Shown one piece after another: positions 1 through 64,000 of a DNA stretch of 64,000 nucleotides. Position numbers and translations under genes: made by a program. How positions within the stretch are numbered: position 1 is the first letter of the stretch; every line of letters starts with the position of its first letter. The DNA comes from Candidatus Bathyarchaeota archaeon. GTDB lineage: Archaea; Thermoproteota; Bathyarchaeia; Bathyarchaeales; DTEX01. The notes under the pieces were generated by a model. It saw only the letters and a program-made list of their open reading frames with translations. It was not told the origin of the DNA and did no database searches. The stretch lies in contig JAGTQB010000008.1 of NCBI GenBank assembly GCA_018396995.1, forward strand, positions 132-64,131, given 5' to 3'.

Positions 1-4
1 ATTT

Positions 5-82
5 TGGTGCGGCCGCCGGGATTTGAACCCGGGTTGTCGGCGCGGGGGGCCGATGTCCTAGACCAGGCTAGACGACGGCCGC
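5..82 (-). tRNA. tRNA-Gly (anticodon CCC), CCA encoded
   Basis: The reverse complement folds as a cloverleaf. Acceptor GCGGCCG/CGGCCGC; D arm GTCT..GGAC; anticodon stem TCGGC/GCCGA with loop CCCCCGC (anticodon CCC); T arm CCGGG-TTCAAAT-CCCGG; ACCA tail. Loop position 33 is C instead of the near-universal U. Confidence 0.8.
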
Positions 83-188
83 ATGGCTAGTTAATAGAGT
101 AGACTATGATGGATTATATTTTTGGCCCCTATTTAGGTTTTCTCAAGTATTTGGCGTTAATGTTTAAGTCTATGTATTTACTTGTTGT

Positions 189-937
189 ATGTTTTGGGTG
201 TCATGTTTGTCTGGGGGTGAGTGGGAGAGGCTTATTGAGAGGTTGATTGCATCCGGGATACTTAAGTCTCCTAGGGTTATTAGGGCTATGAGACTAGTCC
301 CCAGAATTATGTTTCTTCCAGATGATCAGAAACCATACGCCGCGGTTGATACCCCGCTCCCAATAGGTCATGGGCAGACGGTTTCCGCGCCACGGGGCTA
401 ATCGCCCCCCGATTAGCCCGGCGAGACATGGTAGCTATAATGAATGAAGCCCTTGAGCTTAACGTGGGGCATAGGGTTCTTGAAGTCGGCTCAGGATCCG
501 GCTGGCACGCATCAACGATAGCTGAAATAGTTGCGCCCAGCGATGCTCCAAAGGAGAAATGGGGCCACGTGTATACTGTAGAGATCATACCGGATTTAGC
601 GGAATTCGCTAAGAGGAATATTGAAGCGGCTGGTTATGGCGATAGGATCACGGTTATATGTGGTGACGGCTCCATGGGTTATCAGGAGGGAGCCCCATAT
701 GACAGGATACTAGTAACAGCCGCAGCACCATCCATACCAGCCCCACTAAAAGAGCAGCTCAAGCCCGGAGGAATAATGGTTATACCAGTTGGGGAGGTCG
801 GCTTCTACCAGACGCTGATACGCGTCAGAAAACTGGAGGACGGCAAAATAATTGAGGAGGATCTTGGTGGAGTAGCATTCGTGCCACTCACTGGTAAGTA
901 TGGGCATAGAATTAGGCGTGGATGGCTCTCCTATTAA
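189..937 (+). CDS. pcm: protein-L-isoaspartate O-methyltransferase, interrupted by a 32-nt BHB-type insert (394..425). Predicted spliced product is 238 aa.
   Basis: ORF 189-401 ends ...[15 protein letters not shown] followed by RG-stop. ORF 428-937 starts [26 protein letters not shown] (SAM motif I) in another frame. Joining 393 to 426 gives the conserved GQTVSAPHMVAIM motif. The exact start is uncertain (ATG 189, GTG 198 or TTG 207, all in frame). Confidence 0.85.
394..425 (+). other. putative bulge-helix-bulge (BHB) intron inside the pcm coding sequence
   Basis: Central 4-bp helix 388-391 CGCC / 420-423 GGCG. 3-nt bulges 392-394 (ACG) and 424-426 (AGA) lie on opposite strands. Inner 10-bp helix 395-404 GGGCTAATCG / 410-419 CGATTAGCCC with a CCCCC loop. 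Cleavage after the second bulge nucleotide on each side removes 32 nt and restores the frame (CCA C|AC ATG = Pro-His-Met). Confidence 0.6.
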
Positions 938-1086
938 ATTAAGGGTCTAAACGCCAAATAACCTTCCAACTGGCATATATTCATTGGAGAGTTGAATAAG
1001 CAGCGATATATGAGGGTCATAGGCTATGGAAAGGCATATTTTCCTATTTTTGATGAAACTATAATTTGGGGTAAGGGGCTGGAGAT

Positions 1087-1836
1087 TTGCCTGAGGAAAT
1101 ATGGTTTTACCTGGCTATTATATTTGGGATCACAACAATCGCATCAATCGTGCTCTTCTTAATTGAGCGGGAGAAGAAAAGATACCCTGAAGGAGAGACT
1201 AAGCGAGGGGAGGGGGCTACAGCAGAGAAATTTTTACCCGTTGAGAGATCCGTCCCTGAAGAGGTTGTTAAGGGAATAAGAAATAAGTTAAGGGTTCTCG
1301 ATGTGGAGAGGGAGATTCTAAGCTACGCTATAAGAAAACTTTATGAAGCACAAGCAGAGGGTAAGATAACCCCTGAAGAGAGAGATTCATTAGCTAAGAA
1401 ATATAGTGAGGAACTGGAGAGGGTTAAGGAGGAAATAGCCCGCGGCGAGACAATAATAGCCCTCAATGAACTGGAGAGGATGCGGGAGGAGTTTATTAAA
1501 ATGTTTTCTGAAAGGCTCGAGATAATTGATAAGAGGATTGAGGAGCTTAAGGCAATAGCTGGCATAAAACCAATTGAGCAGGCAGCTAAGCCGGTTGAGG
1601 AGACTAAGGAGCAGGTGCCCACGCAGAAAGAGCAGGTTGAGAGACAACCCATACAAGCTGTACAAAGGAGACGAAAGGAGACCGTTAAGCCGAGAGCATC
1701 GGAGGAAGCCGAAGAAAGAGTTGAGGAGAAAAAAGAAGAAACAGTTAGGGGAGAAGCTGATAAAAGTATCGAGAAGATAGTTACTGAGATAGAGAGGGTC
1801 CTTAGTAGGCTAAGTCAAATAGAGGCTGAGGAGTAA
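1087..1836 (+). CDS. hypothetical membrane-anchored coiled-coil protein (N-terminal TM helix, Glu/Lys/Arg-rich helical body)
   Basis: The 249-aa ORF starts at TTG. It has a hydrophobic N-terminus (IWFYLAIIFGITTIASIVLFLI) followed by a long charged heptad-like sequence. I recognise no family. Confidence 0.55.
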   Translation: MPEEIWFYLAIIFGITTIASIVLFLIEREKKRYPEGETKRGEGATAEKFLPVERSVPEEVVKGIRNKLRVLDVEREILSYAIRKLYEAQAEGKITPEERDSLAKKYSEELERVKEEIARGETIIALNELERMREEFIKMFSERLEIIDKRIEELKAIAGIKPIEQAAKPVEETKEQVPTQKEQVERQPIQAVQRRRKETVKPRASEEAEERVEEKKEETVRGEADKSIEKIVTEIERVLSRLSQIEAEE

Positions 1837-1837
1837 T

Positions 1838-2539
1838 ATGGGCTTAGATTGGGTTGAGGATGCCAAGAAGAGGGCTGCTATAGAAGCTGCTAAATGCGTT
1901 AAAGATGGTTCCGTTATCGGCCTCGGCTCAGGCTCAACCGTAGCCTACGCCATAGAGGAGATTGGACGCAGGATTATGGAGGAGGACCTACACATCCTAG
2001 GGATACCAACATCATACCAATCGTTTCTACTGGCGGTTAAGTCCGGCATACCAGTAACTACCCTACATGAGCACCCAGTAATAGACTTAACTATTGATGG
2101 AGCTGATCAAGTGGACTCGAAACTGAACATGATAAAGGGTATGGGCGGAGCTCTAACAAGGGAGAAGATAGTTGCGGCAGCATCCAAAAGACTAATAATA
2201 GTTGTTGACGAAAGGAAGCTAACCGATAAGCTTGGTTGGGGTCAACCCATTCCCATCGAAGTCCTGCCATTTGCAGAGCCCCTCGTATCTAAGAAGATAA
2301 GGGAAATTGGTGGGAAAACATCCCTACGGGAGACTAGGAAGGGTACACCATACATAACAGATAATGGAAACTTCATACTGGATGTAGATTTTGGAATAAT
2401 TGAGAATCCATATGAATTGAATGAGAAGCTGAAGATGATCCCAGGAGTTATCGAGACGGGCTTATTCTTAGACATGGCGCACATAGTATATGTTGGCACG
2501 AGGACATCTGTGAAGAAAATAGATAGGTTGCGAAGCTGA
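1838..2539 (+). CDS. rpiA: ribose-5-phosphate isomerase A
   Basis: GLGSGSTV phosphate-binding motif, DGADQVD, and KGMGGALTREK motifs typical of RpiA. 233 aa. Confidence 0.9.
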   Translation: MGLDWVEDAKKRAAIEAAKCVKDGSVIGLGSGSTVAYAIEEIGRRIMEEDLHILGIPTSYQSFLLAVKSGIPVTTLHEHPVIDLTIDGADQVDSKLNMIKGMGGALTREKIVAAASKRLIIVVDERKLTDKLGWGQPIPIEVLPFAEPLVSKKIREIGGKTSLRETRKGTPYITDNGNFILDVDFGIIENPYELNEKLKMIPGVIETGLFLDMAHIVYVGTRTSVKKIDRLRS

Positions 2540-2619
2540 GACCGCAGCGGCCCAAAGTTTTCCTAAAAGCCGTTTCGCTTAAGTATGAGAAGAGAATTAT
2601 TTTTGCTGGTAGGGGGTGC

Positions 2620-4617
2620 ATTAAGCTCGGTAGGGTTTTAGTTACCGCTGCCTGGCCATACATAAACCACATACCACATTTAGGGAATTTATTGCCTATT
2701 CTATCAGCGGATGTCATTGCCCGCTATTATAGGCTTAAGGGTGAAGAGGTTCTTTTTGTAAGCGGCTCCGACGAACATGGAACACCAATAGAGGTTGAGG
2801 CAATAAGGCAAAACACATCGCCTAAAGAGTTAACCGACAGAAACCATGAAATTGTCTCACACCTCTTTGAGAGATGGGCGATATCCTTCGACAATTACAG
2901 TAGGACGGAAAGTGAGGTTCATAAGGAGTTTGTTAGAAGTATAATGCTCAAAATAGAGGAGAATGGCTATATATTCACAAGAGAAGATGAGCTGCCCTAC
3001 TGTGAGAGGTGCCAACGCTTCCTACCAGACAGGTTCGTTGAGGGCACCTGCCCATATTGCAGTTATGAGCGGGCGCGTGGGGATCAATGCGAACAGTGCG
3101 GGCGCCTTCTAGAGCCAACAAAGCTAATTGAGCCGAGGTGCGCAGTATGTGGGAGAAAACCGACGATAAAAACCGCTAAGCACTGGTACTTTAATATGCC
3201 CAAGTTCACAGACAAGCTAATGGCGTATATAGAGGGAAATGAGAGGCTCCCGGAGAATGCAAGAAACTTTAGCCTAAACCTACTTAAGGAGGGCTTGAAG
3301 CCTAGGCCGATAACCAGGGATAATAAGTGGGGTATACCGGCACCATTCAAGGGGGCGGAGGATAAGACAATATATGTCTGGTTTGAGGCGGTATTGGGCT
3401 ATATCTCAGCGACAATAGAATACTTTAAGAGACATGGTGACGGAGATAGATGGCGAGACTACTGGTTCGACAAGAATACAAAGACGCTTTACTTCATAGG
3501 AAAGGATAATATACCATTCCATACACTGATCCTGCCAGCCCTCCTAATGGCCACCCATGAAGACTATAATCTGCCATGGAATGTCTGCACCAATGAGTGG
3601 CTTATCTTCGCTGGACAAAAGTCCTCGAAGAGTAGGAAGATAGGTATATGGATAGATGAAGCTTTAGATATGTTTCCAGCAGACTACTGGAGGTACACGC
3701 TGATAGCAATAAGACCCGAGACAAAGGACTCGGACTTTACATGGAAAATATTTATCGAGAAGGTTAATGCAGACCTAAACGATACGCTTGGAAACTTCAT
3801 ACACAGAACCCTAAAATTCATAAACACTTACTTTAACGGCGAAGTTCCAGCCCCAATGAACCTCGATAGCACCGATGAGGCGACTCTAAGAATAATTTAT
3901 GAGAAGGTTAAAGTCGTCAGCGAATTACTTGAGAACTGCCAGCTCCAAGCCGCCCTCAAGGAGGCTATTGATCTAAGCCGCATTGGGAACAGGTATTTAA
4001 ATGAGAAGAGACCGTGGGAGACTATAAAATCGAGCCCACAGACAGCTGCAAATACGCTTTATGTCTCAGTTCAAGTGGTTAAGGCTTTATCAATAATATT
4101 AGAGCCCTTCATACCGATAACTATGCGTAAGCTCCGTGAGATGCTAAACGTCCCCGAGAGAATTTCTTGGGACGACGCATATAAGCCGCTTCCCCAAGGA
4201 CACAGAATTGGTAAGGCTGAGCCACTCTTCACAAAAATAAATGTCTCAGAGGAGGATTTACAGAGGATGCTTGAAGAAAAGAGGGAAGAGCATGAGAAGA
4301 TATCTTATGAAGAGTTTTCAAAGGTGGATATTCGCGTGGGGAAGGTGGTTGAGGCTGAGAGAGTAGCTGGCTCCCAAAACCTATTGAAACTGGTAATTGA
4401 CGTCGGCGACTCCCTTAAAACCTGCATATCCGGAATAGCAAAACATTATAAGCCAGAGGACCTAAAAGGGAAATATATTGCAGTTGTAGTAAACCTGAAG
4501 CCCAGACGGGTCTTCGGAATAGACTCTGAGGTAATGATACTAGCTGCTGAGGATGGGGATAACTTGACATTAATAGTTCCGGAATCACCAATAAGGCCTG
4601 GAAGTAAAGTAAGATAG
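2620..4617 (+). CDS. metG: methionyl-tRNA synthetase with C-terminal EMAP/Trbp111-like tRNA-binding domain. The 5' end is unresolved (no canonical start upstream of the HIGH motif).
   Basis: The track ORF starts at TTG 2692, but the same frame continues upstream as ...VLVTAAWPYINHIPHLGNLL (class I HIGH region). Zn knuckles CPYC/CEQC and CAVC are present. KSSKSRK is KMSKS-like. The C-terminus VDIRVGKVVEAERV.. is a tRNA-binding OB fold. Frame is open from 2527. Only ATT codons (2596, 2599, 2620) and CTG 2536 are available as starts. Confidence 0.85.
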   Translation: MKLGRVLVTAAWPYINHIPHLGNLLPILSADVIARYYRLKGEEVLFVSGSDEHGTPIEVEAIRQNTSPKELTDRNHEIVSHLFERWAISFDNYSRTESEVHKEFVRSIMLKIEENGYIFTREDELPYCERCQRFLPDRFVEGTCPYCSYERARGDQCEQCGRLLEPTKLIEPRCAVCGRKPTIKTAKHWYFNMPKFTDKLMAYIEGNERLPENARNFSLNLLKEGLKPRPITRDNKWGIPAPFKGAEDKTIYVWFEAVLGYISATIEYFKRHGDGDRWRDYWFDKNTKTLYFIGKDNIPFHTLILPALLMATHEDYNLPWNVCTNEWLIFAGQKSSKSRKIGIWIDEALDMFPADYWRYTLIAIRPETKDSDFTWKIFIEKVNADLNDTLGNFIHRTLKFINTYFNGEVPAPMNLDSTDEATLRIIYEKVKVVSELLENCQLQAALKEAIDLSRIGNRYLNEKRPWETIKSSPQTAANTLYVSVQVVKALSIILEPFIPITMRKLREMLNVPERISWDDAYKPLPQGHRIGKAEPLFTKINVSEEDLQRMLEEKREEHEKISYEEFSKVDIRVGKVVEAERVAGSQNLLKLVIDVGDSLKTCISGIAKHYKPEDLKGKYIAVVVNLKPRRVFGIDSEVMILAAEDGDNLTLIVPESPIRPGSKVR

Positions 4618-4627
4618 AGGAGTTGAA

Positions 4628-5302
4628 TTGTTACTTAAGATTGACCTACATGTCCATACATGCTACTCATATGACAGCAATATTTCCCTGAAGAGTCTCC
4701 TAATGGAAGCTAGAAGAAAAGGTTTAGATGGAGTTGCCGTAACAGACCACGATACAGTTGACGGAGCCTTGAAGGCATGCAAAATTGCTTCAGAGATGGG
4801 GATGAAACACCAGCTAATAGTGATACCTGGCATAGAGGTCTCCACGAAGAGGGGTCATATACTAGGCTTAAACGTTACTGAACCAATTCCAATGGGGCTC
4901 GGTGTGGAGGAGACTATTAATAGAATTCATGAGGCCGGTGGGATAGCTATAGCGGCCCACCCTCAATCCTACTTCTTCAAGGATGGAATAGGCTTAAGCC
5001 CAAAAATCTTATCCTTCGGCCTTGATGGAGTAGAAGTTATGAATTCAGCTCTCTTCCCCTTTAAACCACTAGTTCAAGCATGCAAGAACTTCGCTGAGAA
5101 ACATAATCTACCGCAGACCGCTGGAAGCGACTCGCATGTTGTAGAGGCCATTGGCCTAGCATATACGCTCATAGATGCTGAAGAGAAAAGCGTGGACTCA
5201 ATTATTAGGTCAATAAAGAAGGGGTTAACCACGCCGCTTGGTACTGGTATGCCCCTTACGCTTAGGATAAAGAAACTTTTTAGGTCGAGAAACACTGTAT
5301 AG
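4628..5302 (+). CDS. PHP-domain metal-dependent phosphoesterase
   Basis: N-terminal DLHVHTCYSYDS, VTDHDT, AAHP and GSDSH motifs of the PHP (polymerase/histidinol phosphatase) superfamily. Confidence 0.8.
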   Translation: MLLKIDLHVHTCYSYDSNISLKSLLMEARRKGLDGVAVTDHDTVDGALKACKIASEMGMKHQLIVIPGIEVSTKRGHILGLNVTEPIPMGLGVEETINRIHEAGGIAIAAHPQSYFFKDGIGLSPKILSFGLDGVEVMNSALFPFKPLVQACKNFAEKHNLPQTAGSDSHVVEAIGLAYTLIDAEEKSVDSIIRSIKKGLTTPLGTGMPLTLRIKKLFRSRNTV

Positions 5303-6424
5303 CTATCTCTCAATTACGGGAATCTTCTGTAGTACAAGTTCGCTTGCACTAACCTTTTCAGTCTTCTTTGCCGCATCTGCATCTAGATTATAGAGCTCAG
5401 GAGATTTTGAACAATATCCACTGAGAAGATAGGGCGACTTGACTCCAGTCATGACCAATGTTACTCTAAGGGTGTTCTTAAGGTTTGGGTCGATTCTTGC
5501 GCCCCATATCACGAGGGCATCATCACTCATCATCTGGGTTACTATCTCGCCTACCATATTTGCCTCTTCAATCGTTAGGCTCTCGTCCCCAGTTACATGA
5601 ATCAATGCCCCATTAGCTCCACTGTAATCCACGTCCAAGAGCGGCATCCTAAGAGCCTTCTGGACAGCATCCTCAGCCCTGTTAGGAGCGCTCGACTCCC
5701 CTATGCCAGCTATAGCAACTCCACCACGCTTCATAATGGTTCTGAAGTCGGCAAAATCCAAGTTTATTAGGCTTGGCATGGACACGATCTCAGTTATACC
5801 TTTAATCATATTGGCTAGAACTTGATCACCAACCCTAAATGCCTCATTTATCGGCAGGTGGGGAACAAGCCACATTAACTTATTATTGTCAATAACTATA
5901 ACGGTATCGCATTCTCTACGCATCTCATTCAATCCATTCATAGCGATGTTAATTCTACCTTTCTCTATCTTGAATGGCATCGTAACCACACCTATAACTA
6001 TAGCCCCCTTCTCACGGGCGAGCTTAGCGACGATTGGTGCAGCCCCCGTGCCAGTGCCGCCACCCATCCCAGCAGTCACGAAAACAATGTCGACATCATT
6101 TATGACCTTATCAACATGCTCAATAGACTCCTCAATAGCCGCCCTGCCAATATTTGGATCCCCGCCTGAGCCTAAACCGCGCGTGGTCTTCTCTCCAATG
6201 AGGATTTTTTGGTGGGCGCGTGTGGCGTTCAGGTGCTGTAGGTCAGTGTTTATTGCTATACACTCAGCCCCAACTATGCCCATCTCCATAAGCCTGTTCA
6301 CAGTGTTATTTCCCGCTCCGCCCACCCCAATGACCAATATTCTACAGTAGCCCGGTTCCCTTAAATCTCCCGGCAAACTCTCACTCCACACATACTGGAG
6401 TGCTTTATCTGCCAGTTTTGCCAT
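5303..6424 (-). CDS. ftsZ: cell division GTPase FtsZ
   Basis: [13 protein letters not shown] and the tubulin signature [12 protein letters not shown]. The likely start is the [10 protein letters not shown] at 6424; the track ORF extends to 6454. Confidence 0.9.
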
Positions 6425-6572
6425 GGCTCTTCCTACCCCACAGCTCAACCTCAATTAAGTCGCGTATGGCAGCTCTAATAGCCTCAGCCCTGTGAGGATA
6501 AAGTTTCCTGTTAACTAGTTCATCTAAGGCTTCTAAGTATGGTTCAGGAAGATAGATTGTTATTAACTTCAT
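6405..6572 (-). CDS. small ribbon-helix-helix (CopG-family) protein, cdrS-like, overlapping the ftsZ start
   Basis: Hand-translated 55-aa ORF (below the track cut-off): [55 protein letters not shown]. It shows a beta-strand/helix/helix pattern. GGTGATC Shine-Dalgarno lies 4 nt upstream of the ATG. The stop lies 20 nt inside ftsZ. A paralog is at 38359-38502. Confidence 0.7.
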
Positions 6573-6814
6573 ATTTGATCACCACTGAGAATCTCACATA
6601 TAGGGAACATAAAATCTGCATACTAATATCAAAATATGACTTAAACATCTCCGCGTCTTCACCTTATAAAATTTTCCATCCATGTCTTCTGCTCGTTACC
6701 AAAAAGAGGTCACTTTAATATCTCCCGCTCTCCATGAATTAAGACAATTTCTTGTAAAAACTGAGAGGCAAGCTTATATCAGCGGTCTCCCCCTTTTGTT
6801 TTAGAGCTTAAATT

Positions 6815-8152
6815 ATGGAGGAAATATCTTCCATAACGTTGAATATTGGTGGGAAAGCCGAGACTGCTGCGAAGGCTATTTATATTGAGAGCTATGGCTG
6901 CGCTGCGAATAAAGCTGATCTAGAAATAATGCTCGCTCATATAGTTAATGCAGGCTATAAGATTATTAATAGGATTGAAGACGCCGACATAATCATGATT
7001 AACACTTGTGGTGTAAAGAAGCCAACTGAGGACCGCATGCTTGGAAGAATACGCTTTTTCAATGGGCTTAATAAGCCGCTTATTATTGCTGGCTGTCTTC
7101 CCAAGATAAATTTTGAGGCGATAACCAAAGCCGCACCGAATTTCTCAGCAATGTTAGACCCATATAGCATTGATAAAATTCTTCTAGCCTTAAAGGCTGC
7201 GGAGAGTGGCGAAAGGAATAAAATATTTTTCTCAGAGAAGCCAATAGTGAAGCCAGCCCAGCCGAAGATTAGACTCAACAGGGTAATCGAAATCATACCG
7301 ATTTCAGAGGGATGTTTAGGCGTATGCACTTATTGTTGTGTAAGATTTGCTAGGGGGAGATTATTCTCCTATCCTAAGGAACTCATAGTCGATAGGATTA
7401 AGTCAGCCATTATAGATGGAGCTAAGGAGATATGGTTGACATCACAAGATAATGGAGCGTATGGAGCGGATATTGGAACGAACTTCGTTGAACTACTTAA
7501 AGAGTGCAGTAGCCTTGAGGGAAAATTCCTTATCAGGGTTGGAATGATGAACCCGAACCACGTCATAAAGATGCTCCCGGAGCTGATAGAGACCTATAAG
7601 AATGAGCGCATATTCAAGTTTCTCCACATCCCAGTTCAAAGTGGGGATAATGATGTTCTAAAGATGATGAACAGAAAATATACCGTTGAAGAATTTAAGA
7701 GCATAGTTGAGTCCTTTAGGAGAGAAATCCCGGAAATAACTATTGCAACGGATATCATATGCGGTTTCCCAGGCGAAAGCAGAGAAAGCTTTGAGAGGAC
7801 GCTACAACTAATAGAGGATGTTAAGCCAGATATCATCAATATATCAAAGTTCTTCCCAAGACCAAATACCCCAGCGGCTAGAATGAAGCAGCTTGATAGC
7901 AGGGAAGTTGCCGTAAGAAGCCGCGTGGCTACGGATCTAGTAAGCAGGATCTCCCTTAAGATGAATATGCGGTGGATTGGGTGGGAAGGGGAAATATTGG
8001 TTGATGAGAAGGGGCCTGGAGACTCGTGGATCGGCAGGAACTATGCTTATAAGCCAATAGTCGTGAGGAGTCAAAAAAACTTGCTTGGGGAGTTTATTAA
8101 TGTTAAGGTTACTGAAGCACATGTAAATTACCTTGAAGCGGAAATTATTTAG
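6815..8152 (+). CDS. radical SAM methylthiotransferase, MiaB/MtaB (CDKAL1-like) family with C-terminal TRAM domain
   Basis: N-terminal UPF0004 domain (ESYGCAANKADLE). Radical SAM cluster motif CLGVCTYCCV. C-terminal TRAM-like segment (GEILVDEKG...NVKVTEA). Confidence 0.85.
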   Translation: MEEISSITLNIGGKAETAAKAIYIESYGCAANKADLEIMLAHIVNAGYKIINRIEDADIIMINTCGVKKPTEDRMLGRIRFFNGLNKPLIIAGCLPKINFEAITKAAPNFSAMLDPYSIDKILLALKAAESGERNKIFFSEKPIVKPAQPKIRLNRVIEIIPISEGCLGVCTYCCVRFARGRLFSYPKELIVDRIKSAIIDGAKEIWLTSQDNGAYGADIGTNFVELLKECSSLEGKFLIRVGMMNPNHVIKMLPELIETYKNERIFKFLHIPVQSGDNDVLKMMNRKYTVEEFKSIVESFRREIPEITIATDIICGFPGESRESFERTLQLIEDVKPDIINISKFFPRPNTPAARMKQLDSREVAVRSRVATDLVSRISLKMNMRWIGWEGEILVDEKGPGDSWIGRNYAYKPIVVRSQKNLLGEFINVKVTEAHVNYLEAEII

Positions 8153-8873
8153 TGGGCAGTTCTGCCCTAAAGAGGGATAGCATTCGCTGGGCGTTCTCAA
8201 GCATATTTGTATTATTATTAAAGAATATGTAGACTTTATTTGGCTTCGCTCCCAAGATCCTATCTTTAACCTCTATGAGCTCATCGTCTGTATAGTAGTG
8301 AGAGTACCAGGCTACCCTACCATGCATCCTAACGTAGACTATTCCATTTGTGTTAAAGATCTCTAACGGGAAGTCTGGTGAATCAACGCTCACTAGGGTT
8401 ATGCCAATATTGGACGCCCAGTTGACAACCTCCACATTGCTGAACCAGCTCACGTGTCTCGGCTCTAGTGCGAAACGCTTCCCTAAACCAGAAGCCTTAA
8501 TGAAACGCTCTATCCTCGGGATTGAGGAAGACTTTATTGATGGGGGTAGCTGGAAGAGGTAGAAGTCTATTAAATGATCCATAGATTCAAAAAGAGCCCT
8601 AAATCTCCTCCAGCTCTCTAGCGCCCTCTCATTAAACTTAAATTGATGGGTTACAAGCCTATTCACCTTAATCGCCCACCTAAGAACTGAGCCCTTAGCC
8701 CGCCAGGATTTAATAGCGCCTGAGGGAGGAAACCTGTAAAAACTCATGTTTAATTCAACGGCATTCAGGCCGGAGTTAGTGACATACCAGTCGAGACTCC
8801 CACCCTCATTCCACATGTAGAGCCAGCCTGATGTACCTATATAGACATTCAAGACCAAGCACCAATAATACAA
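8145..8873 (-). CDS. DUF72 (UPF0759) family protein
   Basis: N-terminal YIGTSGWLYMWNEG matches the IGTSGWxYxxW hallmark of DUF72. 242 aa. Confidence 0.7.
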   Translation of the reverse strand: MYYWCLVLNVYIGTSGWLYMWNEGGSLDWYVTNSGLNAVELNMSFYRFPPSGAIKSWRAKGSVLRWAIKVNRLVTHQFKFNERALESWRRFRALFESMDHLIDFYLFQLPPSIKSSSIPRIERFIKASGLGKRFALEPRHVSWFSNVEVVNWASNIGITLVSVDSPDFPLEIFNTNGIVYVRMHGRVAWYSHYYTDDELIEVKDRILGAKPNKVYIFFNNNTNMLENAQRMLSLFRAELPTK

Positions 8874-9006
8874 CTATACATCAGCAGGGTATAAATGGCT
8901 CCCTAAAACCCATAAACTTGAATGCGGATGTTCCAGCCGCTTAACTTTAATAGAGCTAATAAATCTTAGACTAACAAGGGAATAAAGAAGATCTGTGAGG
9001 GAATAT

Positions 9007-9888
9007 ATGGAGAAAATAGGCATATTAACCAGGAATGAAAACTCTTGGTGCACGGCGCAGCTGAGGAACGCCATTGTTAGACGTGGCTTCCAGCCAATAT
9101 GCTTTAGCTTCCAGAGCATAGTTGCTAGGGTGGGCTTTAAGCCTGAAACATCCCTCGGAGACATCGACATTATAAGGGAGCTAAAAGCGATAATTGTCCG
9201 ACCAATTGGACGCGGCTCCCTAGAAGAAATAATCTTTAGAATGGATTTATTACATAAGTTAAGGAGACTGGGCGTTTACATAATTAACCCACCTCATGCA
9301 ATTGAACGATCAGTAGATAAATATTATACTCTAACCCTTCTTGAGGAAGCTGGCTTGCCAGTGCCAAGAACAGTTGTCACGGAGAGCGCTAGGGAGGCGC
9401 TTAAAGCCTTCTATGAGCTCGGCGGAGACGTTGTCATAAAGCCCATATTTGGCTCACGTGGAATAGGCTCAACGAGGGTTTCTGACCCAGATGTCGCTGA
9501 GAGAATATTTAGGGCATTGGAGTTCCACCACCAAGTCATATACGTGCAGGAGTATATACCCCATGGAAATTACGACTTAAGGCTTTTTGTATTGGGTGGC
9601 AGGGTTATAGCGGCCATGCGTAGGGTTGCAAGCTCGTGGAAGACCAATGTCAGCTTGGGGGCTACTCCAGTCCCCTATAAGCCCACTAAGGAGATTGAGG
9701 ATTTAGCCATAAGAGCTTCGGAGACCATCGGCTGTGAGGTTAGTGGCGTGGACATACTTGAAAGTGATAGGGGACCATTTATAGTTGAGCTTAATAGCCA
9801 GCCTGGTTGGAGGGGGCTTCAGAGCGTAACGGACATTAATATAGCGGAGGGGATTGTTGATTACGTTATCAGGAGGATAGCAGGTTAA
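9007..9888 (+). CDS. RimK-family ATP-grasp alpha-L-glutamate ligase (CofF/MptN-like)
   Basis: ATP-grasp motifs (VVIKPIFGSRGIGSTRV, YVQEYI, ELNSQPGW). The ATG at 9007 has a GAGGG Shine-Dalgarno upstream; the track ORF starts at GTG 8995. The neighbourhood includes cofE. Confidence 0.7.
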   Translation: MEKIGILTRNENSWCTAQLRNAIVRRGFQPICFSFQSIVARVGFKPETSLGDIDIIRELKAIIVRPIGRGSLEEIIFRMDLLHKLRRLGVYIINPPHAIERSVDKYYTLTLLEEAGLPVPRTVVTESAREALKAFYELGGDVVIKPIFGSRGIGSTRVSDPDVAERIFRALEFHHQVIYVQEYIPHGNYDLRLFVLGGRVIAAMRRVASSWKTNVSLGATPVPYKPTKEIEDLAIRASETIGCEVSGVDILESDRGPFIVELNSQPGWRGLQSVTDINIAEGIVDYVIRRIAG

Positions 9889-9896
9889 GAGGAGAG

Positions 9897-10529
9897 ATGT
9901 TGGATAGAACTGCGATTATACTTGCTGGAGACAGTCCAGAAACATTTGGAAGCAATAAGGGTCTCATCCAGCTGGCTAAAAAGCCAATGATAACACATAT
10001 TATAGGTAGAATCCAAAACTTTGTCAATGAAATTATAATCTGCTTAAAAGATGATTCTCAAATGCACTCATATTCCCAAGTTATCCCTAAGGAGACCAGG
10101 TTAGTGGTTGATGAGAGGGAGTTTCCTGAGTGCCCACTTAGGGGGGCATATACGGGATTACTAAATGCTGAGAGCGATTACTCAGTTATTTTACCATGTG
10201 ATACACCATTCGTCTCCGGGAGAGTCATAGACTTACTTTTTGATGCCGCTGTTGGGGTTAAGGCCGCTGTACCCCGGTGGCCCGATGACAATATAGAACC
10301 TCTACAGGCAGTCTATAAAACAAGGGATGCAACAGACGCCGCCAGGAGAGCCCTCGAAGGAAGCTGTTATAGTATGCGGGCTATGATATCTCTTCTAAAG
10401 AGCGTCCGTTATATATCAACATTAGTTATAAAGGAAATAGACCCAAAAATGTACACATTCATGAACATTAACACGCCATTGGATTTAAGGAGGGCTGAGA
10501 CACTTATTAAGAGAAATCTCCTAACCTAA
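9897..10529 (+). CDS. mobA: MobA-like nucleotidyltransferase (molybdenum cofactor guanylyltransferase family)
   Basis: AIILAGDS..GSNKGLIQLAKKPMI N-terminus and LPCDTPF motif, as in MobA-like NTP transferases. 210 aa. Confidence 0.6.
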   Translation: MLDRTAIILAGDSPETFGSNKGLIQLAKKPMITHIIGRIQNFVNEIIICLKDDSQMHSYSQVIPKETRLVVDEREFPECPLRGAYTGLLNAESDYSVILPCDTPFVSGRVIDLLFDAAVGVKAAVPRWPDDNIEPLQAVYKTRDATDAARRALEGSCYSMRAMISLLKSVRYISTLVIKEIDPKMYTFMNINTPLDLRRAETLIKRNLLT

Positions 10530-10533
10530 GCTG

Positions 10534-11337
10534 CTATACAAAGAGGTCTTTTTCCTTGGGCATAATGAGCTCCTTTGCCGTCGCATCCTCGCTTCGCTCA
10601 TATTGATATCCCCTAATTATTGCCGCCGGTATTCCCTCATCCGCCTGACCTATAACTAACTCAGCTGCAGAGGATAGCTCATCTGCAACTGCAGTCCTCT
10701 TAACCCTAAGAACATATCCGAAAAGGTCCCTCTCACCCCTCCTATCTCTGATCGGCTTTATCCCAGCCACACCAATGGCAACATTTATCTCACCTTCCCG
10801 CAGGGGCCTACCATGAGTATCAGAGATTATTACGGCGACATTCTTACCAGTTATTTCCTTAATCCTCTGCCTTATCCTACGAGCCGATAGATCTGGATCC
10901 TTAGGCAGAAGCGCCACATTTCTCTCTCCAGGAACATTTGATTTATCCACACCAGCGTTAGCGCATATGAAGCCGTGTTTCGTCTCAGCTATTAAGTGGC
11001 CGCCGCCCATACGCACAATAGACTTAGACTCCCTTAAGATAACCTCTACAAGGGCCGGGTCCTTCCCAAGGTTTTCCGCTATAGTTTTAGCGAACTCTGA
11101 TGGAGATATCCCATTCAGGTTCACTACGTTTCCCTCAGCCCTAGAGACAACAACATGTGTCACAACGATTACATCGCCATCCTCAATGGGTGTGCCCTGC
11201 CTAGCAGCAGCCTCACATATGAGGAGACCGAGGTCATCCCCCTCCCTAATTATCGGAATGCCGGTTATAGGTATAATTCTAATTACCTGCACCCCCAACC
11301 ACCCGTAAACATAAGCACTGAAACGCTTTTTCGCCAC
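10534..11337 (-). CDS. cofE: coenzyme F420-0:L-glutamate ligase
   Basis: GIPIIREGDDL, GDVIVVTHVVVSRAEG and ANAGVDKSNV motifs characteristic of CofE/FbiB-N. An alternative GTG start at 11292 follows a GGGTGGT Shine-Dalgarno. Confidence 0.85.
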   Translation of the reverse strand: MAKKRFSAYVYGWLGVQVIRIIPITGIPIIREGDDLGLLICEAAARQGTPIEDGDVIVVTHVVVSRAEGNVVNLNGISPSEFAKTIAENLGKDPALVEVILRESKSIVRMGGGHLIAETKHGFICANAGVDKSNVPGERNVALLPKDPDLSARRIRQRIKEITGKNVAVIISDTHGRPLREGEINVAIGVAGIKPIRDRRGERDLFGYVLRVKRTAVADELSSAAELVIGQADEGIPAAIIRGYQYERSEDATAKELIMPKEKDLFV

Positions 11338-11391
11338 TTATTAATATGAAAAATATTAAATCTTTATCTCTGAGAAATCTTTTTAGTTAAA

Positions 11392-12417
11392 ATGGTTCAG
11401 AGGGAAGTTTATATGCCATGTATGGTTGTTGTTTGCGGCTTCTTTGGGGATACTGGTAAAGGAAAGATAATTTCATATCTAGCTTTAAAAGATAAAATTA
11501 GCGTAGCCGCAAGAGCTGGTGTTGGACCAAATGCCGGTCACACAGTAGTCTATGGAGATAAAACGTTTAGAGTTCGCATGATCCCAAGCACCTTCATTTA
11601 TGAGAAGTGCCGCCTATTGATAGGCCCAGGGGTCCTTGTGGATCCAAACGTCTTCCTAAACGAAGTTAGGCTCCTTAATGTTGAGAATAGGGTTGGGCTT
11701 GACCCCCAGTGCGCCATCATCGAACCAAGGCATATAGAGGCGGATAGATCCGGGCACCTAGCATCGGAGATAGGGACAACTGGAAGTGGGACTGGGCCCT
11801 GTAATTCGGATAGGGTTTTGAGAAGGGCGAAGCTGGCAAGAGATGTTCCAGAGCTACAGAGGTTTCTAACCGATGTACCATTGGAGGTTAACATGGCCAT
11901 TGACAGTGGCGAGAATGTTTTGATTGAGGGGACGCAGGGAACATTCCTATCCCTCTGGCATGGAACATATCCATACGTAACCTCTAAGGATGTTACGGCT
12001 TCAGCTGCATGCTCAGATGTCGGTGTTGGTCCTAAAAAGGTTGATGAGGTTATAATAGTTTTTAAGGCGTATGTCACTAGAGTTGGCTCAGGACCGCTTC
12101 CAGGGGAGATATCTTGGGAGGAGGCTGAGAGGAGGGGCTGGGCTGAAATAGCTACAGTGACTGGTAGGAGGAGGAGAGCTGCTCCATTTAATTTTGATTT
12201 GGCTAAGAGAGCCGTTATGCTTAACAGCGCGACCCAGGCGGCAATAACTAAGATCGATGTTCTCTTCCCGGAATGCAAGAGTGCAAGATCGTTCAGCGAC
12301 CTCTCCCTTGAGGCAAAAGAGTTTATTAGGAAGGTTGAGAGCGAAATAAAGATACCTGTCACGCTCATTGGAACCGGACCTGATGTCTTAGATGTTGTTG
12401 ATAGGAGATTCGAGTAG
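11392..12417 (+). CDS. purA: adenylosuccinate synthetase (short archaeal type)
   Basis: GDTGKGKI P-loop (GDEGKGK equivalent), GPNAGH, GTTGSGTGP and TGRRRR motifs. Confidence 0.9.
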   Translation: MVQREVYMPCMVVVCGFFGDTGKGKIISYLALKDKISVAARAGVGPNAGHTVVYGDKTFRVRMIPSTFIYEKCRLLIGPGVLVDPNVFLNEVRLLNVENRVGLDPQCAIIEPRHIEADRSGHLASEIGTTGSGTGPCNSDRVLRRAKLARDVPELQRFLTDVPLEVNMAIDSGENVLIEGTQGTFLSLWHGTYPYVTSKDVTASAACSDVGVGPKKVDEVIIVFKAYVTRVGSGPLPGEISWEEAERRGWAEIATVTGRRRRAAPFNFDLAKRAVMLNSATQAAITKIDVLFPECKSARSFSDLSLEAKEFIRKVESEIKIPVTLIGTGPDVLDVVDRRFE

Positions 12418-12508
12418 CTTCGGTTCAAAAAGTTTTTAAATGACCTCTTAATAGCATTTCTCAAGTAATATTTACTTATGGTGGAGTTTTGCGGGGGAGT
12501 GGGATAAA

Positions 12509-13120
12509 ACGTTTAACCTAGTAACTATTGAGGACACTATCCGCATACCGCCAAACAGGTTTAATGAACCCCTTGAGAAGGTTGCGCTAGAGCAACTTAA
12601 AATGAAGTATGTTGGGGTAATGGATGAGGAGCTAGGATACTTAATAGCTGTTACGGATGTTAAGGTCTCACCGATTGGAAAAATAATACCCGGGGATGCT
12701 GCAACCCACCATAAAGTTACATTTTCTCTACTAACTTTCCTACCTAAGGTTCAGGAGGTTGTTGAGGGGGAGGTTGTTGAGGTTGCGGACTTTGGGGCAT
12801 TTATTCGCATCGGCCCAGTTGATGCACTCCTACATATATCTCAGATAATGGATGACTTTATAGTATATGATGAGAAACAAGGGGTTTTGATGGGAAAGGA
12901 TACTAAGAGGAAGATTACCATTGGAGATAAGATGCGTGTTAGAATAACAGCTGTTTCACTTAGTAAGGGCTCCGGGCTTGGAAAAATTGGGGTGACAGCT
13001 CGGCAGCCATTTCTTGGAAAGATTGAGTGGATTGAGGAGGATCTGAAGAAGGCTAGGGGTGAATTAGAGGTTAAAGAGGCTCAGGAGGCAAAGGAGACTA
13101 AGGCTAAAAAGAGAGAGTGA
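12509..13120 (+). CDS. rpoE: DNA-directed RNA polymerase subunit E'/Rpo7. The N-terminus is encoded upstream of the first canonical start codon.
   Basis: The track ORF starts at ATG 12602, but the frame upstream reads (T)FNLVTIEDTIRIPPNRFNEPLEKVALEQLK, which is the conserved Rpo7 N-terminus. The S1 domain follows (GEVVEVADFGAFIRIGPVDALLHISQ). The codon aligned with Met1 of homologs is ACG 12509-12511, preceded by GGAGTGGGAT. Confidence 0.8.
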   Translation, partial: TFNLVTIEDTIRIPPNRFNEPLEKVALEQLKMKYVGVMDEELGYLIAVTDVKVSPIGKIIPGDAATHHKVTFSLLTFLPKVQEVVEGEVVEVADFGAFIRIGPVDALLHISQIMDDFIVYDEKQGVLMGKDTKRKITIGDKMRVRITAVSLSKGSGLGKIGVTARQPFLGKIEWIEEDLKKARGELEVKEAQEAKETKAKKRE

Positions 13121-13130
13121 GAGGCTCACT

Positions 13131-13316
13131 ATGGTTGAGAGAGCTTGTAGAAGGTGCCATTATATAACTGAGGAGAAGATTTGCCCAAACTGTAAATCAA
13201 CAGATTTAAGCGAGGACTTTAGTGGCGTTATCTTCATATTTGATCCCGAGAATTCCGTTATAGCGAAGATTCTGAAGATAGAGAAAAAAGGCCAGTACGC
13301 CATTAAAGTGAGGTAA
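13131..13316 (+). CDS. spt4: transcription elongation factor Spt4 (RpoE'')
   Basis: 61 aa with zinc ribbon CRRC...CPNC. Conserved position directly after rpo7. Confidence 0.9.
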   Translation: MVERACRRCHYITEEKICPNCKSTDLSEDFSGVIFIFDPENSVIAKILKIEKKGQYAIKVR

Positions 13317-13877
13317 ATGGGGACTTATGTGCTCACTCCAGAACTTAGGGATGAGTTAAAGAAACCCCTCGGACTGCTTATTAGAGGAAAAGTTGGGGAG
13401 GTTGAGGAAGTAATCAACAAAATTATCGAGGATACTAAGCCAACTAAGATTATAACTGTGGGTGATGTTATCTCTAAGAGTCTCCTTAAAAGGGGTTTAA
13501 GGGTAGATGTCCTCATAATAGATAACAAGTCCATGCGGAGACCAATTGAGCCAATAAACTACGGGATTGGTAAAATCCTACATCTATCTAACCCCGCTGG
13601 AACAATTAATGGTGAATCCTGGCATGTTATACGTGAGGCAGTGAACTCCAATGGGTCAGTCCAGGTTCTCGTTGATGGCGAGGAGGATCTCTTAGCTATC
13701 GTCGCCGTCCTCCTCGCTCCAGAGAATTCCTTGGTTATGTATGGGCAGCCGGGTGAGGGAGTGGTAATAATAAATGTTAATAGGGAGTCTAAAGAAAAGA
13801 TGCATAAAATTATAAATAGAATGGAATATAAGCGGGATATGCCTGAAAAAGGTAATCTTAGTTCCAGTGGGGGATGA
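13317..13877 (+). CDS. DUF359 protein, GTP-dependent dephospho-CoA kinase family
   Basis: VGDVIS and VDGEEDLLA motifs of DUF359. Conserved archaeal synteny spt4-DUF359-rps24e. Confidence 0.75.
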   Translation: MGTYVLTPELRDELKKPLGLLIRGKVGEVEEVINKIIEDTKPTKIITVGDVISKSLLKRGLRVDVLIIDNKSMRRPIEPINYGIGKILHLSNPAGTINGESWHVIREAVNSNGSVQVLVDGEEDLLAIVAVLLAPENSLVMYGQPGEGVVIINVNRESKEKMHKIINRMEYKRDMPEKGNLSSSGG

Positions 13878-13880
13878 GGG

Positions 13881-14183
13881 ATGAAGTTTGAGGTTAAGAT
13901 AATGGACACCAAACGTAACGACTTACTCAGGAGGAACGAGGTCTTCTTCATTGTCTCACATAATGGGCCAACGCCATCACGCATAGAGATCAGGGAGAAA
14001 TTAGCCAATCTACTTCGCATTGATGTCGATAGGGTTTACATAGTGAGGATGAAAACTATGACTGGAGCAAGGAACACTAAGGGTGAAGCGCACATCTACG
14101 ACTCGCCGGAGCAGGCTAAGGCGATTGAGCCAAAACATATAATAGCCAGAAATACACCTCAAAAGGAGGAGGGTGAAAAGTAA
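13881..14183 (+). CDS. rps24e: 30S ribosomal protein S24e
   Basis: 100 aa. NDLLRRNEVFF...PSRIEIREKLA pattern and conserved synteny. Confidence 0.9.
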   Translation: MKFEVKIMDTKRNDLLRRNEVFFIVSHNGPTPSRIEIREKLANLLRIDVDRVYIVRMKTMTGARNTKGEAHIYDSPEQAKAIEPKHIIARNTPQKEEGEK

Positions 14184-14402
14184 ATGCCAAAGAGGAGTGA
14201 AGGAGGGGAAAGAAGGCTCATCTCCTCATACTATAGGATTGAGAATGGAAAACTTAAGAGGCTCCTTCCCTTCTGTGATAGATGCGGCCCAGGGTACTTT
14301 ATGGCGGATCATGGAGACCGCTACACATGTGGCCACTGCGGTTTCACAAAATATAAGGCGGCGCCACGAGAAGCTATTAGGGGAGAGAGGGCAGAGGAGT
14401 AA
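14184..14402 (+). CDS. rps27ae: 30S ribosomal protein S27ae
   Basis: 72 aa. Zinc ribbon CDRCGPGYFMADHGDRYTCGHCG. Confidence 0.9.
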   Translation: MPKRSEGGERRLISSYYRIENGKLKRLLPFCDRCGPGYFMADHGDRYTCGHCGFTKYKAAPREAIRGERAEE

Positions 14403-14435
14403 GATTCTAAACAAATTTTTAGGAGTGTATAAAGT

Positions 14436-14966
14436 ATGCTCCTAAATGCAAAAAGGGTCGGGGTCATCGCCGACACACATGACAGAATTCAGGTAATAGA
14501 CCTAGTTGTCAAGAGGTTTAATGATGAAAACGTTGATTTAGTGCTCCATGCGGGTGATTATGTTGCACCATTTGCAGTTCTACGCTTTAAGCCCTTAAAA
14601 GCCAAGCTTATTGGAGTTTTCGGAAATAATGATGGGGACCATGACCTTTTGAGGAGGAGGTTTGAGGAGATCAGCGCGCAGATATGTGGTAGGTTTGCTG
14701 AGCTGAATGTCGGCGGGCTGAGAGTGGCGTTAATTCACGGGGAGGATGAAACACTGCTTAAGGCTTTAACAAACTCAGGCTATTATGACGTCGTCGTCCA
14801 CGGTCATACCCACAGAGCAGAAATCTATAATGTTGGTAGGACCCTCGTTATAAATCCCGGGGAGGCATGTGGCTACTTAACCGGGAGGGCGACAATAGCT
14901 ATATTAGATGTTGAAAAGAAGGGTGCCGAGATACTTGAGCTCAGCATACCAGGACACCTTATATAG
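14436..14966 (+). CDS. MJ0936/YfcE-family metallophosphoesterase
   Basis: ADTHD, HAGD, GNNDGD and HGHTH calcineurin-like motifs. 176 aa. Confidence 0.85.
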   Translation: MLLNAKRVGVIADTHDRIQVIDLVVKRFNDENVDLVLHAGDYVAPFAVLRFKPLKAKLIGVFGNNDGDHDLLRRRFEEISAQICGRFAELNVGGLRVALIHGEDETLLKALTNSGYYDVVVHGHTHRAEIYNVGRTLVINPGEACGYLTGRATIAILDVEKKGAEILELSIPGHLI

Positions 14967-14992
14967 ATATAAGATTTCCTCCAACTCTACTG

Positions 14993-15709
14993 CTAAGAAC
15001 ACTGCTTATTAGAATCTACTTCACCCTTAATCAACTTTATTCCAGCTTTAAGCCCCTCCCAGCCGCCTTTAGCCTTAAGAGATATGATCTTCATCGCTGT
15101 CTTAGAGTCCATTCTCTCCCATGTCTCTCCAACAGCTTCCCTAACTAGATACTTCGCCGCGTTTAGTATCTCCCCATTAAACTTTGAGTCAGCCTCGTCC
15201 GCTATATGACATATTAAAGCTTCAATCGTCTTGGGAGATATTGGGCTCCCCTGACCGTGGCTTGAGGCGACTATGTGAACTAAGTCTAATGGAAAGCCCC
15301 TCTTTATAAGCTCCGAGACAACTAATGTTAGGTGATCTAAACGCTCCCCAAGCTGCGAGAAGATGTAGGCTCCATCGCTCCTCACATCATAGGTTAATGG
15401 CTTAAATATATCGTGCAGTATTACCCCGCATATGACATAGTCTCTGTTGACTTCTCCCCCATATATATTCTCAACTGAATCACATAGCGCTAGGGCAATA
15501 TTAAGCATTGATAAAATATGGTCGATGAGGCCTCCCGGATAACTATGGTGATAGAGTCTGCTAGCAGGAGACTTTGTGAGCGGTAAGCCCGCAAAATCCC
15601 TCTCCTCAAGCTTAACCGAGAGGTTACTGAGCAGGTCTAGCATCTTCTTTCTAAGCGACTCATCTCTAATTTTACCTATAGCCTCCATTAACCTGGGATC
15701 AACATCCAT
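14993..15709 (-). CDS. HD-domain metal-dependent phosphohydrolase
   Basis: HHSYPGGLIDH and ILHDIFK (the HD dyad). Confidence 0.7.
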   Translation of the reverse strand: MDVDPRLMEAIGKIRDESLRKKMLDLLSNLSVKLEERDFAGLPLTKSPASRLYHHSYPGGLIDHILSMLNIALALCDSVENIYGGEVNRDYVICGVILHDIFKPLTYDVRSDGAYIFSQLGERLDHLTLVVSELIKRGFPLDLVHIVASSHGQGSPISPKTIEALICHIADEADSKFNGEILNAAKYLVREAVGETWERMDSKTAMKIISLKAKGGWEGLKAGIKLIKGEVDSNKQCS

Positions 15710-15729
15710 CCAAGAGCCCCCAACAAACC

Positions 15730-16416
15730 TTAAGGAGAATTTATGTGTGGCACAAATTCCTTCTTTATTCTCTCAGCAGATATATGAGATAAACGTAGCG
15801 GCTCAGGGATCCTATACCCCCTTGTGCAAGCTAACACTATTTTTATTGCGGTCTCTAGGGAGACCATATGGCCAATGCTAACATAGATTGGTTTAGTCCC
15901 ATGCTTAGTGTAAACGGCTCCACCCACCACCTCACCCTCATGCACCACTGGTCTCCAGACGCTAGAATCCCCTAAAACCTCCCCACAGAGAAGTCTCTTA
16001 GCAACACCTATAGTTGGAACATTTAATGTTACACCAAGGTGGCTTGCAAAGCCAAGCCGGTATGGATGGGCTATCCCCTGCCCATCGACTAAGAAGACAT
16101 TCGGCTTAATCTCCAGCTTCTTAATAGCGGCCACGGCTGCTGGCATCTCTCTAAAGGAGAGGAGCGTCGGCACATACGGGAACCTAACCTTGACGAGGGC
16201 AGTTTTAACCTCCACTGGCTCAAGGGTTTCATAGCTCAGCACAGCGACAGCACCAATAGCGTACTCTTCAGCATAGGCTACATCCACCCCAGCAACATAC
16301 TTTATCGGCGCATTTATTCTATCTTCCCTAATAACCATTTTTGAGAGGGCTGTCTGAACTCTCCTAGCCTTCTCCAATGAGAAGCTTATGTTTGGTGGGA
16401 GACTAAACTCAATCAT
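15730..16416 (-). CDS. nfi: endonuclease V
   Basis: VAGVDVAY, LLSFREMPA and VDGQGIAHPYRLGFASHLGV motifs. Confidence 0.9.
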   Translation of the reverse strand: MIEFSLPPNISFSLEKARRVQTALSKMVIREDRINAPIKYVAGVDVAYAEEYAIGAVAVLSYETLEPVEVKTALVKVRFPYVPTLLSFREMPAAVAAIKKLEIKPNVFLVDGQGIAHPYRLGFASHLGVTLNVPTIGVAKRLLCGEVLGDSSVWRPVVHEGEVVGGAVYTKHGTKPIYVSIGHMVSLETAIKIVLACTRGYRIPEPLRLSHISAERIKKEFVPHINSP

Positions 16417-17069
16417 CTTTCAGCATTGCCTCTGATTGATTCAAGGGTTCTCTGAAGATCCTTTATAGCGTTATTCAACATGGCTCTCCTGGCTTCTATT
16501 GTTATATCGCCCCTAGTCGCCTCAATGATCCTCCTCGCTATATCGCATTTCCTCCTAAGTCCGGGTATTAATGCTTGCAGCTCATCGCACCCTATTAACT
16601 CACTATATATTGTCTCCATCAAATTTAGGCATTCCTCAGCCCCTCCAACATCATCCTTCCTTAATAGGTCGAGAGCCCTCCTTCTTAACTCGCCTACAAC
16701 ATCGGCCAGCCCAAGGACATATGATTCCCCTGGAACACCAATCTCTTCAGGACTTTTAAAGCTTCCAGCCCTGATGAGATCAAGGAATATTTTAGCCTCC
16801 GCATACTCTTGGAGCGGTGTCTCTATTAATCCGATGCAGATCTCAGGATAGGATTTTGAAAGCTCTATGAGCTTGCTTATATTCATATTAGCCTCTCCGA
16901 GGAGACTCTCAGCCTCCGTCACCATACCTCTATGAACTAGAAATATTGCCTGCTTAGATAATCTAGTGGTTTTCCTCGCTAAATTTTGTACCTCCTGCCG
17001 TATCTCATCCTTCCTTAACAGGTTTTCCCTTATCTCACACAAAAAATCACTTAAACCCATTATAACCAC
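16413..17069 (-). CDS. translin-family protein (COG2178-like predicted RNA-binding protein)
   Basis: All-helical 218-aa protein with SYVLGLADVVGELRRRALDLL, resembling the translin GLxDxxGELxR motif. Confidence 0.55.
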   Translation of the reverse strand: MVIMGLSDFLCEIRENLLRKDEIRQEVQNLARKTTRLSKQAIFLVHRGMVTEAESLLGEANMNISKLIELSKSYPEICIGLIETPLQEYAEAKIFLDLIRAGSFKSPEEIGVPGESYVLGLADVVGELRRRALDLLRKDDVGGAEECLNLMETIYSELIGCDELQALIPGLRRKCDIARRIIEATRGDITIEARRAMLNNAIKDLQRTLESIRGNAER

Positions 17070-17153
17070 TCTAAACTATACTTAACCCAAATCTCCCCTT
17101 AAATCATTTATTTACACTTTACACTGAACAACATATTTATTCCGAGGTAATTT

Positions 17154-17184
17154 AAAAAGGAAATCAAGAACATGTTTCCTTTTT
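17154..17184 (-). terminator. hairpin plus oligo-T, possible terminator downstream of the M42 peptidase gene
   Basis: AAAAAGGAAA (17154-17163) pairs with TTTCCTTTTT (17175-17184) across an 11-nt loop. T-runs are present on either strand. Confidence 0.3.
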
Positions 17185-17244
17185 TCCTTGTAGCGGAGCT
17201 TAATCTTATCTCACTAATACTAATATTATCTTGGCTTACATCCG

Positions 17245-18360
17245 TTATATGGCTACGAAGCTCTCAACGGTCTCCCTATCAAGTCTCTTAACAAGCTCTA
17301 TCACTAGCCTAATAGTGTTTTCGACATCCTCTAGGTTCACCAGACCGACGTGGCTATGAATATGCCTTGTGGGAACTCCTATAACCACGCTTGGACACCC
17401 AGCCCTACTAATATGAATTCTCCCGGCATCAGTTCCACCCCTAGCTATCTGAGATAGCTGAAGCGGGATCCCTGTCTCCTTCGCAACCTTTATTACAAAC
17501 TCCTTAAACGGCTGATTCGGGATCATACTACTATCATATGTGCATAGGCTCGGCCCCCTACCCATTCTCGTCGGCGCCTCACTAGGCTTTATGCCTGGGA
17601 CATCGCCAGCGATATCCACCTCAACAACTATGCATACATCCGGATCGACCACGTGGGCAACGGTCTGAGCCCCTCGGGCTCCAACCTCCTCTTGAACTGT
17701 TGCGGCCGCATAAATTGTGTTTGGGTGCCTGATTTCATTCTCTTTTATTCTCCGCGTGGCCTCCATTATGACGAAGGTGCCTATCCTATCGTCAAATGCC
17801 TTACCCATGGCAACCCTACCGTTATTAATCAGCATAAATGGAGACCATGGAACAGCTGGATCACCAATCTTAACACCTAGTTCTGCAGCCTCCTTTGCGG
17901 AGGACACACCTATATCAATATACATGTTTCTCCTATCTATTGGCTTCTGGCGCTCCTCATCAGTTAGCAGGTGTGGTGGCTTGGCAGCTATAACGCCGTA
18001 CAAGTCGCCCCTCTCAGTTCTAATTAAAACCCTTTGGGAGAGTAACACTTGGTCCCACCAGCCGCCTAGGGGGTTGAATGTCAGGAAGCCAGTATTCTCA
18101 TCTATTCCCGAGATGACGAAGCCAACCTCATCGACATGACCGGCTAAGAGGACATGTGGTCTATCGTAATCTCCCCTCTTTACGAAGACTATTGAGCCCA
18201 GCTTATCAGTGAGAATCTCATCTGAGTATGGCTTCATATATTCCTTCACTATCTTCACGGCTTCCCGCTCAAAACCTGAGGGGGCAAATGCCTCAGTAAG
18301 TCTCCTTAAGAATTCTATAGCTTTACTATTAAAGCTCAACCTCCTCACCACTGAAACCAA
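17245..18360 (-). CDS. M42 family (TET/FrvX) aminopeptidase
   Basis: AGHVDEVGF, AFDDRIG and QEEVGARGA motifs. Confidence 0.85.
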   Translation of the reverse strand: MVSVVRRLSFNSKAIEFLRRLTEAFAPSGFEREAVKIVKEYMKPYSDEILTDKLGSIVFVKRGDYDRPHVLLAGHVDEVGFVISGIDENTGFLTFNPLGGWWDQVLLSQRVLIRTERGDLYGVIAAKPPHLLTDEERQKPIDRRNMYIDIGVSSAKEAAELGVKIGDPAVPWSPFMLINNGRVAMGKAFDDRIGTFVIMEATRRIKENEIRHPNTIYAAATVQEEVGARGAQTVAHVVDPDVCIVVEVDIAGDVPGIKPSEAPTRMGRGPSLCTYDSSMIPNQPFKEFVIKVAKETGIPLQLSQIARGGTDAGRIHISRAGCPSVVIGVPTRHIHSHVGLVNLEDVENTIRLVIELVKRLDRETVESFVAI

Positions 18361-18362
18361 AC

Positions 18363-19535
18363 CTACGTAGTTGAATACTTTTCAACGAACCTTTTAATTC
18401 TTTCTATGGCTTCGGCTATTGTCTCAATGCTTGTTGCATAAGATATGCGGATATGTCCTTCACCGCAGGCGCCGAAGGCGCTTCCCGGCGTCGTAGATAC
18501 GCATTCCTCCTCAAGGAGCTTCATGCTCACCTCAAAGCTTGACATTTTCAGGCCGTAAAATCTCGGGAAGACGTAGAAGGCACCTTTAGGCATAACGCAT
18601 CTGACGCCAGGAATCTCGTTAAGCGCCTTAACAATATATTTTCTCCTGCGGTTAAACTCTCCAACCATCTTTTCAACTTCATCTCTCGGCCCCTTCAGGG
18701 CAGCTACTCCAGCCACTTGAACAAAGTTCGCCGGGCATGTAGTCGTCGCCTGCTGCAGTCTATTCATTGCATCAATTACATCCTTATTTGCTATGGCATA
18801 CCCGAGTCTCCAACCAGTCATGGCGTATGTTTTACTGAACCCATTAATGACAATAACGTTTTCCCTAATATTGTCGAAGCTTAGCATACTCTTCGTTTCA
18901 ATGCCATCGTAAACTATCTCATCATATATTTCGTCCGATAGAACTAAGAGGCGGTGATCCGCCGCAAGGTCGGCGATAACCCTCATATCATTCACATTTA
19001 ATACCCCGCCAGTGGGATTATTAGGCGAATTTATGAGGATCATTTTCGTTTTACTAGTTATTTTCTCTTTAAGCATCTCCTCATCAACGCGATAAGCTTC
19101 CCCACATGGAACCTCCACCGGGGTAGCTCCCGCAGCTTCAATGCAAGTGAAGTGTGTTGGCCATGTTGGCGCTAAAACTAAAACCTCATCTCCCGGGTCT
19201 AGTGTAGCCATGCAGGCGCAATAGATTGCGTGCTTAGCTCCGGGGGTAATAATAATCTCCTTCTCCGGATCCACATCTACATTCCTTCTTCTTTTTAGAT
19301 ATTCCGCTATGGCTCTTCTGAGCTCTATTGTTCCGAGACTTGACGTATAATGTGTGTGGCCGCTCATCAACGCCTCTATGGCAGCCCTCTTTATATGCTC
19401 AGGCGTATCGAAGTCTGGCTCTCCAACATCTAAATTAAGTATTCTCCTACCACTCTTGGAGAGCTCACGAGCCTTCTCAGCCATCGCTATAGTTCCAGAG
19501 GGCTTAATAATATCCATCCTCTTTGATAGCTTCAT
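18363..19535 (-). CDS. class I/II PLP-dependent aminotransferase (aspartate aminotransferase-like)
   Basis: NPNNPTG and the SKTYAMTGWRLGY Lys-PLP motif. Confidence 0.85.
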   Translation of the reverse strand: MKLSKRMDIIKPSGTIAMAEKARELSKSGRRILNLDVGEPDFDTPEHIKRAAIEALMSGHTHYTSSLGTIELRRAIAEYLKRRRNVDVDPEKEIIITPGAKHAIYCACMATLDPGDEVLVLAPTWPTHFTCIEAAGATPVEVPCGEAYRVDEEMLKEKITSKTKMILINSPNNPTGGVLNVNDMRVIADLAADHRLLVLSDEIYDEIVYDGIETKSMLSFDNIRENVIVINGFSKTYAMTGWRLGYAIANKDVIDAMNRLQQATTTCPANFVQVAGVAALKGPRDEVEKMVGEFNRRRKYIVKALNEIPGVRCVMPKGAFYVFPRFYGLKMSSFEVSMKLLEEECVSTTPGSAFGACGEGHIRISYATSIETIAEAIERIKRFVEKYSTT

Positions 19536-19583
19536 TCAGACACCAAACTAACAAGTAATATAAGATAGCATAAATTAAGGTTT

Positions 19584-20420
19584 CTAGGCTCCACCCCCGC
19601 CCTTTGGGGTGGGGGGAATTAGTCTTTTATGCGTGGTCTTAAGATGCCTGTGTATTATGTCCTCAACAATCTCCCTTGGAACACCTAGGGCTTTGCTTAC
19701 CTCCTCACATGTAAGGTTCTTCTCAAATAGTCCAACAAGTATCGGATCTATGATTGAATAATCCGCCGGGAGCTCATCAGAGAGCTTATGCCCAGGATAC
19801 AGCTGCGGGCTACTCGGCTTCCTAATAATCCTCTCCGGCAAGCCTAAATAGGCCGCAAGATCCCTAACTTGGGTCTTATATAGGTGCCTGATTGGGAAGA
19901 AGTCCGCTGCCCCATCACCATACTTCGTAAAGAAGCCTATCAAGTATTCGCTCTTATCACTAGTCCCAGCAACAATATAATTGTGTAAATTTGCATAGAA
20001 GTATAGTATTACCATTCTAACTCTGGCGCGCAGATTAGCGAGCGGCATCTTAACCCTTGCATCGGAAGAATCAACTCCAAAAGATTTTATGAAAGAATCG
20101 CAAATGTTGTCAATATCTATTATTAGATACTTTATCTTTAAGGTCTTAGCCAGCTCGATGGCGTCCTCAATGTCCTCTTTAGGCGTGAAGGCTGTGGGCA
20201 TTATAACCCCGAGAACCCTATCACCGCCGAGTGCTCGGGCGCATAGAGCAGCAACCAAACTACTATCTATACCACCACTTAAACCTAAAACAACTCCTGA
20301 TGCATTAGCTTCCTCAACTACACTCCTAATAAAGCTGATAATTTCATTAATTGTTTTCTCAGAATCCAGTTTAGGTACACTTATTACATGATCCATAGCC
20401 AGATTACCCCAAATCAACAA
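19584..20420 (-). CDS. nadE: NH3-dependent NAD+ synthetase
   Basis: PP-loop GLSGGIDSS and FTKYGDG motif. Confidence 0.9.
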   Translation of the reverse strand: MLIWGNLAMDHVISVPKLDSEKTINEIISFIRSVVEEANASGVVLGLSGGIDSSLVAALCARALGGDRVLGVIMPTAFTPKEDIEDAIELAKTLKIKYLIIDIDNICDSFIKSFGVDSSDARVKMPLANLRARVRMVILYFYANLHNYIVAGTSDKSEYLIGFFTKYGDGAADFFPIRHLYKTQVRDLAAYLGLPERIIRKPSSPQLYPGHKLSDELPADYSIIDPILVGLFEKNLTCEEVSKALGVPREIVEDIIHRHLKTTHKRLIPPTPKGGGGA

Positions 20421-20589
20421 TAATGAACTTCTTCTATCACAACTAAAGCGTTGTGGTTAATATTTAAGGACTCATGCAATATAGCCTAATACGCGTATAA
20501 AACTGAAAAATGGATGGGTTGAGTCTAAAGCAATGTTTTTAATTATCTATTTTCACATTTATTTCGTTATCTTATGAGGGATTACATTT

Positions 20590-21123
20590 ATGGTTAATCT
20601 TTGGCGTGATATCCCGCCGGGTGACGACCCGCCTAACATTATTAACGCCGTCATTGAGGTTATTAGCTGGTCTAGGGATAAATATGAGTATCATAGGGAG
20701 TGGGAGGTTTTTGTGCTCGATAGAGTTCTCTATTCATCCGTTGTCTTCCCAGTTGAATACGGGTTTGTTCCGCAGACATGGTATCATGACAATGATCCAC
20801 TCGACATAATGGTTCTATCATATGAACCACTTGAGGTTGGATGCATAGTTAAGGTTAGACCAATAGGCATATTAATCCTTGAGGATGAAGAAGGTGAAGA
20901 TCCAAAAGTCCTATCAGTACCCATTAGAGACCCAAGATTCAATGGAATAAAAGATCTATCAGATGTACACCCACATAGGCTGGTGGAGATAAAAGAGTTC
21001 TTTGAAGTCTATAAAAGGCTTGAGCCAAGAAAATGGGTCAGATTTAAATCATGGGAGGGAGCTGAAGAAGCCAAGAAATTGATAAATTACGCAATAAGTC
21101 TCTTTAAAAGAACATTTGGATAA
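20590..21123 (+). CDS. ppa: inorganic pyrophosphatase (family I)
   Basis: YEY.., YGFVPQT and DNDPLDIMVL motifs. Confidence 0.9.
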   Translation: MVNLWRDIPPGDDPPNIINAVIEVISWSRDKYEYHREWEVFVLDRVLYSSVVFPVEYGFVPQTWYHDNDPLDIMVLSYEPLEVGCIVKVRPIGILILEDEEGEDPKVLSVPIRDPRFNGIKDLSDVHPHRLVEIKEFFEVYKRLEPRKWVRFKSWEGAEEAKKLINYAISLFKRTFG

Positions 21124-21339
21124 AACTATTCTCCAACCCCCTTTTGGCAACACGAGAAATAGACGTTAAAAAGCGAGCCTTTAACTTAAACGCCTATGAT
21201 TAAAATTCTTCCTAGAATAATCTCTCAGAATTTTTATAAATAACTTCTAAAACGTTAAGTTAATTGTTAAAAGATCTTTAAGAAAAACATATCATTGATC
21301 CGCTTATTGATAACATAATACAGTGTCGGGGGTTAACGA

Positions 21340-22449
21340 TTGGATCTTGAGGAACGGATAAGCCTAGTAACCCGGAATGCTGAGGAGATAATTACTCTTA
21401 ATGAGCTGCGCAGTCTCTTAGAGACAGTAGATAGACCTAGGGCTTACTGGGGCTTTGAGTGCTCCGGCTTAATGCACATTGGCATGGGGCTCATCTGTGG
21501 GTTAAAGATTAAAGATATTGCCAGAGCAGGCTTCGACTTCATAATATTCTTAGCGGACTGGCATAGCTGGATAAACAATAAGCTCGGTGGTGTAATGGAG
21601 AATATACGCCTATGCGGCGAGTATTTTAAGCAGTGTTTCGAAGCCCTCGGTGTAACATCGGCTGGTAATGTAAGCTTCGTTTGGGCTTCAGACATAGCTA
21701 AGGACATAGAATACTGGGAGAAGGTCATCAGGATAGCGAAGAGCTCTTCTCTCCTGAGGGTTAGGAGAGCTCTTACAATAATGGGGAGAGAGCTGGAGGC
21801 CACGGATATCGAGACGGCATGGATATTCTATCCATGTATGCAGGCAGCAGATATATTTCACTTAGAACTTGATATGGCTTGTGGCGGTATTGATCAGAGG
21901 AAGGCTCATATGCTAGCCAGGGATGCCGCTGAGAAACTAGGCTGGAGGAAGCCAGTATGCCTTCACACACCACTGTTATCGGGTCTTAAACCACAAGCTC
22001 CAGCCGAAACAGTAGAGAAGAAATTTGACGAAGATAATAAGCTCAGCCGAAAAATAGGCATAAAGATGTCTAAAAGTAAGCCGGAGAACTGTATCTTCAT
22101 CCACGACTCGCCAGAAGATATTAGGGCAAAGATTAGGGCGGCATATTGCCCTCCAAAACAAGAGGAAGACAATCCAATACTTGAGCATGCGAAATATATA
22201 GTTTTTCCAGAAATGGGTTTCATAGAGATCCCAAGGCCCACTAAATATGGTGGGCCAGTAACCTTTGAGAGGTACGAGGATCTCAAAGACGCCTATCTGC
22301 GCGGTGAAATACATCCATTAGACTTAAAAAACGGTGTGGCAGAAGCCCTGATTAAAATCCTTGAGCCAGTAAGAGAATACTTTAAGCGGAAACCAAAGTT
22401 GTTGAATGAGATGCTTAAATTAGAAAATATTTTGGGAAACCCTCACTAA
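21340..22449 (+). CDS. tyrS: tyrosyl-tRNA synthetase (archaeal type)
   Basis: GFECSGLMHIGMG (HIGH region), YPCMQAADI..GGIDQRKAHMLARD and KMSKSKP. TTG start. Confidence 0.8.
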   Translation: MDLEERISLVTRNAEEIITLNELRSLLETVDRPRAYWGFECSGLMHIGMGLICGLKIKDIARAGFDFIIFLADWHSWINNKLGGVMENIRLCGEYFKQCFEALGVTSAGNVSFVWASDIAKDIEYWEKVIRIAKSSSLLRVRRALTIMGRELEATDIETAWIFYPCMQAADIFHLELDMACGGIDQRKAHMLARDAAEKLGWRKPVCLHTPLLSGLKPQAPAETVEKKFDEDNKLSRKIGIKMSKSKPENCIFIHDSPEDIRAKIRAAYCPPKQEEDNPILEHAKYIVFPEMGFIEIPRPTKYGGPVTFERYEDLKDAYLRGEIHPLDLKNGVAEALIKILEPVREYFKRKPKLLNEMLKLENILGNPH

Positions 22450-22722
22450 CTTTAGTTAGAATCATAATGGCGTTTGCTGTAATAAGTTGTCTAGGGGTGC
22501 TTCTAGCTCATAAAGTTTTAAGAGTCTTCCCAGAGAAGCATTTATGCATTGGATCGACAGCCTTCTTCACCATATTAGGCTTAATCCAAATTTTTAGAGA
22601 CAACACTCGGCATTAACACACCATTATAGCACAATAATTTTTCCGGGGGAGGATCCCGACAGCTATAATAGGAATTTTTAACATTATATTTTATGGTGTT
22701 TATTTTGGTCTCTCAAAGGAGT

Positions 22723-23826
22723 ATGCTTGTTAAGGATTTTCTTTCAGAGTGTATTACAGTCGAGCCCTCAACGCCCGTATCGAAGGTTATTGGGTTAATG
22801 AAAGAGGAGGACACTTATGAGGTCTTCGCGCGGGTTGGAAATAAGATTGGGACCGCCACAGTTAGAGACATTTTGAGGGCGAAAAACCCAGCTGGCATGA
22901 AAATTGAGAATTTATTGAGCTTCGTTCCTAAGCTCTCGCCGGACACTAAGCTTTTTGAAGCAGCTCGCATTATGGCGGACTACAGGCTGAGGGCGTTGCC
23001 CATAGTTCAGGATAATGTAATAATTGGTAAGATTGACGTTAAGGCTCTGGTCAACAAGATTAAAGATAGCTCTCTGGGGAACATAACGGTCTCAAAAATT
23101 ATGACCCCCTCACCAGCAACAATTACTCCAGGTGAGAGGGTTTCAAAGGCTAGAGAGATAATGCTCAGAAGAAAGATAGATCATCTTCCAGTTGAGAGAA
23201 ATGGAAGGGTTCACGGCATACTAACATCCGAGCATATAGTCTTCAACTTGATAGTTGATTATGGGGGCGACAGATATGTTACTGGCGTATCGGATACACT
23301 TAAGCTGCTAGATTATCCAGTGGAAGCCATAATGGAGAAGCGCCCCCTAGAAAGCGAGCCGCAAACATCAATAAGGGAGGTTGCCGGGAGGATGCTCGCT
23401 GAAAACCGTTCATATTCATTGGTAACTCTTGGCGAGGAACTGCATGGCATAGTAACCTACAAGGACTTTACAAAGTTAATAGCAGCTAAAGAGGAAACCA
23501 GTGTGCCAGTGTACATAGTCGGCTTACCAGATGACCCATTTGAGGCAGAAGCAGCAAAAATAAAATTCATTAGATTAGTCAATAATTTAAGTAGATTTCT
23601 TCCATCAATACTCGAGGCAAGAAGCGTGATTAAGACATCATCCATAGAGGGGCAGAGGAGACGTTATGAGGTTAACGTTAACATAAGATCAGCGCGTGAG
23701 ACTTTTAATTATACTACTAGTGGATGGGATCTCCCAGCACTATATGATGAGGTAGCGAGCGCTGTTAAAAAGATGGCTACTTCGAGGAAAAGGGCTAGGA
23801 GGGGCCGCACACCAGCAGAAGAGTGA
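22723..23826 (+). CDS. four-CBS-domain protein with C-terminal HPF/YfiA-like (beta-alpha-beta-beta-beta-alpha) domain
   Basis: Two Bateman modules (four CBS repeats) are followed by about 107 aa: VYIVGL..FEAEAAKIKFIRLVNNLSRFLP..ILEARSVIKT..RRRYEVNVNIRSA..TFNYTTSGWDLPALYDEVASAVKKM..RKRARR. The likely start is ATG 22723 after an AAGGAG Shine-Dalgarno; the track ORF starts at 22693. Confidence 0.6.
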   Translation: MLVKDFLSECITVEPSTPVSKVIGLMKEEDTYEVFARVGNKIGTATVRDILRAKNPAGMKIENLLSFVPKLSPDTKLFEAARIMADYRLRALPIVQDNVIIGKIDVKALVNKIKDSSLGNITVSKIMTPSPATITPGERVSKAREIMLRRKIDHLPVERNGRVHGILTSEHIVFNLIVDYGGDRYVTGVSDTLKLLDYPVEAIMEKRPLESEPQTSIREVAGRMLAENRSYSLVTLGEELHGIVTYKDFTKLIAAKEETSVPVYIVGLPDDPFEAEAAKIKFIRLVNNLSRFLPSILEARSVIKTSSIEGQRRRYEVNVNIRSARETFNYTTSGWDLPALYDEVASAVKKMATSRKRARRGRTPAEE

Positions 23827-23950
23827 ATTACTAATAACCGTGCATTTCATAACTTTTCATTTAAGCCCAATCACCATAATTCACACTACACTTTTTTAAA
23901 AGTTAATGGGTTTGCATTCCCTAGGAAGTTGAAATTAATAAATCTAAAGC

Positions 23951-25069
23951 TTATTGTTCACCGCTGCTTGACCCCAATTTTTGGTGAACCGCAAATGCCA
24001 GCGCAATCAGGGCTGATGCTGCCGCTAAATCGGTTGCTATTGTAACCCCAGGACATAAATCTATTATAAGGCTTGCAAATCGAAATATCCCCAGCGGTAT
24101 ACCCTCCCTAGAACCTATTAGAAAGTTCGTCCTCTCATTTTTAATCACTAATTCAGCAAGCTTCTCTGAGACCGAGCTGATCGGTTCACCTTCCGGCTCA
24201 AAAACTATTATTGGCTCCTTCGCCCTCTCCCTAACAAGTTCATATAAATTTTGAACGTAAACTTCAGTTTTATAGGGCTTATGCGCATAGCTCCTAGCCT
24301 GTATCTGATACCTAGATTCTACCCCCTCGAAGACCCCCTTAAGAAAAGCATTTAATTCGTCTGCCCTAACAGCACCTATTGGCGCAATAACGAGTTCGCC
24401 AACCTCAAATGTCTGAGCTTCTCGACCAATCCTCACACCCATCTCGCGGGAGACCTCTAAGTTGCCAAGATATGGCATCTGAACTATTGAAACCTTCCTA
24501 AAGTACTCCCTAACCTGAAACTTTCCAGGCCTCATCTTCTTAGGAAACTCGCTGCCATCAACTATTCCAAGATATGCGTGGGAGCCAATTATCTCCACGA
24601 AGATGATCTTGTCTGGGAAATCTAGATTAACTGGGATGTCTAAGCTATCTTTTATTGCAGCCCCCACCCTAACGTTAACATCTATACTTGTGAAGTCGTG
24701 GCGCCCCCTTCTAACAGTGTTTACTGCAAAGGATCTTGCGTCAGCTATCTCGCCCACAATATTTTTTGCCGCATCAACTATGGCATTTATCTCAGCTGGC
24801 ACATAATACTTTACTGGCAGAGCTCTCTCCACCTCAGGAACCTTCAACTTAATCTCTCTAGCTAAATCCTCCGCCGGCATCTCTCCTCCGACTAAGATTA
24901 TACCAGAATAGTTCAGGGGTTTGGCTATTGCTTCGATCTCTGGAAAAGTCTCCTTTAAAATCTGCACTACCACATCTTCATAACCCCTTAACGTTTTAAC
25001 CACAACTGAAAACTTACTAAAATCAATATTGTTTGAACTCATACCATTATAATCCCTATTACTCGGCAA
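23951..25069 (-). CDS. THUMP-domain protein fused to a SPOUT-like (trefoil-knot methyltransferase-like) C-terminal domain
   Basis: N-terminal ferredoxin-like plus THUMP pattern (FAVNTVRRGRHDFTSIDVNVRVGAAI...IIFVEIIGSHAYLGI). The C-terminus NFLIGSREGIPLGI...IDLCPGVTIATDLAAASALIALA resembles SPOUT motifs 2 and 3. Confidence 0.5.
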   Translation of the reverse strand: MPSNRDYNGMSSNNIDFSKFSVVVKTLRGYEDVVVQILKETFPEIEAIAKPLNYSGIILVGGEMPAEDLAREIKLKVPEVERALPVKYYVPAEINAIVDAAKNIVGEIADARSFAVNTVRRGRHDFTSIDVNVRVGAAIKDSLDIPVNLDFPDKIIFVEIIGSHAYLGIVDGSEFPKKMRPGKFQVREYFRKVSIVQMPYLGNLEVSREMGVRIGREAQTFEVGELVIAPIGAVRADELNAFLKGVFEGVESRYQIQARSYAHKPYKTEVYVQNLYELVRERAKEPIIVFEPEGEPISSVSEKLAELVIKNERTNFLIGSREGIPLGIFRFASLIIDLCPGVTIATDLAAASALIALAFAVHQKLGSSSGEQ

Positions 25070-25199
25070 TAATATTGTTATCGATGGCTCTTAAAAAACG
25101 GTGGATAAATTATGAAACCTTTTTAAAGGTTAAATATTTCTCTCTGTTATCTTTTGATATTTTCTTGACATAAAATGGCTGTGAAAGAGGATTTGAAGG

Positions 25200-26699
25200 A
25201 TGGTAAATAAGAAAAAGAGACTTGAGCTGGGGCTCTTATCAGAGGATGATCTATTCCTCTTCACAGACTATTACGAGTTGACATCTGGAAAATGCAATTT
25301 TGATCATGGAGTAAATAATATTATCACCGAGACATACTTCTTCAGGGAGATACCGAAGCATCTTGGATCATATATTGTTGCTGCAGGCTTAGAGCAGTTA
25401 ATCGCTTACATAGAGGTTCTCAATAGGGGCTTGAGTAAGAAGCATCGTGAGTGGCTTGAAAAGGTTGCTGGTAAAGACTTAACTAAAGAGTTCCTCGATT
25501 ACCTCGAGAACTTTAAGTTTAAAGGAGACATCTACGCGGTCCCAGAGGGGACACCAGTATTCCCAAACGAACCAGTGATAAATATTACTGGTCCCTCAAT
25601 AGACGTTCAGCTACTTGAGACATACTTACTTAACGTCATAAATTTCGAGAGCCTAGTTGCCACAAAGGCTTCTAGAATAGTTTATGCAGCGAAGGGGAAA
25701 AACGTATTTTATTCACCTAGAACTGTCGTCGACTTTGGCGCTAGAAGGGCTCATGGGAGGGATGCAGCTGTCTTAGCTGCCAGGGCTGCATATATAGGTG
25801 GGTTTGATGGAACCTCGCTCGTCATAGCTGCTATGAAGTGGGGGATACCTTTTGTAGGAACAATACCTCACAAGTTTATTGAAGAGCGGTATAGGGAGAC
25901 AAAATCATTTAATGAGACTGAACTACAAGCTTTTATGGAGTATGCCGAGAGCTTCCCGCACAATACGGTTCTCCTAGTGGATACATATGATACTATTGAG
26001 GGGATCAAGAACGCCATAAAGGTGGGCTTAGAGCTGAAGAAAAGGGGCTATAAACTTGCCGGAATAAGGCTTGATAGCGGCGACCCCATAGAGCTAAGCA
26101 AGATTGCGCGTAAGATGCTTGATGGAGCTGGGCTAACTGATGCAAAGATAATTGCGAGTGACCGGCTAGACGAGTTCATTATAGAATATGCTCTATCCCA
26201 AGGTGCGCCAATAGATGGATTTGGTGTTGGAACAAAGCTCGTCACCGGCGCAAACTACGACTCCCTAACAAAGGAGGGGGGAATCTCGGCTCTAGACGGA
26301 ATATTTAAGCTTGCTGAAACGAGCGACGAGACTGGGAGAATGATTCCAACGACAAAGTTCACCAGTAGCTTAGGTAAGGCTACTCTGCCCGGAAAGAAGC
26401 AGGTCTGGAGGAGGATTAAGAATGGACAATTTATTGAGGATATCATAACGTTGTGGGATGAAGAGGTTGAGGATGCAAAACCCCTTTTGGTGCCAATAAT
26501 GATTAAGGGTGAAATAGTCTATGATTTCCCAAGCCTAGAAGAGGTGAGAAGGTATTGTGTCGAACAGCTGGCAGCTCTACCGGAGAAATATAGGCGTATC
26601 AGGAATAGTGAGACATACCCAGTCAAGATAAGCGAGAAGCTAATGAAGTTAAGAGATGAGATGTTTGAGCGCTTCAAAAAGGAATACTTCTCCAGCTGA
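25200..26699 (+). CDS. pncB: nicotinate phosphoribosyltransferase
   Basis: TDYYELT N-terminus, DFGARRAHG, GTSLV, LLVDTYD and GIRLDSGD motifs. Confidence 0.85.
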   Translation: MVNKKKRLELGLLSEDDLFLFTDYYELTSGKCNFDHGVNNIITETYFFREIPKHLGSYIVAAGLEQLIAYIEVLNRGLSKKHREWLEKVAGKDLTKEFLDYLENFKFKGDIYAVPEGTPVFPNEPVINITGPSIDVQLLETYLLNVINFESLVATKASRIVYAAKGKNVFYSPRTVVDFGARRAHGRDAAVLAARAAYIGGFDGTSLVIAAMKWGIPFVGTIPHKFIEERYRETKSFNETELQAFMEYAESFPHNTVLLVDTYDTIEGIKNAIKVGLELKKRGYKLAGIRLDSGDPIELSKIARKMLDGAGLTDAKIIASDRLDEFIIEYALSQGAPIDGFGVGTKLVTGANYDSLTKEGGISALDGIFKLAETSDETGRMIPTTKFTSSLGKATLPGKKQVWRRIKNGQFIEDIITLWDEEVEDAKPLLVPIMIKGEIVYDFPSLEEVRRYCVEQLAALPEKYRRIRNSETYPVKISEKLMKLRDEMFERFKKEYFSS

Positions 26700-26709
26700 A
26701 GGGCGTTTC

Positions 26710-28644
26710 TCACTCTTTTCTTAAGCCAAATATGGACGGCGGTTCCCTAACGTTTCTGCCAAGTCTCTTAAGCATGCTAATTGTTTCTGGGTATCTCGAA
26801 AAATCTGCGTATGGTAGAAACTGTGAATTTAAGAATTCCGTCTGAAAGTCTGGTTCGGCGGCAAGCTCAACATATTTAACAGTCTTATGGATCTCCTCAA
26901 CTTTTCTCCTCATCGACTTAGAAACTAAACACATTCTTGCACCAGTTCCAGCAGCGTTACCCACTACATGAACCCTGTTTAGAGGGATCTCTGGGTACAT
27001 GCCTATAATCCTGGCGCTCTCAGGGTTTATGTATGTGCCAAATGCTCCAGCCAGGAAGAGAGCATTTATATCTAATTCCCTGACACCCATTTTGCGCATC
27101 AGTATCATACAGCCGGCATGTATTGCAGCCTTGGCCAACTGAATCTCCCTGATATCCTTCTGGGTGACCGTAATGTCCTTGCCGATGGCAGTCTCATCGC
27201 TCCACGCCACAACAAACTCAAACCCATTTTCAGACAGCCTTAATCTAGGCGACTTAATCTCCCTATTAAATGCTCCAGAGAAATCAATTATCCCAGCCTT
27301 AAGCATCTCCGCAATAGCGTCAATGATCGCTGAGCCACATATCCCGCGAGGTTTAACATCGTCAATAGTCTTATATTCCACTTCAAGGGTTTCCGGATCT
27401 ATTTTGATGTTCTCAATGGCGCCGGTGGCGGCCCTCATACCATACTTTATATGAGCGCCCTCAAAGGCTGGTCCTGAGGCGCATGAAGCAGCCATAAGTA
27501 GCTCCTTATTCCCCAGAATAACCTCAGTATTCGTTCCAATATCTAAAGCCATGCATATATCATCAGCCTCATATAGTTTTGTTGCGAGTATAACTGCAAC
27601 CGCGTCAGCCCCCACGAAACCGCCTATCACTGGAAGCATATGAACATTGCCGTTTGGATTAATTTTGACGCCTACGTCACGGGCCTTAACATTAACGCTC
27701 CCCCTTATAACCGGAGGGTATGGTGCTAAAGCCACATACTTTGGATTTATCCCAAGAAATATATGGTGCATCGCGGTGTTGCCTACAACAGTCATCTCGT
27801 ATATTTCATCCGACCTCACGCCAGTCTTATCCATCAAGCTTTCTAAGATCTTATTAATACCCTCAACAACAGTTTTCTGAAGAGTATTCAGCTCCTTAGC
27901 GCCTTTAGAGGCATAAGTTATTCTTGATATGACGTCTTCGCCATAAGCAGATTGGGGATTCATTAGGGAGTCTACCGCCAAAAGGAGCCCACTATTCAAG
28001 CTAAGTAGGTATCCTGCAATTTTAGTTGTACCAATATCAACAGCGCACCCAAAGATTCTATTGGTCGTATCGCCCGGCTCAACGCTAATTATAAATCTAT
28101 TGTTCCATATAACTACAGTAGCCTTCCAATCAGCCTCCCTTAGGGCTGATGGAAGCTCTTGAAGAACAAATGGCTCGATTACTAAATCATCTAAACCATA
28201 TTTTTCCCTTAAAGTATCCAGCAATCTCTCAACGTCTGATCTAAGATCTAATAGGCTCGGCTTAGGTATCTCAACAAAATATTTTCTAACATAAGGCTCA
28301 AGCTTAACTGGAACCTCTATGCCCTCAACAAGCAGTCTCTGCCTACCTGTGCGGCTCTCCTCAGGTATCCTGACAACCAAGTCGCTTTTCACCAAAACTT
28401 GGCATGCAAGCCTGTAACCCATAGAGATCTCTGTATCAGATAGAAAGTTACGTTCAGCTTCTGTTACCGGGTTTAGGCTTTCCCCTCCAGTCTCAATTAT
28501 CACCCGGCACTTTCCACACCTACCTAGGCCCCCGCAAACAGCTGTTATATCCACACCTACAGCCTTCGCAGCCTCTAGAACCGTCACATTTGGGGGGCAT
28601 TTTACCCGCTTCCCTTCTGGCTGGAAGATAACCTTAAACTCCAA
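26710..28644 (-). CDS. 2Fe-2S ferredoxin plus ASKHA ATPase (DUF4445), RACo/RamA-like reductive activator of corrinoid proteins
   Basis: N-terminal plant-type ferredoxin cluster CGGLGRCGKCRV...C, then an actin-fold ATPase region (AVDIGTTK, ALDIGTNTE). 644 aa. Confidence 0.7.
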   Translation of the reverse strand: MEFKVIFQPEGKRVKCPPNVTVLEAAKAVGVDITAVCGGLGRCGKCRVIIETGGESLNPVTEAERNFLSDTEISMGYRLACQVLVKSDLVVRIPEESRTGRQRLLVEGIEVPVKLEPYVRKYFVEIPKPSLLDLRSDVERLLDTLREKYGLDDLVIEPFVLQELPSALREADWKATVVIWNNRFIISVEPGDTTNRIFGCAVDIGTTKIAGYLLSLNSGLLLAVDSLMNPQSAYGEDVISRITYASKGAKELNTLQKTVVEGINKILESLMDKTGVRSDEIYEMTVVGNTAMHHIFLGINPKYVALAPYPPVIRGSVNVKARDVGVKINPNGNVHMLPVIGGFVGADAVAVILATKLYEADDICMALDIGTNTEVILGNKELLMAASCASGPAFEGAHIKYGMRAATGAIENIKIDPETLEVEYKTIDDVKPRGICGSAIIDAIAEMLKAGIIDFSGAFNREIKSPRLRLSENGFEFVVAWSDETAIGKDITVTQKDIREIQLAKAAIHAGCMILMRKMGVRELDINALFLAGAFGTYINPESARIIGMYPEIPLNRVHVVGNAAGTGARMCLVSKSMRRKVEEIHKTVKYVELAAEPDFQTEFLNSQFLPYADFSRYPETISMLKRLGRNVREPPSIFGLRKE

Positions 28645-28724
28645 TTCTCACCCCCCATTTATATAGGAAACCAACTCGCTCTCGCCAGCACTTACTCTCA
28701 GCCTACTTATAGTTAACCTCTAGG

Positions 28725-29201
28725 CTATGCTTTAAAGAAGAGCCAGCTGTTCTCCCGCCCCTTGAATTTTATTAAGCAGTACCGTCCTTTAAGTTTCTCA
28801 CCACGTATATAAACAATTATTTTCTCATCAGTCCACTCTTCCACATTAAATGTCCCCCTATCCCATATCTCAACAGTCCCAGCACCATATTCCCCTTCGG
28901 GGATAACCCCCTCAAAATTCGCGTACTCGATGGGGTGGTCCTCCGTCTGAATAGCTAGGCGCTTAACATTCTTAACTGTTGGAGGCTCTTTGGGTATGGC
29001 CCAGCTCTTTAGGACACCATCCTTCTCAAGCCTAAGATCATAATGGAGATGACTGGCCGCATGCTTCTGAATGACGTATATTTTTTCATCGTTAGAAGGC
29101 TTCCTCTCAACATGTGTCTCGCCGTGGGGCTCTGGGGTTCTACTGAAATCCCTCTTCCTTAAATATTCATCCAGCGACATTTGAACACCATGACACCCCA
29201 T
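28725..29201 (-). CDS. stand-alone LigD-type 3'-phosphoesterase (PE) domain protein
   Basis: [30 protein letters not shown] and GTVEIWD motifs of the LigD PE domain. The likely start is the MSLDEYL ATG (29180). Confidence 0.8.
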
Positions 29202-29250
29202 TAATATCTTTTGGGCAAGGATAAATAGTTGACTGTTATCTATTTATTTT

Positions 29251-29323
29251 GGGATGATGTGTGGTGACGGCAAGGAGCCTATCTATGAATGGGCGATGAA
29301 TCCTTAACTAACCTCCGCTGACC
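29251..29323 (+). ncRNA. weak candidate C/D box sRNA
   Basis: GGG-ATGATGT (C-like box, 29254-29260) ... CTGA-CC (D box 29318-29321) with GG/CC closing pairs. The upstream context ATTTATTTTGGG is nearly identical to that of the stronger C/D candidate at 45862. The internal C'/D' boxes are degenerate and the spacing is non-canonical. Confidence 0.25.
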
Positions 29324-29427
29324 AAAAATTTGATAATAGAAAGCATATCAACCAATTTAAAAGCCTTTATACTCGCTGATACCATACGACTTTAAGAATA
29401 TATTGGTTCGTCTAACATAGTTAAATT

Positions 29428-29970
29428 TTGGAGGATCTCCTGATGGTGATGGAGGATTTTAACCTCCTTGTCTCCACGTCTAAAGGTAATGAAAGTAATG
29501 CCTGCTCTGAGATATGGTTTCTCCTCGGCGAGCTTGGTGATAGGGAGGCGCTAGTGGATAAGACTGAGGTTGCTGGCCTAATTGTTGCCAAGACTAAGCT
29601 CGATCCATTTAAGGTTATAGAGGGTCTAAGGGGGATTTTGAGGGAGAGGCCTTGGGAGTTCCGATATGTCTTAAAAGTCATTCCGATAGAAAGGGTTGTT
29701 AGGACTAAGATAGATGAGATTAAGAGGGCTGCAGCAAGCCTACACCATAAGATTCAGGAGAATGAGACCTTCCGTGTAACAGTCGAGAAAAGGCACTCAG
29801 AAATATCAAGTAAGGATATAATAGAGGCAGCTGTGGAGAACTTAAATAGGAGAGTAGACCTAAATAATCCGGACAAGATAATTCTCATAGAAGTTTTGGG
29901 GAGGCTTACTGGGGTATCGGTTATAAAGCCAACAGATATATTGTCAATAGTGAAGGAGAAGCCACGTTAA
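29428..29970 (+). CDS. THUMP-domain protein (Tan1-like, about 180 aa)
   Basis: FNLLVSTSKGNESNACSEIW.. N-terminal ferredoxin-like part, then FRVTVEKRHSEISSKDI...IILIEVLGRLTGVSV, the THUMP pattern. Confidence 0.6.
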   Translation: MEDLLMVMEDFNLLVSTSKGNESNACSEIWFLLGELGDREALVDKTEVAGLIVAKTKLDPFKVIEGLRGILRERPWEFRYVLKVIPIERVVRTKIDEIKRAAASLHHKIQENETFRVTVEKRHSEISSKDIIEAAVENLNRRVDLNNPDKIILIEVLGRLTGVSVIKPTDILSIVKEKPR

Positions 29971-29977
29971 GATCTCT

Positions 29978-30535
29978 TTAACGCTGTGTTACCAATAATG
30001 CAGCCCTCTCTATGAGAACGTTCTTTATAGCATCCTTTAAAGAACCCCTCATCGAAGCCTCTAGCTCCGGCTGTGAGATCCTGAAAGCGTTCACTATTGG
30101 TTGAATCTTTTCCTCTGTCAACTCAATTACGCCCTGATCTACCTTCCACCCTAAAGCATTAATAATGGAGCTTAACGCTGATAAAGCTTCCTCGCGTCTC
30201 TCAGCAATAATCACAAGAGCGACGTTACGCGTAATTTCTTTAACTCCTAAAATCTCAATCGCCCTTTTAATCTGATCCTGCCCAGAAGCGAAGAGAAGAA
30301 CCTCCATTGGCAGGCTCCTCGATATATTATACCCGGCCTTGAAAGCTTTAAGTGCATTTAAAACAGCAAAGAATATATGCTCAAAGCCAGCCACGTAGTC
30401 TGCATCTAATATTTGGGTGTGGCAGTTTCCCGAATTGACTCTGATTATATTGAGAATTTTATCTATGTTATCGATTTTAACGTCTTTAAAGCCCTCTACA
30501 ACTACATGCTTGCCAAGAACCTCCGCCTCTATCAC
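29978..30535 (-). CDS. cgi121: KEOPS complex subunit Cgi121
   Basis: QILDADYVAGFEHIFFAVLNALKAF..G.NISRSLPMEVLLFASGQDQIKRAIEILG matches the Cgi121 core. Confidence 0.7.
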   Translation of the reverse strand: MIEAEVLGKHVVVEGFKDVKIDNIDKILNIIRVNSGNCHTQILDADYVAGFEHIFFAVLNALKAFKAGYNISRSLPMEVLLFASGQDQIKRAIEILGVKEITRNVALVIIAERREEALSALSSIINALGWKVDQGVIELTEEKIQPIVNAFRISQPELEASMRGSLKDAIKNVLIERAALLVTQR

Positions 30536-31131
30536 CGTATCTCCTCCAGAACTTCAGTTATAAACCTCTCTAGTAGACGCTGATCCATTCCACCTTTAAT
30601 CAGCTTCCCCTTAACCTCATCAATGGGTATCCCATTACGCATGCATTTCGCAACGAGATTTCTAACAGTTTCTTTGCGCTCCCATGGGAAGACTATCCAA
30701 CGCTCCGTGACCCTCACGTAATAGTCCGGGACAATTATACTCCAAGGCTTATAGTAAATCGTTGCAATCTTAATGCTCTTTGCGCCAGCCTCAGCAACAT
30801 GATCCCTAACAACCCTTAAGCTCTTTCCAGTATCCGCCACATCATCCATGATGAGCACATTCTTTCCCTTAACTGGCAGAGATATAGGTTGAGTTATAAC
30901 TGGTTCGCTTTTAGTCTCAGCTACACCACGATAGAATTCCACGCGAACATTAGCTAACTCAATATTTCCTAGAAGGTCTGACATAACTCTTGCCGGAGGC
31001 CATCCACCACGTGAAACTCCGACGATGACTTCTGGATTAAATAAGTCTCTCCTTATCATGTCAGCTAGAGATAGTAGCATTTCATAGATCTCATCCCATG
31101 ATGGAACCTCAAACTCAATATTCAGAGTCAT
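30532..31131 (-). CDS. purine phosphoribosyltransferase (hypoxanthine/guanine type)
   Basis: PRPP-binding loop VLIMDDVADTGKSL. Confidence 0.8.
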   Translation of the reverse strand: MTLNIEFEVPSWDEIYEMLLSLADMIRRDLFNPEVIVGVSRGGWPPARVMSDLLGNIELANVRVEFYRGVAETKSEPVITQPISLPVKGKNVLIMDDVADTGKSLRVVRDHVAEAGAKSIKIATIYYKPWSIIVPDYYVRVTERWIVFPWERKETVRNLVAKCMRNGIPIDEVKGKLIKGGMDQRLLERFITEVLEEIR

Positions 31132-31213
31132 TAACCCACCAAAACATTCTATGATAAAAACACTAATTTAAAAGAAATTATATGTGGGATATCTCTTATA
31201 TCCTTAAAGAGAG

Positions 31214-32200
31214 CTACATTAGCTCCAAGAGGGCCTTTAATCTCTTTATTATATTTGGGTGTGTTGAAAAGAGCTCCGCTATTTGCTCAGCGAAAGTTAC
31301 TCTTTGCTTCAGATACTTAGCTAATAATTCACTCTCAGTTCTGGTAAAGTTGTATTTTGAGAGATAATCTAAGTCATTTATGGCGCTATCCGGGTCGGCA
31401 ATAAATAAAGCCTTAAAGGAGCTCAAACTTCCTAAATTAGCGTAGCGCACCCGCACTCTTGCGGTAGACTCCACTATTTTTACCAAGCCAAGCGCGAGTT
31501 TTTTAGCTCCCCCTGGCACAACTGAAACACTATGTCTATCAGCATAATATTCCCTTAACCTACTGAGGTATAGTGTAAATAGGGTTAGAATCCAGTATAC
31601 TATTATGCTTAGAAAGCCGATGAGCACAAGTAGGCCACCATTACCGCGCTTTTCTCCTCTACCACTATAATACATTGATGACCATATAAGTGAGTAGCCA
31701 ATATAGTAGAATATTGCTGGTAACAGGGATGCAAACATCATTATTTGAACATCGCGGTGCTTTAGGTGCCCAACCTCATGACCTATAACAGCCTCAATTT
31801 CATCAAGATTCAAAGTGTTGAGTAAACCAGAGGTAATCGCCACCCTATTGCCAGTTAATGGTGAGCCGTATGCAAATGCATTAGGTATCGGGATCTCAGC
31901 AATCCTTAACTCCGGAGTCTTTATCCCACTTTTAGCAGCAACCCTCTCAAGAATCTCGTATAATTCAGGTCTCTCACTCTTTGAAATCTTTCTAGTCCTA
32001 TATATTGCATCGATTATATACGGTGCTATAAGCCACTGGAGGAGGTTCACTAGAATTATAGTGGCTCCTATAATTATGAGACTAGCTCCAAGATATGAGA
32101 GTATTATGGCTATAACGAGTGTGGATATGCCTATTATCAAGGCTAATGTTGCAAGCATTGCAAGCTTTAGTTTTAGTGTGCTAGGCAACAGGTTCACCAA
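31214..32200 (-). CDS. htpX: M48 zinc metalloprotease HtpX homolog
   Basis: HEVGHLKHRD zinc motif, multiple TM helices, and C-terminal STHPNIIKRLKAL. Confidence 0.85.
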   Translation of the reverse strand: MVNLLPSTLKLKLAMLATLALIIGISTLVIAIILSYLGASLIIIGATIILVNLLQWLIAPYIIDAIYRTRKISKSERPELYEILERVAAKSGIKTPELRIAEIPIPNAFAYGSPLTGNRVAITSGLLNTLNLDEIEAVIGHEVGHLKHRDVQIMMFASLLPAIFYYIGYSLIWSSMYYSGRGEKRGNGGLLVLIGFLSIIVYWILTLFTLYLSRLREYYADRHSVSVVPGGAKKLALGLVKIVESTARVRVRYANLGSLSSFKALFIADPDSAINDLDYLSKYNFTRTESELLAKYLKQRVTFAEQIAELFSTHPNIIKRLKALLELM

Positions 32201-32252
32201 AAAGAGAAGAACCTAATGGGGTATATATTCTTTATTTCCCTATCCAGAAAAA

Positions 32253-33365
32253 TTAGGTCAGTTTGCTGGACCCGAACAGATAGTTTTTGGCTTCCATCTC
32301 CACGTTAACGCTTAGGGTGTCTATTATCTCTTCAACTTTTTCATAAACTAATCTCCTTAACTTTTCTGAAACATACCCCATTCTTACGTAGTCGTCAAGC
32401 TTCTCAAAATCTATCTTCTGAACTCTTCCATCCGGCCACATACAGATGTCAGCCTCAAGATCTATATACCTTATCTTCATCGGGTACAGCTCTATTGGAG
32501 TACTGATGTTTATGTACGTGCCTTTGTACTCTCCACCCTTTGAGAAATATGATGTCTTAAGGAACCAATCGCCGATCCTAAGCGTCGTAACTGCATAATC
32601 TCCAGGCTCTTTTAAGACATTAAGCCCATCATAAACCCCATGAGAAGAAAAAGTTCTTATAAGTGTCATTCGTTGTTCCCTCTCATTAAATTCCGCCACG
32701 CGCGCCTCACCAAGATTGAATATTCTACCGCTAATTTTCACGTGTTCTATGCATATCTTCGAGGTCTCTGAAGGGTATTCACGTATTACACATTCCCTTA
32801 GGAGCTCCTCAGCCTCCTTATGGGAATAACCCTTTTCAATAAGCTTTTCAGCCATCTCAAGCATCCCCGCAACCTTCCCGCCGCAAGCCTTGTAATAATG
32901 GTGCCCACTTATGGTTGGAGTAACAGCGCTCCTAATTTCATCGAGCTTCCTCTTTGAAAGGGCGGGGAACTCAACATCGATGCGTATCCTTACGTCCGGT
33001 GACGCAGATATAACCTCCATTATAGTCTCATATAAGATTCTATTTTGCCCCAATTGAGTATCCTCACCAGCCAATTGTGCCGCCTTATAGACTTGAATAT
33101 GGCGCCTAATCACCACGTCGTCCAGTAAACTCAATAGTGTTGATGCAAGCTTATTTGCTGCATCCGCGCGGCCAACAATATTAACGCCCTGTTTATCGAG
33201 CCTATCAAATACTTCGATGTCTGGTTGATTGTAATCCTCAGGAGTTTCTTGAAGATTAAATCTAGTCCTTGTTACTTCTGAGGGTTGAACTATTCTAAAG
33301 CCGTTGTCAAGCAATATTTTTGTTAACGCTGTGGAATATATTCCCCTAACCTTAGCTCTAAACAT
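32253..33365 (-). CDS. FAU-1 / RNase E-G-like RNA-binding protein (DUF402-containing)
   Basis: The N-terminus MFRAKVRGIYSTALTKILLDNGFRIVQPS is typical of archaeal FAU-1. The start was chosen at the internal ATG (33365), which removes the overlap with rtcA; the track ORF extends to 33398. Confidence 0.65.
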   Translation of the reverse strand: MFRAKVRGIYSTALTKILLDNGFRIVQPSEVTRTRFNLQETPEDYNQPDIEVFDRLDKQGVNIVGRADAANKLASTLLSLLDDVVIRRHIQVYKAAQLAGEDTQLGQNRILYETIMEVISASPDVRIRIDVEFPALSKRKLDEIRSAVTPTISGHHYYKACGGKVAGMLEMAEKLIEKGYSHKEAEELLRECVIREYPSETSKICIEHVKISGRIFNLGEARVAEFNEREQRMTLIRTFSSHGVYDGLNVLKEPGDYAVTTLRIGDWFLKTSYFSKGGEYKGTYINISTPIELYPMKIRYIDLEADICMWPDGRVQKIDFEKLDDYVRMGYVSEKLRRLVYEKVEEIIDTLSVNVEMEAKNYLFGSSKLT

Positions 33366-33369
33366 TACG

Positions 33370-34419
33370 CTAGACAATCCGTAACCCCCTCTTCTCAACC
33401 CTATAAAGGCCGTCTATCTTCCTAATATCGAACTTAACGCCAAGCATCTCTTCAGCAAGCCATATATTTGACTCAAGATGATCGGTGATCATTCTAGTCA
33501 GGTAAACAGACTCATCATTAGCTAAAGCCATATATGGGATCAGCATGTCAGCCATATGCACGTCAACAGTTGCCCTAGCATCAATCTCCTCAAGAAGCCC
33601 CTTAGCGGCCTCCTGAGCGACAGCCTCGCTACTTTTTCCAAGCTCGCCTATTGAGTCACTCCCTAGAATCGCCCCACTACTAGTCTCAGCCCAGAGAACG
33701 AGCGAGCTACCCTTCTGTAAGGGATTCGAGAAATCATTTATTATGTGGATTTTTGGGTCTAGGCCCCTAGCCCTCAATATTTTCTCAGCCTCCTTAGCCT
33801 GTCTCTCAGCCACCCTCCTGTCCGCTAGGAAGGTGCAGAGGGAGATCCCCTTAACAGACTTTACCTCACCAAACTCCTCCAACCTTATGGGCTTAAGCTC
33901 CTTAGATGGCTTTACCCTCAATACGACTTCTCCCATACCCTTAGGGTAGTAACCATACCTCTTAACCTCGATCTCCGCCTTAACCCCCATCCTCTCAAGA
34001 ACCCTTAGAAAAACATTCGCTAAATAGTTTATCGTCGGAGAATTTTTAACATCAGTCCCGCCCTTAGAGATCTTTAGTGTAACAGTCTCCTTAGCGAAGA
34101 TGCATATCGGCAGGACTGTCATTATTAACATAGGTATGCTGCCAGCCGTCCCTATTTCAGCGTATATTTCGCCACCACTTATCTTCCCGGGCTTAAACCA
34201 GAGTTCTTGAGAGCCAAGGTAAGCGCCCTTAACTTCAGCATTGCAAATTTTAGCGGCTGTAATGACTGATTCTAAGTGCTGAGGTCTTAAACCCGGTTCG
34301 CTCCGCTTCTTCCTAATATTATATATGTGCAGCGGCTCTCCTAGAATGCTGGCAAAAGCGAGGGATAGACGTAAGATTGTTCCGCTGCCACTCTTTTGTC
34401 CACCATCAACCTCAAGCAT
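33370..34419 (-). CDS. rtcA: RNA 3'-terminal phosphate cyclase
   Basis: DGGQKSGSGTILRLSLAFASILGEPLHIYNIRKKRSEPGLRPQHL matches the RtcA N-terminal signature, including the His of the adenylylation region. 349 aa. Confidence 0.85.
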   Translation of the reverse strand: MLEVDGGQKSGSGTILRLSLAFASILGEPLHIYNIRKKRSEPGLRPQHLESVITAAKICNAEVKGAYLGSQELWFKPGKISGGEIYAEIGTAGSIPMLIMTVLPICIFAKETVTLKISKGGTDVKNSPTINYLANVFLRVLERMGVKAEIEVKRYGYYPKGMGEVVLRVKPSKELKPIRLEEFGEVKSVKGISLCTFLADRRVAERQAKEAEKILRARGLDPKIHIINDFSNPLQKGSSLVLWAETSSGAILGSDSIGELGKSSEAVAQEAAKGLLEEIDARATVDVHMADMLIPYMALANDESVYLTRMITDHLESNIWLAEEMLGVKFDIRKIDGLYRVEKRGLRIV

Positions 34420-34667
34420 TGCAAAGCCCTTCCACTAAAAAGAGGGATTTTCAAAGTAAAAAGAAATTGTTTAAGGGAAATAAATTTAACCTTAGCCAAC
34501 CACTTTAGGTCACACTGATAAATAAGCGGGCTGAAGGCATTCAAGCGAGGGGAAGAAGAGAAAGCTGCTTTAAAAGGCTAAGAGAATAATTAATATGTGT
34601 GGTTACATATAGGAAGCTTAGAGGAATCATCAATTTAACTAACGTGTTCTGGAGGCGACATTAATAT

Positions 34668-35051
34668 ATGGATGAAGGCGACATTAAGGACCTTTTAAGG
34701 CGCTTAGATGACATATCAAGGGTTTTAAAGGTTATTTCTGATGATCTCTCAGAGATAATAAAGATTCTCAGAAACTACATTGAACCCAAAGTTAATGAGA
34801 GGCAACTCGCACCTAAGCCGAATGTAGGTCGGCCTAAAAAGATTAGGGTAATTGATGATGTTCAAAGGGCTTTCCCTAAAGATTTATTGGGTCTTCTTCT
34901 CTTTGATGTAACCGATGAATATATAATAGTTAAGCCTAAACAGTATCTTGGATCGGAGAATTTTGCTAGAATAGCCTCAATAGTGCGTGAACAATTTGGC
35001 GGGGAATACGTCAGCCAAGGAAAGGAGTCCCATTTTAGGATACCAAGATAA
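34668..35051 (+). CDS. hypothetical protein (N-terminal coiled coil, basic linker, small C-terminal alpha/beta domain)
   Basis: 127-aa ORF with protein-like composition. I recognise no family. Confidence 0.5.
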   Translation: MDEGDIKDLLRRLDDISRVLKVISDDLSEIIKILRNYIEPKVNERQLAPKPNVGRPKKIRVIDDVQRAFPKDLLGLLLFDVTDEYIIVKPKQYLGSENFARIASIVREQFGGEYVSQGKESHFRIPR

Positions 35052-35090
35052 AAGGGGAAGTCCACTCATTTTTACTTCTCTTGCTTTGCT

Positions 35091-35465
35091 CTAGATATAG
35101 AAGGCTTCGCCTGGTTCTCTTCTAACTCTCTCTTCAGCCTCTCTTCTAGCCTCAATACTTATGCTACTCTTTCTGGCACCCTGCTTTGTAACTTCAATAT
35201 CATATTTTATGAACTCCTGCACGAACTCCGCTAATCTCCTATTCATCTCAGTTAACTCCTCTTTGGTGAAAGCCACCATTATGTCTGGATTATTTACCCA
35301 GTTCATCCAGCCAAGTAGGCTCCTATGAAGCGCCATCAAGATGAAGCGCATCGACTGAACCAGTTCAAGTCTATCCATATCTTTCCTTTCAACCAGCCTT
35401 CTTATCTGCTCAAGAGCTCTCTCAGACGCCTGTATCCAGCTCTCACTCACTATATCCCACCCCAT
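35091..35465 (-). CDS. hypothetical helical protein
   Basis: 124-aa ORF, helical with Trp-rich segments (LLGWMNWVNNPD). No family is recognised with confidence. Confidence 0.5.
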   Translation of the reverse strand: MGWDIVSESWIQASERALEQIRRLVERKDMDRLELVQSMRFILMALHRSLLGWMNWVNNPDIMVAFTKEELTEMNRRLAEFVQEFIKYDIEVTKQGARKSSISIEARREAEERVRREPGEAFYI

Positions 35466-35575
35466 TAATCCACCAACTTACCACTGTTGACAAGCAATAA
35501 AAGTGAAACAAGGTTAATATCTCTTTTGGTTACGATGTAGAAATACTTAAAGAAGTAAGTTAGGTATTACTTATT

Positions 35576-35851
35576 TTAATATATAACCCTGAAATCTTTA
35601 AATTCACCAGTTGGCTCCTCCCACACAACCTCGACGTTCTTAACTTTAGCTCCTGGAGGACCCATCCTGCAGAAGTCTATCATCGCCTCAACAGCTTCTT
35701 TCTCACCCTCAAAGACTGCCTCTACCCGACCATCCGGTAAATTACGGACCCATCCAGTAACATTGTTCCGTATGGCCCTTAACTTGGTCTCATGTCTAAA
35801 GAAGACTCCCTGAACCCTGCCGCTCACGAAGACGTGCGCCCTAACCCTCAT
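35576..35851 (-). CDS. acyP: acylphosphatase
   Basis: [11 protein letters not shown] and [12 protein letters not shown] signatures. 91 aa. Confidence 0.9.
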
Positions 35852-35894
35852 CTAAACCCCCTTTCATGGGGCTTTTTGGCTCATCTATTATTGG

Positions 35895-36227
35895 TTAAAT
35901 CTCCCTAAACTTTATGGTTTGATTAGAAAGTTCAACCTCATACACGCGGTTAACATCAAAGTTTACTCCGAGTTCTTCATACTCCCGCTCAGTTAGAAAC
36001 AGAATTATCTTTGGCATGGTTATCTGCGATTGTATACTGAATAACGGTATCTGCTGCTGTATAACCCTGAGCATATCTTGAACTATCCTTGCCTCCTCGC
36101 TTTCAGGCCTAATAATAAACCTTGGTGCACTCTCCTCCTGAACAAGCTCTATGCGTTTACCAAGATTACCCTCCAAATCTCTATATGATTCTATCCTATG
36201 GACCCTAACCCTCATAACATGCACCAA
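35895..36227 (-). CDS. hypothetical protein
   Basis: 110-aa ORF lying between guaA-type and acyP genes on the same strand. No family recognised. Confidence 0.45.
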   Translation of the reverse strand: MVHVMRVRVHRIESYRDLEGNLGKRIELVQEESAPRFIIRPESEEARIVQDMLRVIQQQIPLFSIQSQITMPKIILFLTEREYEELGVNFDVNRVYEVELSNQTIKFREI

Positions 36228-36274
36228 AGTTAGTAGTATTCTATACGACTATAAAAAGGTAGTTAGGGGCAATA

Positions 36275-37486
36275 TTACTCCATTTCAATTGTTGCCGGAG
36301 GTTTTGGTGTCACATCGTAATAAACTTCAGAGACACCTGGGCAGTTTTTAAGGATAAAATCAGCACACCTAATTAAGCAATCCCATGGAATCTCTGCAAC
36401 GTTGGCGGTTAAAAAGTCCTCTGTTCTAACAGCCCTTATAACTATTGAGTACTGCCCTCTGATGTTAGAGCACAAAATCAGGTATAGAACTCTTGTAATA
36501 GATGGGTTAGATTCAATAATGGCCTTTTGCATCTCTAGCAGATTGGCTAGTGGCGGCGTATATACTCCATTATTAAGACATTTCACGGCAACAATGTTGC
36601 CGTATCTCCGCTTACCCCCCTTAACTCCAGTAGCCTTATCGCTGAACATTCCTATTGAGACCCTATTAGGGTCTATACCAAGGAACTTGGCAGCAGTATC
36701 CCTAATTTTCTTAGTATTTGGGTTAGGCTTAAAGTTATTATCAAGTATGGCTGCAAAGTATTGACTTGGCTTGTAGGTAGCTAAATGTTCCTCAACAATA
36801 GCGGTAGCCTTCTTTAAAACCATAAGTTTATCCAGTCTAATCTCACCAACAACCCTGACGGAAAGCCCTGGCCCAGGAAAGGGTTGGCGCTCACTTATTT
36901 CTGGAGGAATCTTTAGGTAGCGGGCAACCTCTCTAACCTGCCACTTCACCAGGCTTGCAAGAGGCTCAACAACTTTGAAGCCATATAGTTCACGTGGATT
37001 TATACCTATCTGCTCTAAGACATTATGCTGGGTCTTTATTCCACCCTTAGTCTCAATTATATCTGCGAGAATAGTTCCCTGAATGAGGTATTCACATCCC
37101 TCTCTTCTGGCTATATCGCTTAAAACACTATAAAAAGTCTTTCTGAAGGCTTTACGCTTCTCCTCGGCTTCCCTAATACCAAAAAGGGCTTTAAAGAACG
37201 GCTCCTGAACCCGCTCAATCCTTACTGGAAGACTTAAGGGTTGTTTTGAGAGAACCTCAGCAACTCTCTCAGGTTCATCAAGTCTCATAAAGCCATCGTC
37301 GAGAAAAACGCAGAGAAGGTTATCACCTATAGCCATATGAGCTAATACAGCACAAGTTGAACTATCAACGCCTCCAGAAACAGCAACCAGCGCCTTACCA
37401 GTACCAATGACTCGCCTAATCTCATCAACTTGTCTCTCAACAAAAGACTTAGGATTAAAGGTTTCTGAACTCATTTTCTCCACCAT
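36275..37486 (-). CDS. guaA: GMP synthase, ATP-pyrophosphatase subunit (subunit B type), with extra insertions
   Basis: PP-loop VAVSGGVDSS, QPFPGPGLSVR and the C-terminal KPPATIEME signature. At 403 aa it appears longer than the roughly 300 aa I recall for archaeal subunit B. Confidence 0.8.
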   Translation of the reverse strand: MVEKMSSETFNPKSFVERQVDEIRRVIGTGKALVAVSGGVDSSTCAVLAHMAIGDNLLCVFLDDGFMRLDEPERVAEVLSKQPLSLPVRIERVQEPFFKALFGIREAEEKRKAFRKTFYSVLSDIARREGCEYLIQGTILADIIETKGGIKTQHNVLEQIGINPRELYGFKVVEPLASLVKWQVREVARYLKIPPEISERQPFPGPGLSVRVVGEIRLDKLMVLKKATAIVEEHLATYKPSQYFAAILDNNFKPNPNTKKIRDTAAKFLGIDPNRVSIGMFSDKATGVKGGKRRYGNIVAVKCLNNGVYTPPLANLLEMQKAIIESNPSITRVLYLILCSNIRGQYSIVIRAVRTEDFLTANVAEIPWDCLIRCADFILKNCPGVSEVYYDVTPKPPATIEME

Positions 37487-37686
37487 AGGAATTAATTAAT
37501 GCTAACGACATCATATAAAGTTAATCAGTAAGTATAAAACCAACGGGTATCTTAATAGAGAAGAACTAAAGTTAATTTGATTCATAATTTATTTTTTAAT
37601 ATATACCTCAATATACCTTATATAGGAAACGTATATTTATAAGATTGAACAAAAATATAACTCAACAATCAGTGGAAGTAATTTAG

Positions 37687-38142
37687 TTGGAAGAGTTTGT
37701 TAAAGTTCGGGTTTCTGGAGTTGCACAAGTTGATACACCATTTGGTCCAACACCAATTCTCTTGTTGGAAGATGATAGGGAGAGAGTTCTGGTCATAGCT
37801 GTTGGTGGTGTAGAGGCTTCATCGATAGCTCTTGCCTTAAGTGGAGTCCGCCCACCGGTACCTAATACACATGATTTCATGAAAGATATACTTGATGAAA
37901 TAAATATCAAGGTAAAGAGGGGTGAAATCTACGACATCCAGTCAAATAGGTTTTTAGCAAGGGTGATTCTTGAGAGTGGAAAAGGTGAGAGCACTATTAA
38001 TGGTAGGCCAAGTGATATTATAGCGCTCGCGGTCAGGTCTGGCGCGGACATTTATGTTACGGAGGACATTATGCAGAGAGCTTCTATAGAGAAGTCTGCA
38101 CTGTTAAAGGAGAAGGAAGAAGGCGAAGGTATAGAAGAGTAA
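37687..38142 (+). CDS. bifunctional nuclease (DUF151/BFN) domain protein
   Basis: PILLLEDDRERVLVIAVGGVEASSIALAL...THDFMKDIL...RPSDIIALAVRSGADIYV matches the BFN domain pattern. TTG start. Confidence 0.75.
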   Translation: MEEFVKVRVSGVAQVDTPFGPTPILLLEDDRERVLVIAVGGVEASSIALALSGVRPPVPNTHDFMKDILDEINIKVKRGEIYDIQSNRFLARVILESGKGESTINGRPSDIIALAVRSGADIYVTEDIMQRASIEKSALLKEKEEGEGIEE

Positions 38143-38358
38143 TCGTGCTTTCCCAGAATAATAATTTCTAATTAAAACATAAATGTCAAAAGATGCTGAA
38201 AACGTTAGTCTTTTTGCTAGCATAGTGTGGAATCCATATACAAATGTTTTTTAAAGTTTTTGAAGTAAGTGACTTTTATTGGCGAGCTTGAATCTAAAAT
38301 GTTCTTAAAATATGTGCTGTGCTAAGCATATTAAATAGTGCTGTTGGGGGTACCTTGA

Positions 38359-38502
38359 ATGAAGCTAGTTACAGTTTTGCTCCCAGAAGCTTATCTTGAG
38401 GGACTTGATGAACTCGTTAGGCAAAACATGTATCCCAGTAGAAGTGCTGCCATAAGAGCTGCGGTTAGAGACCTATTAAGACGCGAACTCTGGTCTAAAT
38501 AA
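38359..38502 (+). CDS. small ribbon-helix-helix (CopG-family) protein, paralog of the ftsZ-linked RHH
   Basis: Hand-translated 47 aa: MKLVTVLLPEAYLEGLDELVRQNMYPSRSAAIRAAVRDLLRRELWSK. It aligns along its whole length with the 6405-6572 product. Confidence 0.7.
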   Translation: MKLVTVLLPEAYLEGLDELVRQNMYPSRSAAIRAAVRDLLRRELWSK

Positions 38503-38548
38503 CAGCTGAAGGGAACAGTAATACTTAATTTTACTGGTCACAATAATT

Positions 38549-38634
38549 TAGATTGTAGCCGACCGATGAAGAAGCCCGTCGCTTGGGAAAAAATTATGAC
38601 TAATGGACGGACAGCTAAGGTCGGCTACAATCTA
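38549..38634. repeat. perfect 16-bp inverted repeat enclosing a 54-nt structured spacer (candidate sRNA, MITE-like element or bidirectional terminator)
   Basis: TAGATTGTAGCCGACC (38549-38564) and its exact reverse complement GGTCGGCTACAATCTA (38619-38634). An inner CCGTC/GACGG stem lies at 38576-38580/38606-38610. The right arm overlaps the stop codon of the downstream minus-strand gene. Confidence 0.6.
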
Positions 38635-39429
38635 GATTAATTTTTTGATCCTTTTAAGGGAGTTATTTATCCTATCTCTAATGATTTTTGCAGTTCTAGC
38701 TGGATTGTCGGCTTCAACTATAAGTCTCCCAACAATTAGATAATATGAGCCAGCTAGGATAGCTGTCTCAATATCTCCGCCCTGCACGCCTACCCCAGGA
38801 GAATATATTGGTATAGAGTCACCTAAAATTCCATAAATTTTTCTTATCTTTTCCGGATATGTAGCGCCAACTATGGCGCCGTCGGCATTCCATGAGAGGG
38901 CTTTTTTAGCAAAAATAATATATTGGGGCTCTACTCTCCCGGACGTTGGGTCATAAACGTTTTGTCCGTATCCCTCCCAGGCAGCCTTGTGGCTCATGTA
39001 TATTAGGAGTATGACCCCACGCCCCATTTTATCAGCGACCTCAAATATCGGTTGTAAGCCATCCTCCCACCCAACAAATGGGTTAGCGATTAAGGCATCA
39101 AACCCAGCCCTAAAATAATTTTCAGCTATTATGCGGTTTGTGCTCCCAATATCATTAGCCTTACAGTCAACTATTGTTGGGAGCTCTAGCTCCCTAGCCC
39201 TCTCAATAATCCTCTTAACACCATTAAAGAGACCTAGGGGTAGGATTAAGTGATGATTTATCTTTATGGCACATATATATTCGTGGACGCTCTCGATTAT
39301 AGACATGCTCCTTGAGAAGATCTTCTCAGGGTTTTCTTCAACAACATCGAGAGCCAAAATTAGCCTCGAATTTCTTTTTTTCTCAGATTTCTCCATTAAT
39401 AGCCTGAACTCCCTTGGCATCTTATTCAA
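38632..39429 (-). CDS. pyrF: orotidine 5'-phosphate decarboxylase-like (OMPdecase family TIM barrel)
   Basis: LILALDV near the N-terminus, DCKANDIGSTN (Lys-x-x-Asp-Ile-Gly-x-Thr pattern), and C-terminal IVGRLI. Confidence 0.65.
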   Translation of the reverse strand: MNKMPREFRLLMEKSEKKRNSRLILALDVVEENPEKIFSRSMSIIESVHEYICAIKINHHLILPLGLFNGVKRIIERARELELPTIVDCKANDIGSTNRIIAENYFRAGFDALIANPFVGWEDGLQPIFEVADKMGRGVILLIYMSHKAAWEGYGQNVYDPTSGRVEPQYIIFAKKALSWNADGAIVGATYPEKIRKIYGILGDSIPIYSPGVGVQGGDIETAILAGSYYLIVGRLIVEADNPARTAKIIRDRINNSLKRIKKLI

Positions 39430-40108
39430 CCTCTATAGACATGGATTTCCCGCCACAGAACCTTGTTATTAGATCAGTGGTTATGCTCATAGCCCTCTTT
39501 AATATATCTATTCCTATGCCCGGCGCCCCACAGAATATTATTATCGCCTTCCTGGTCGCTTCAGTTATTTTTGTCCGTTCAGAGTCCCTATGCGGGTATA
39601 TTGCAATTAAGCCAGCTTCGTCTGAGAGGACTATTTCGCAGCCACTCATAACAGCTGGTTTACTCATCCCTATTCCATAAAACTCCTCACCCTTACATGC
39701 ATACCTCAAAATAATTCTATCGCCAACGATCTTATCCGCATCAAAAGAGCCTATGGCAACCTCAGATTTAATTGAAGCTATGTTTAGAGAATCAACAAAA
39801 GTGTTAATGCTTGGCAACGGCTTACCCAGAAGAATCCTCCTTATCAGCGCCTCTGCAGCCGGTCTATTCTTAGTTGGGTCTATACCGATCCTCCAAAAGA
39901 AATCTCTATAGGCTCTAACGCTTAAGACCTCCTTCAGGGTCTCAATTTTATATTTGGATTTAACCTCTTCGACAACGCTTGCCTTAAGAGATTCTATTTC
40001 TGGATTCTTCATAGTGATCTTTAAACCCTCCATGAAGACTGCGAGAACTTTTAGATCCGGGAAAATCTCCTTAAGCTTCCTGTCAATTATTATGCGCATA
40101 CTTTTCAT
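39422..40108 (-). CDS. B3/B4 tRNA-binding domain protein (PheRS-beta B3/B4-like, COG3382-type)
   Basis: NRPAAEALIRRILLGKPLPSINTFVDSLNIASIKSEVAIGSFDADKI resembles stand-alone B3/B4 domain proteins. Confidence 0.6.
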   Translation of the reverse strand: MKSMRIIIDRKLKEIFPDLKVLAVFMEGLKITMKNPEIESLKASVVEEVKSKYKIETLKEVLSVRAYRDFFWRIGIDPTKNRPAAEALIRRILLGKPLPSINTFVDSLNIASIKSEVAIGSFDADKIVGDRIILRYACKGEEFYGIGMSKPAVMSGCEIVLSDEAGLIAIYPHRDSERTKITEATRKAIIIFCGAPGIGIDILKRAMSITTDLITRFCGGKSMSIEVE

Positions 40109-40132
40109 GCTCCTAGAGAGACAACCAAATGA

Positions 40133-41146
40133 TTATAGGATTGGTTCGGCAACAAAAATGTTATCTTTACTTGATATTATGCGGGCCTTTAACTTGGTTC
40201 CCACTGGAACCCCTTTAGCGTTTACGAGTGTTATGCTTCTCATCCGATTTAAGTCAACTGCCAATAGTTCGCCCTTAAGCCATCCTGGTCCAACAACCTC
40301 CACACGTATAACCTCATTGCGCCTATAGGGTATCGGCACACTCAACCGTTTATGTATTCCAAAGTCTTCTGGTCTTAAGACGAGTTTAACGCCGAACTCC
40401 ACTTCCCACTTCCTAAGACGACTATAAAACTCCCCCCACCCCATCGGTTTAACACCCTTAACCCTCCGCCCACGTTTATGCGCAAGATATTTTTGTATAC
40501 CTAGTGGAGGAAACTTCTTTCCAGCTCCCAAATCTATGGCGAGCTTAATAATCTTCACCATCTCAGAATCATTTACTCCGGGGACCCATACTGGCGCAAT
40601 AAGTAGATCAATTTTCGTATTTAAAACTGTATGACGCATTAACTCAACGATTCTTAACGGGTCATACCAGTCCGTCCCTGAGAGAAGACGGGCGAGTTTC
40701 ACATCGAGCGCATCTAACGAAATGTTTATTCTGGTTAGGCCTGCATCCGATAGTTCGTCAATAAGCTTCTCCGTTAGGGTTGATCCGTGAGTCTGCATGG
40801 AAATCACTTCGACACCCTCAATTTGGCTTAGGCCGGAGACTAGATCAACTATTCTTGGATATGTTATTGGGTCGCCAACGGTGTCTATATGAGCCTCAAT
40901 TCCTCGACAGCCTTTAAAAGCAACAATCTTTTTAAAGGCCTTTAGTAGGTAATCCACTGGCACAATATATTCCGTGAACCTAGACTTAGATGCTGGGCCA
41001 GCATCCGTTGAGCAAAATATGCATGAGAGCGGGCAGGTTGTTATTGGACGAACTTGAATAACATTTGTACCCCTATCAATTAGACCAAATGCAATACATC
41101 CTAAAAGCGGAATATCCTCTGATATCTCGAAAACCTCTCTAACCAT
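40133..41146 (-). CDS. radical SAM protein (COG2100-like) with C-terminal beta-rich domain
   Basis: CPLSCIFCS cluster motif near the N-terminus and a TIM-like body. The C-terminal ~80 aa (VIRVEVVGPGWLKGELLAVD...) is OB/TRAM-like. Confidence 0.7.
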   Translation of the reverse strand: MVREVFEISEDIPLLGCIAFGLIDRGTNVIQVRPITTCPLSCIFCSTDAGPASKSRFTEYIVPVDYLLKAFKKIVAFKGCRGIEAHIDTVGDPITYPRIVDLVSGLSQIEGVEVISMQTHGSTLTEKLIDELSDAGLTRINISLDALDVKLARLLSGTDWYDPLRIVELMRHTVLNTKIDLLIAPVWVPGVNDSEMVKIIKLAIDLGAGKKFPPLGIQKYLAHKRGRRVKGVKPMGWGEFYSRLRKWEVEFGVKLVLRPEDFGIHKRLSVPIPYRRNEVIRVEVVGPGWLKGELLAVDLNRMRSITLVNAKGVPVGTKLKARIISSKDNIFVAEPIL

Positions 41147-41233
41147 TTCTCTTCTCCGATGTTGTAATCCACTAAATTCTTAATTAAGCGAAGCAAACCT
41201 TTATCTTCTCTCCCAGAGAGAGTATTTTATGGC

Positions 41234-41851
41234 GTGATGAAATTGTTACTAGTTAAAGATTTAGAGTCTAAAATATCTCATCTTGAGGAGTTACTACAGA
41301 GTATTTCCAGAGAAATTTTGGCTAATGTTTTTTATGAGAGTGCTCCACCCTCAAAGCTCCTAGCAGACTCTGAAAGCTACTTGAATACATTGAAAAATAT
41401 TGCTGAGGAGATTAAGGATATCTTACTCATTCTTAGTCCTGAAAGGACGCCCTCTATAAAGAGAGAATTTAGAGGATTTATGCATCCAGTTAATGTCTTT
41501 ATTAAGGCTTTAAAGGAGACTGAGGGTACAGGGGTTTCATCGAAAGATACTCTTGAACACTTAAAGACGGCCATTAGGCAGGGCCAGGGCTTCTTAGAGT
41601 TGGCCAAAGATGTAGCGAAAAACCCGTCAAAGAGCATATCTGAGGTTTTAAGGTTGAAGGAGATGTCTGAGGCAAAGGATTACATTTCAAGAATATATGT
41701 GCCAGAAGCAGTTTACTTAAGACTCGAATACTTCAGGAGGAGTCTAGAGAGTTTTAAGGCGCATGTCTCAAGTCTTGAGCGATCTGCCAGGGAGCTACTA
41801 AAGTATATAAGTAAGATTGAGGAGGAAATCTCTAAGCTTCAGCGGCAGTGA
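41234..41851 (+). CDS. hypothetical helical protein
   Basis: 205-aa ORF, predicted all-helical, upstream of moaC. No family recognised. Confidence 0.45.
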   Translation: MMKLLLVKDLESKISHLEELLQSISREILANVFYESAPPSKLLADSESYLNTLKNIAEEIKDILLILSPERTPSIKREFRGFMHPVNVFIKALKETEGTGVSSKDTLEHLKTAIRQGQGFLELAKDVAKNPSKSISEVLRLKEMSEAKDYISRIYVPEAVYLRLEYFRRSLESFKAHVSSLERSARELLKYISKIEEEISKLQRQ

Positions 41852-41872
41852 TGGAGTGGTGATGTCTCTTTT

Positions 41873-42313
41873 ATGAGCATGGTTGATATAACCGCTAAGC
41901 CAGAGGTTTACCGCGAAGCCACGGCTGTCGGCAGGATAAAACTTAGGCCTGAAACGATTAAGTTGATTAGGGAGGGTCTCATCGAGAAGGGCGATCCAAT
42001 ATATACTGCGAAGATAGCTGGTATACTCGCAGCTAAAAATACCCCTGCACTTATACCCCTGTGCCACCCAATACCTATAACTAACGTTGATATTGATATA
42101 ATAATAATTGATGAAAGTACAATTGAGGTCTCTGCGACTGTTAGGTCTAGAGCCCAAACTGGTGTTGAAATGGAGGCGCTTGTTGCGGCTTCTATCGCAT
42201 TGCTAACTATCTGGGATATGGTCAAAAAGTATGAGAAGAATTCTGAAGGTCAATACCCGTATACATTGATCCAAGAAATACGTGTTATAAGAAAGGTGAA
42301 GGAGAAGGGATGA
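41873..42313 (+). CDS. moaC: cyclic pyranopterin monophosphate synthase accessory protein MoaC
   Basis: LIPLCHPIPIT and GVEMEAL motifs. Confidence 0.9.
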   Translation: MSMVDITAKPEVYREATAVGRIKLRPETIKLIREGLIEKGDPIYTAKIAGILAAKNTPALIPLCHPIPITNVDIDIIIIDESTIEVSATVRSRAQTGVEMEALVAASIALLTIWDMVKKYEKNSEGQYPYTLIQEIRVIRKVKEKG

Positions 42314-42840
42314 GTGAAACAACACTTAAGCATAAGGCTGAGGCACCTAAGAATTTAAACTTTGCAGTTATAACTTGTAGCACCTCAAGATATAAGGAAT
42401 ATATTGAGACTGGAAGATTAAACGATGAAACTGGAGATATAATAGTTAAAGTTCTTAAAGATAATGGTCACAAGGTTACTATGAGAAAGATAGTTTCAGA
42501 TGATAGGGAGCAGATTCAGAAGGCTGTTATGAGGGCTCTTAAATCACGTAAGGTTGACGTCATAATAACGTCCGGCGGGACGGGGCTGAGCCCAAAAGAT
42601 GTAACGATAGAGGCTCTCCGCCATTTATTTGAGAAAGAGATTCCTGGATTTGGCGAAATATTTAGGATGTTAAGTTATAGGGAGATTGGCTCAGCAGCAA
42701 TAATAACTAGGGCAATAGCTGGTGTTGCTATGGGAAAAGCCGTGTTCTGCCTACCCGGCTCTCCGCAAAGCGCTCTCCTCGCTCTCAAAGAGGTGATATT
42801 ACCGGAGGTTGGGCACATCATAAAGCATGTACGGGAGTAG
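42310..42840 (+). CDS. moaB: molybdenum cofactor biosynthesis protein B (MoaB/MogA family)
   Basis: ITSGGTGLSPKDVT and LPGSP motifs. 4-nt overlap with moaC. Confidence 0.85.
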   Translation: MSETTLKHKAEAPKNLNFAVITCSTSRYKEYIETGRLNDETGDIIVKVLKDNGHKVTMRKIVSDDREQIQKAVMRALKSRKVDVIITSGGTGLSPKDVTIEALRHLFEKEIPGFGEIFRMLSYREIGSAAIITRAIAGVAMGKAVFCLPGSPQSALLALKEVILPEVGHIIKHVRE

Positions 42841-42850
42841 CCTAGGTTCT

Positions 42851-44092
42851 TCAACCAGCCCTCTTCATTATGAATTCAATCATTTCATCAGTCAGGTTCA
42901 GCCACCTAGCTATCCTCTTGCCCATCTTCGGATTATTATGGAGTATTATCGTCAAATAGGGTAAAACCTCAACTATTGCACGTGAAGATGACAGGTGGCA
43001 CCTTTTCCCGATCCTTCTCCCGATCTCCTCAAGCATTTCCCTCTCCTCCTTAGTCGCCGATGCCGTCTTTACACGCTCAGGGAACTTAAATGGAACCCAA
43101 CCAGTAGCCTTCCTACTCCATGAGAAGGCAACACCCGCAGTCATCCAATCTATGATGTATCTTAAGAATGTGTAATCTCCTGTCTCCTTAAGCATCCCCC
43201 TATAAAGATCCGCCTTAGAAATAGCATCCATGGCCGCTGCGAGCTCTGGCGGATTCTTTATATGATATGGAATATTTTCATATATCCACTCAAGGAGCAT
43301 ATCTATATCTACATCAGCCATATTCACAGCCATCTTCGCGGATGTTGCACTCTTAGCGTAAAAGATCATTCTGAGAACATTAAATATCTCCTCCTTTCTA
43401 TCACGCGCAGCTAGCCAAGAGACATCATCATAGGTCAATCTATCTTTCCCTTGCGCAAGAGCCTGAAGATCAAGCACCGCCGACCTTACATCACCGCTAC
43501 TCCTCTCCGCAATAAATTTCAGGGCTTTCTCCTCCGCAATAATCCCCTCTTTAGCACATATCCTTGCCAAATGCTTCGTGACCTCTGTCACAGAAAGCCT
43601 CTTAAACTCCACTAAAAGGGATATGTTCCTCAGGGATGCAAACCTCGGGTCCCAGGCATCGTTCGCGATTAGGATGACGGGGATCCTGGTATTCTCTATG
43701 ACCCTTATTATCTCTGAGAGCCCACCAGTATCAGCCGTGCCAGTTATTCCGTCAATTTCATCAAAAACTATTAGTTTCTTTTTGCCGAAGAGTGAGCCCA
43801 GTTGAGAAGCTCTCCCAGCGAGACGTCTAACAGTCTCTTCTGTCCTGTACGTGCTTGCGTCAGTCATAATAATCTCCATGTTAAAGTCATTTGCCAGAGC
43901 CTCGACAGTCGCTGTTTTACCAATCCCCGGTGGGCCATAAATGAATAGAGCCTTCTTCTCTGGTACACCCTTCTCCCATGAGCGCAACCACTCAATTATC
44001 TTCTTTTTCGATTCCTCATTTCCTATGACCTCTGATAGAGACTTAGGTTTATACTTCAGTGTCCAGGGGACTGGTGGAGATTTAGAAGACAT
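42851..44092 (-). CDS. rfcL: replication factor C large subunit
   Basis: WTLKYKPKSL, Walker A GPPGIGKT, Walker B VFDEIDG, and SGDVRSA (SRC-like). Confidence 0.9.
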   Translation of the reverse strand: MSSKSPPVPWTLKYKPKSLSEVIGNEESKKKIIEWLRSWEKGVPEKKALFIYGPPGIGKTATVEALANDFNMEIIMTDASTYRTEETVRRLAGRASQLGSLFGKKKLIVFDEIDGITGTADTGGLSEIIRVIENTRIPVILIANDAWDPRFASLRNISLLVEFKRLSVTEVTKHLARICAKEGIIAEEKALKFIAERSSGDVRSAVLDLQALAQGKDRLTYDDVSWLAARDRKEEIFNVLRMIFYAKSATSAKMAVNMADVDIDMLLEWIYENIPYHIKNPPELAAAMDAISKADLYRGMLKETGDYTFLRYIIDWMTAGVAFSWSRKATGWVPFKFPERVKTASATKEEREMLEEIGRRIGKRCHLSSSRAIVEVLPYLTIILHNNPKMGKRIARWLNLTDEMIEFIMKRAG

Positions 44093-44106
44093 ATGCGTCG
44101 CCTAGC

Positions 44107-45087
44107 CTACCTAAGGCTCTTCTTCATCTCATATCCAGCTTCAACGAGCTTTGCAAGTAATGCGCTGAGCTGTATCTCCTCCGTTGCGCCCCTAACAAGT
44201 CTATAATCTACTTCACCAATAACATCTGCTAACTTAACTTTCCAATTGTCCGGGATATTTAGGCGAAATACTTCTCCGTGGAGCTGCCTTATTATGTCTG
44301 TTCCGGCAAGACCATATTTCCTTGTAAGCTCCCTCAGTTTATTCCTAGCGGCTATAAAGTCACCGTTTAGGGCGGTGAGCATCATGTCTCTAATTTCAGC
44401 TGGATTAGCCTTACCCACAACAGCATAAACTAAATCCGCTGTGACTGGCTTTCCCGTAGAGGCAGCTGTCTGAAGAATATTCAACGTCTTTCTAAGGTCT
44501 CCTCCAGCAAGCTCGATTATAGCCTCTATTCCATCATCCGTTATCTCAACCTTCTCCCTCTCACAAATGTATTTGATTCTATTGGCAACAGCTTCAGCTG
44601 GCAAGTAAGTGAACCTGAAGGGAGCGCATCTCGACTGTATTGGCTCAATTATTTTACCGCTATAATTAGCTATTAGGATGAAGCGAGCTGTCTCACTATA
44701 ACGCTCCATTGTCCGCCTCAGCGCCTGCTGGGCATCATCAGTCATATTGTCCGCTTCATCTAGAATCAGCAGCTTAAATGACACTTCTCCTATTGGCTTA
44801 GTCCTAGCAAATGTCTTAACCGTCTCCCTGATAACGTTTATGCCCCTTTCATCACTAGCATTAAGCTCCATAATATATTCACGGTAATTCTCTCCATAAA
44901 GGTCGTGCGCTAGGCAAAGGGCTGCTGTTGTCTTACCAGTTCCAGGAGGCCCGGCAAATATACAGTGTGGAACATTTTTCGCCTTAACGAAGCTTTTAAG
45001 TCTAGTAACTATTTCATCCTGATCAATCATTTCATCAAGTGTGTGCGGCCGATACTTTTCGGTCCATAGCTCGTAGCCCAAAATCAT
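44107..45087 (-). CDS. rfcS: replication factor C small subunit
   Basis: WTEKYRP, GPPGTGKTT, LDEADNMT, SRC and GDLRK motifs. The start is taken at the internal ATG (45087), because the upstream part of the track ORF contains a TTTATAAAAATA TATA-like box. Confidence 0.9.
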   Translation of the reverse strand: MILGYELWTEKYRPHTLDEMIDQDEIVTRLKSFVKAKNVPHCIFAGPPGTGKTTAALCLAHDLYGENYREYIMELNASDERGINVIRETVKTFARTKPIGEVSFKLLILDEADNMTDDAQQALRRTMERYSETARFILIANYSGKIIEPIQSRCAPFRFTYLPAEAVANRIKYICEREKVEITDDGIEAIIELAGGDLRKTLNILQTAASTGKPVTADLVYAVVGKANPAEIRDMMLTALNGDFIAARNKLRELTRKYGLAGTDIIRQLHGEVFRLNIPDNWKVKLADVIGEVDYRLVRGATEEIQLSALLAKLVEAGYEMKKSLR

Positions 45088-45145
45088 GCACCCTTTATTT
45101 TTATAAATCTCTTTAGTCGAATAAAAAATAGATGTACTCAAGCCT

Positions 45146-45769
45146 TTAAATTTTTAAGGAGGATTCTAGAAGAGATATCACGTAGAATTCAATTAGAGCG
45201 GCAATTAATAGGATTATTGAGCAGAGGACTACTAACTTAGATGCCGTGGTGAATTCTTCTCTGAAATTACGCTTAATTATGGAGTACGTTAAGAATATAC
45301 TCTCCGATATCGCCAGTGCATAAGAAATATATTCCATCCACGTGAAGGGAAAGAAGAAGAGAACAAGCATATTTAATCTCGGATCAAGCTCATTAACAAT
45401 ACTTATAGCGGCTATGACTTTCCCAGTGTTATATAGGACTGAGAAGCCCCATATAGGGCCGACGATTGGAGCAAACATTATTAGCGCATGCATAAAATTG
45501 TTGCCAAATATTGCCTGAAAACCAATGCTTCTTACAGCATTCTCTAAACTTTCTACCTCGTGGCTTAAGCTCCGCGCCTCACTAACCTCAATTTTAATGG
45601 ATGCTCCTATTGCTGTTACTGAAATACATAGAATCAGAAGGATTATGAAAGCAGCTACCCTAATACCTGAACTAATTGTCGGCGCAGGTATTGGAGCACC
45701 ACAGTTTGGACAGAATTTAACATTTCTCCCCCAGCTTATCTCCCAACCACACTTTTGACATTTAATCAT
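45146..45769 (-). CDS. zinc-ribbon membrane protein (SpoIIM/DUF95-like membrane domain)
   Basis: N-terminal CQKCG...CPNCG ribbon followed by about 5 TM helices. Confidence 0.55.
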   Translation of the reverse strand: MIKCQKCGWEISWGRNVKFCPNCGAPIPAPTISSGIRVAAFIILLILCISVTAIGASIKIEVSEARSLSHEVESLENAVRSIGFQAIFGNNFMHALIMFAPIVGPIWGFSVLYNTGKVIAAISIVNELDPRLNMLVLFFFPFTWMEYISYALAISESIFLTYSIIKRNFREEFTTASKLVVLCSIILLIAALIEFYVISLLESSLKI

Positions 45770-45861
45770 TTAGGTATCACGCAAAGCTTTATAGTAGCTT
45801 CTGCCCAAATATATGCATGACTAAGATTAACTTAAATATGCTGTTTTTTAGATTTATTTTT

Positions 45862-45926
45862 GGGTGATGACGAATCTGACCCTTCTGAGATTAAGGTCAG
45901 TGATGTAGATCTTGAGTGCTGAGCCC
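45862..45926 (+). ncRNA. C/D box sRNA (2'-O-methylation guide)
   Basis: GGG-[GTGATGA C box 45864-45870]-14 nt-[CTGA D' 45885-45888]-11 nt-[GTGATGT C' 45900-45906]-12 nt-[CTGA D 45919-45922]-GCCC, then a TTTT run. GGG/CCC closing stem. Lies in a 370-nt gap between divergent genes. Confidence 0.7.
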
Positions 45927-45957
45927 TTTTAAAGGTATTTATATTCCGGTGAAGACT

Positions 45958-46098
45958 ATGAGGGATAATAGAAAGCATAACGCCATCGTGATCATAGGTT
46001 GCAGAAGAGACCAGGTTTTGGAGATCATTGAGCATATAAAATCTAAGTTCCCGGATGTTGAGGTCAGCTATGAGGTTCTTCATGAGGAGATTCCTTAA
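45958..46098 (+). CDS. possible small protein (46 aa)
   Basis: An ATG preceded by GGTGAAG Shine-Dalgarno. Product MRDNRKHNAIVIIGCRRDQVLEIIEHIKSKFPDVEVSYEVLHEEIP. The longer track ORF (45916) would start inside the C/D sRNA. No family recognised. Confidence 0.3.
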   Translation: MRDNRKHNAIVIIGCRRDQVLEIIEHIKSKFPDVEVSYEVLHEEIP

Positions 46099-46150
46099 GA
46101 TAATCGCATACAACTAAAACTTTATTATACTTTGTTGTTTGGTTCATTTA

Positions 46151-47152
46151 ATGGCGAGTATCAGGATGCAATCTCATGGAGAGGTAGTTGTTTTACCAAT
46201 AGCCTTTGAGAGTTTTGGAGTTAGGTCCATGTGCACCTATATAGAGACCCCGGACATCAAAATATTGCTAGATGCCGGCGTCTCACTCGCCCCCAACCGC
46301 TATGGTCTCCCACCACATCCACGCGAGTATATTGCACTCAGAGATAGACGTGAAGAAATAATTAAGTTTGCTGAGAAGTCTGATGTTATAACCGTCAGCC
46401 ACTACCATTTTGATCATTATACGCCTTCGTACACCGACTGGGCATATAATTGGTGTTCTGCCGAAATAGCTGAGAAGATGTATGGGGGGAAGACTGTCTT
46501 AGCGAAGAGCTTTAAGGAATATGTGAACTTCAGCCAGAGAAGGCGTGGGTGGTTGTTCGCTAAAACCAGTGGAAGATACGCTAAAAAACTTGAAATAGCT
46601 GATGAAAGAACATTTATTTTCGGCGACACAAAAATATCCTTCTCAAAACCAGTCTTCCACGGACCAGAGGATTCAGATTTAGGATGGGTTTTAATCACTG
46701 TAATAAGATGTAAAAACGAAAGTGTACTTTTTGCACCTGACGTCCAAGGACCGATTTCCCAGGAGACATTGAATGCAGTTATTGGAGAGAAGCCTCAGCT
46801 AGCTATAATAGGTGGTCCACCAACATACCTTGCAGACTTCAGAATGAGGATGGAGGATATAAATACAGCTTTAGAGAACCTGAAGATAATCGTTAGGCAT
46901 ATACCCACGATTATACTCGACCACCATATTTTAAGGGATGAGAATTGGGAGAGCATTGTTAGGCCCATAGCTGAGTATGCATTAAGTATTGGCCATAGAA
47001 TTTTTACGGCAGCGGAATTTTTGGGCTGCGAGAACCGCATCCTTGAAGCTCATAGAAAGAGACTTTACTCTGAGGAGCCGCCGCCGGAAGATTTTTTAAA
47101 GTGGACTAAGATGCCATCTGAAAAAAGGAAGCTTACTCCACCACCAGTTTAG
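46151..47152 (+). CDS. UPF0282-type metallo-beta-lactamase-fold protein
   Basis: FESFGVRSMCTYIETPDIKILLDAGVSLAP and SHYHFDH (MBL HxHxDH-like). ATG 46151 is preferred over TTG 46139. Confidence 0.65.
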   Translation: MASIRMQSHGEVVVLPIAFESFGVRSMCTYIETPDIKILLDAGVSLAPNRYGLPPHPREYIALRDRREEIIKFAEKSDVITVSHYHFDHYTPSYTDWAYNWCSAEIAEKMYGGKTVLAKSFKEYVNFSQRRRGWLFAKTSGRYAKKLEIADERTFIFGDTKISFSKPVFHGPEDSDLGWVLITVIRCKNESVLFAPDVQGPISQETLNAVIGEKPQLAIIGGPPTYLADFRMRMEDINTALENLKIIVRHIPTIILDHHILRDENWESIVRPIAEYALSIGHRIFTAAEFLGCENRILEAHRKRLYSEEPPPEDFLKWTKMPSEKRKLTPPPV

Positions 47153-47230
47153 AATACAAAAATAAGCTGCAAAATATATTAAAATATTGGTGGGGGGTAA
47201 AGTCTCTTACTTTATAGGCGGGGCTCTTTA

Positions 47231-48625
47231 ATGGTTGAGGATTTACTCAGATTCATCGTTGAGAGAGGGCTTGCCCTAGGAGCTAACTTCTGTGAAGCAA
47301 GATACTTTGAGGAGAGATCAAACAGTATAACTGTTGAGAATGGTATTGCTAAGGCAATGTCCTCTGGAATATTGAGAGGTATAGGCGTAAGAGTTATAGT
47401 TAATGGACATTGGGGCTTCGCATCCACAAACCTATTAACCAAAAAGGATGCTGAGAAAACTTTGAGGGACGCTTTAAGTGGGGCTAAGTCGATAGCAGCA
47501 TATGCTGGCGAGGAGGCAAAAATATTACATATTGAACCATCAAATGACAGAGTATTTCATAGGGTAAAGATCAGCCCCGAGGAGGTTGATCCAGAGTATA
47601 AAATTAGGAGGATCCTTGAGATCGAGAAACCCGCAATGGAGTTCAGTGATAGAATTAAGGATACACTTATTAATTACAGGGATGTCGTCACCAGAGTGTT
47701 TCTGCATAACTCCATTGGGACACTAGTTGAGGAGATCACCCCTAGAACGATAATATCATGTAGGGTTATAGCTAAGGAGGGAGAACTCATGCAAAGCGGG
47801 CATGAAGTCTTGGGGAATGTTGTTGGATACGAGTTGATTGAGGAGATAAGACCTGAGGATTTCTCCATAAAGGCTGCGAGGAAAGCTGTTAGTTTATTAG
47901 AAGCCAAAGCTCCTCCGAGGGGTAGGTTTAGCGTCGTCGCTGATCCGGAGGTGGGCGGCTTATTCGTCCACGAGGCTATTGGACATAACAGCGAAGGAGA
48001 CCTCGTTTACAGCGGTCAATCAATAATAGCCGACAAGATTGGGCAAAAAATCGCCAGCGAGCTCGTCACCGTGATTGATGATCCAACTATGCGGGGCTAT
48101 GGGAGCTTCACCTATGATCATGAGGGGGTTAAGGCTAGACAGCATGTGATTGTGAAGAATGGAATTTTAGTTAGATTCCTGCATTCACTTGAGTCCGCCG
48201 CTAAGCTTGGAGGAGTTCCAGAGGGGAGTGCAAGGGCCCAATCACACAACTACCCGCCATTGGTGCGCATGTCTAACATATATCTGGCGCCGGGAGACAT
48301 GACCTTAGAAGAGATTCTAGAAGAAATTGATTATGGTCTCTATCTTTCTGGTTCAGAGTATGGATACGTTGAGACGGAGAAGGGTCAATTTACATGTAAG
48401 GTTGAGGAGGCCTGGCTAATTGAAAAGGGGGAGCTAACCGAGCATTTAAGGGACGTCGCGATAAGCGGGTCAATACTTGAGATCTTAAAGAATATAAAGG
48501 CTGTTGGAAGGGATCTGCGCTTAAAGATGCCTGGAATGTGCGGTAAATCTGGGCAGAGCGTATATGTTGATGGGGGTGCACCACATTTTAGGATTGATGG
48601 CGTCATTGTTGGTGGGAGAAAGTGA
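47231..48625 (+). CDS. tldD: TldD family (peptidase U62) protein
   Basis: HEAIGHNSEGD metal motif and the typical length (464 aa). Paired with a PmbA-like gene. Confidence 0.85.
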   Translation: MVEDLLRFIVERGLALGANFCEARYFEERSNSITVENGIAKAMSSGILRGIGVRVIVNGHWGFASTNLLTKKDAEKTLRDALSGAKSIAAYAGEEAKILHIEPSNDRVFHRVKISPEEVDPEYKIRRILEIEKPAMEFSDRIKDTLINYRDVVTRVFLHNSIGTLVEEITPRTIISCRVIAKEGELMQSGHEVLGNVVGYELIEEIRPEDFSIKAARKAVSLLEAKAPPRGRFSVVADPEVGGLFVHEAIGHNSEGDLVYSGQSIIADKIGQKIASELVTVIDDPTMRGYGSFTYDHEGVKARQHVIVKNGILVRFLHSLESAAKLGGVPEGSARAQSHNYPPLVRMSNIYLAPGDMTLEEILEEIDYGLYLSGSEYGYVETEKGQFTCKVEEAWLIEKGELTEHLRDVAISGSILEILKNIKAVGRDLRLKMPGMCGKSGQSVYVDGGAPHFRIDGVIVGGRK

Positions 48626-48631
48626 CCTGGC

Positions 48632-49975
48632 ATGGTAGGCATAGATCTCTACACACCGGTTGAGAAGGCGATGCGGGTTCTCCGTACACTAGATGTAGAC
48701 TTCTATGATGTTGCGGCAACATATTCTAGATCAATAAGCATAAGCATATTCGGCAGGGGGATTAGGGAGGCTATATCGAAGGTTGATATTGGACTGGGCG
48801 TAAGAGCTTTTAAGAATAAGGGTTTAGGCGTAGCCTACACACAGAGCTTAGATGAGAGCGATATTGAGGAGACTGTTAGAAGAGCCGTTAAGTACGCTAG
48901 AGCTGCTCAACCAGATCCATACTTTAAGGGCATTCCTGGACCATCAAGGGCGCAGAGGGTCCCGGAGCTATGTGATAAAGAAATAGTTGACCTAACCATT
49001 GAGGAGACAATTAAGATCCCTAGGAATATGATTGATGCTTGTGAATGTGTGCGTAGGGGTGGAATGTATCGTGGGGGTTTCAGCGCAAACTATACAAAGT
49101 ACTCCCTAATGACTTCAACCGGAGTTGACATTGAAGAGGAGAAAACAGCTGTTTCAGCTTCTATACAACCAGTATATAGAGAGGGAGACGATGTCGGTAG
49201 CTCTCACGAGTTCGATTATGGCGTGCGCCTATCTGATATAGATCCATACTGGATTGGGCGGAGGGCTGCCGAGAAAGCCATAGAACAATTTGGCTCCAAA
49301 AGAATCAAGAGCTGTATGCTCCCGCTAATACTCTCCCCAGAAGCCTCCAGCACGCTCTTCATGAGCCTACTCTTAGCCCTATCGGGCGAGAGGGCGGTTA
49401 AGGGGAGAACATTCGCATCAAATCTCATTGGAAAGCGAATAACGCAAGAAAACCTTGAGGTAAACGATGATGGAACTATTCCGGGGGCTATTGCCAGCAG
49501 CACATATGATGGAGAAGGCGTCCCTAGAAGACCAGTGAAGGTTATTAAGGATGGTATAGTATTAACTTTTCTGCATAACTCCTATTCCGCTGGGATTATA
49601 AACGTAGAGTCTACTGGACACGCCATTAGAGATGGCTATAGAGGTCACGTTGACGCCGGACCGAGCAATGTTAAGGTTAATCCAGGCGATAGCACGCTTG
49701 AAGAAATCCTCCATGAAACCAAGAGAGGAATATTGGTTGTCAACGCATCATTTTCACCAAACATTGTTTCAGGCGAACTTTCAACGACTATAGATGAGGG
49801 CTTCCTAATAGAGAGGGGGGAGAAAGTCTTTCCCATAAAGAACCTAATGGTCGGCGGGCATATACTCGACCTCTATAAAAATATTGACATGATATCTAAG
49901 GAGGGGAGAATCTTCGGCGGAGGACACTTCTTTCCATCCATAAGAATTAAAGAAGCTAGGCTCTCTGGCGAGTAA
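48632..49975 (+). CDS. pmbA: PmbA/TldE family (peptidase U62) protein
   Basis: 447 aa. Homologous architecture to the preceding TldD but without the HExxH-like metal motif. Classical TldD/PmbA pair. Confidence 0.8.
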   Translation: MVGIDLYTPVEKAMRVLRTLDVDFYDVAATYSRSISISIFGRGIREAISKVDIGLGVRAFKNKGLGVAYTQSLDESDIEETVRRAVKYARAAQPDPYFKGIPGPSRAQRVPELCDKEIVDLTIEETIKIPRNMIDACECVRRGGMYRGGFSANYTKYSLMTSTGVDIEEEKTAVSASIQPVYREGDDVGSSHEFDYGVRLSDIDPYWIGRRAAEKAIEQFGSKRIKSCMLPLILSPEASSTLFMSLLLALSGERAVKGRTFASNLIGKRITQENLEVNDDGTIPGAIASSTYDGEGVPRRPVKVIKDGIVLTFLHNSYSAGIINVESTGHAIRDGYRGHVDAGPSNVKVNPGDSTLEEILHETKRGILVVNASFSPNIVSGELSTTIDEGFLIERGEKVFPIKNLMVGGHILDLYKNIDMISKEGRIFGGGHFFPSIRIKEARLSGE

Positions 49976-50039
49976 AGAGACTATTATGAAGCCTAGCAGT
50001 TAAGCACATTTCTCAACGGTTTTGTTAGACCCTACCTTG

Positions 50040-50383
50040 CATCACATAGTACCAGTATAGTAGCACTAGAGAACCCGAGCGTGGTTGGCTATTTAAGACA
50101 TTACTGGATTAGAAACGGTGAAAGAAGAAGCGAGAACTACAACTACAGAGTGTCAGTATTCAGGAGCTCAGTAATCGAGATGATCACCTTAAAAGCGCCT
50201 CTCTACGGTCTAAAGCCGGTACATGTAGACCCTAGGGGGACCTCCAGCTCGCAGGAGCATTGCTTCCTGATGGAGAGGTACGGTCTGGATAAGCACACAG
50301 CGTCAGCGTACCTCATAGCACTCAGATACGTTCAAGACGGAAAGACAATGAACAATTACAAAACATGTAAACAACCCGAATAA
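50040..50383 (+). pseudogene. remnant of a TnpB (IS200/IS605 OrfB) C-terminal RuvC-like region
   Basis: IVALENPS.. (IxLExL-like), VHVDPRGTSSS (VDPxxTS) and DKHTASAYLIALRY (DxDxNAAxNI-like). The zinc-finger cysteines and the whole N-terminal half are missing. Confidence 0.5.
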
Positions 50384-50421
50384 ACATCAAAAAGAAAACA
50401 GCCCATTAATGATTTAAGGGG

Positions 50422-50499
50422 TGGTGGGCCCGACCGGACTCGAACCGGCGACCCGCGGGTTATGAGCCCGCCGCTCTAACCTAGCTGAGCTACGGGCCC
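50422..50499 (-). tRNA. tRNA with CAT anticodon (elongator Met or Ile2), CCA encoded
   Basis: The reverse complement GGGCCCGTAGCTCAGCTAGGTTAGAGCGGCGGGCTCATAACCCGCGGGTCGCCGGTTCGAGTCCGGTCGGGCCCACCA folds as a canonical cloverleaf. G1:C72, so it is not an initiator. Confidence 0.9.
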
Positions 50500-50632
50500 A
50501 ACAAAGCACACCAAAAATATTTTGTAGATAACATCCTATTTAAGAATATTGCTTCAAACGTCAATTGTAAATTAAAAACTTAAATATTTCGTAGGGATTC
50601 AAATTTAATGGCGCCGCTGGTCAATATGTTGA

Positions 50633-50742
50633 GCCGCCGTAGCTCAGTTAGGTAGAGCAGCGGGCTCCTGAGATAATATCAACTCAGGGGGCTGATGCTG
50701 TTAACCCGTTGGTCGACGGTTCGAGTCCGTCCGGCGGCGCCA
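50633..50742 (+). tRNA. tRNA-Asn (GTT) with 33-nt non-canonical BHB intron at position 30/31, CCA encoded
   Basis: Acceptor GCCGCCG/CGGCGGC and T arm GACGG-TTCGAGT-CCGTC. After removing 50664-50696 the anticodon arm is GCGGG-CTGTTAA-CCCGT. Confidence 0.85.
50664..50696 (+). other. BHB intron of tRNA-Asn
   Basis: Central helix 50658-50661 CAGC / 50691-50694 GCTG. Bulges 50662-50664 (GGG) and 50695-50697 (ATG). Inner helix 50665-50672 / 50683-50690. Cutting after the second bulge nucleotide gives a 33-nt intron, exactly the excess length of the gene. Confidence 0.8.
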
Positions 50743-50762
50743 CAACTAAACCGGCGACATTC

Positions 50763-51041
50763 CTATTTCCTTTTTCGGAAAAATATTAGTCCATCTCGCT
50801 GAAAGACGTATTCAAAGCCAGCCTCTATCAATTCTTTCGCCTCTTTAGGCGTCTTTGCGATTTTGCAGATAAATTCTTGATCTTCTTTGAATTCTATGAG
50901 CTGCGTGTATTTTAAAGTGTTTTTTATGTTTTTATGGCCGAGAACCTGCATAACGTATAAGATATCTTTTGTCTTAGCGTACTCCATTGTCGCCTTCCAG
51001 TGGCGGAGCGTGTGGAAGCCTATTTGAAAACTTTGGATCAC
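50763..51041 (-). pseudogene. C-terminal fragment of a tyrosine recombinase (XerC/D-like phage or plasmid integrase)
   Basis: HTLRHWKAT (HxxR) and VLGHKNIKNTLKYTQL (His...Tyr nucleophile). Only about 92 aa remain. It lies directly 3' of tRNA-Asn. Confidence 0.7.
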
Positions 51042-51045
51042 GTAA

Positions 51046-51250
51046 TCAAAGGAGGACTATTCCGGGCGGCTTATGCGGAGAACACATATAACCGAATTCT
51101 TTATCCATGGTCACTATAATTTTACCCTCCCTCCTCGCAATCTTAATTACTTCTTTGTACACTTTAAGCCCTATATTTTTGTCTAACAGGAGCTTAGGCT
51201 TCTGCAACTATTATTTCCTCGGGCTTCATGCCCTTGCCAAGAAGCCCCAA
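51046..51250 (-). pseudogene. decayed DUF433 (antitoxin-like) / DUF5615 (PIN-like toxin) pair
   Basis: Hand translation gives ..LGLLGKGMKPEEIIVAEA-stop (DUF433 C-terminus-like). It overlaps a 53-aa ORF 51046-51207, (M)QKPKLLLDKNIGLKVYKEVIKIARREGKIIVTMDKEFGYMCSPHKPPGIVLL (DUF5615-like with an internal deletion). Confidence 0.4.
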
Positions 51251-51328
51251 AAATTAAATCAAAGTCAACAGTTATCAATAGAGGTGTCTCCACAGGATAT
51301 TTTAAGTGGATTTTAGAAAATGTTATGA

Positions 51329-52648
51329 TTGTTTGTGAGTGTTGAGGCTGGTATGGAAATGGTTAATCTAGTTAGAAAAGATTATGAGAGACTTTTTAGG
51401 GAGCGTAAAGAGAGGCTTGAGAGCGTCTATCTCAATAAGATGCCTGATAGAGTTCCCTTTAGCTTCATTCCTTCTCTTTCATGGGTCGCTAGATATACTG
51501 GCTTTTCGAATGCCGACCTCTGCTTCAATAGTGAAGCGATGTCAAAGGCTAATATGAAGTTACTTTCAGACTTCAACGTTGATGGAATTGATACACCGAT
51601 TCTCGCGGGAGCCGCGCTTGACCTTTCTCTAATGACATTAGCCTTCATGGATTACCCAGATATGGCTACAAGCTTAAGTATGCTAACAGGTCCAATGCAT
51701 GACATCTTAAGAGATAGGTACACTAAGTGGCCTGGGAGAGAGCTTCCAGAGAACTCTGAACCACAGTTCATTGGCGGGAAATTCATGGAAGCTGAAGAAT
51801 ACAATAAGCTTGCTGAGAACCCCATAGGGTTTTTAAATGAAGTTGTTTTGCCCAGGGTGTTCGAGTCTCTTTCTAAGCCAGGCTCCTCGAGAGCTAACGC
51901 TACGTGGATTAGGCTTGGCATGGAGCTTCAAAGGCGTCAGGAGTGGCTCTTAAGGAGGAGCAATTTATTATCAAGTTATGGGTGGCCAACCTTTCCAACA
52001 ACTTTTGGCGTTAAACCCCTTGATTATATAAGCGACCACCTCAGACACCCAACAAACCTCATGATAGACCTCTATAGACGCCCTGATGAAGTGTTGAGGG
52101 CTACTGAGGTGATCACAGAATTGACAATTAAGCTCCTGAGGGAAATAATTCCCCCTCTCGTAAGGACAGCCCAAGATACCTTCAAGACAAAAGTTGTTAT
52201 AGTTGCATACCCACTCCACCTTAACTCGATGCTTTCACCGAAAATGTACAATGAATTTTATTGGCCAAGCCTAAAAAGAGTTTTGATCGAAACAATAAAC
52301 CTTGGAGCTATACCCTCCGTGTTCTTTGAGGGTGATCATACACCACATCTCGAAACAATACTTGAGCTCCCAAAGGGGAAGGTTTATGGAATGTTTGAGA
52401 AGACGGACTTAAGGGTCGTTAGAAAAGTCTTAGGCAACCACATTATTATAGGAGGTGGAATCCCAACATCAATATTCGCCTACGGGTCTAGGGAGAAGGT
52501 GTTCGAGGAAGTATGCAATCTTTTGAGAGATGTTAAAGAGCCTGGGGGCTTCATATTTACGGGCACAGGCGCGCCCTTGCCTCCAGAAACCAGAGTAGAA
52601 AATATATGGGCTGCTGTGGAAGCCGTTAAAAGATGCGGAATTTATTAG
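51329..52648 (+). CDS. uroporphyrinogen decarboxylase-fold protein (MtaA/CmuA-like corrinoid methyltransferase family)
   Basis: About 430 aa with URO-D-like features (DRVPFSF.., C-terminal GGFIFTGTGAPLPPET). The start is probably ATG 51353 or 51359. Confidence 0.55.
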   Translation: MFVSVEAGMEMVNLVRKDYERLFRERKERLESVYLNKMPDRVPFSFIPSLSWVARYTGFSNADLCFNSEAMSKANMKLLSDFNVDGIDTPILAGAALDLSLMTLAFMDYPDMATSLSMLTGPMHDILRDRYTKWPGRELPENSEPQFIGGKFMEAEEYNKLAENPIGFLNEVVLPRVFESLSKPGSSRANATWIRLGMELQRRQEWLLRRSNLLSSYGWPTFPTTFGVKPLDYISDHLRHPTNLMIDLYRRPDEVLRATEVITELTIKLLREIIPPLVRTAQDTFKTKVVIVAYPLHLNSMLSPKMYNEFYWPSLKRVLIETINLGAIPSVFFEGDHTPHLETILELPKGKVYGMFEKTDLRVVRKVLGNHIIIGGGIPTSIFAYGSREKVFEEVCNLLRDVKEPGGFIFTGTGAPLPPETRVENIWAAVEAVKRCGIY

Positions 52649-52675
52649 CCAAGATTTCGATGGGGCATTAAAATT

Positions 52676-54739
52676 TCACAGGAAGTCGCGTTTATTCCTT
52701 TTTTGACAAAAATATTCTATGTATGGGTCACACCAATGGCTCCAGTATTGGGCGTAATTCTTTACTGGGACTGGGTTAGATGAATACTCTTTTGTTGGAG
52801 AGGGGTTCTCTCCTATAGGTAGGCTGAATAACTCATTAACGTAACCTATCGCTCCCTCTGATACCATGTGATCCAGGTTATTGATGAGTATTCCATAGAT
52901 TTCCCTCTCCATACCCAACTCCTTCATTACCTCTATTAAGTATGGCGTATCCCTTGGCCATACCACGCTCCCATGATACTCTAAATCCCCTAAATAAGGT
53001 CTCCTTTCAACGTCCCTAACAAGTATCCCAAAAATTTCGTATCCATCATCCAACTTCACCATCTTCCTCCTAACAAGCAGCCGCTCTATGTCATCCCAAA
53101 GGGCTATAAGTCTCTTTCCATCATAGATTATTCCCCTTAGAGAAGCGACTGATACAACGCCCAGAGAACTTCTAGTGTAATCCCTTAAACCGCTTATTGG
53201 ATCAATAGTAATGGGAGGCAAAGCATCATCCCGCAGAAACCATCTCCTATAGCCATAAAGCAGCTCTGACCTAAACTCGTAAAGCTCCTTAGGAGGCTTC
53301 TCTCCAATCCTCTCAAGCACCTCTATCAACGTACATAAACACTCTATGAAAAGGGAATTCACCTCAACTAAAGCAAATTTATCCTTAGGCGAGACGGCTC
53401 CAACCCAGTTTAGAGGGAGCCTAGTCGGCCACAATACATTGTCAATGGGATAGAAAACATCCAGCCACGAGGAGTTCGCATCACATACTATTAACCCATC
53501 ATATAAATAGCATCCAGAAAAGCCACTTGGGCTCCTTAACCGCCTATACGCTTCAAGCATAATCTTCATAGACTCTCTCAATAAAATTCTTTCCCGGGTC
53601 CTTTCATAGAGCATTGCTACAACATTAATTAGTTGTGGAAAAGCATCACTTACATAATCGCCTACATCAACAAAAACCTTTAACCCATTATTCCGATATG
53701 CTGTTAGAATTAAATATCTTACTAAGTCGATAAACCACGCGGATGAGCCGAAAATTTCCGTATATGTTAGCATGTTCCACCTCAACCCTTCAAGAAGGTC
53801 CCTAGTCCATACCCTCCTAAACCACATAGATCCCGCTTCTGGTGCTAGCTTTGGACCTAATGGTACGCCAAAGCTGGCCAGTCTATCTACTCTAAGCAGA
53901 ATTGCATTTATTATTTGAGGAGATAGATTTGGAGAAGTCTCTTTCAAAGCAGAGTGGAGCCGCCTAAGAGCATACCTAACATTAAACTCAACTCTTTTCA
54001 CCCTAATTCCAGGCAAGGGAACTTTAATCTCCAACATTCCCTTTTCCGAAATTAAAGCTACTGGAGCTTGAACCTTCCCCACATGTTTAATAAAGAGCAC
54101 CCTTCCATTCTCAAGTCTTCTCCAACCATCATCAAGCTTGTATACCCATTCTAATGCCAAATCCAGCCTTTTAACAAAGTCAAATCCATTTATCCTCAGC
54201 ATTATTGGAGCAGCATTTGACCCTACAATTAATACACCGCGCTCCTCATGAACCCTGTGGCTAGGCTGCGCACCAGATTCAGCTTCTCTGATGTCAAGTA
54301 TTGGAAGAAATATTGAAGGTCTTTTTGCATGAGCAGAGAGAATAGCTTCACCTTCCCTGAAGTTTACCGATATTGTTACCACGTATTCTTTTAGATCCTC
54401 ATCAACATATATGTAATCAGCTGAGTCCCTCCGAGCAATAATGGAGAGCGGTTTTAGGTCCTCCGCATCTAAAGGGCGGTAATATAGTGCGTCTAAAACC
54501 CTATAGATCTTATTATTCACCGGACCAATCAAGAGACCCTGCCAAGGAAAATCTCTATTGCCACCATGCATCACGCCCAAATCAGTCATTATTGGCGCAT
54601 CAAAGCTTGATGTAGAGTATTCTATTATTCCATTTCTTATTAAGACATACTTGTTGCGGGCATAATCCCAATCCGAATCCTCTATAGTATCTATTTCACA
54701 GCAAACATCATAGTTATCTATGATACCAATTTTAACCAT
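52676..54739 (-). CDS. large glycogen-debranching-enzyme-like / (alpha/alpha)6-barrel glycoside hydrolase family protein
   Basis: 687 aa. N-terminal beta-rich region, then RRVWTRDLLEGL and GSVVWPRDTPYLIE, resembling GDE_C / GH15-type barrels. Confidence 0.45.
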   Translation of the reverse strand: MVKIGIIDNYDVCCEIDTIEDSDWDYARNKYVLIRNGIIEYSTSSFDAPIMTDLGVMHGGNRDFPWQGLLIGPVNNKIYRVLDALYYRPLDAEDLKPLSIIARRDSADYIYVDEDLKEYVVTISVNFREGEAILSAHAKRPSIFLPILDIREAESGAQPSHRVHEERGVLIVGSNAAPIMLRINGFDFVKRLDLALEWVYKLDDGWRRLENGRVLFIKHVGKVQAPVALISEKGMLEIKVPLPGIRVKRVEFNVRYALRRLHSALKETSPNLSPQIINAILLRVDRLASFGVPLGPKLAPEAGSMWFRRVWTRDLLEGLRWNMLTYTEIFGSSAWFIDLVRYLILTAYRNNGLKVFVDVGDYVSDAFPQLINVVAMLYERTRERILLRESMKIMLEAYRRLRSPSGFSGCYLYDGLIVCDANSSWLDVFYPIDNVLWPTRLPLNWVGAVSPKDKFALVEVNSLFIECLCTLIEVLERIGEKPPKELYEFRSELLYGYRRWFLRDDALPPITIDPISGLRDYTRSSLGVVSVASLRGIIYDGKRLIALWDDIERLLVRRKMVKLDDGYEIFGILVRDVERRPYLGDLEYHGSVVWPRDTPYLIEVMKELGMEREIYGILINNLDHMVSEGAIGYVNELFSLPIGENPSPTKEYSSNPVPVKNYAQYWSHWCDPYIEYFCQKRNKRDFL

Positions 54740-54852
54740 ACATTATAATACATTCTTATCAATGTTGATTAACATATTCTGTTTTCCGCAATATTTCACC
54801 CATTGATTTTCAGACATACATTTACTGTAGCAGCTAAACTTGATGCCACCCT

Positions 54853-55203
54853 TTAAGCATATTTTTTGCATCTATAGCAGTACCATCTCTGGTACTGCTG
54901 TATCCAAGTGAGCGGTCCATTACAGGTTGGGCAGAGCGGCGTCTGGGATGACGGAGGCTGCTGTCTCTCAACGGTAAGCGCTGGGCGCTGCTTTAGTAGA
55001 ACAAAGTCTCCAACAGCCTGAACCTCTTCCCAAGGAACCTCTTTCATTGAACCATCTTTACCCTCTATGCACAGCGATATTCCCGATCTCCCAACAACAA
55101 AGCTTATATCCTTAACAGTTCCCACAAGATATCCATCTCCATCAATAACCTGCATCCCAATTAGACGCTCTCTCGTCACGCTTCTATCTCTTGCCTGTGA
55201 CAT
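54853..55203 (-). CDS. PRC-barrel domain protein with C-terminal zinc ribbon
   Basis: LIGMQVIDGDGYLVGTVKDISFVV..G (PRC barrel) and CPTCNGPLTWIQQYQRWYCYRCKKY. Confidence 0.65.
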   Translation of the reverse strand: MSQARDRSVTRERLIGMQVIDGDGYLVGTVKDISFVVGRSGISLCIEGKDGSMKEVPWEEVQAVGDFVLLKQRPALTVERQQPPSSQTPLCPTCNGPLTWIQQYQRWYCYRCKKYA

Positions 55204-55311
55204 AACATTAACTCCAATGGCTTTAAAAATTTATAAAACATAACAGCAATTTAAGACTTGCCTTAAATGCATAGAAAGTTTAATATAGAAATAAAATCAT
55301 AAGAAAGAAGT

Positions 55312-55989
55312 ATGTCGGTATCAGTAGAATCAATTAGTAAAGGCTTTGATACGTTGGCGAAAAATCCACTGTTATTAGTCCCCTATGCCGCTCCAATTAT
55401 CATTAAAATAGTCTTCGATGTATTAGCCCATCTCTTTCCTCTACGATATTATTTTGGGCCCTTCCTCATCGCCGAAGTCCCTAATCCATCCATAATCCTG
55501 CTCGGCTCCATCATCGCAGGGATAGTGGGCTTTGTAGCAGCCTGCGTACTTGTAGACATGACCTATGATTTCCTTAGCGGCAGGCCTGCAAATTTAAGCA
55601 AAAGTCTAAACTATGTGATGAATAGAATAGGCGTATTAATTGTTGTATCCATAATTGCGGCCATATTAGGCATCACCATAATTCTACTACCAGTAGCAAT
55701 GTTTATCGTAGTTGTAACCATTATTGAGGGAACAGACATCGTTGAGAGCATTAAAAGAGCATTCAGTTTCGCAATAAATAATATCGGTGAAATAATAGTC
55801 TTTATAATTATCGTTATAGTCGTGGAGTTAATCTTCTCATTCGGTTTTTCATTAATCCCCATTGTTGGATCATATATTGGAACAATTATAGGTTGGATTC
55901 TAAGCGCAATATTCACCATCTCAGCAGTACACTTATATCTCACACTAAGACAGCTACCTCCTCCGCCCCCTCCACCTCCTCCCCCATAA
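55312..55989 (+). CDS. polytopic membrane protein ending in an 11-residue polyproline tail
   Basis: About 6 TM helices. C-terminus ..LRQLPPPPPPPPPPP encoded by CCT CCT CCG CCC CCT CCA CCT CCT CCC CCA. Confidence 0.55.
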   Translation: MSVSVESISKGFDTLAKNPLLLVPYAAPIIIKIVFDVLAHLFPLRYYFGPFLIAEVPNPSIILLGSIIAGIVGFVAACVLVDMTYDFLSGRPANLSKSLNYVMNRIGVLIVVSIIAAILGITIILLPVAMFIVVVTIIEGTDIVESIKRAFSFAINNIGEIIVFIIIVIVVELIFSFGFSLIPIVGSYIGTIIGWILSAIFTISAVHLYLTLRQLPPPPPPPPPP

Positions 55990-56196
55990 AACACACTGAA
56001 CCCCAATATTATTCAGAGGAGATATTCAGCCAACACGATAGCAATAAAAGTAAAAATCTTTGACACTAACTTTGAGAGGGTTTTATCTCTAAACCTCATT
56101 CGTTAATTCATATTGGGAAGTCTATATGCTTAACCCTTTACTCTAAGAATATTCTATGATTTTATGGAACAATAATATTTATGGGGGTATCGTCGT

Positions 56197-56697
56197 TTGG
56201 AGAAATTAAAGCCTAAATTTGGCGTCGGTGTAGTGTTAGGGAGCAATGTTCAATTAGGCACCGGAGTGGTCATATGGAACTATGTTGTGATAGGCGATAA
56301 TACTATAGTGGGCGATGAAACTAAAATTGGAAGTTTCTGCGACATAGGAAGGAACGTCGTCATAGGCAAAAAATGTAATATTCAAGCACATGTAACAATC
56401 GCGAATGGTTGTAGAATTGGTGATAACGTATTCATAGGTCCAAACGTTTCAATTCTAAATGATAAGTATCCTGTAAGCGAGCGAATAAAGCCGCCAGTTA
56501 TAGGCAATGATGTTGTAATTGGTGGGGGAGCAATAATATTACCAAACATAATCATAGGTAATGGAGCAGTAATAGCAGCTGGAAGCGTGGTCACAAGAGA
56601 TGTAAAACCACAGACCGTAGTTAAAGGAATTCCGGCAAGGAAATTTATGAGTAAAAGAGAATACGAAATTAAAAAATCATTATTTAATGGTGATTAA
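56197..56697 (+). CDS. left-handed beta-helix (hexapeptide repeat) acetyltransferase, WbpD/NeuD-like
   Basis: Repeated [LIV]G.. hexapeptides throughout (VIGDNTIVGDETKIGSF.., IGDNVFIGPNV..). 166 aa. Confidence 0.75.
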   Translation: MEKLKPKFGVGVVLGSNVQLGTGVVIWNYVVIGDNTIVGDETKIGSFCDIGRNVVIGKKCNIQAHVTIANGCRIGDNVFIGPNVSILNDKYPVSERIKPPVIGNDVVIGGGAIILPNIIIGNGAVIAAGSVVTRDVKPQTVVKGIPARKFMSKREYEIKKSLFNGD

Positions 56698-57691
56698 CAT
56701 CAACAATATTCCTAACAAGGTTTTCAATTAGATCGAGTGGGTTCTCAAGCTCGTCAAGAAGATTATTGATGTCAAAGCGCTTCCCAATATACTTTTTAGC
56801 GTACTCCATGATTTCTTCAGGCTTAATGGTAAATATCGGGAAGCCTCTTTCCGCTAAGTAATCATTCACATGTATCTTACCAAAGATGTTGATTACGATG
56901 CTAGGCGTACCAGACAAAGCAGCTTCCCTAGAGATTGTTCCACCAGCACTTACGACAAGATCTGCTTGTGAAGCTAAGCTTGCCGAATCCACAAAGCCTC
57001 TCGGCACAATTAAGCCTTTTCTACGCTTTCTTTCATATCTACTCAAATATAATACGCAACCAAGTGAGGACAGCTTCCTCGCAATTTCCTCCATTATATC
57101 ACTGCTACCTAAAGCGTACGTTGCTTTAACTTCGCTCTGTCTCACTACTATTAATGGTCTCTTTAAATCAAATCTCATGAGGGGCTTAAAATTTTTCATC
57201 CAAGCAACCTCGTCAACGCCTTCAAATTGGATTATGTTCTTGGCGCCGTATCCCGAAATTATCTCTTTTGGGATAGCTTTTGATGCTATTACCGTAGTTG
57301 CCAATGGAATTGAGAGTCTATTTACTGCGTCAGCATGTGGAGTATCAAATGTATATATTATCGGTATTCTGAGACCAAAGGCCACACGACACAGATCGGC
57401 TGAGGCGTGGCAAATAGCGCACCTCGGAGGATCTTTATGAAACATTTTAGAAAGCGTTATCTGTCTCTTTAAACTTTCATAGAGTCTTGTATATAATGTT
57501 CTTGTATCATATCTTCCAACGACCTTAAAATCTATGCCTAGATACTCTGCTAAGGGTATTGTATCTGGATGCTTTCTTACTGTAAATATTACCTTATACC
57601 CTCTACCCTCTAAACGCTTCTTTACCTCAGCTCCATATCGGACCTGCTTTCCTGTGCATGCATCGTACCATATCTTCATGAACCCCACCAA
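56684..57691 (-). CDS. DUF354 family protein (GT-B / UDP-GlcNAc 2-epimerase-like fold)
   Basis: N-terminus MKIWYDACTGKQVRY...GYKVIFTVRKH, typical of archaeal DUF354. About 330 aa. Confidence 0.55.
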   Translation of the reverse strand: MVGFMKIWYDACTGKQVRYGAEVKKRLEGRGYKVIFTVRKHPDTIPLAEYLGIDFKVVGRYDTRTLYTRLYESLKRQITLSKMFHKDPPRCAICHASADLCRVAFGLRIPIIYTFDTPHADAVNRLSIPLATTVIASKAIPKEIISGYGAKNIIQFEGVDEVAWMKNFKPLMRFDLKRPLIVVRQSEVKATYALGSSDIMEEIARKLSSLGCVLYLSRYERKRRKGLIVPRGFVDSASLASQADLVVSAGGTISREAALSGTPSIVINIFGKIHVNDYLAERGFPIFTIKPEEIMEYAKKYIGKRFDINNLLDELENPLDLIENLVRNIVDVNHH

Positions 57692-57693
57692 CT

Positions 57694-58587
57694 CTAAGTT
57701 ATCGAGACAATTACTGCAGCTGCCGTAGATATTGTGAAGAGAAGTGCTATAAGCGCAACGATTCTTCTTTCAGTTGTCGGGTAATAGTAGGCTATTAAAG
57801 TTACGAGACTCCTCTTGTGACTTGCCTTTAGTGTTAATCCATTCATTGTGAGTTTTGGTCTCCTTTTAAGGAAGAAGATGTTGATTATGATGAGGGCTGA
57901 ATTAAATATATATGGTAATATTGATATTGCCAGAGTTTGCTCTATGTTTGCTATTATTGCGTATGCCGCTAGGGTTACTCCGAAGGCAAATGATCCTATG
58001 TTTCCCACGAAGATCTTTCCCCTAAAATTATAGTAGGCTAAGAGATATAAGATAAGTATAGGAACGTATAATAGAGTGCTTTCCTTTCTGCCATGAATAA
58101 TAGATGTTATGACTAGACCCGTTAAGATTATTGAGGGGCAGATTGTTTCAAGACCGTTCAATCCGCCGAGCTGATTAACCACATTAGTTGTTATGGTTAC
58201 TATTAGTGGAACTATAATAAAGTAGTAGGCTGGTCCAAAGTCCATTTTGCCAAAGATATATGTGCTCATCGTAGTTTCCCCTTCGCGGATAACGACTAGC
58301 GGTATTGCGGCTATGAGCGGAAATAACGCTTTATACCTCCATCTAATGTCCATCCAATCATCCAATAATCCCATGAAACCACCAAACAGAATGCAGGAGG
58401 CTAAGGTTAATGCTGAGGGTTTATCCCAACCTTCTATAGTCCATGTTTGAAGACCATGAACGATAAATAAGTATATCACAGAAACTATGACATATATCAC
58501 GCCTAGACCATTAGGAACAAGCGGCCTACCAGGCTTATGTTCATCCGGAGCTTTAGGAAACTTTTTTAGCATAACTAGCCACTTCAT
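57694..58587 (-). CDS. polyprenyl-phosphate GlcNAc-1-phosphate transferase (GT4 / MraY-WecA family, AglH-like)
   Basis: Polytopic membrane protein with LLDDWMDI and VNQLGGLNGLE motifs. Confidence 0.75.
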   Translation of the reverse strand: MKWLVMLKKFPKAPDEHKPGRPLVPNGLGVIYVIVSVIYLFIVHGLQTWTIEGWDKPSALTLASCILFGGFMGLLDDWMDIRWRYKALFPLIAAIPLVVIREGETTMSTYIFGKMDFGPAYYFIIVPLIVTITTNVVNQLGGLNGLETICPSIILTGLVITSIIHGRKESTLLYVPILILYLLAYYNFRGKIFVGNIGSFAFGVTLAAYAIIANIEQTLAISILPYIFNSALIIINIFFLKRRPKLTMNGLTLKASHKRSLVTLIAYYYPTTERRIVALIALLFTISTAAAVIVSIT

Positions 58588-58699
58588 TTAAGTCTGAGTG
58601 CAGTATATTAGACTTAGACAACAAAATTATCTTTAAAATTTTTCTTTAGTTTAGGCATAAATGTTACGTATCACATGTGGCTGAGCGAGTTGAAGCATC

Positions 58700-60178
58700 T
58701 TGACTGAGGATAGCATTAGGCTTAGATACGCGGGTCTCATTTTATTCCTGTCTAGAATAGTCAGTATTGGAACGGGGTTAATCTTCACTCTATTAATTAC
58801 AAGAAACATCACTCCTAAGGACTATGGCATTTATGGAAATATTGGAGACGTATTGGCTTATTTCACAATAATCTCGACAACAATACCATTTTGGGTAACA
58901 AGGTTTGAGGCGAGGCGCTGGCCCGGTTCCTTTAAAACAGGCTTTGTAATAAACTCCTTAGTCGGCTTAGTTTCCACAGCGTTATACTTACTTTTCATAA
59001 TGAATATCATCTTCACATTAAATATTGATCTAGAATATACGCCAGTATATTTAGTTGCTGCGATGATAATTTTTGAGGGCCACGTCCTCTCGGTGCTTGA
59101 AGCAGCGTTATACTCATGGCGCCCAGAGAAGATTGGATTTGGGTTCCTCATCTTTGAGACTAGTAAGGTGGCTTTAGGCACTCTGCTCCTTTACATCTTA
59201 AGGATGGGGTTAATGGGCGCCATAGTCTCAGTAATATTTGCATCATTGTGCCAAATCATATTTTATGCGGTGCTATTGCTCCAAAAATTTAAGGAGAAGA
59301 TCGTCTGGGCTTACGTAAGAGAGTGGGTTAAGGCATCCTTGTTAAACATTTATGGTATAATAGGTGATAGGCTACTTGTCCTTGCAAACATATTTCTATT
59401 TGTTTATGGCGGCGAGTTACCAAGAGCTTATTATGGCGCTTCATCATCTATAGCTTCAATAGTGGCATACTCAACCTCATTGGCATTTGCCCTCTACCCA
59501 AGGCTCTTAGCTGGGGCTAATCCAGAAGACATCTCCCTTTCCCTAAAAATGGTCTTTATGTTCGCTATACCAATGTTTTTTGGCGCGGTGATTCTTTCAA
59601 AAGATCTTCTCTCGATACTTAACCCCATTTATGGCGCCGCAGCACCAATCCTAATTGTTCTAGCACTAAGCTCCCTTATTTCTGCAGCATCCTCGATCTT
59701 TGAAACAGTCATAACTGGAACTGAGAATTTTGATGTTATGGCAAGAGTCTCTATTATGAGCGTATTTAGGAGCAAGCTATTCCCGTTATTGACACTGCGC
59801 TATATACAGGCAGCAATTATCCTCCCACCTATATACCTTTTATTATCATCATTTCCATTAGACAGCGTTTCGTTAACCTTTTATTTCGCCTCAATATGCT
59901 GCGTAGGGCAAATCATCACAACCCTAATTAAATTAATTATGGCTGAAAAGTGTATAACATTTGTAATTCCATGGAGGAGCTTAGTAAAGTATGTTTGCTC
60001 CTCAATCGTGATGGCTCTATTTTTGCTTACTTTCTCAATGCCGCCTAGACTAATAATAGTTTTCCTGAGAATATTTAGTGGCGCAGTAATATACTTTACT
60101 ATGTTATTTATAGTCGATGATGAGACAAGGGGGGTCATTAGATTAGTGAGTAAAAGGTTGTTAGAACGTTTGCCATAA
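58700..60178 (+). CDS. MOP-superfamily oligosaccharide flippase (Wzx-like)
   Basis: 492 aa with about 12-14 TM helices and the typical polysaccharide-biosynthesis-protein N-terminus. Confidence 0.65.
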   Translation: MTEDSIRLRYAGLILFLSRIVSIGTGLIFTLLITRNITPKDYGIYGNIGDVLAYFTIISTTIPFWVTRFEARRWPGSFKTGFVINSLVGLVSTALYLLFIMNIIFTLNIDLEYTPVYLVAAMIIFEGHVLSVLEAALYSWRPEKIGFGFLIFETSKVALGTLLLYILRMGLMGAIVSVIFASLCQIIFYAVLLLQKFKEKIVWAYVREWVKASLLNIYGIIGDRLLVLANIFLFVYGGELPRAYYGASSSIASIVAYSTSLAFALYPRLLAGANPEDISLSLKMVFMFAIPMFFGAVILSKDLLSILNPIYGAAAPILIVLALSSLISAASSIFETVITGTENFDVMARVSIMSVFRSKLFPLLTLRYIQAAIILPPIYLLLSSFPLDSVSLTFYFASICCVGQIITTLIKLIMAEKCITFVIPWRSLVKYVCSSIVMALFLLTFSMPPRLIIVFLRIFSGAVIYFTMLFIVDDETRGVIRLVSKRLLERLP

Positions 60179-60181
60179 GTA

Positions 60182-61045
60182 GTGGTGGGCGGCATGCGTC
60201 TCAGAGAGAAGCTCGCGGGTACTTTCAGCCCCAATGAGCTAAAAATGCTTTATAATTCGTTTGATATTGTTGGGGACATAGCTATTCTTAGACTTCCAAA
60301 AGCCCTTGAGAGTAGAGGCGAAGTGATCGCTGAAGCTGTTATGCAAATAAATAAGCATGTGAGGACTGTTTTATGTCAGGTGGGGCCAGTCTCTGGGGAA
60401 CATCGGCTCCGAGAGCTTAAGTGGTTATTGGGGGAGAAGAAGACAGAAACAATCCATAGGGAACATGGCTGCTTATTTAAAGTCGACTTAGCTAAATGTT
60501 ACTTTTCACCAAGGCTCTTATATGAGCGTATGAGAATTGCAAGGCAAGTTAATCCGGGTGAAGTGATAGTTAACATGTTCGCTGGCGTGGGCTGCTTCTC
60601 AATAATAATCGCTAAATATTCCAGGGCTAGGAAAATATACTCAATTGATATTAATCCGGACGCTGTTAAATACATGCAAGCAAACATTGTACTTAATAAA
60701 GTCGAGGATATTATTGAGGCTATTGAGGGAGACTCTAAGGAAGTTATTATCTCAAAGTTAAAGGGCGTTGCAGATAGGGTTCTAATGCCCTTACCAGAGA
60801 AGGCCTATGAATATTTAGACTATGCGTTGATGGCTCTAAAGTCAGCTGGCGGCATAATACATTACTATGACTTCGAACATGCTGGCAAGAATGAAGACCC
60901 AGTTGCAAAAGTTGCTGAAAAGGTTTCGAGGAAGCTTTTAAGCATGAAAGTGAACTTTAATGTGACCTTTGCTAGAATAGTTAGGACCGTTGGCCCAAGG
61001 TGGTATCAAATAGTTTTAGACATATTTATAACTGGAAAAGATTAA
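60182..61045 (+). CDS. trm5: tRNA (guanine37-N1)-methyltransferase Trm5 family (Trm5/Taw22-like)
   Basis: FDIVGDIAILRLP, VNMFAGVGCFSI (SAM motif I) and DINPDA (NPPY-like). Confidence 0.75.
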   Translation: MVGGMRLREKLAGTFSPNELKMLYNSFDIVGDIAILRLPKALESRGEVIAEAVMQINKHVRTVLCQVGPVSGEHRLRELKWLLGEKKTETIHREHGCLFKVDLAKCYFSPRLLYERMRIARQVNPGEVIVNMFAGVGCFSIIIAKYSRARKIYSIDINPDAVKYMQANIVLNKVEDIIEAIEGDSKEVIISKLKGVADRVLMPLPEKAYEYLDYALMALKSAGGIIHYYDFEHAGKNEDPVAKVAEKVSRKLLSMKVNFNVTFARIVRTVGPRWYQIVLDIFITGKD

Positions 61046-61072
61046 CATATTGTGAGCGGGCGTGTTTAGCCT

Positions 61073-61348
61073 ATGAAGAGGAGACTGATGGATATTCTCG
61101 CGTGCCCAATTGATAAGTATCACCCACTAGAACTTTATGTCTTTAAGGAGGAAGAAGAAGTAGTTGAAGGCATTATTGTCTGCCCAAAGTGCCTACGTTG
61201 GTATCCGATAAGGGATGAAATACCCGAAATGCTCCCGGATGAATTAAGGAACAGAAAGGAGGATATAGAGTTTTTAGTGAAGTGGAAGGAAAAGGTTCCC
61301 GAGCGGATATTGCTTGAGGGGAAGCCCTTTAACCTAAGCGAGAAATAG
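61073..61348 (+). CDS. trm112: Trm112-family zinc-ribbon protein
   Basis: LMDILACPIDK...IVCPKCLRWYPIRDEIPEML is the Trm112/UPF0434 signature. Confidence 0.75.
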   Translation: MKRRLMDILACPIDKYHPLELYVFKEEEEVVEGIIVCPKCLRWYPIRDEIPEMLPDELRNRKEDIEFLVKWKEKVPERILLEGKPFNLSEK

Positions 61349-61352
61349 TTGC

Positions 61353-62315
61353 CTACACCCATCTAATATCGATGACTTTCCCCTTAGCTGAAGATTCTAG
61401 CGCGGATTCTGCTATCTTTAAAGCCTTTATCCCGTCAATCCCGGAAACCAATGGTTCTTTATCATCCAGTACGCATTCAATGAAGTGTTTTAGCTCTATC
61501 TTAAGTGGCTCTTCCCACTCATGTCTGGGAATTAATGTTTCTTTAGGAGACTCTATTGATACTTCCTGCGTTATATAATCCAAGTTTATTATAGCTTCGC
61601 TTCCCGTAACTGTGAGTTTCCTAATTTTATATGGTGTGAGCCAATTGGCTTCAATAAGGGCTGTTTTACCGCTTGGGAAGGAAAGCATTATATAGGCGAA
61701 ATCCTCGAACCTCTCATGTTTTAAGCGCCCAACTCTCGCATAAACTGATGTGGGATCCTCGCCAAGCAGGAAGCGAATAATATCTATATCGTGTATAGCC
61801 GTATCCTTCACCACGCCAACATCACCTATCCTCTCGGGCCATCTTGAAACCCTCTTAGTCGTAACCGATATTGGGGTGCCTATAACCCCACCCTCAATTA
61901 TTTCCTTAACTCTCCTAACCCCCGGGTTAAACCTCTCTATGAAGCCAACTTGCAGTTTAAGCCGATTTCTCTGGGCCATTTTAAAGATTTGCCACGCCTC
62001 TTCAGATGAGCTCGCCATGGGCTTCTCGATAAATACATGCTTATCCATTTTAAGGGCTTTAACGGCCTCTTCGGCAAGCCTAGAAGACCACACGCATATT
62101 GTTACTGCGTCTATCTCCTCACGCTTATACATGTCCATACTGTCAACATATGGCTTTAACCCATACTTTATTGAGATGGACTCCGCCCTCTCCCTATCTA
62201 TGTCACATACGGCCACTAGATCGACCTCCGGGATCTCACTTAAAACTCTAACATGGTTTTTACCCCAAAAGCCCGCTCCAATAACGGCTACTTTTACCCT
62301 CCTCATCTTGTCCAT
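61353..62315 (-). CDS. Gfo/Idh/MocA-family NAD-dependent sugar-nucleotide oxidoreductase (WbpB-like)
   Basis: N-terminal Rossmann VAVIGAGFWGKNH and an EKP motif (VFIEKPMA). Confidence 0.75.
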   Translation of the reverse strand: MDKMRRVKVAVIGAGFWGKNHVRVLSEIPEVDLVAVCDIDRERAESISIKYGLKPYVDSMDMYKREEIDAVTICVWSSRLAEEAVKALKMDKHVFIEKPMASSSEEAWQIFKMAQRNRLKLQVGFIERFNPGVRRVKEIIEGGVIGTPISVTTKRVSRWPERIGDVGVVKDTAIHDIDIIRFLLGEDPTSVYARVGRLKHERFEDFAYIMLSFPSGKTALIEANWLTPYKIRKLTVTGSEAIINLDYITQEVSIESPKETLIPRHEWEEPLKIELKHFIECVLDDKEPLVSGIDGIKALKIAESALESSAKGKVIDIRWV

Positions 62316-63682
62316 ACCCCTCTTCCAAGACCACGATATATGAAACCTTCCTCCTCAGCTCTTCGTGGATCAACTACATAGGCTAAATCAACTATTGCAG
62401 GAGGCTTCTTCATTAATACACTTATCCTCCCTAAATTAAGGCGCTTAAATCTTTCATGGCCTACCGCTATAACTATACAGTCAACCCCCTCTATAGTTTT
62501 ACTTAGACTCCCCCCGGCTGGCAAATTGGCATCCCTTAATTCCGCTGGGGAGTAAAATGGATCGAAAACTTTAACCTCAGCACCCTTACTCTGGAGAAGA
62601 TTAATTAAGCTTATTACCAAGGAGCCTTTAATCTCCTTAATATTCGGTTTATAAGACACGCCAAGCACAGCAATCCTAGATTTCCTAATAGTTTTGTTCA
62701 TCGCATTAAAAGCACTTTTGATTAGATTTAAAGCCCTTTTTATAGACTCATCATTCACTTTTCTAGCCAGGAGGGGGATTCTAAGCTTGATGCCAATATT
62801 CTCAGCCTCACTAATTAGGAGATATGGGTCCTTAGGTATATGCCCCCCAACCAAGCCTGGCTTAAGTAGATGACAGTAGGGCTGCGTATTAGCTGCTGCT
62901 TGAACCTCAGCATAATCCACCCCCATTTTCTCACAGAGTAATGCAAGCTCGTTAGAGAGGGCTAGATTAACATCTCGGTAAACGTTCTCGGCTAGCTTTG
63001 TTATCTCAGCGGCCCTAATACTGCTCAATTCAATTATTTCAGCCTTAATTATTGTCTTTAAGACGGCTTTTGCTGCCACTAGGCTCTGTTTATCTATAGC
63101 TGCCAACACCCTCGGGTAGCTAACCATGTCTTGGAGAACCCTGCCAACGCTAGCACGCACCGGACTAAAAGCTAAACCAAAGTCTTTTCCAGCCTTCAAT
63201 CCAGAGGATTTCTCTAAAGTATCTTTCACAAGACCTTCAGTTATCCCAGGACCAACGGTGCTCTCTAAAATAATAAGATTTCCAGGCTTGATATTCAGTC
63301 CAATGCTTTTACAAGCCCTCTCAAGGTTTGAGTAATCCGGCTTCTTCTTCTCATCTATAGGGGTATCAACAGCTATCACTATTATGTCACTCTCAGAGAA
63401 AGCCATATTTAAATCATTTGTCGCTGAAAGCAAACCCCTCAACAAACCTCTTCTTAAAAGATCCTCCAAGCCAGGTTCTAGGAAGGGGCTCTTCCCCGCA
63501 GATATTTGAGTAATTACATTTGAATTTATATCAAAGCATACTACTCTGAAACCAGCATCCGCAAATAAGCATGCCGTTGGCAGCCCAATCCTACCACAAC
63601 CAACAACCGTAATAACATGCTCCCTACGCCTCTCATATGATCCTAAAACCTCGTCATTAAGCATTAAACCCTCATAAGGCAT
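62303..63682 (-). CDS. UDP-sugar 6-dehydrogenase family (UDP-GlcNAc / UDP-ManNAc dehydrogenase, WbpA/WecC-like)
   Basis: VVGCGRIGLP Rossmann, central NPEFL-equivalent region FSPVR, and a C-terminal UDP-binding domain (LGVSYKPN). Confidence 0.8.
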   Translation of the reverse strand: MPYEGLMLNDEVLGSYERRREHVITVVGCGRIGLPTACLFADAGFRVVCFDINSNVITQISAGKSPFLEPGLEDLLRRGLLRGLLSATNDLNMAFSESDIIVIAVDTPIDEKKKPDYSNLERACKSIGLNIKPGNLIILESTVGPGITEGLVKDTLEKSSGLKAGKDFGLAFSPVRASVGRVLQDMVSYPRVLAAIDKQSLVAAKAVLKTIIKAEIIELSSIRAAEITKLAENVYRDVNLALSNELALLCEKMGVDYAEVQAAANTQPYCHLLKPGLVGGHIPKDPYLLISEAENIGIKLRIPLLARKVNDESIKRALNLIKSAFNAMNKTIRKSRIAVLGVSYKPNIKEIKGSLVISLINLLQSKGAEVKVFDPFYSPAELRDANLPAGGSLSKTIEGVDCIVIAVGHERFKRLNLGRISVLMKKPPAIVDLAYVVDPRRAEEEGFIYRGLGRGVWTR

Positions 63683-63813
63683 ACTCCCACCATCTACTCT
63701 TATAATCCAAAAATAAGTTTAAAGGTAATTTAAAAACTAAACCGATAAAAATTTAACCTGCAAAACAATTACTAAAAACTAGAAAAACTAATAAAATTGA
63801 AATTAAATTGATG

Positions 63814-63901
63814 GCGGGGGTTGCCAAGCCAGGTCAAAGGCGCAGCCCTGAGGCGGCTGTCCCGTAGGGGTTCGTGGGTTCAAATCCCACCCCCCGCACC
63901 A
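63814..63901 (+). tRNA. tRNA-Leu (GAG), long variable arm, CCA encoded
   Basis: GCGGGGG acceptor, anticodon arm CAGCC-CTGAGGC-GGCTG, variable arm TCCCGTAGGGGTTC, T arm GTGGG-TTCAAAT-CCCAC, then CCCCCGC-A-CCA. Confidence 0.9.
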
Positions 63902-64000
63902 TATCCTTTGCTCATTTTAGGCTTGTTTTTTGGCTGTTTTTGAGTAAGGAGTGAGCTTGATTCTTGCTTGGTTTTTGCATGGGTTTCTATTTTTATTTTT

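Follow-up and report, generated by a model that had tools for sequence, protein, structure and literature searches.

BHB introns in archaeal mRNAs

Non-canonical introns with relaxed bulge-helix-bulge (BHB) motifs were reportedly described in archaeal tRNAs by Marck and Grosjean (2003), and the BHB intron of the cbf5 pre-mRNA is said to be the subject of papers by Watanabe (2002) and Yoshinari (2006), with Yokobori (2009). For more than 20 years cbf5, in a subset of Crenarchaeota, has been the sole archaeal gene known to carry a BHB intron in its coding region. This intron occurs in crenarchaeal pre-mRNA (Aeropyrum, Sulfolobus) and has been linked to a hetero-oligomeric, broad-specificity tRNA-splicing endonuclease (EndA); the heterotetrameric EndA of Crenarchaeota cuts relaxed motifs in a non-tRNA context, for example that of cbf5 (PMC2738675). 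A further mRNA case is the BHB intron in the 5' untranslated region (5'UTR) of HVO_1309 in Haloferax volcanii (Schwarz 2020, PMC7714728; also PMC10485636), for which the spliced form was the major product by RNA-seq (PMC7714728). A 2023 review listed only two mRNA BHB substrates in total and expected more (PMC10485636).

Here, we analyzed a 32-nt insert in pcm, which encodes the protein-repair enzyme protein-L-isoaspartate O-methyltransferase, of a Bathyarchaeia genome, located at 394-425 on the + strand of the window, that is, of the whole 64-kb stretch of DNA under study. Comparison with relatives suggested that this insert is very probably a genuine archaeal BHB intron in the pcm coding region, the expression of which would need mRNA splicing. 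Thus, pcm would extend mRNA BHB introns to a further host gene and a further lineage and would add a second, independent coding-region case, in an ecologically very abundant class. The initial annotation of this DNA had claimed pcm as a new host gene, and this agrees with the known mRNA cases, namely cbf5 in Crenarchaeota and the Haloferax 5'UTR; its statement that protein-coding BHB introns are described essentially only for cbf5 was correct for coding regions, but left out HVO_1309 as a further mRNA case.

Among the closest known counterparts of the pcm insert is the cbf5 intron. Both are short BHB-type introns in a coding region, so that the full-length protein requires splicing (as predicted for pcm), both have a relaxed motif (often so in cbf5), and both show a patchy phylogenetic distribution, which in cbf5 has been read as the result of gains and losses. 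However, the host gene here is pcm (PF01135) and not a pseudouridine synthase gene, which places the insert outside the cbf5 intron family as defined by location; the two introns are not homologous, and the host belongs to the Bathyarchaeia rather than to the Sulfolobales or Desulfurococcales. Moreover, cbf5 splicing was shown by RT-PCR, in vitro cleavage and immunodetection, whereas the pcm case is known from comparative sequence alone. As in HVO_1309, an mRNA would serve as substrate of the archaeal splicing endonuclease; in contrast to pcm, the HVO_1309 intron lies in the 5'UTR, leaves the reading frame uninterrupted, and is the substrate of a euryarchaeal EndA of the homodimeric (α2) type. 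The architecture and cleavage rule of the pcm insert are the same as those of non-canonical archaeal tRNA introns with relaxed hBH or HBh' motifs (Hirata 2019, PMC6379350). At 32 nt it lies inside the size range known from tRNA introns (11-175 nt), but the substrate would be an mRNA, the exonic helix strands are constrained by coding, and no tRNA body aids recognition. In eukaryotes, the XBP1 intron is 26 nt long and the IRE1 substrate consists of twin stem-loops. IRE1/RtcB splicing of XBP1/HAC1 involves excision of the intron by a protein endonuclease, rejoining of the exons by RtcB and a change of frame (PMC8718801). The pcm insert would resemble this system as a very short mRNA intron with structured sites and frame-changing excision; this is an analogy and not membership, as the nuclease (IRE1) and the motif (twin stem-loops) differ and the splicing in eukaryotes works as a regulated switch under stress.

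The split pcm gene and its predicted fold

In the ORF list, pcm was read as two ORFs, one at 189-401 (70 aa, ending in SAPRG and a stop) and one at 428-937 (169 aa, starting with MVAIMNEAL). Based on this list and the spliced translation, exon 1 extends over 189-393, with its start ATG at 189 and alternative in-frame starts at 198 (GTG) and 207 (TTG); its 3' end, GGG CAG ACG GTT TCC GCG CCA C, encodes GQTVSAP and supplies the first base of a His codon. The predicted 32-nt BHB intron GGGGCTAATCGCCCCCCGATTAGCCCGGCGAG (394-425) was delimited by frame-restoring deletion and by homologous inserts in relatives. Exon 2 (426-937, with the stop codon at 935-937) opens with AC, which completes the His codon CAC, and continues with ATG GTA GCT, the beginning of MVAIMNEAL. 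All of these features lie on the + strand. Excision of 394-425 rebuilt GQTVSAPHMVAIM and a full-length PCMT protein of 238 codons, and among all deletions tried (5' break at 380-401, 3' end up to 431) it was the sole one that yielded SAPHMVAIM in an open frame, which bears out the earlier proposal that excision between 393 and 394 and between 425 and 426 restores a single full-length pcm ORF. The spliced protein matched PF01135 in one stretch (positions 4-208 of 210, 214 bits, the match beginning at residue 13), and it aligned without gaps to P. furiosus PIMT (PDB 1JG1), with GQTVSAPHMVAIM identical in both; in this alignment, the break falls within the most conserved catalytic motif.

The insert and its flanks form a central helix H of 4 bp, of which the 5' strand, CGCC at 388-391, is exonic (Ala-Pro codons) and the 3' strand, GGCG at 420-423, is intronic. 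The 5' bulge ACG (392-394) is unpaired in the MFE fold and reads AC[A/T/G] across relatives, and the 3' bulge AGA (424-426) reads [A/T]NA; the predicted cuts lie between 393 and 394 and between 425 and 426, respectively. The inner helix h' and its loop occupy 395-419, where GGGCTAATCG (395-404) pairs base for base with CGATTAGCCC (410-419) to give a perfect 10 bp around the loop CCCCC (405-409). The in-frame stop TAA at 399-401, which ends translation of the unspliced mRNA, lies inside this hairpin. On the exon side, the 3' bulge is closed by G387:C427 only, the sole conserved pair of the outer helix h. In the pre-mRNA, the exonic CGCC would pair with the intronic GGCG, and the 10-bp hairpin would stack on top, so that the stacked helices would expose two 3-nt bulges on opposite strands and 4 bp apart. 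EndA would then cut behind the second base of each bulge, RtcB would presumably ligate the exons into a continuous 238-codon mRNA with the His codon CAC at the junction, encoding GQTVSAPHMVAIM, and the 32-nt intron would be released, probably as a circle.

The two-ORF split, the coordinates of the bulges and helices, and the 32-nt excision were all given correctly in the initial annotation, as was its caveat that the outer helix is weak. In the canonical hBHBh' form, h (exon side) and h' (intron side) each have at least two Watson-Crick pairs (PMC7714728); here h' is strong, with 10 bp in the window, but h is a single G:C pair. Thus, the pcm motif is relaxed and HBh'-like rather than strictly canonical, both in the window and in the 119 relatives described below. 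In addition, RNAfold preferred a 5-nt 3' bulge with CCG385-387 paired to UGG429-431. The single-sequence fold had a z-score of -1.97, with 5 of 200 shuffles folding equally well, and loosely defined BHB geometries, with at least 5 bp in the inner helix, numbered about 740-890 on each strand of the window, as many as in shuffles. Taken alone, as a single sequence, the pcm insert is therefore only modestly special; what sets it apart from chance is the 10-bp inner helix together with the exact frame repair, the conservation in more than 100 genomes and the covariation.

Conservation and covariation in the Bathyarchaeia

Among pcm loci retrieved by protein similarity, an insert at the same site was present in 18 of 36 from Bathyarchaeia and in none of 44 other taxa, and all 18 inserts lay exactly between CCAC and ACATG. 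A junction-pattern scan identified at least 119 species-level genomes with an insert in the same codon, nearly all labelled Bathyarchaeia and stemming from hot springs, peat, soils and sediments; that CCAC and ACATGG are invariant in this larger set is in part a consequence of the search pattern, a bias from which the 18 protein-retrieved loci are free. Over the 119 distinct junctions the inserts were 20-46 nt long, with no bias toward multiples of 3 (remainders 1, 2 and 0 in 56, 40 and 23 cases). The unspliced message would not encode full-length Pcm in any of the 119, as 23 in-frame inserts contain a stop and 96 inserts shift the frame. The predicted spliced junction was invariably GC[G/A]CCAC joined to ACATGGT, or Ala-Pro-His-Met, again with the pattern partly imposed. 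Two 3-nt bulges on opposite strands with a 4-bp spacer were found in the window and in all 119 relatives, and cutting behind the second bulge base would rebuild the conserved His codon and a full-length PCMT ORF in the window and in the 129 relatives with complete genes. A close relative in an independent assembly (Logan contig L219) carried a 33-nt version of the insert, which differed from that of the window at a single base of a bulge, by an indel in the loop and by two transitions that create G·U pairs.

The structure was maintained by compensatory evolution. The paired fraction of cells was 96.6%, whereas shuffles reached 84.7% (0/500) and slid partners gave 18-40%; double changes were seen in 184 cells, against 53.5 expected, and the covariation score was 0.422, against 0.180 in shuffles (0/500), with changes on both sides in 7 of 11 pairs. 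Each of the first six h' pairs showed double compensatory changes (116 sequences) and was paired in 82-100% of cases, and 99.8% of the central-helix cells were paired. At the second pair of H, the 119 sequences had G-C (112), A-U (4), G-U (2) and A·C (1), the exon base being associated with the intron base (Fisher p = 9e-6), such that the exonic change from GCG to GCA was matched by an intronic change from GGCG to GGTG. The outer pair G387:C427 was G:C in 119/119, yet coding leaves neither base free to vary and the search pattern additionally fixed C427, and the next outer positions paired in 35% and 8% of the sequences.

Intron-less orthologs carried SAPHMV uninterrupted (gcNccNCAYatggt). Whether the 32 nt would be absent from orthologs or conserved with compensatory changes had been left to their alignment by the initial annotation, and both situations were observed: the insert is missing in intron-less relatives and present with compensatory changes in the others. 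The exact spliced junction GCGCCACACATGG was found in 20 contigs in a metagenome scan. These were rejected as cDNAs, with a gene-length nucleotide identity to intron-bearing loci of at most about 80%, which marks them as intron-less orthologs; several are 33-250 kb long and are thus genomic. When the spliced Pcm of the window was used as query against a 5.8-billion-protein collection, the best full-length matches were only 71-74% identical, and the sole close protein match (95%) was a 169-aa exon-2 fragment of a close relative (P0008). Similarly, a query with the spliced Pcm from a peat MAG (SPRUCE) gave a best protein match of 84%, across 137 spliced translations no full-length database protein exceeded 88% identity, and an exact look-up of the window's exon-2 protein in the assemblies collection gave no match.

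Both pcm exons are under purifying selection, with dN/dS values against relatives of 0.08-0.19 for exon 1 and 0.05-0.09 for exon 2. The complete spliced ORFs were intact in 129/129 relatives; the additional disabling lesions that would point to a plain pseudogene were therefore not found, and the 33-nt variant in the independent assembly likewise argues against an assembly artefact, the two outcomes that had been named as fatal to an intron.

Alternatives to splicing

A split gene is highly improbable. Under this model the insert would be an intercistronic spacer with GGCGA as a weak Shine-Dalgarno element, and Pcm would consist of two polypeptides that associate non-covalently, the N-terminal one of about 70 aa and the C-terminal one, translated from ATG 428, of 169 aa. 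It also predicts two intact ORFs under purifying selection, ATG 428 lies directly 3' of the insert, and the GGYGA of the inserts loosely resembles GGUGA, the core of the archaeal Shine-Dalgarno sequence. However, the Met in question corresponds to the conserved M in the SAPHMV of orthologs that lack the insert and is not a dedicated start, and GGCG, present in 113/119, outnumbers the better Shine-Dalgarno match GGTG, whose co-occurrence with exonic GCA indicates a logic of pairing rather than of ribosome binding. Furthermore, in 41 of the 119 the upstream frame stays open across the insert and enters exon 2 in a wrong frame, leaving variable tails; the proteins would be broken within their most conserved catalytic motif; and the two exact 3-nt bulges, the conserved split His codon (C...AC) and the helix covariation would be left unexplained.

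In T4 gene 60, ribosomes hop from a take-off context that includes a stop codon and a hairpin. The stop and stable hairpin just past the break in pcm resemble this context, but that ribosomes bypass the 32 nt in a similar hop, or shift frame, without any RNA splicing is extremely unlikely. Matching take-off and landing codons are missing (CCA/CGG in the window versus GAC/ACA), and where relatives have CAT...CAT, a ribosome that lands on CAT would be in the wrong frame for ATG-GTN. With insert lengths in each of the three mod-3 classes, one fixed frameshift could not serve all cases; neither matched codons nor a constant frame offset was observed, and the conserved features, bulge size and the 4-bp spacer, are specific to BHB motifs.

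That pcm is a pseudogene, a sequencing or assembly artefact, or a gene inactivated by a mobile element would fit the two fragments in different frames given by gene callers and a database entry of a close relative (P0008) that consists of the 169-aa fragment alone, but it is effectively refuted by the comparative data, namely the same-site insert in at least 119 species-level genomes and in the independent Logan assembly, dN/dS of 0.05-0.19, 129/129 intact complete spliced ORFs, and an insert that is single-copy in the window (up to 3 mismatches allowed) with no flanking direct repeats, where a transposon or MITE would be expected to show multiple copies, terminal inverted repeats and a target-site duplication. 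A group I or group II intron was also rejected, the insert having 32 nt against a ribozyme core of hundreds of nucleotides; the Rfam gathering-threshold matches in the window were four tRNAs, with no group I/II intron among them. By contrast, the reading of the insert as a relaxed BHB pre-mRNA intron in pcm, as originally proposed, was supported by its position, the reading frame, the splice rule, the covariation and the orthologs.

Evolution and splicing context of the pcm insert

The distribution of the putative pcm intron would be most simply explained by one ancient insertion in the Bathyarchaeia, followed by repeated precise losses. About half of the Bathyarchaeia do without it, which indicates that it is dispensable, and any function beyond being tolerated is hypothetical. 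It might serve as a post-transcriptional gate by coupling production of the protein-damage repair enzyme to the activity of the EndA/RtcB (and RtcA) RNA-repair system or to temperature-dependent BHB folding, although we regard this as unlikely. If true, such a gate would parallel, in Archaea, the IRE1/RtcB-dependent splicing of XBP1/HAC1 that serves proteostasis in eukaryotes, and retention over apparently the whole class-level history, always at the catalytic SAPH, would reflect selection and not inertia. At least 119 intron-bearing species (20-46 nt) and about as many intron-less close relatives constitute a large natural data set, well suited for asking which rules govern the recognition of relaxed BHB substrates outside tRNAs, how introns are gained and lost, and how splicing is reconciled with the coupling of transcription to translation. 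As gene callers cut pcm into fragments of 70 and 169 aa, automated annotation is expected to report the gene as fragmented or to overlook it, and metabolic and repair inventories of the Bathyarchaeia should correct for this.

A tRNA intron of the relaxed BHB type is also present in the window. The tRNA-Asn(GUU) gene at 50633-50739 on the + strand (Rfam tRNA match, 58.2 bits over 107 nt) contains a 33-nt intron at 50664-50696, and its excision left a canonical tRNA-Asn(GUU), as had been predicted. Here, H is formed by CAGC (50658-61) and GCTG (50691-94), the bulges are GGG (50662-64) and ATG (50695-97), h' pairs 50665-72 with 50683-90, and the outer helix has only 2 bp, an architecture as relaxed as that of the pcm insert. 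The intron mode of ARAGORN favoured a tRNA-Arg(CCU) with an anticodon-loop intron, but the splice sites of that model fall outside BHB bulges. We infer that the host endonuclease is of the broad-specificity type, as the non-canonical tRNA-Asn intron implies (PMC5829648). Neither EndA nor RtcB was detected in the window (64 kb) or among the loci fetched (1.4 Mb), with an approximate M. jannaschii EndA sequence as the EndA probe; RtcA is encoded at 33370-34419. Both EndA and RtcB are present in all near-complete archaeal genomes examined in a set that includes Bathyarchaeia, and metatranscriptomes of uncultivated lineages, Bathyarchaeia among them, contain circular rRNAs with junctions at BHB motifs (PMC12918454). 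The wetland-soil Bathyarchaeia of that study are members of order 40CM-2-53-6, and several of the genomes with inserts of only 20-22 nt, L076, L104 and L143 among them, are soil MAGs that bear comparable '40cm'-type labels.

A scan of the window for BHB motifs that join ORFs gave pcm as the sole convincing case; the next 16 candidates by strength were rejected, being located within uninterrupted ORFs or on the other strand. When applied to 1.19 Mb of loci from Bathyarchaeia, the same scan recovered pcm 87 times. The other matches inspected, which were the recurrent or long-ORF ones, were all false: one is an internal hairpin of GlmS, one is PCNA with a separate gene after it, and one is a pair of adjacent genes in L158/L184. 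Apparent N-terminal truncations of metG and rpoE were likewise rejected as introns (no structure, z = 0.01; no insert polymorphism in relatives) and look like non-canonical starts.

Structure of the pcm Insert and Its Host Gene

The gene for protein-L-isoaspartate O-methyltransferase (pcm) is split into two ORFs in different frames, at 189-401 (70 aa, ending in GQTVSAPRG and a stop) and at 428-937 (169 aa, starting with MVAIMNEAL), as the initial annotation had claimed, and its coordinates for a bulge-helix-bulge (BHB) site all agree with the window sequence. In the central helix, CGCC at 388-391 pairs with GGCG at 420-423, and each of the two strands is followed on its 3' side by an unpaired triplet, ACG (392-394) and AGA (424-426), respectively; the inner helix joins GGGCTAATCG at 395-404 to its exact reverse complement, CGATTAGCCC at 410-419, across a CCCCC loop. 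When all deletions with a 5' break at 380-401 and a 3' end up to 431 were enumerated, only the removal of 394-425 (32 nt) yielded SAPHMVAIM in a long open frame, in line with the claimed frame repair. Both the central and the inner helix, as well as the 5' bulge of 3 nt, were recovered by RNAfold, which favored a 5-nt bulge closed by CCG:UGG at the 3' side. By itself, the sequence of the insert in the window was only modestly unusual (single-sequence fold z-score, -1.97), and sites fitting a permissive BHB geometry numbered approximately 740-890 on each strand of the window, a frequency that shuffled sequence matched. Thus, the single-sequence argument comes down to the 10-bp helix and the exact frame repair, and the weight of the case must come from cross-genome comparison.

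The predicted spliced Pcm matched positions 4-208 of 210 of Pfam PCMT (PF01135) in one stretch with 214 bits, and aligned without gaps to solved protein-L-isoaspartate O-methyltransferases. The stretch GQTVSAPHMVAIM is identical in Pyrococcus furiosus 1JG1, so that the break falls within the enzyme's best-conserved motif. The surroundings of pcm are ordinary housekeeping genes, including tRNA-Gly, rpiA, metG, ftsZ, purA, rpoE, ribosomal protein S24e, RFC, and the RNA 3'-terminal phosphate cyclase RtcA (33370-34419, minus strand). The RtcA product makes 2',3'-cyclic phosphate ends, the substrate of RtcB ligation. Neither a splicing endonuclease (EndA) gene nor an RtcB ligase gene was found within the 64-kb window.

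Distribution, Variation, and Covariation of the Insert

A protein search with one genome per species gave 80 loci, 36 labeled Bathyarchaeia and 44 from other taxa (including Methanosarcina, Sulfolobales, Desulfurococcaceae, Acidilobaceae, Ignicoccus, Thorarchaeota, Nitrososphaerota, and bacteria); the closest matches, with up to 83% identity, were all Bathyarchaeia MAGs, which assigns the window to this class. The tblastn match was interrupted or lengthened at residue 69 in 18 of the 36 Bathyarchaeia-labeled loci and in none of the 44 others. In all 18 broken loci, the extra DNA lay exactly between GC[G/A]CCAC and ACATGGT, and orthologs without the intron read gcNccN-CAY-atggt. At least 119 genomic stretches matched a DNA pattern of the intron-bearing junction; their sources were hot springs, peat, soils, and marine sediments, and the matches listed were labeled Bathyarchaeota, Bathyarchaeia, or Bathyarchaeales, with two exceptions labeled only "archaeon".

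Among 119 distinct junction sequences, insert length ranged from 20 to 46 nt (mode 31-32), with a remainder modulo 3 of 1 in 56, 2 in 40, and 0 in 23, and thus no pressure on the insert to preserve the reading frame. Since each of the 23 in-frame inserts contained an in-frame stop and the remaining 96 shifted the frame, none of the 119 could yield full-length Pcm from unspliced message. A cut 3' of the second nucleotide in each bulge always produced GC[G/A]-CCA-CAC-ATG-GT (Ala-Pro-His-Met), the sequence of orthologs lacking the intron; the search pattern partly imposed the constancy of CCAC and ACATGG in this set, and all 18 protein-retrieved loci, an unbiased check, complied with this junction. 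Loops from different groups bore no relation to one another (GGGCTAATCG, CGGTTGATC, TAGCC, CAACACAGC, and a minimal CGGC-loop-GCCG).

For covariation, pairs were counted in fixed-length constructs with the exon motif and the GGYG strand as anchors, so that no alignment was fitted to the structure. Standard pairs filled 96.6% of cells, compared with 84.7% when partners were shuffled (reached in 0 of 500 shuffles), and dropped to 18-40% when the partner was slid by 1-3 columns. Changes on both sides were found in 184 cells versus 53.5 expected (0/500), and the covariation score was 0.422 versus 0.180 for shuffled partners (0/500). All six anchored inner-helix pairs showed several Watson-Crick types, pair 1 being U-A in 79 sequences, C-G in 21, and G-C in 13. 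The Ala-Pro codons form the 5' strand of the central helix, which is therefore largely frozen; the Ala wobble base was changed from G to A in five sequences, four of which had U as the intron partner, and G·U occurred at the same pair in two further sequences (association, Fisher p = 9e-6). These wobble changes were spread over at least three different intron groups. The weak outer helix, raised as a caveat initially, was indeed not maintained: the only constant pair was G387:C427, both coding-fixed and C427 additionally fixed by the search pattern, and among the sequences, pairing at the next outer positions fell to 35% and 8%. Under the definitions of PMC7714728 and PMC6379350, the predicted motif is of the relaxed HBh' type and not strict hBHBh'.

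A two-polypeptide "split gene", with Pcm formed from two separate fragments, would account for the intact exons; however, it leaves unexplained why the bulges have their exact geometry, why a His codon is split, why the helices covary, and why GGCG is preferred over GGTG, the better Shine-Dalgarno match, and we consider it improbable. Translational bypass or frameshifting across the insert is harder still to credit, because the take-off and landing codons do not match and the inserts occur in all three length classes. A pseudogene, an artefact, or a MITE was ruled out: spliced ORFs complete in the fetched DNA were intact in 129 of 129 cases (eight others were cut by locus ends), leaving no disabled ORF of the kind expected of a plain pseudogene; pairwise dN/dS lay at 0.08-0.19 in exon 1 and at 0.05-0.09 in exon 2; a 33-nt version of the insert was present in a close relative assembled independently (Logan SRR32459161; exon-2 ORF 95% identical); and, with up to three mismatches allowed, the window had no further copy of the insert, nor were flanking direct repeats found. 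The Logan version differed by one bulge base, a 1-nt loop indel and one loop substitution, and two transitions to G·U pairs, which are all neutral to the predicted structure.

Minimal versions of the predicted pcm intron, 20-23 nt long with an inner helix of 4-6 bp, were observed in a group of Bathyarchaeia mostly from soil (loci L076 and L194, 20 nt; L165, 21 nt; L104, L133, and L143, 22 nt; L088, 23 nt). They may rank with the shortest introns that have been proposed in a protein-coding gene, and would suit in vitro assays as compact substrates. Two other loci, L136, with a T·T mismatch at the first inner-helix position and thus effectively a 4-nt 5' bulge, and L185, whose 46-nt intron has 3 bp beside the bulge followed by a larger internal structure, may indicate how much deviation the endonuclease can tolerate.

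Predicted Splicing and Evolution of the pcm Intron

For BHB splicing of the pcm pre-mRNA, we propose that exon CGCC would pair with intron GGCG, with the intron hairpin stacked on that helix; EndA would cleave at 393|394 and 425|426, RtcB would ligate the exons (189-393 and 426-937), and the excised intron would probably be circularized. Ribosomes on unspliced RNA would halt at the TAA at 399-401. A 2026 study found both EndA and RtcB in all near-complete archaeal genomes examined there, and reported circular rRNAs with junctions at BHB motifs in environmental RNA from uncultivated lineages including Bathyarchaeia (PMC12918454).

The presence of the predicted intron is clearly patchy among close relatives: intron-less Pcm proteins were up to 88% identical to intron-bearing ones, and a neighbor-joining tree of 285 Pcm proteins (112 intron-bearing, 173 intron-less) required approximately 22 state changes by parsimony, a single-protein tree being weak evidence. 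As the introns all share one insertion site and the GGYG strand, we favor a single, ancient gain with recurrent precise loss thereafter, a history that would mirror that of the cbf5 intron (PMC2738675). In 20 metagenome contigs (L199-L218), several of 33-250 kb, an intron-less pcm carried the exact spliced-junction sequence GCGCCACACATGGT, from which the Pro and His codons of the eight intron-less genome loci examined differed; these contigs could represent precise losses via spliced RNA, or the pre-insertion state.

Reviews and primary papers up to 2025 name cbf5 and the Haloferax HVO_1309 5'UTR as the archaeal mRNA substrates, the latter adding one mRNA case to the cbf5 introns mentioned in the initial annotation. 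Full-text literature searches found no link of isoaspartate methyltransferase with BHB motifs and no description of mRNA introns in Bathyarchaeia. Thus, the predicted pcm intron would extend the archaeal BHB introns of mRNAs to a further host gene and a further lineage.

A tRNA-Asn Intron and Other Features of the Window

Rfam found four tRNAs only in the window, among them an intron-bearing tRNA of 107 nt at 50633-50739. Its insert has the same architecture as that of pcm: a central helix of CAGC (50658-50661) with GCTG (50691-50694), bulges GGG and ATG, an inner helix of 8 bp, and an outer helix of just 2 bp. As claimed previously, applying the pcm cleavage rule (second bulge base on both strands) excises 50664-50696 and leaves a canonical tRNA-Asn(GUU); the rule places the intron at position 30/31, and cuts up to 33/34 give an identical product. 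With its intron option, ARAGORN called the unspliced 50633-50739 a tRNA-Arg(CCU) with an intron in the anticodon loop. In this reading, CTCC is unable to pair with CTGT and the splice sites fall outside the BHB bulges; we preferred Asn because it alone places both splice sites in 3-nt bulges, and the tRNA may be misnamed by automated annotation. According to PMC5829648, non-canonical introns are cut only by (αβ)2 and ε2 endonucleases; this tRNA would therefore imply a host endonuclease of one of these types.

Upstream of the first canonical start of metG (2692-4617), the MetRS frame is open at 2527-2692 and encodes the conserved N-terminus KLGRVLVTAAWPYINHIPHLGN, including the HIGH-type motif, with no in-frame ATG, GTG, or TTG. 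Five close relatives have a TATA-like box, a GG(A/G)GGTG motif, and then CTC-GGN-ARG-GTT-YTA-GTT at this place, four of them also lacking a canonical start, so that the region looks like a conserved non-canonical initiation codon and not an intron. The rpoE/Rpb7-like ORF at 12602-13120 shows the same pattern, with a typical Rpb7 N-terminus (FNLVTIEDTIRIPP) encoded at 12455-12602 and an out-of-frame ATG at 12479; no structure beyond chance was found in 12455-12602 (z = 0.01), and hence no evidence of an rpoE intron. On the minus strand, a long imperfect AU/GU-rich hairpin at 56702-56762, in the 3' end of a DUF354 ORF (56684-57691), is BHB-like under a loose rule (inner helix 11 bp, outer helix 8 bp). 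It lies within a continuous ORF, and its MFE fold has symmetric 1x1 loops and not staggered bulges; it is probably a chance or 3'-end structure.
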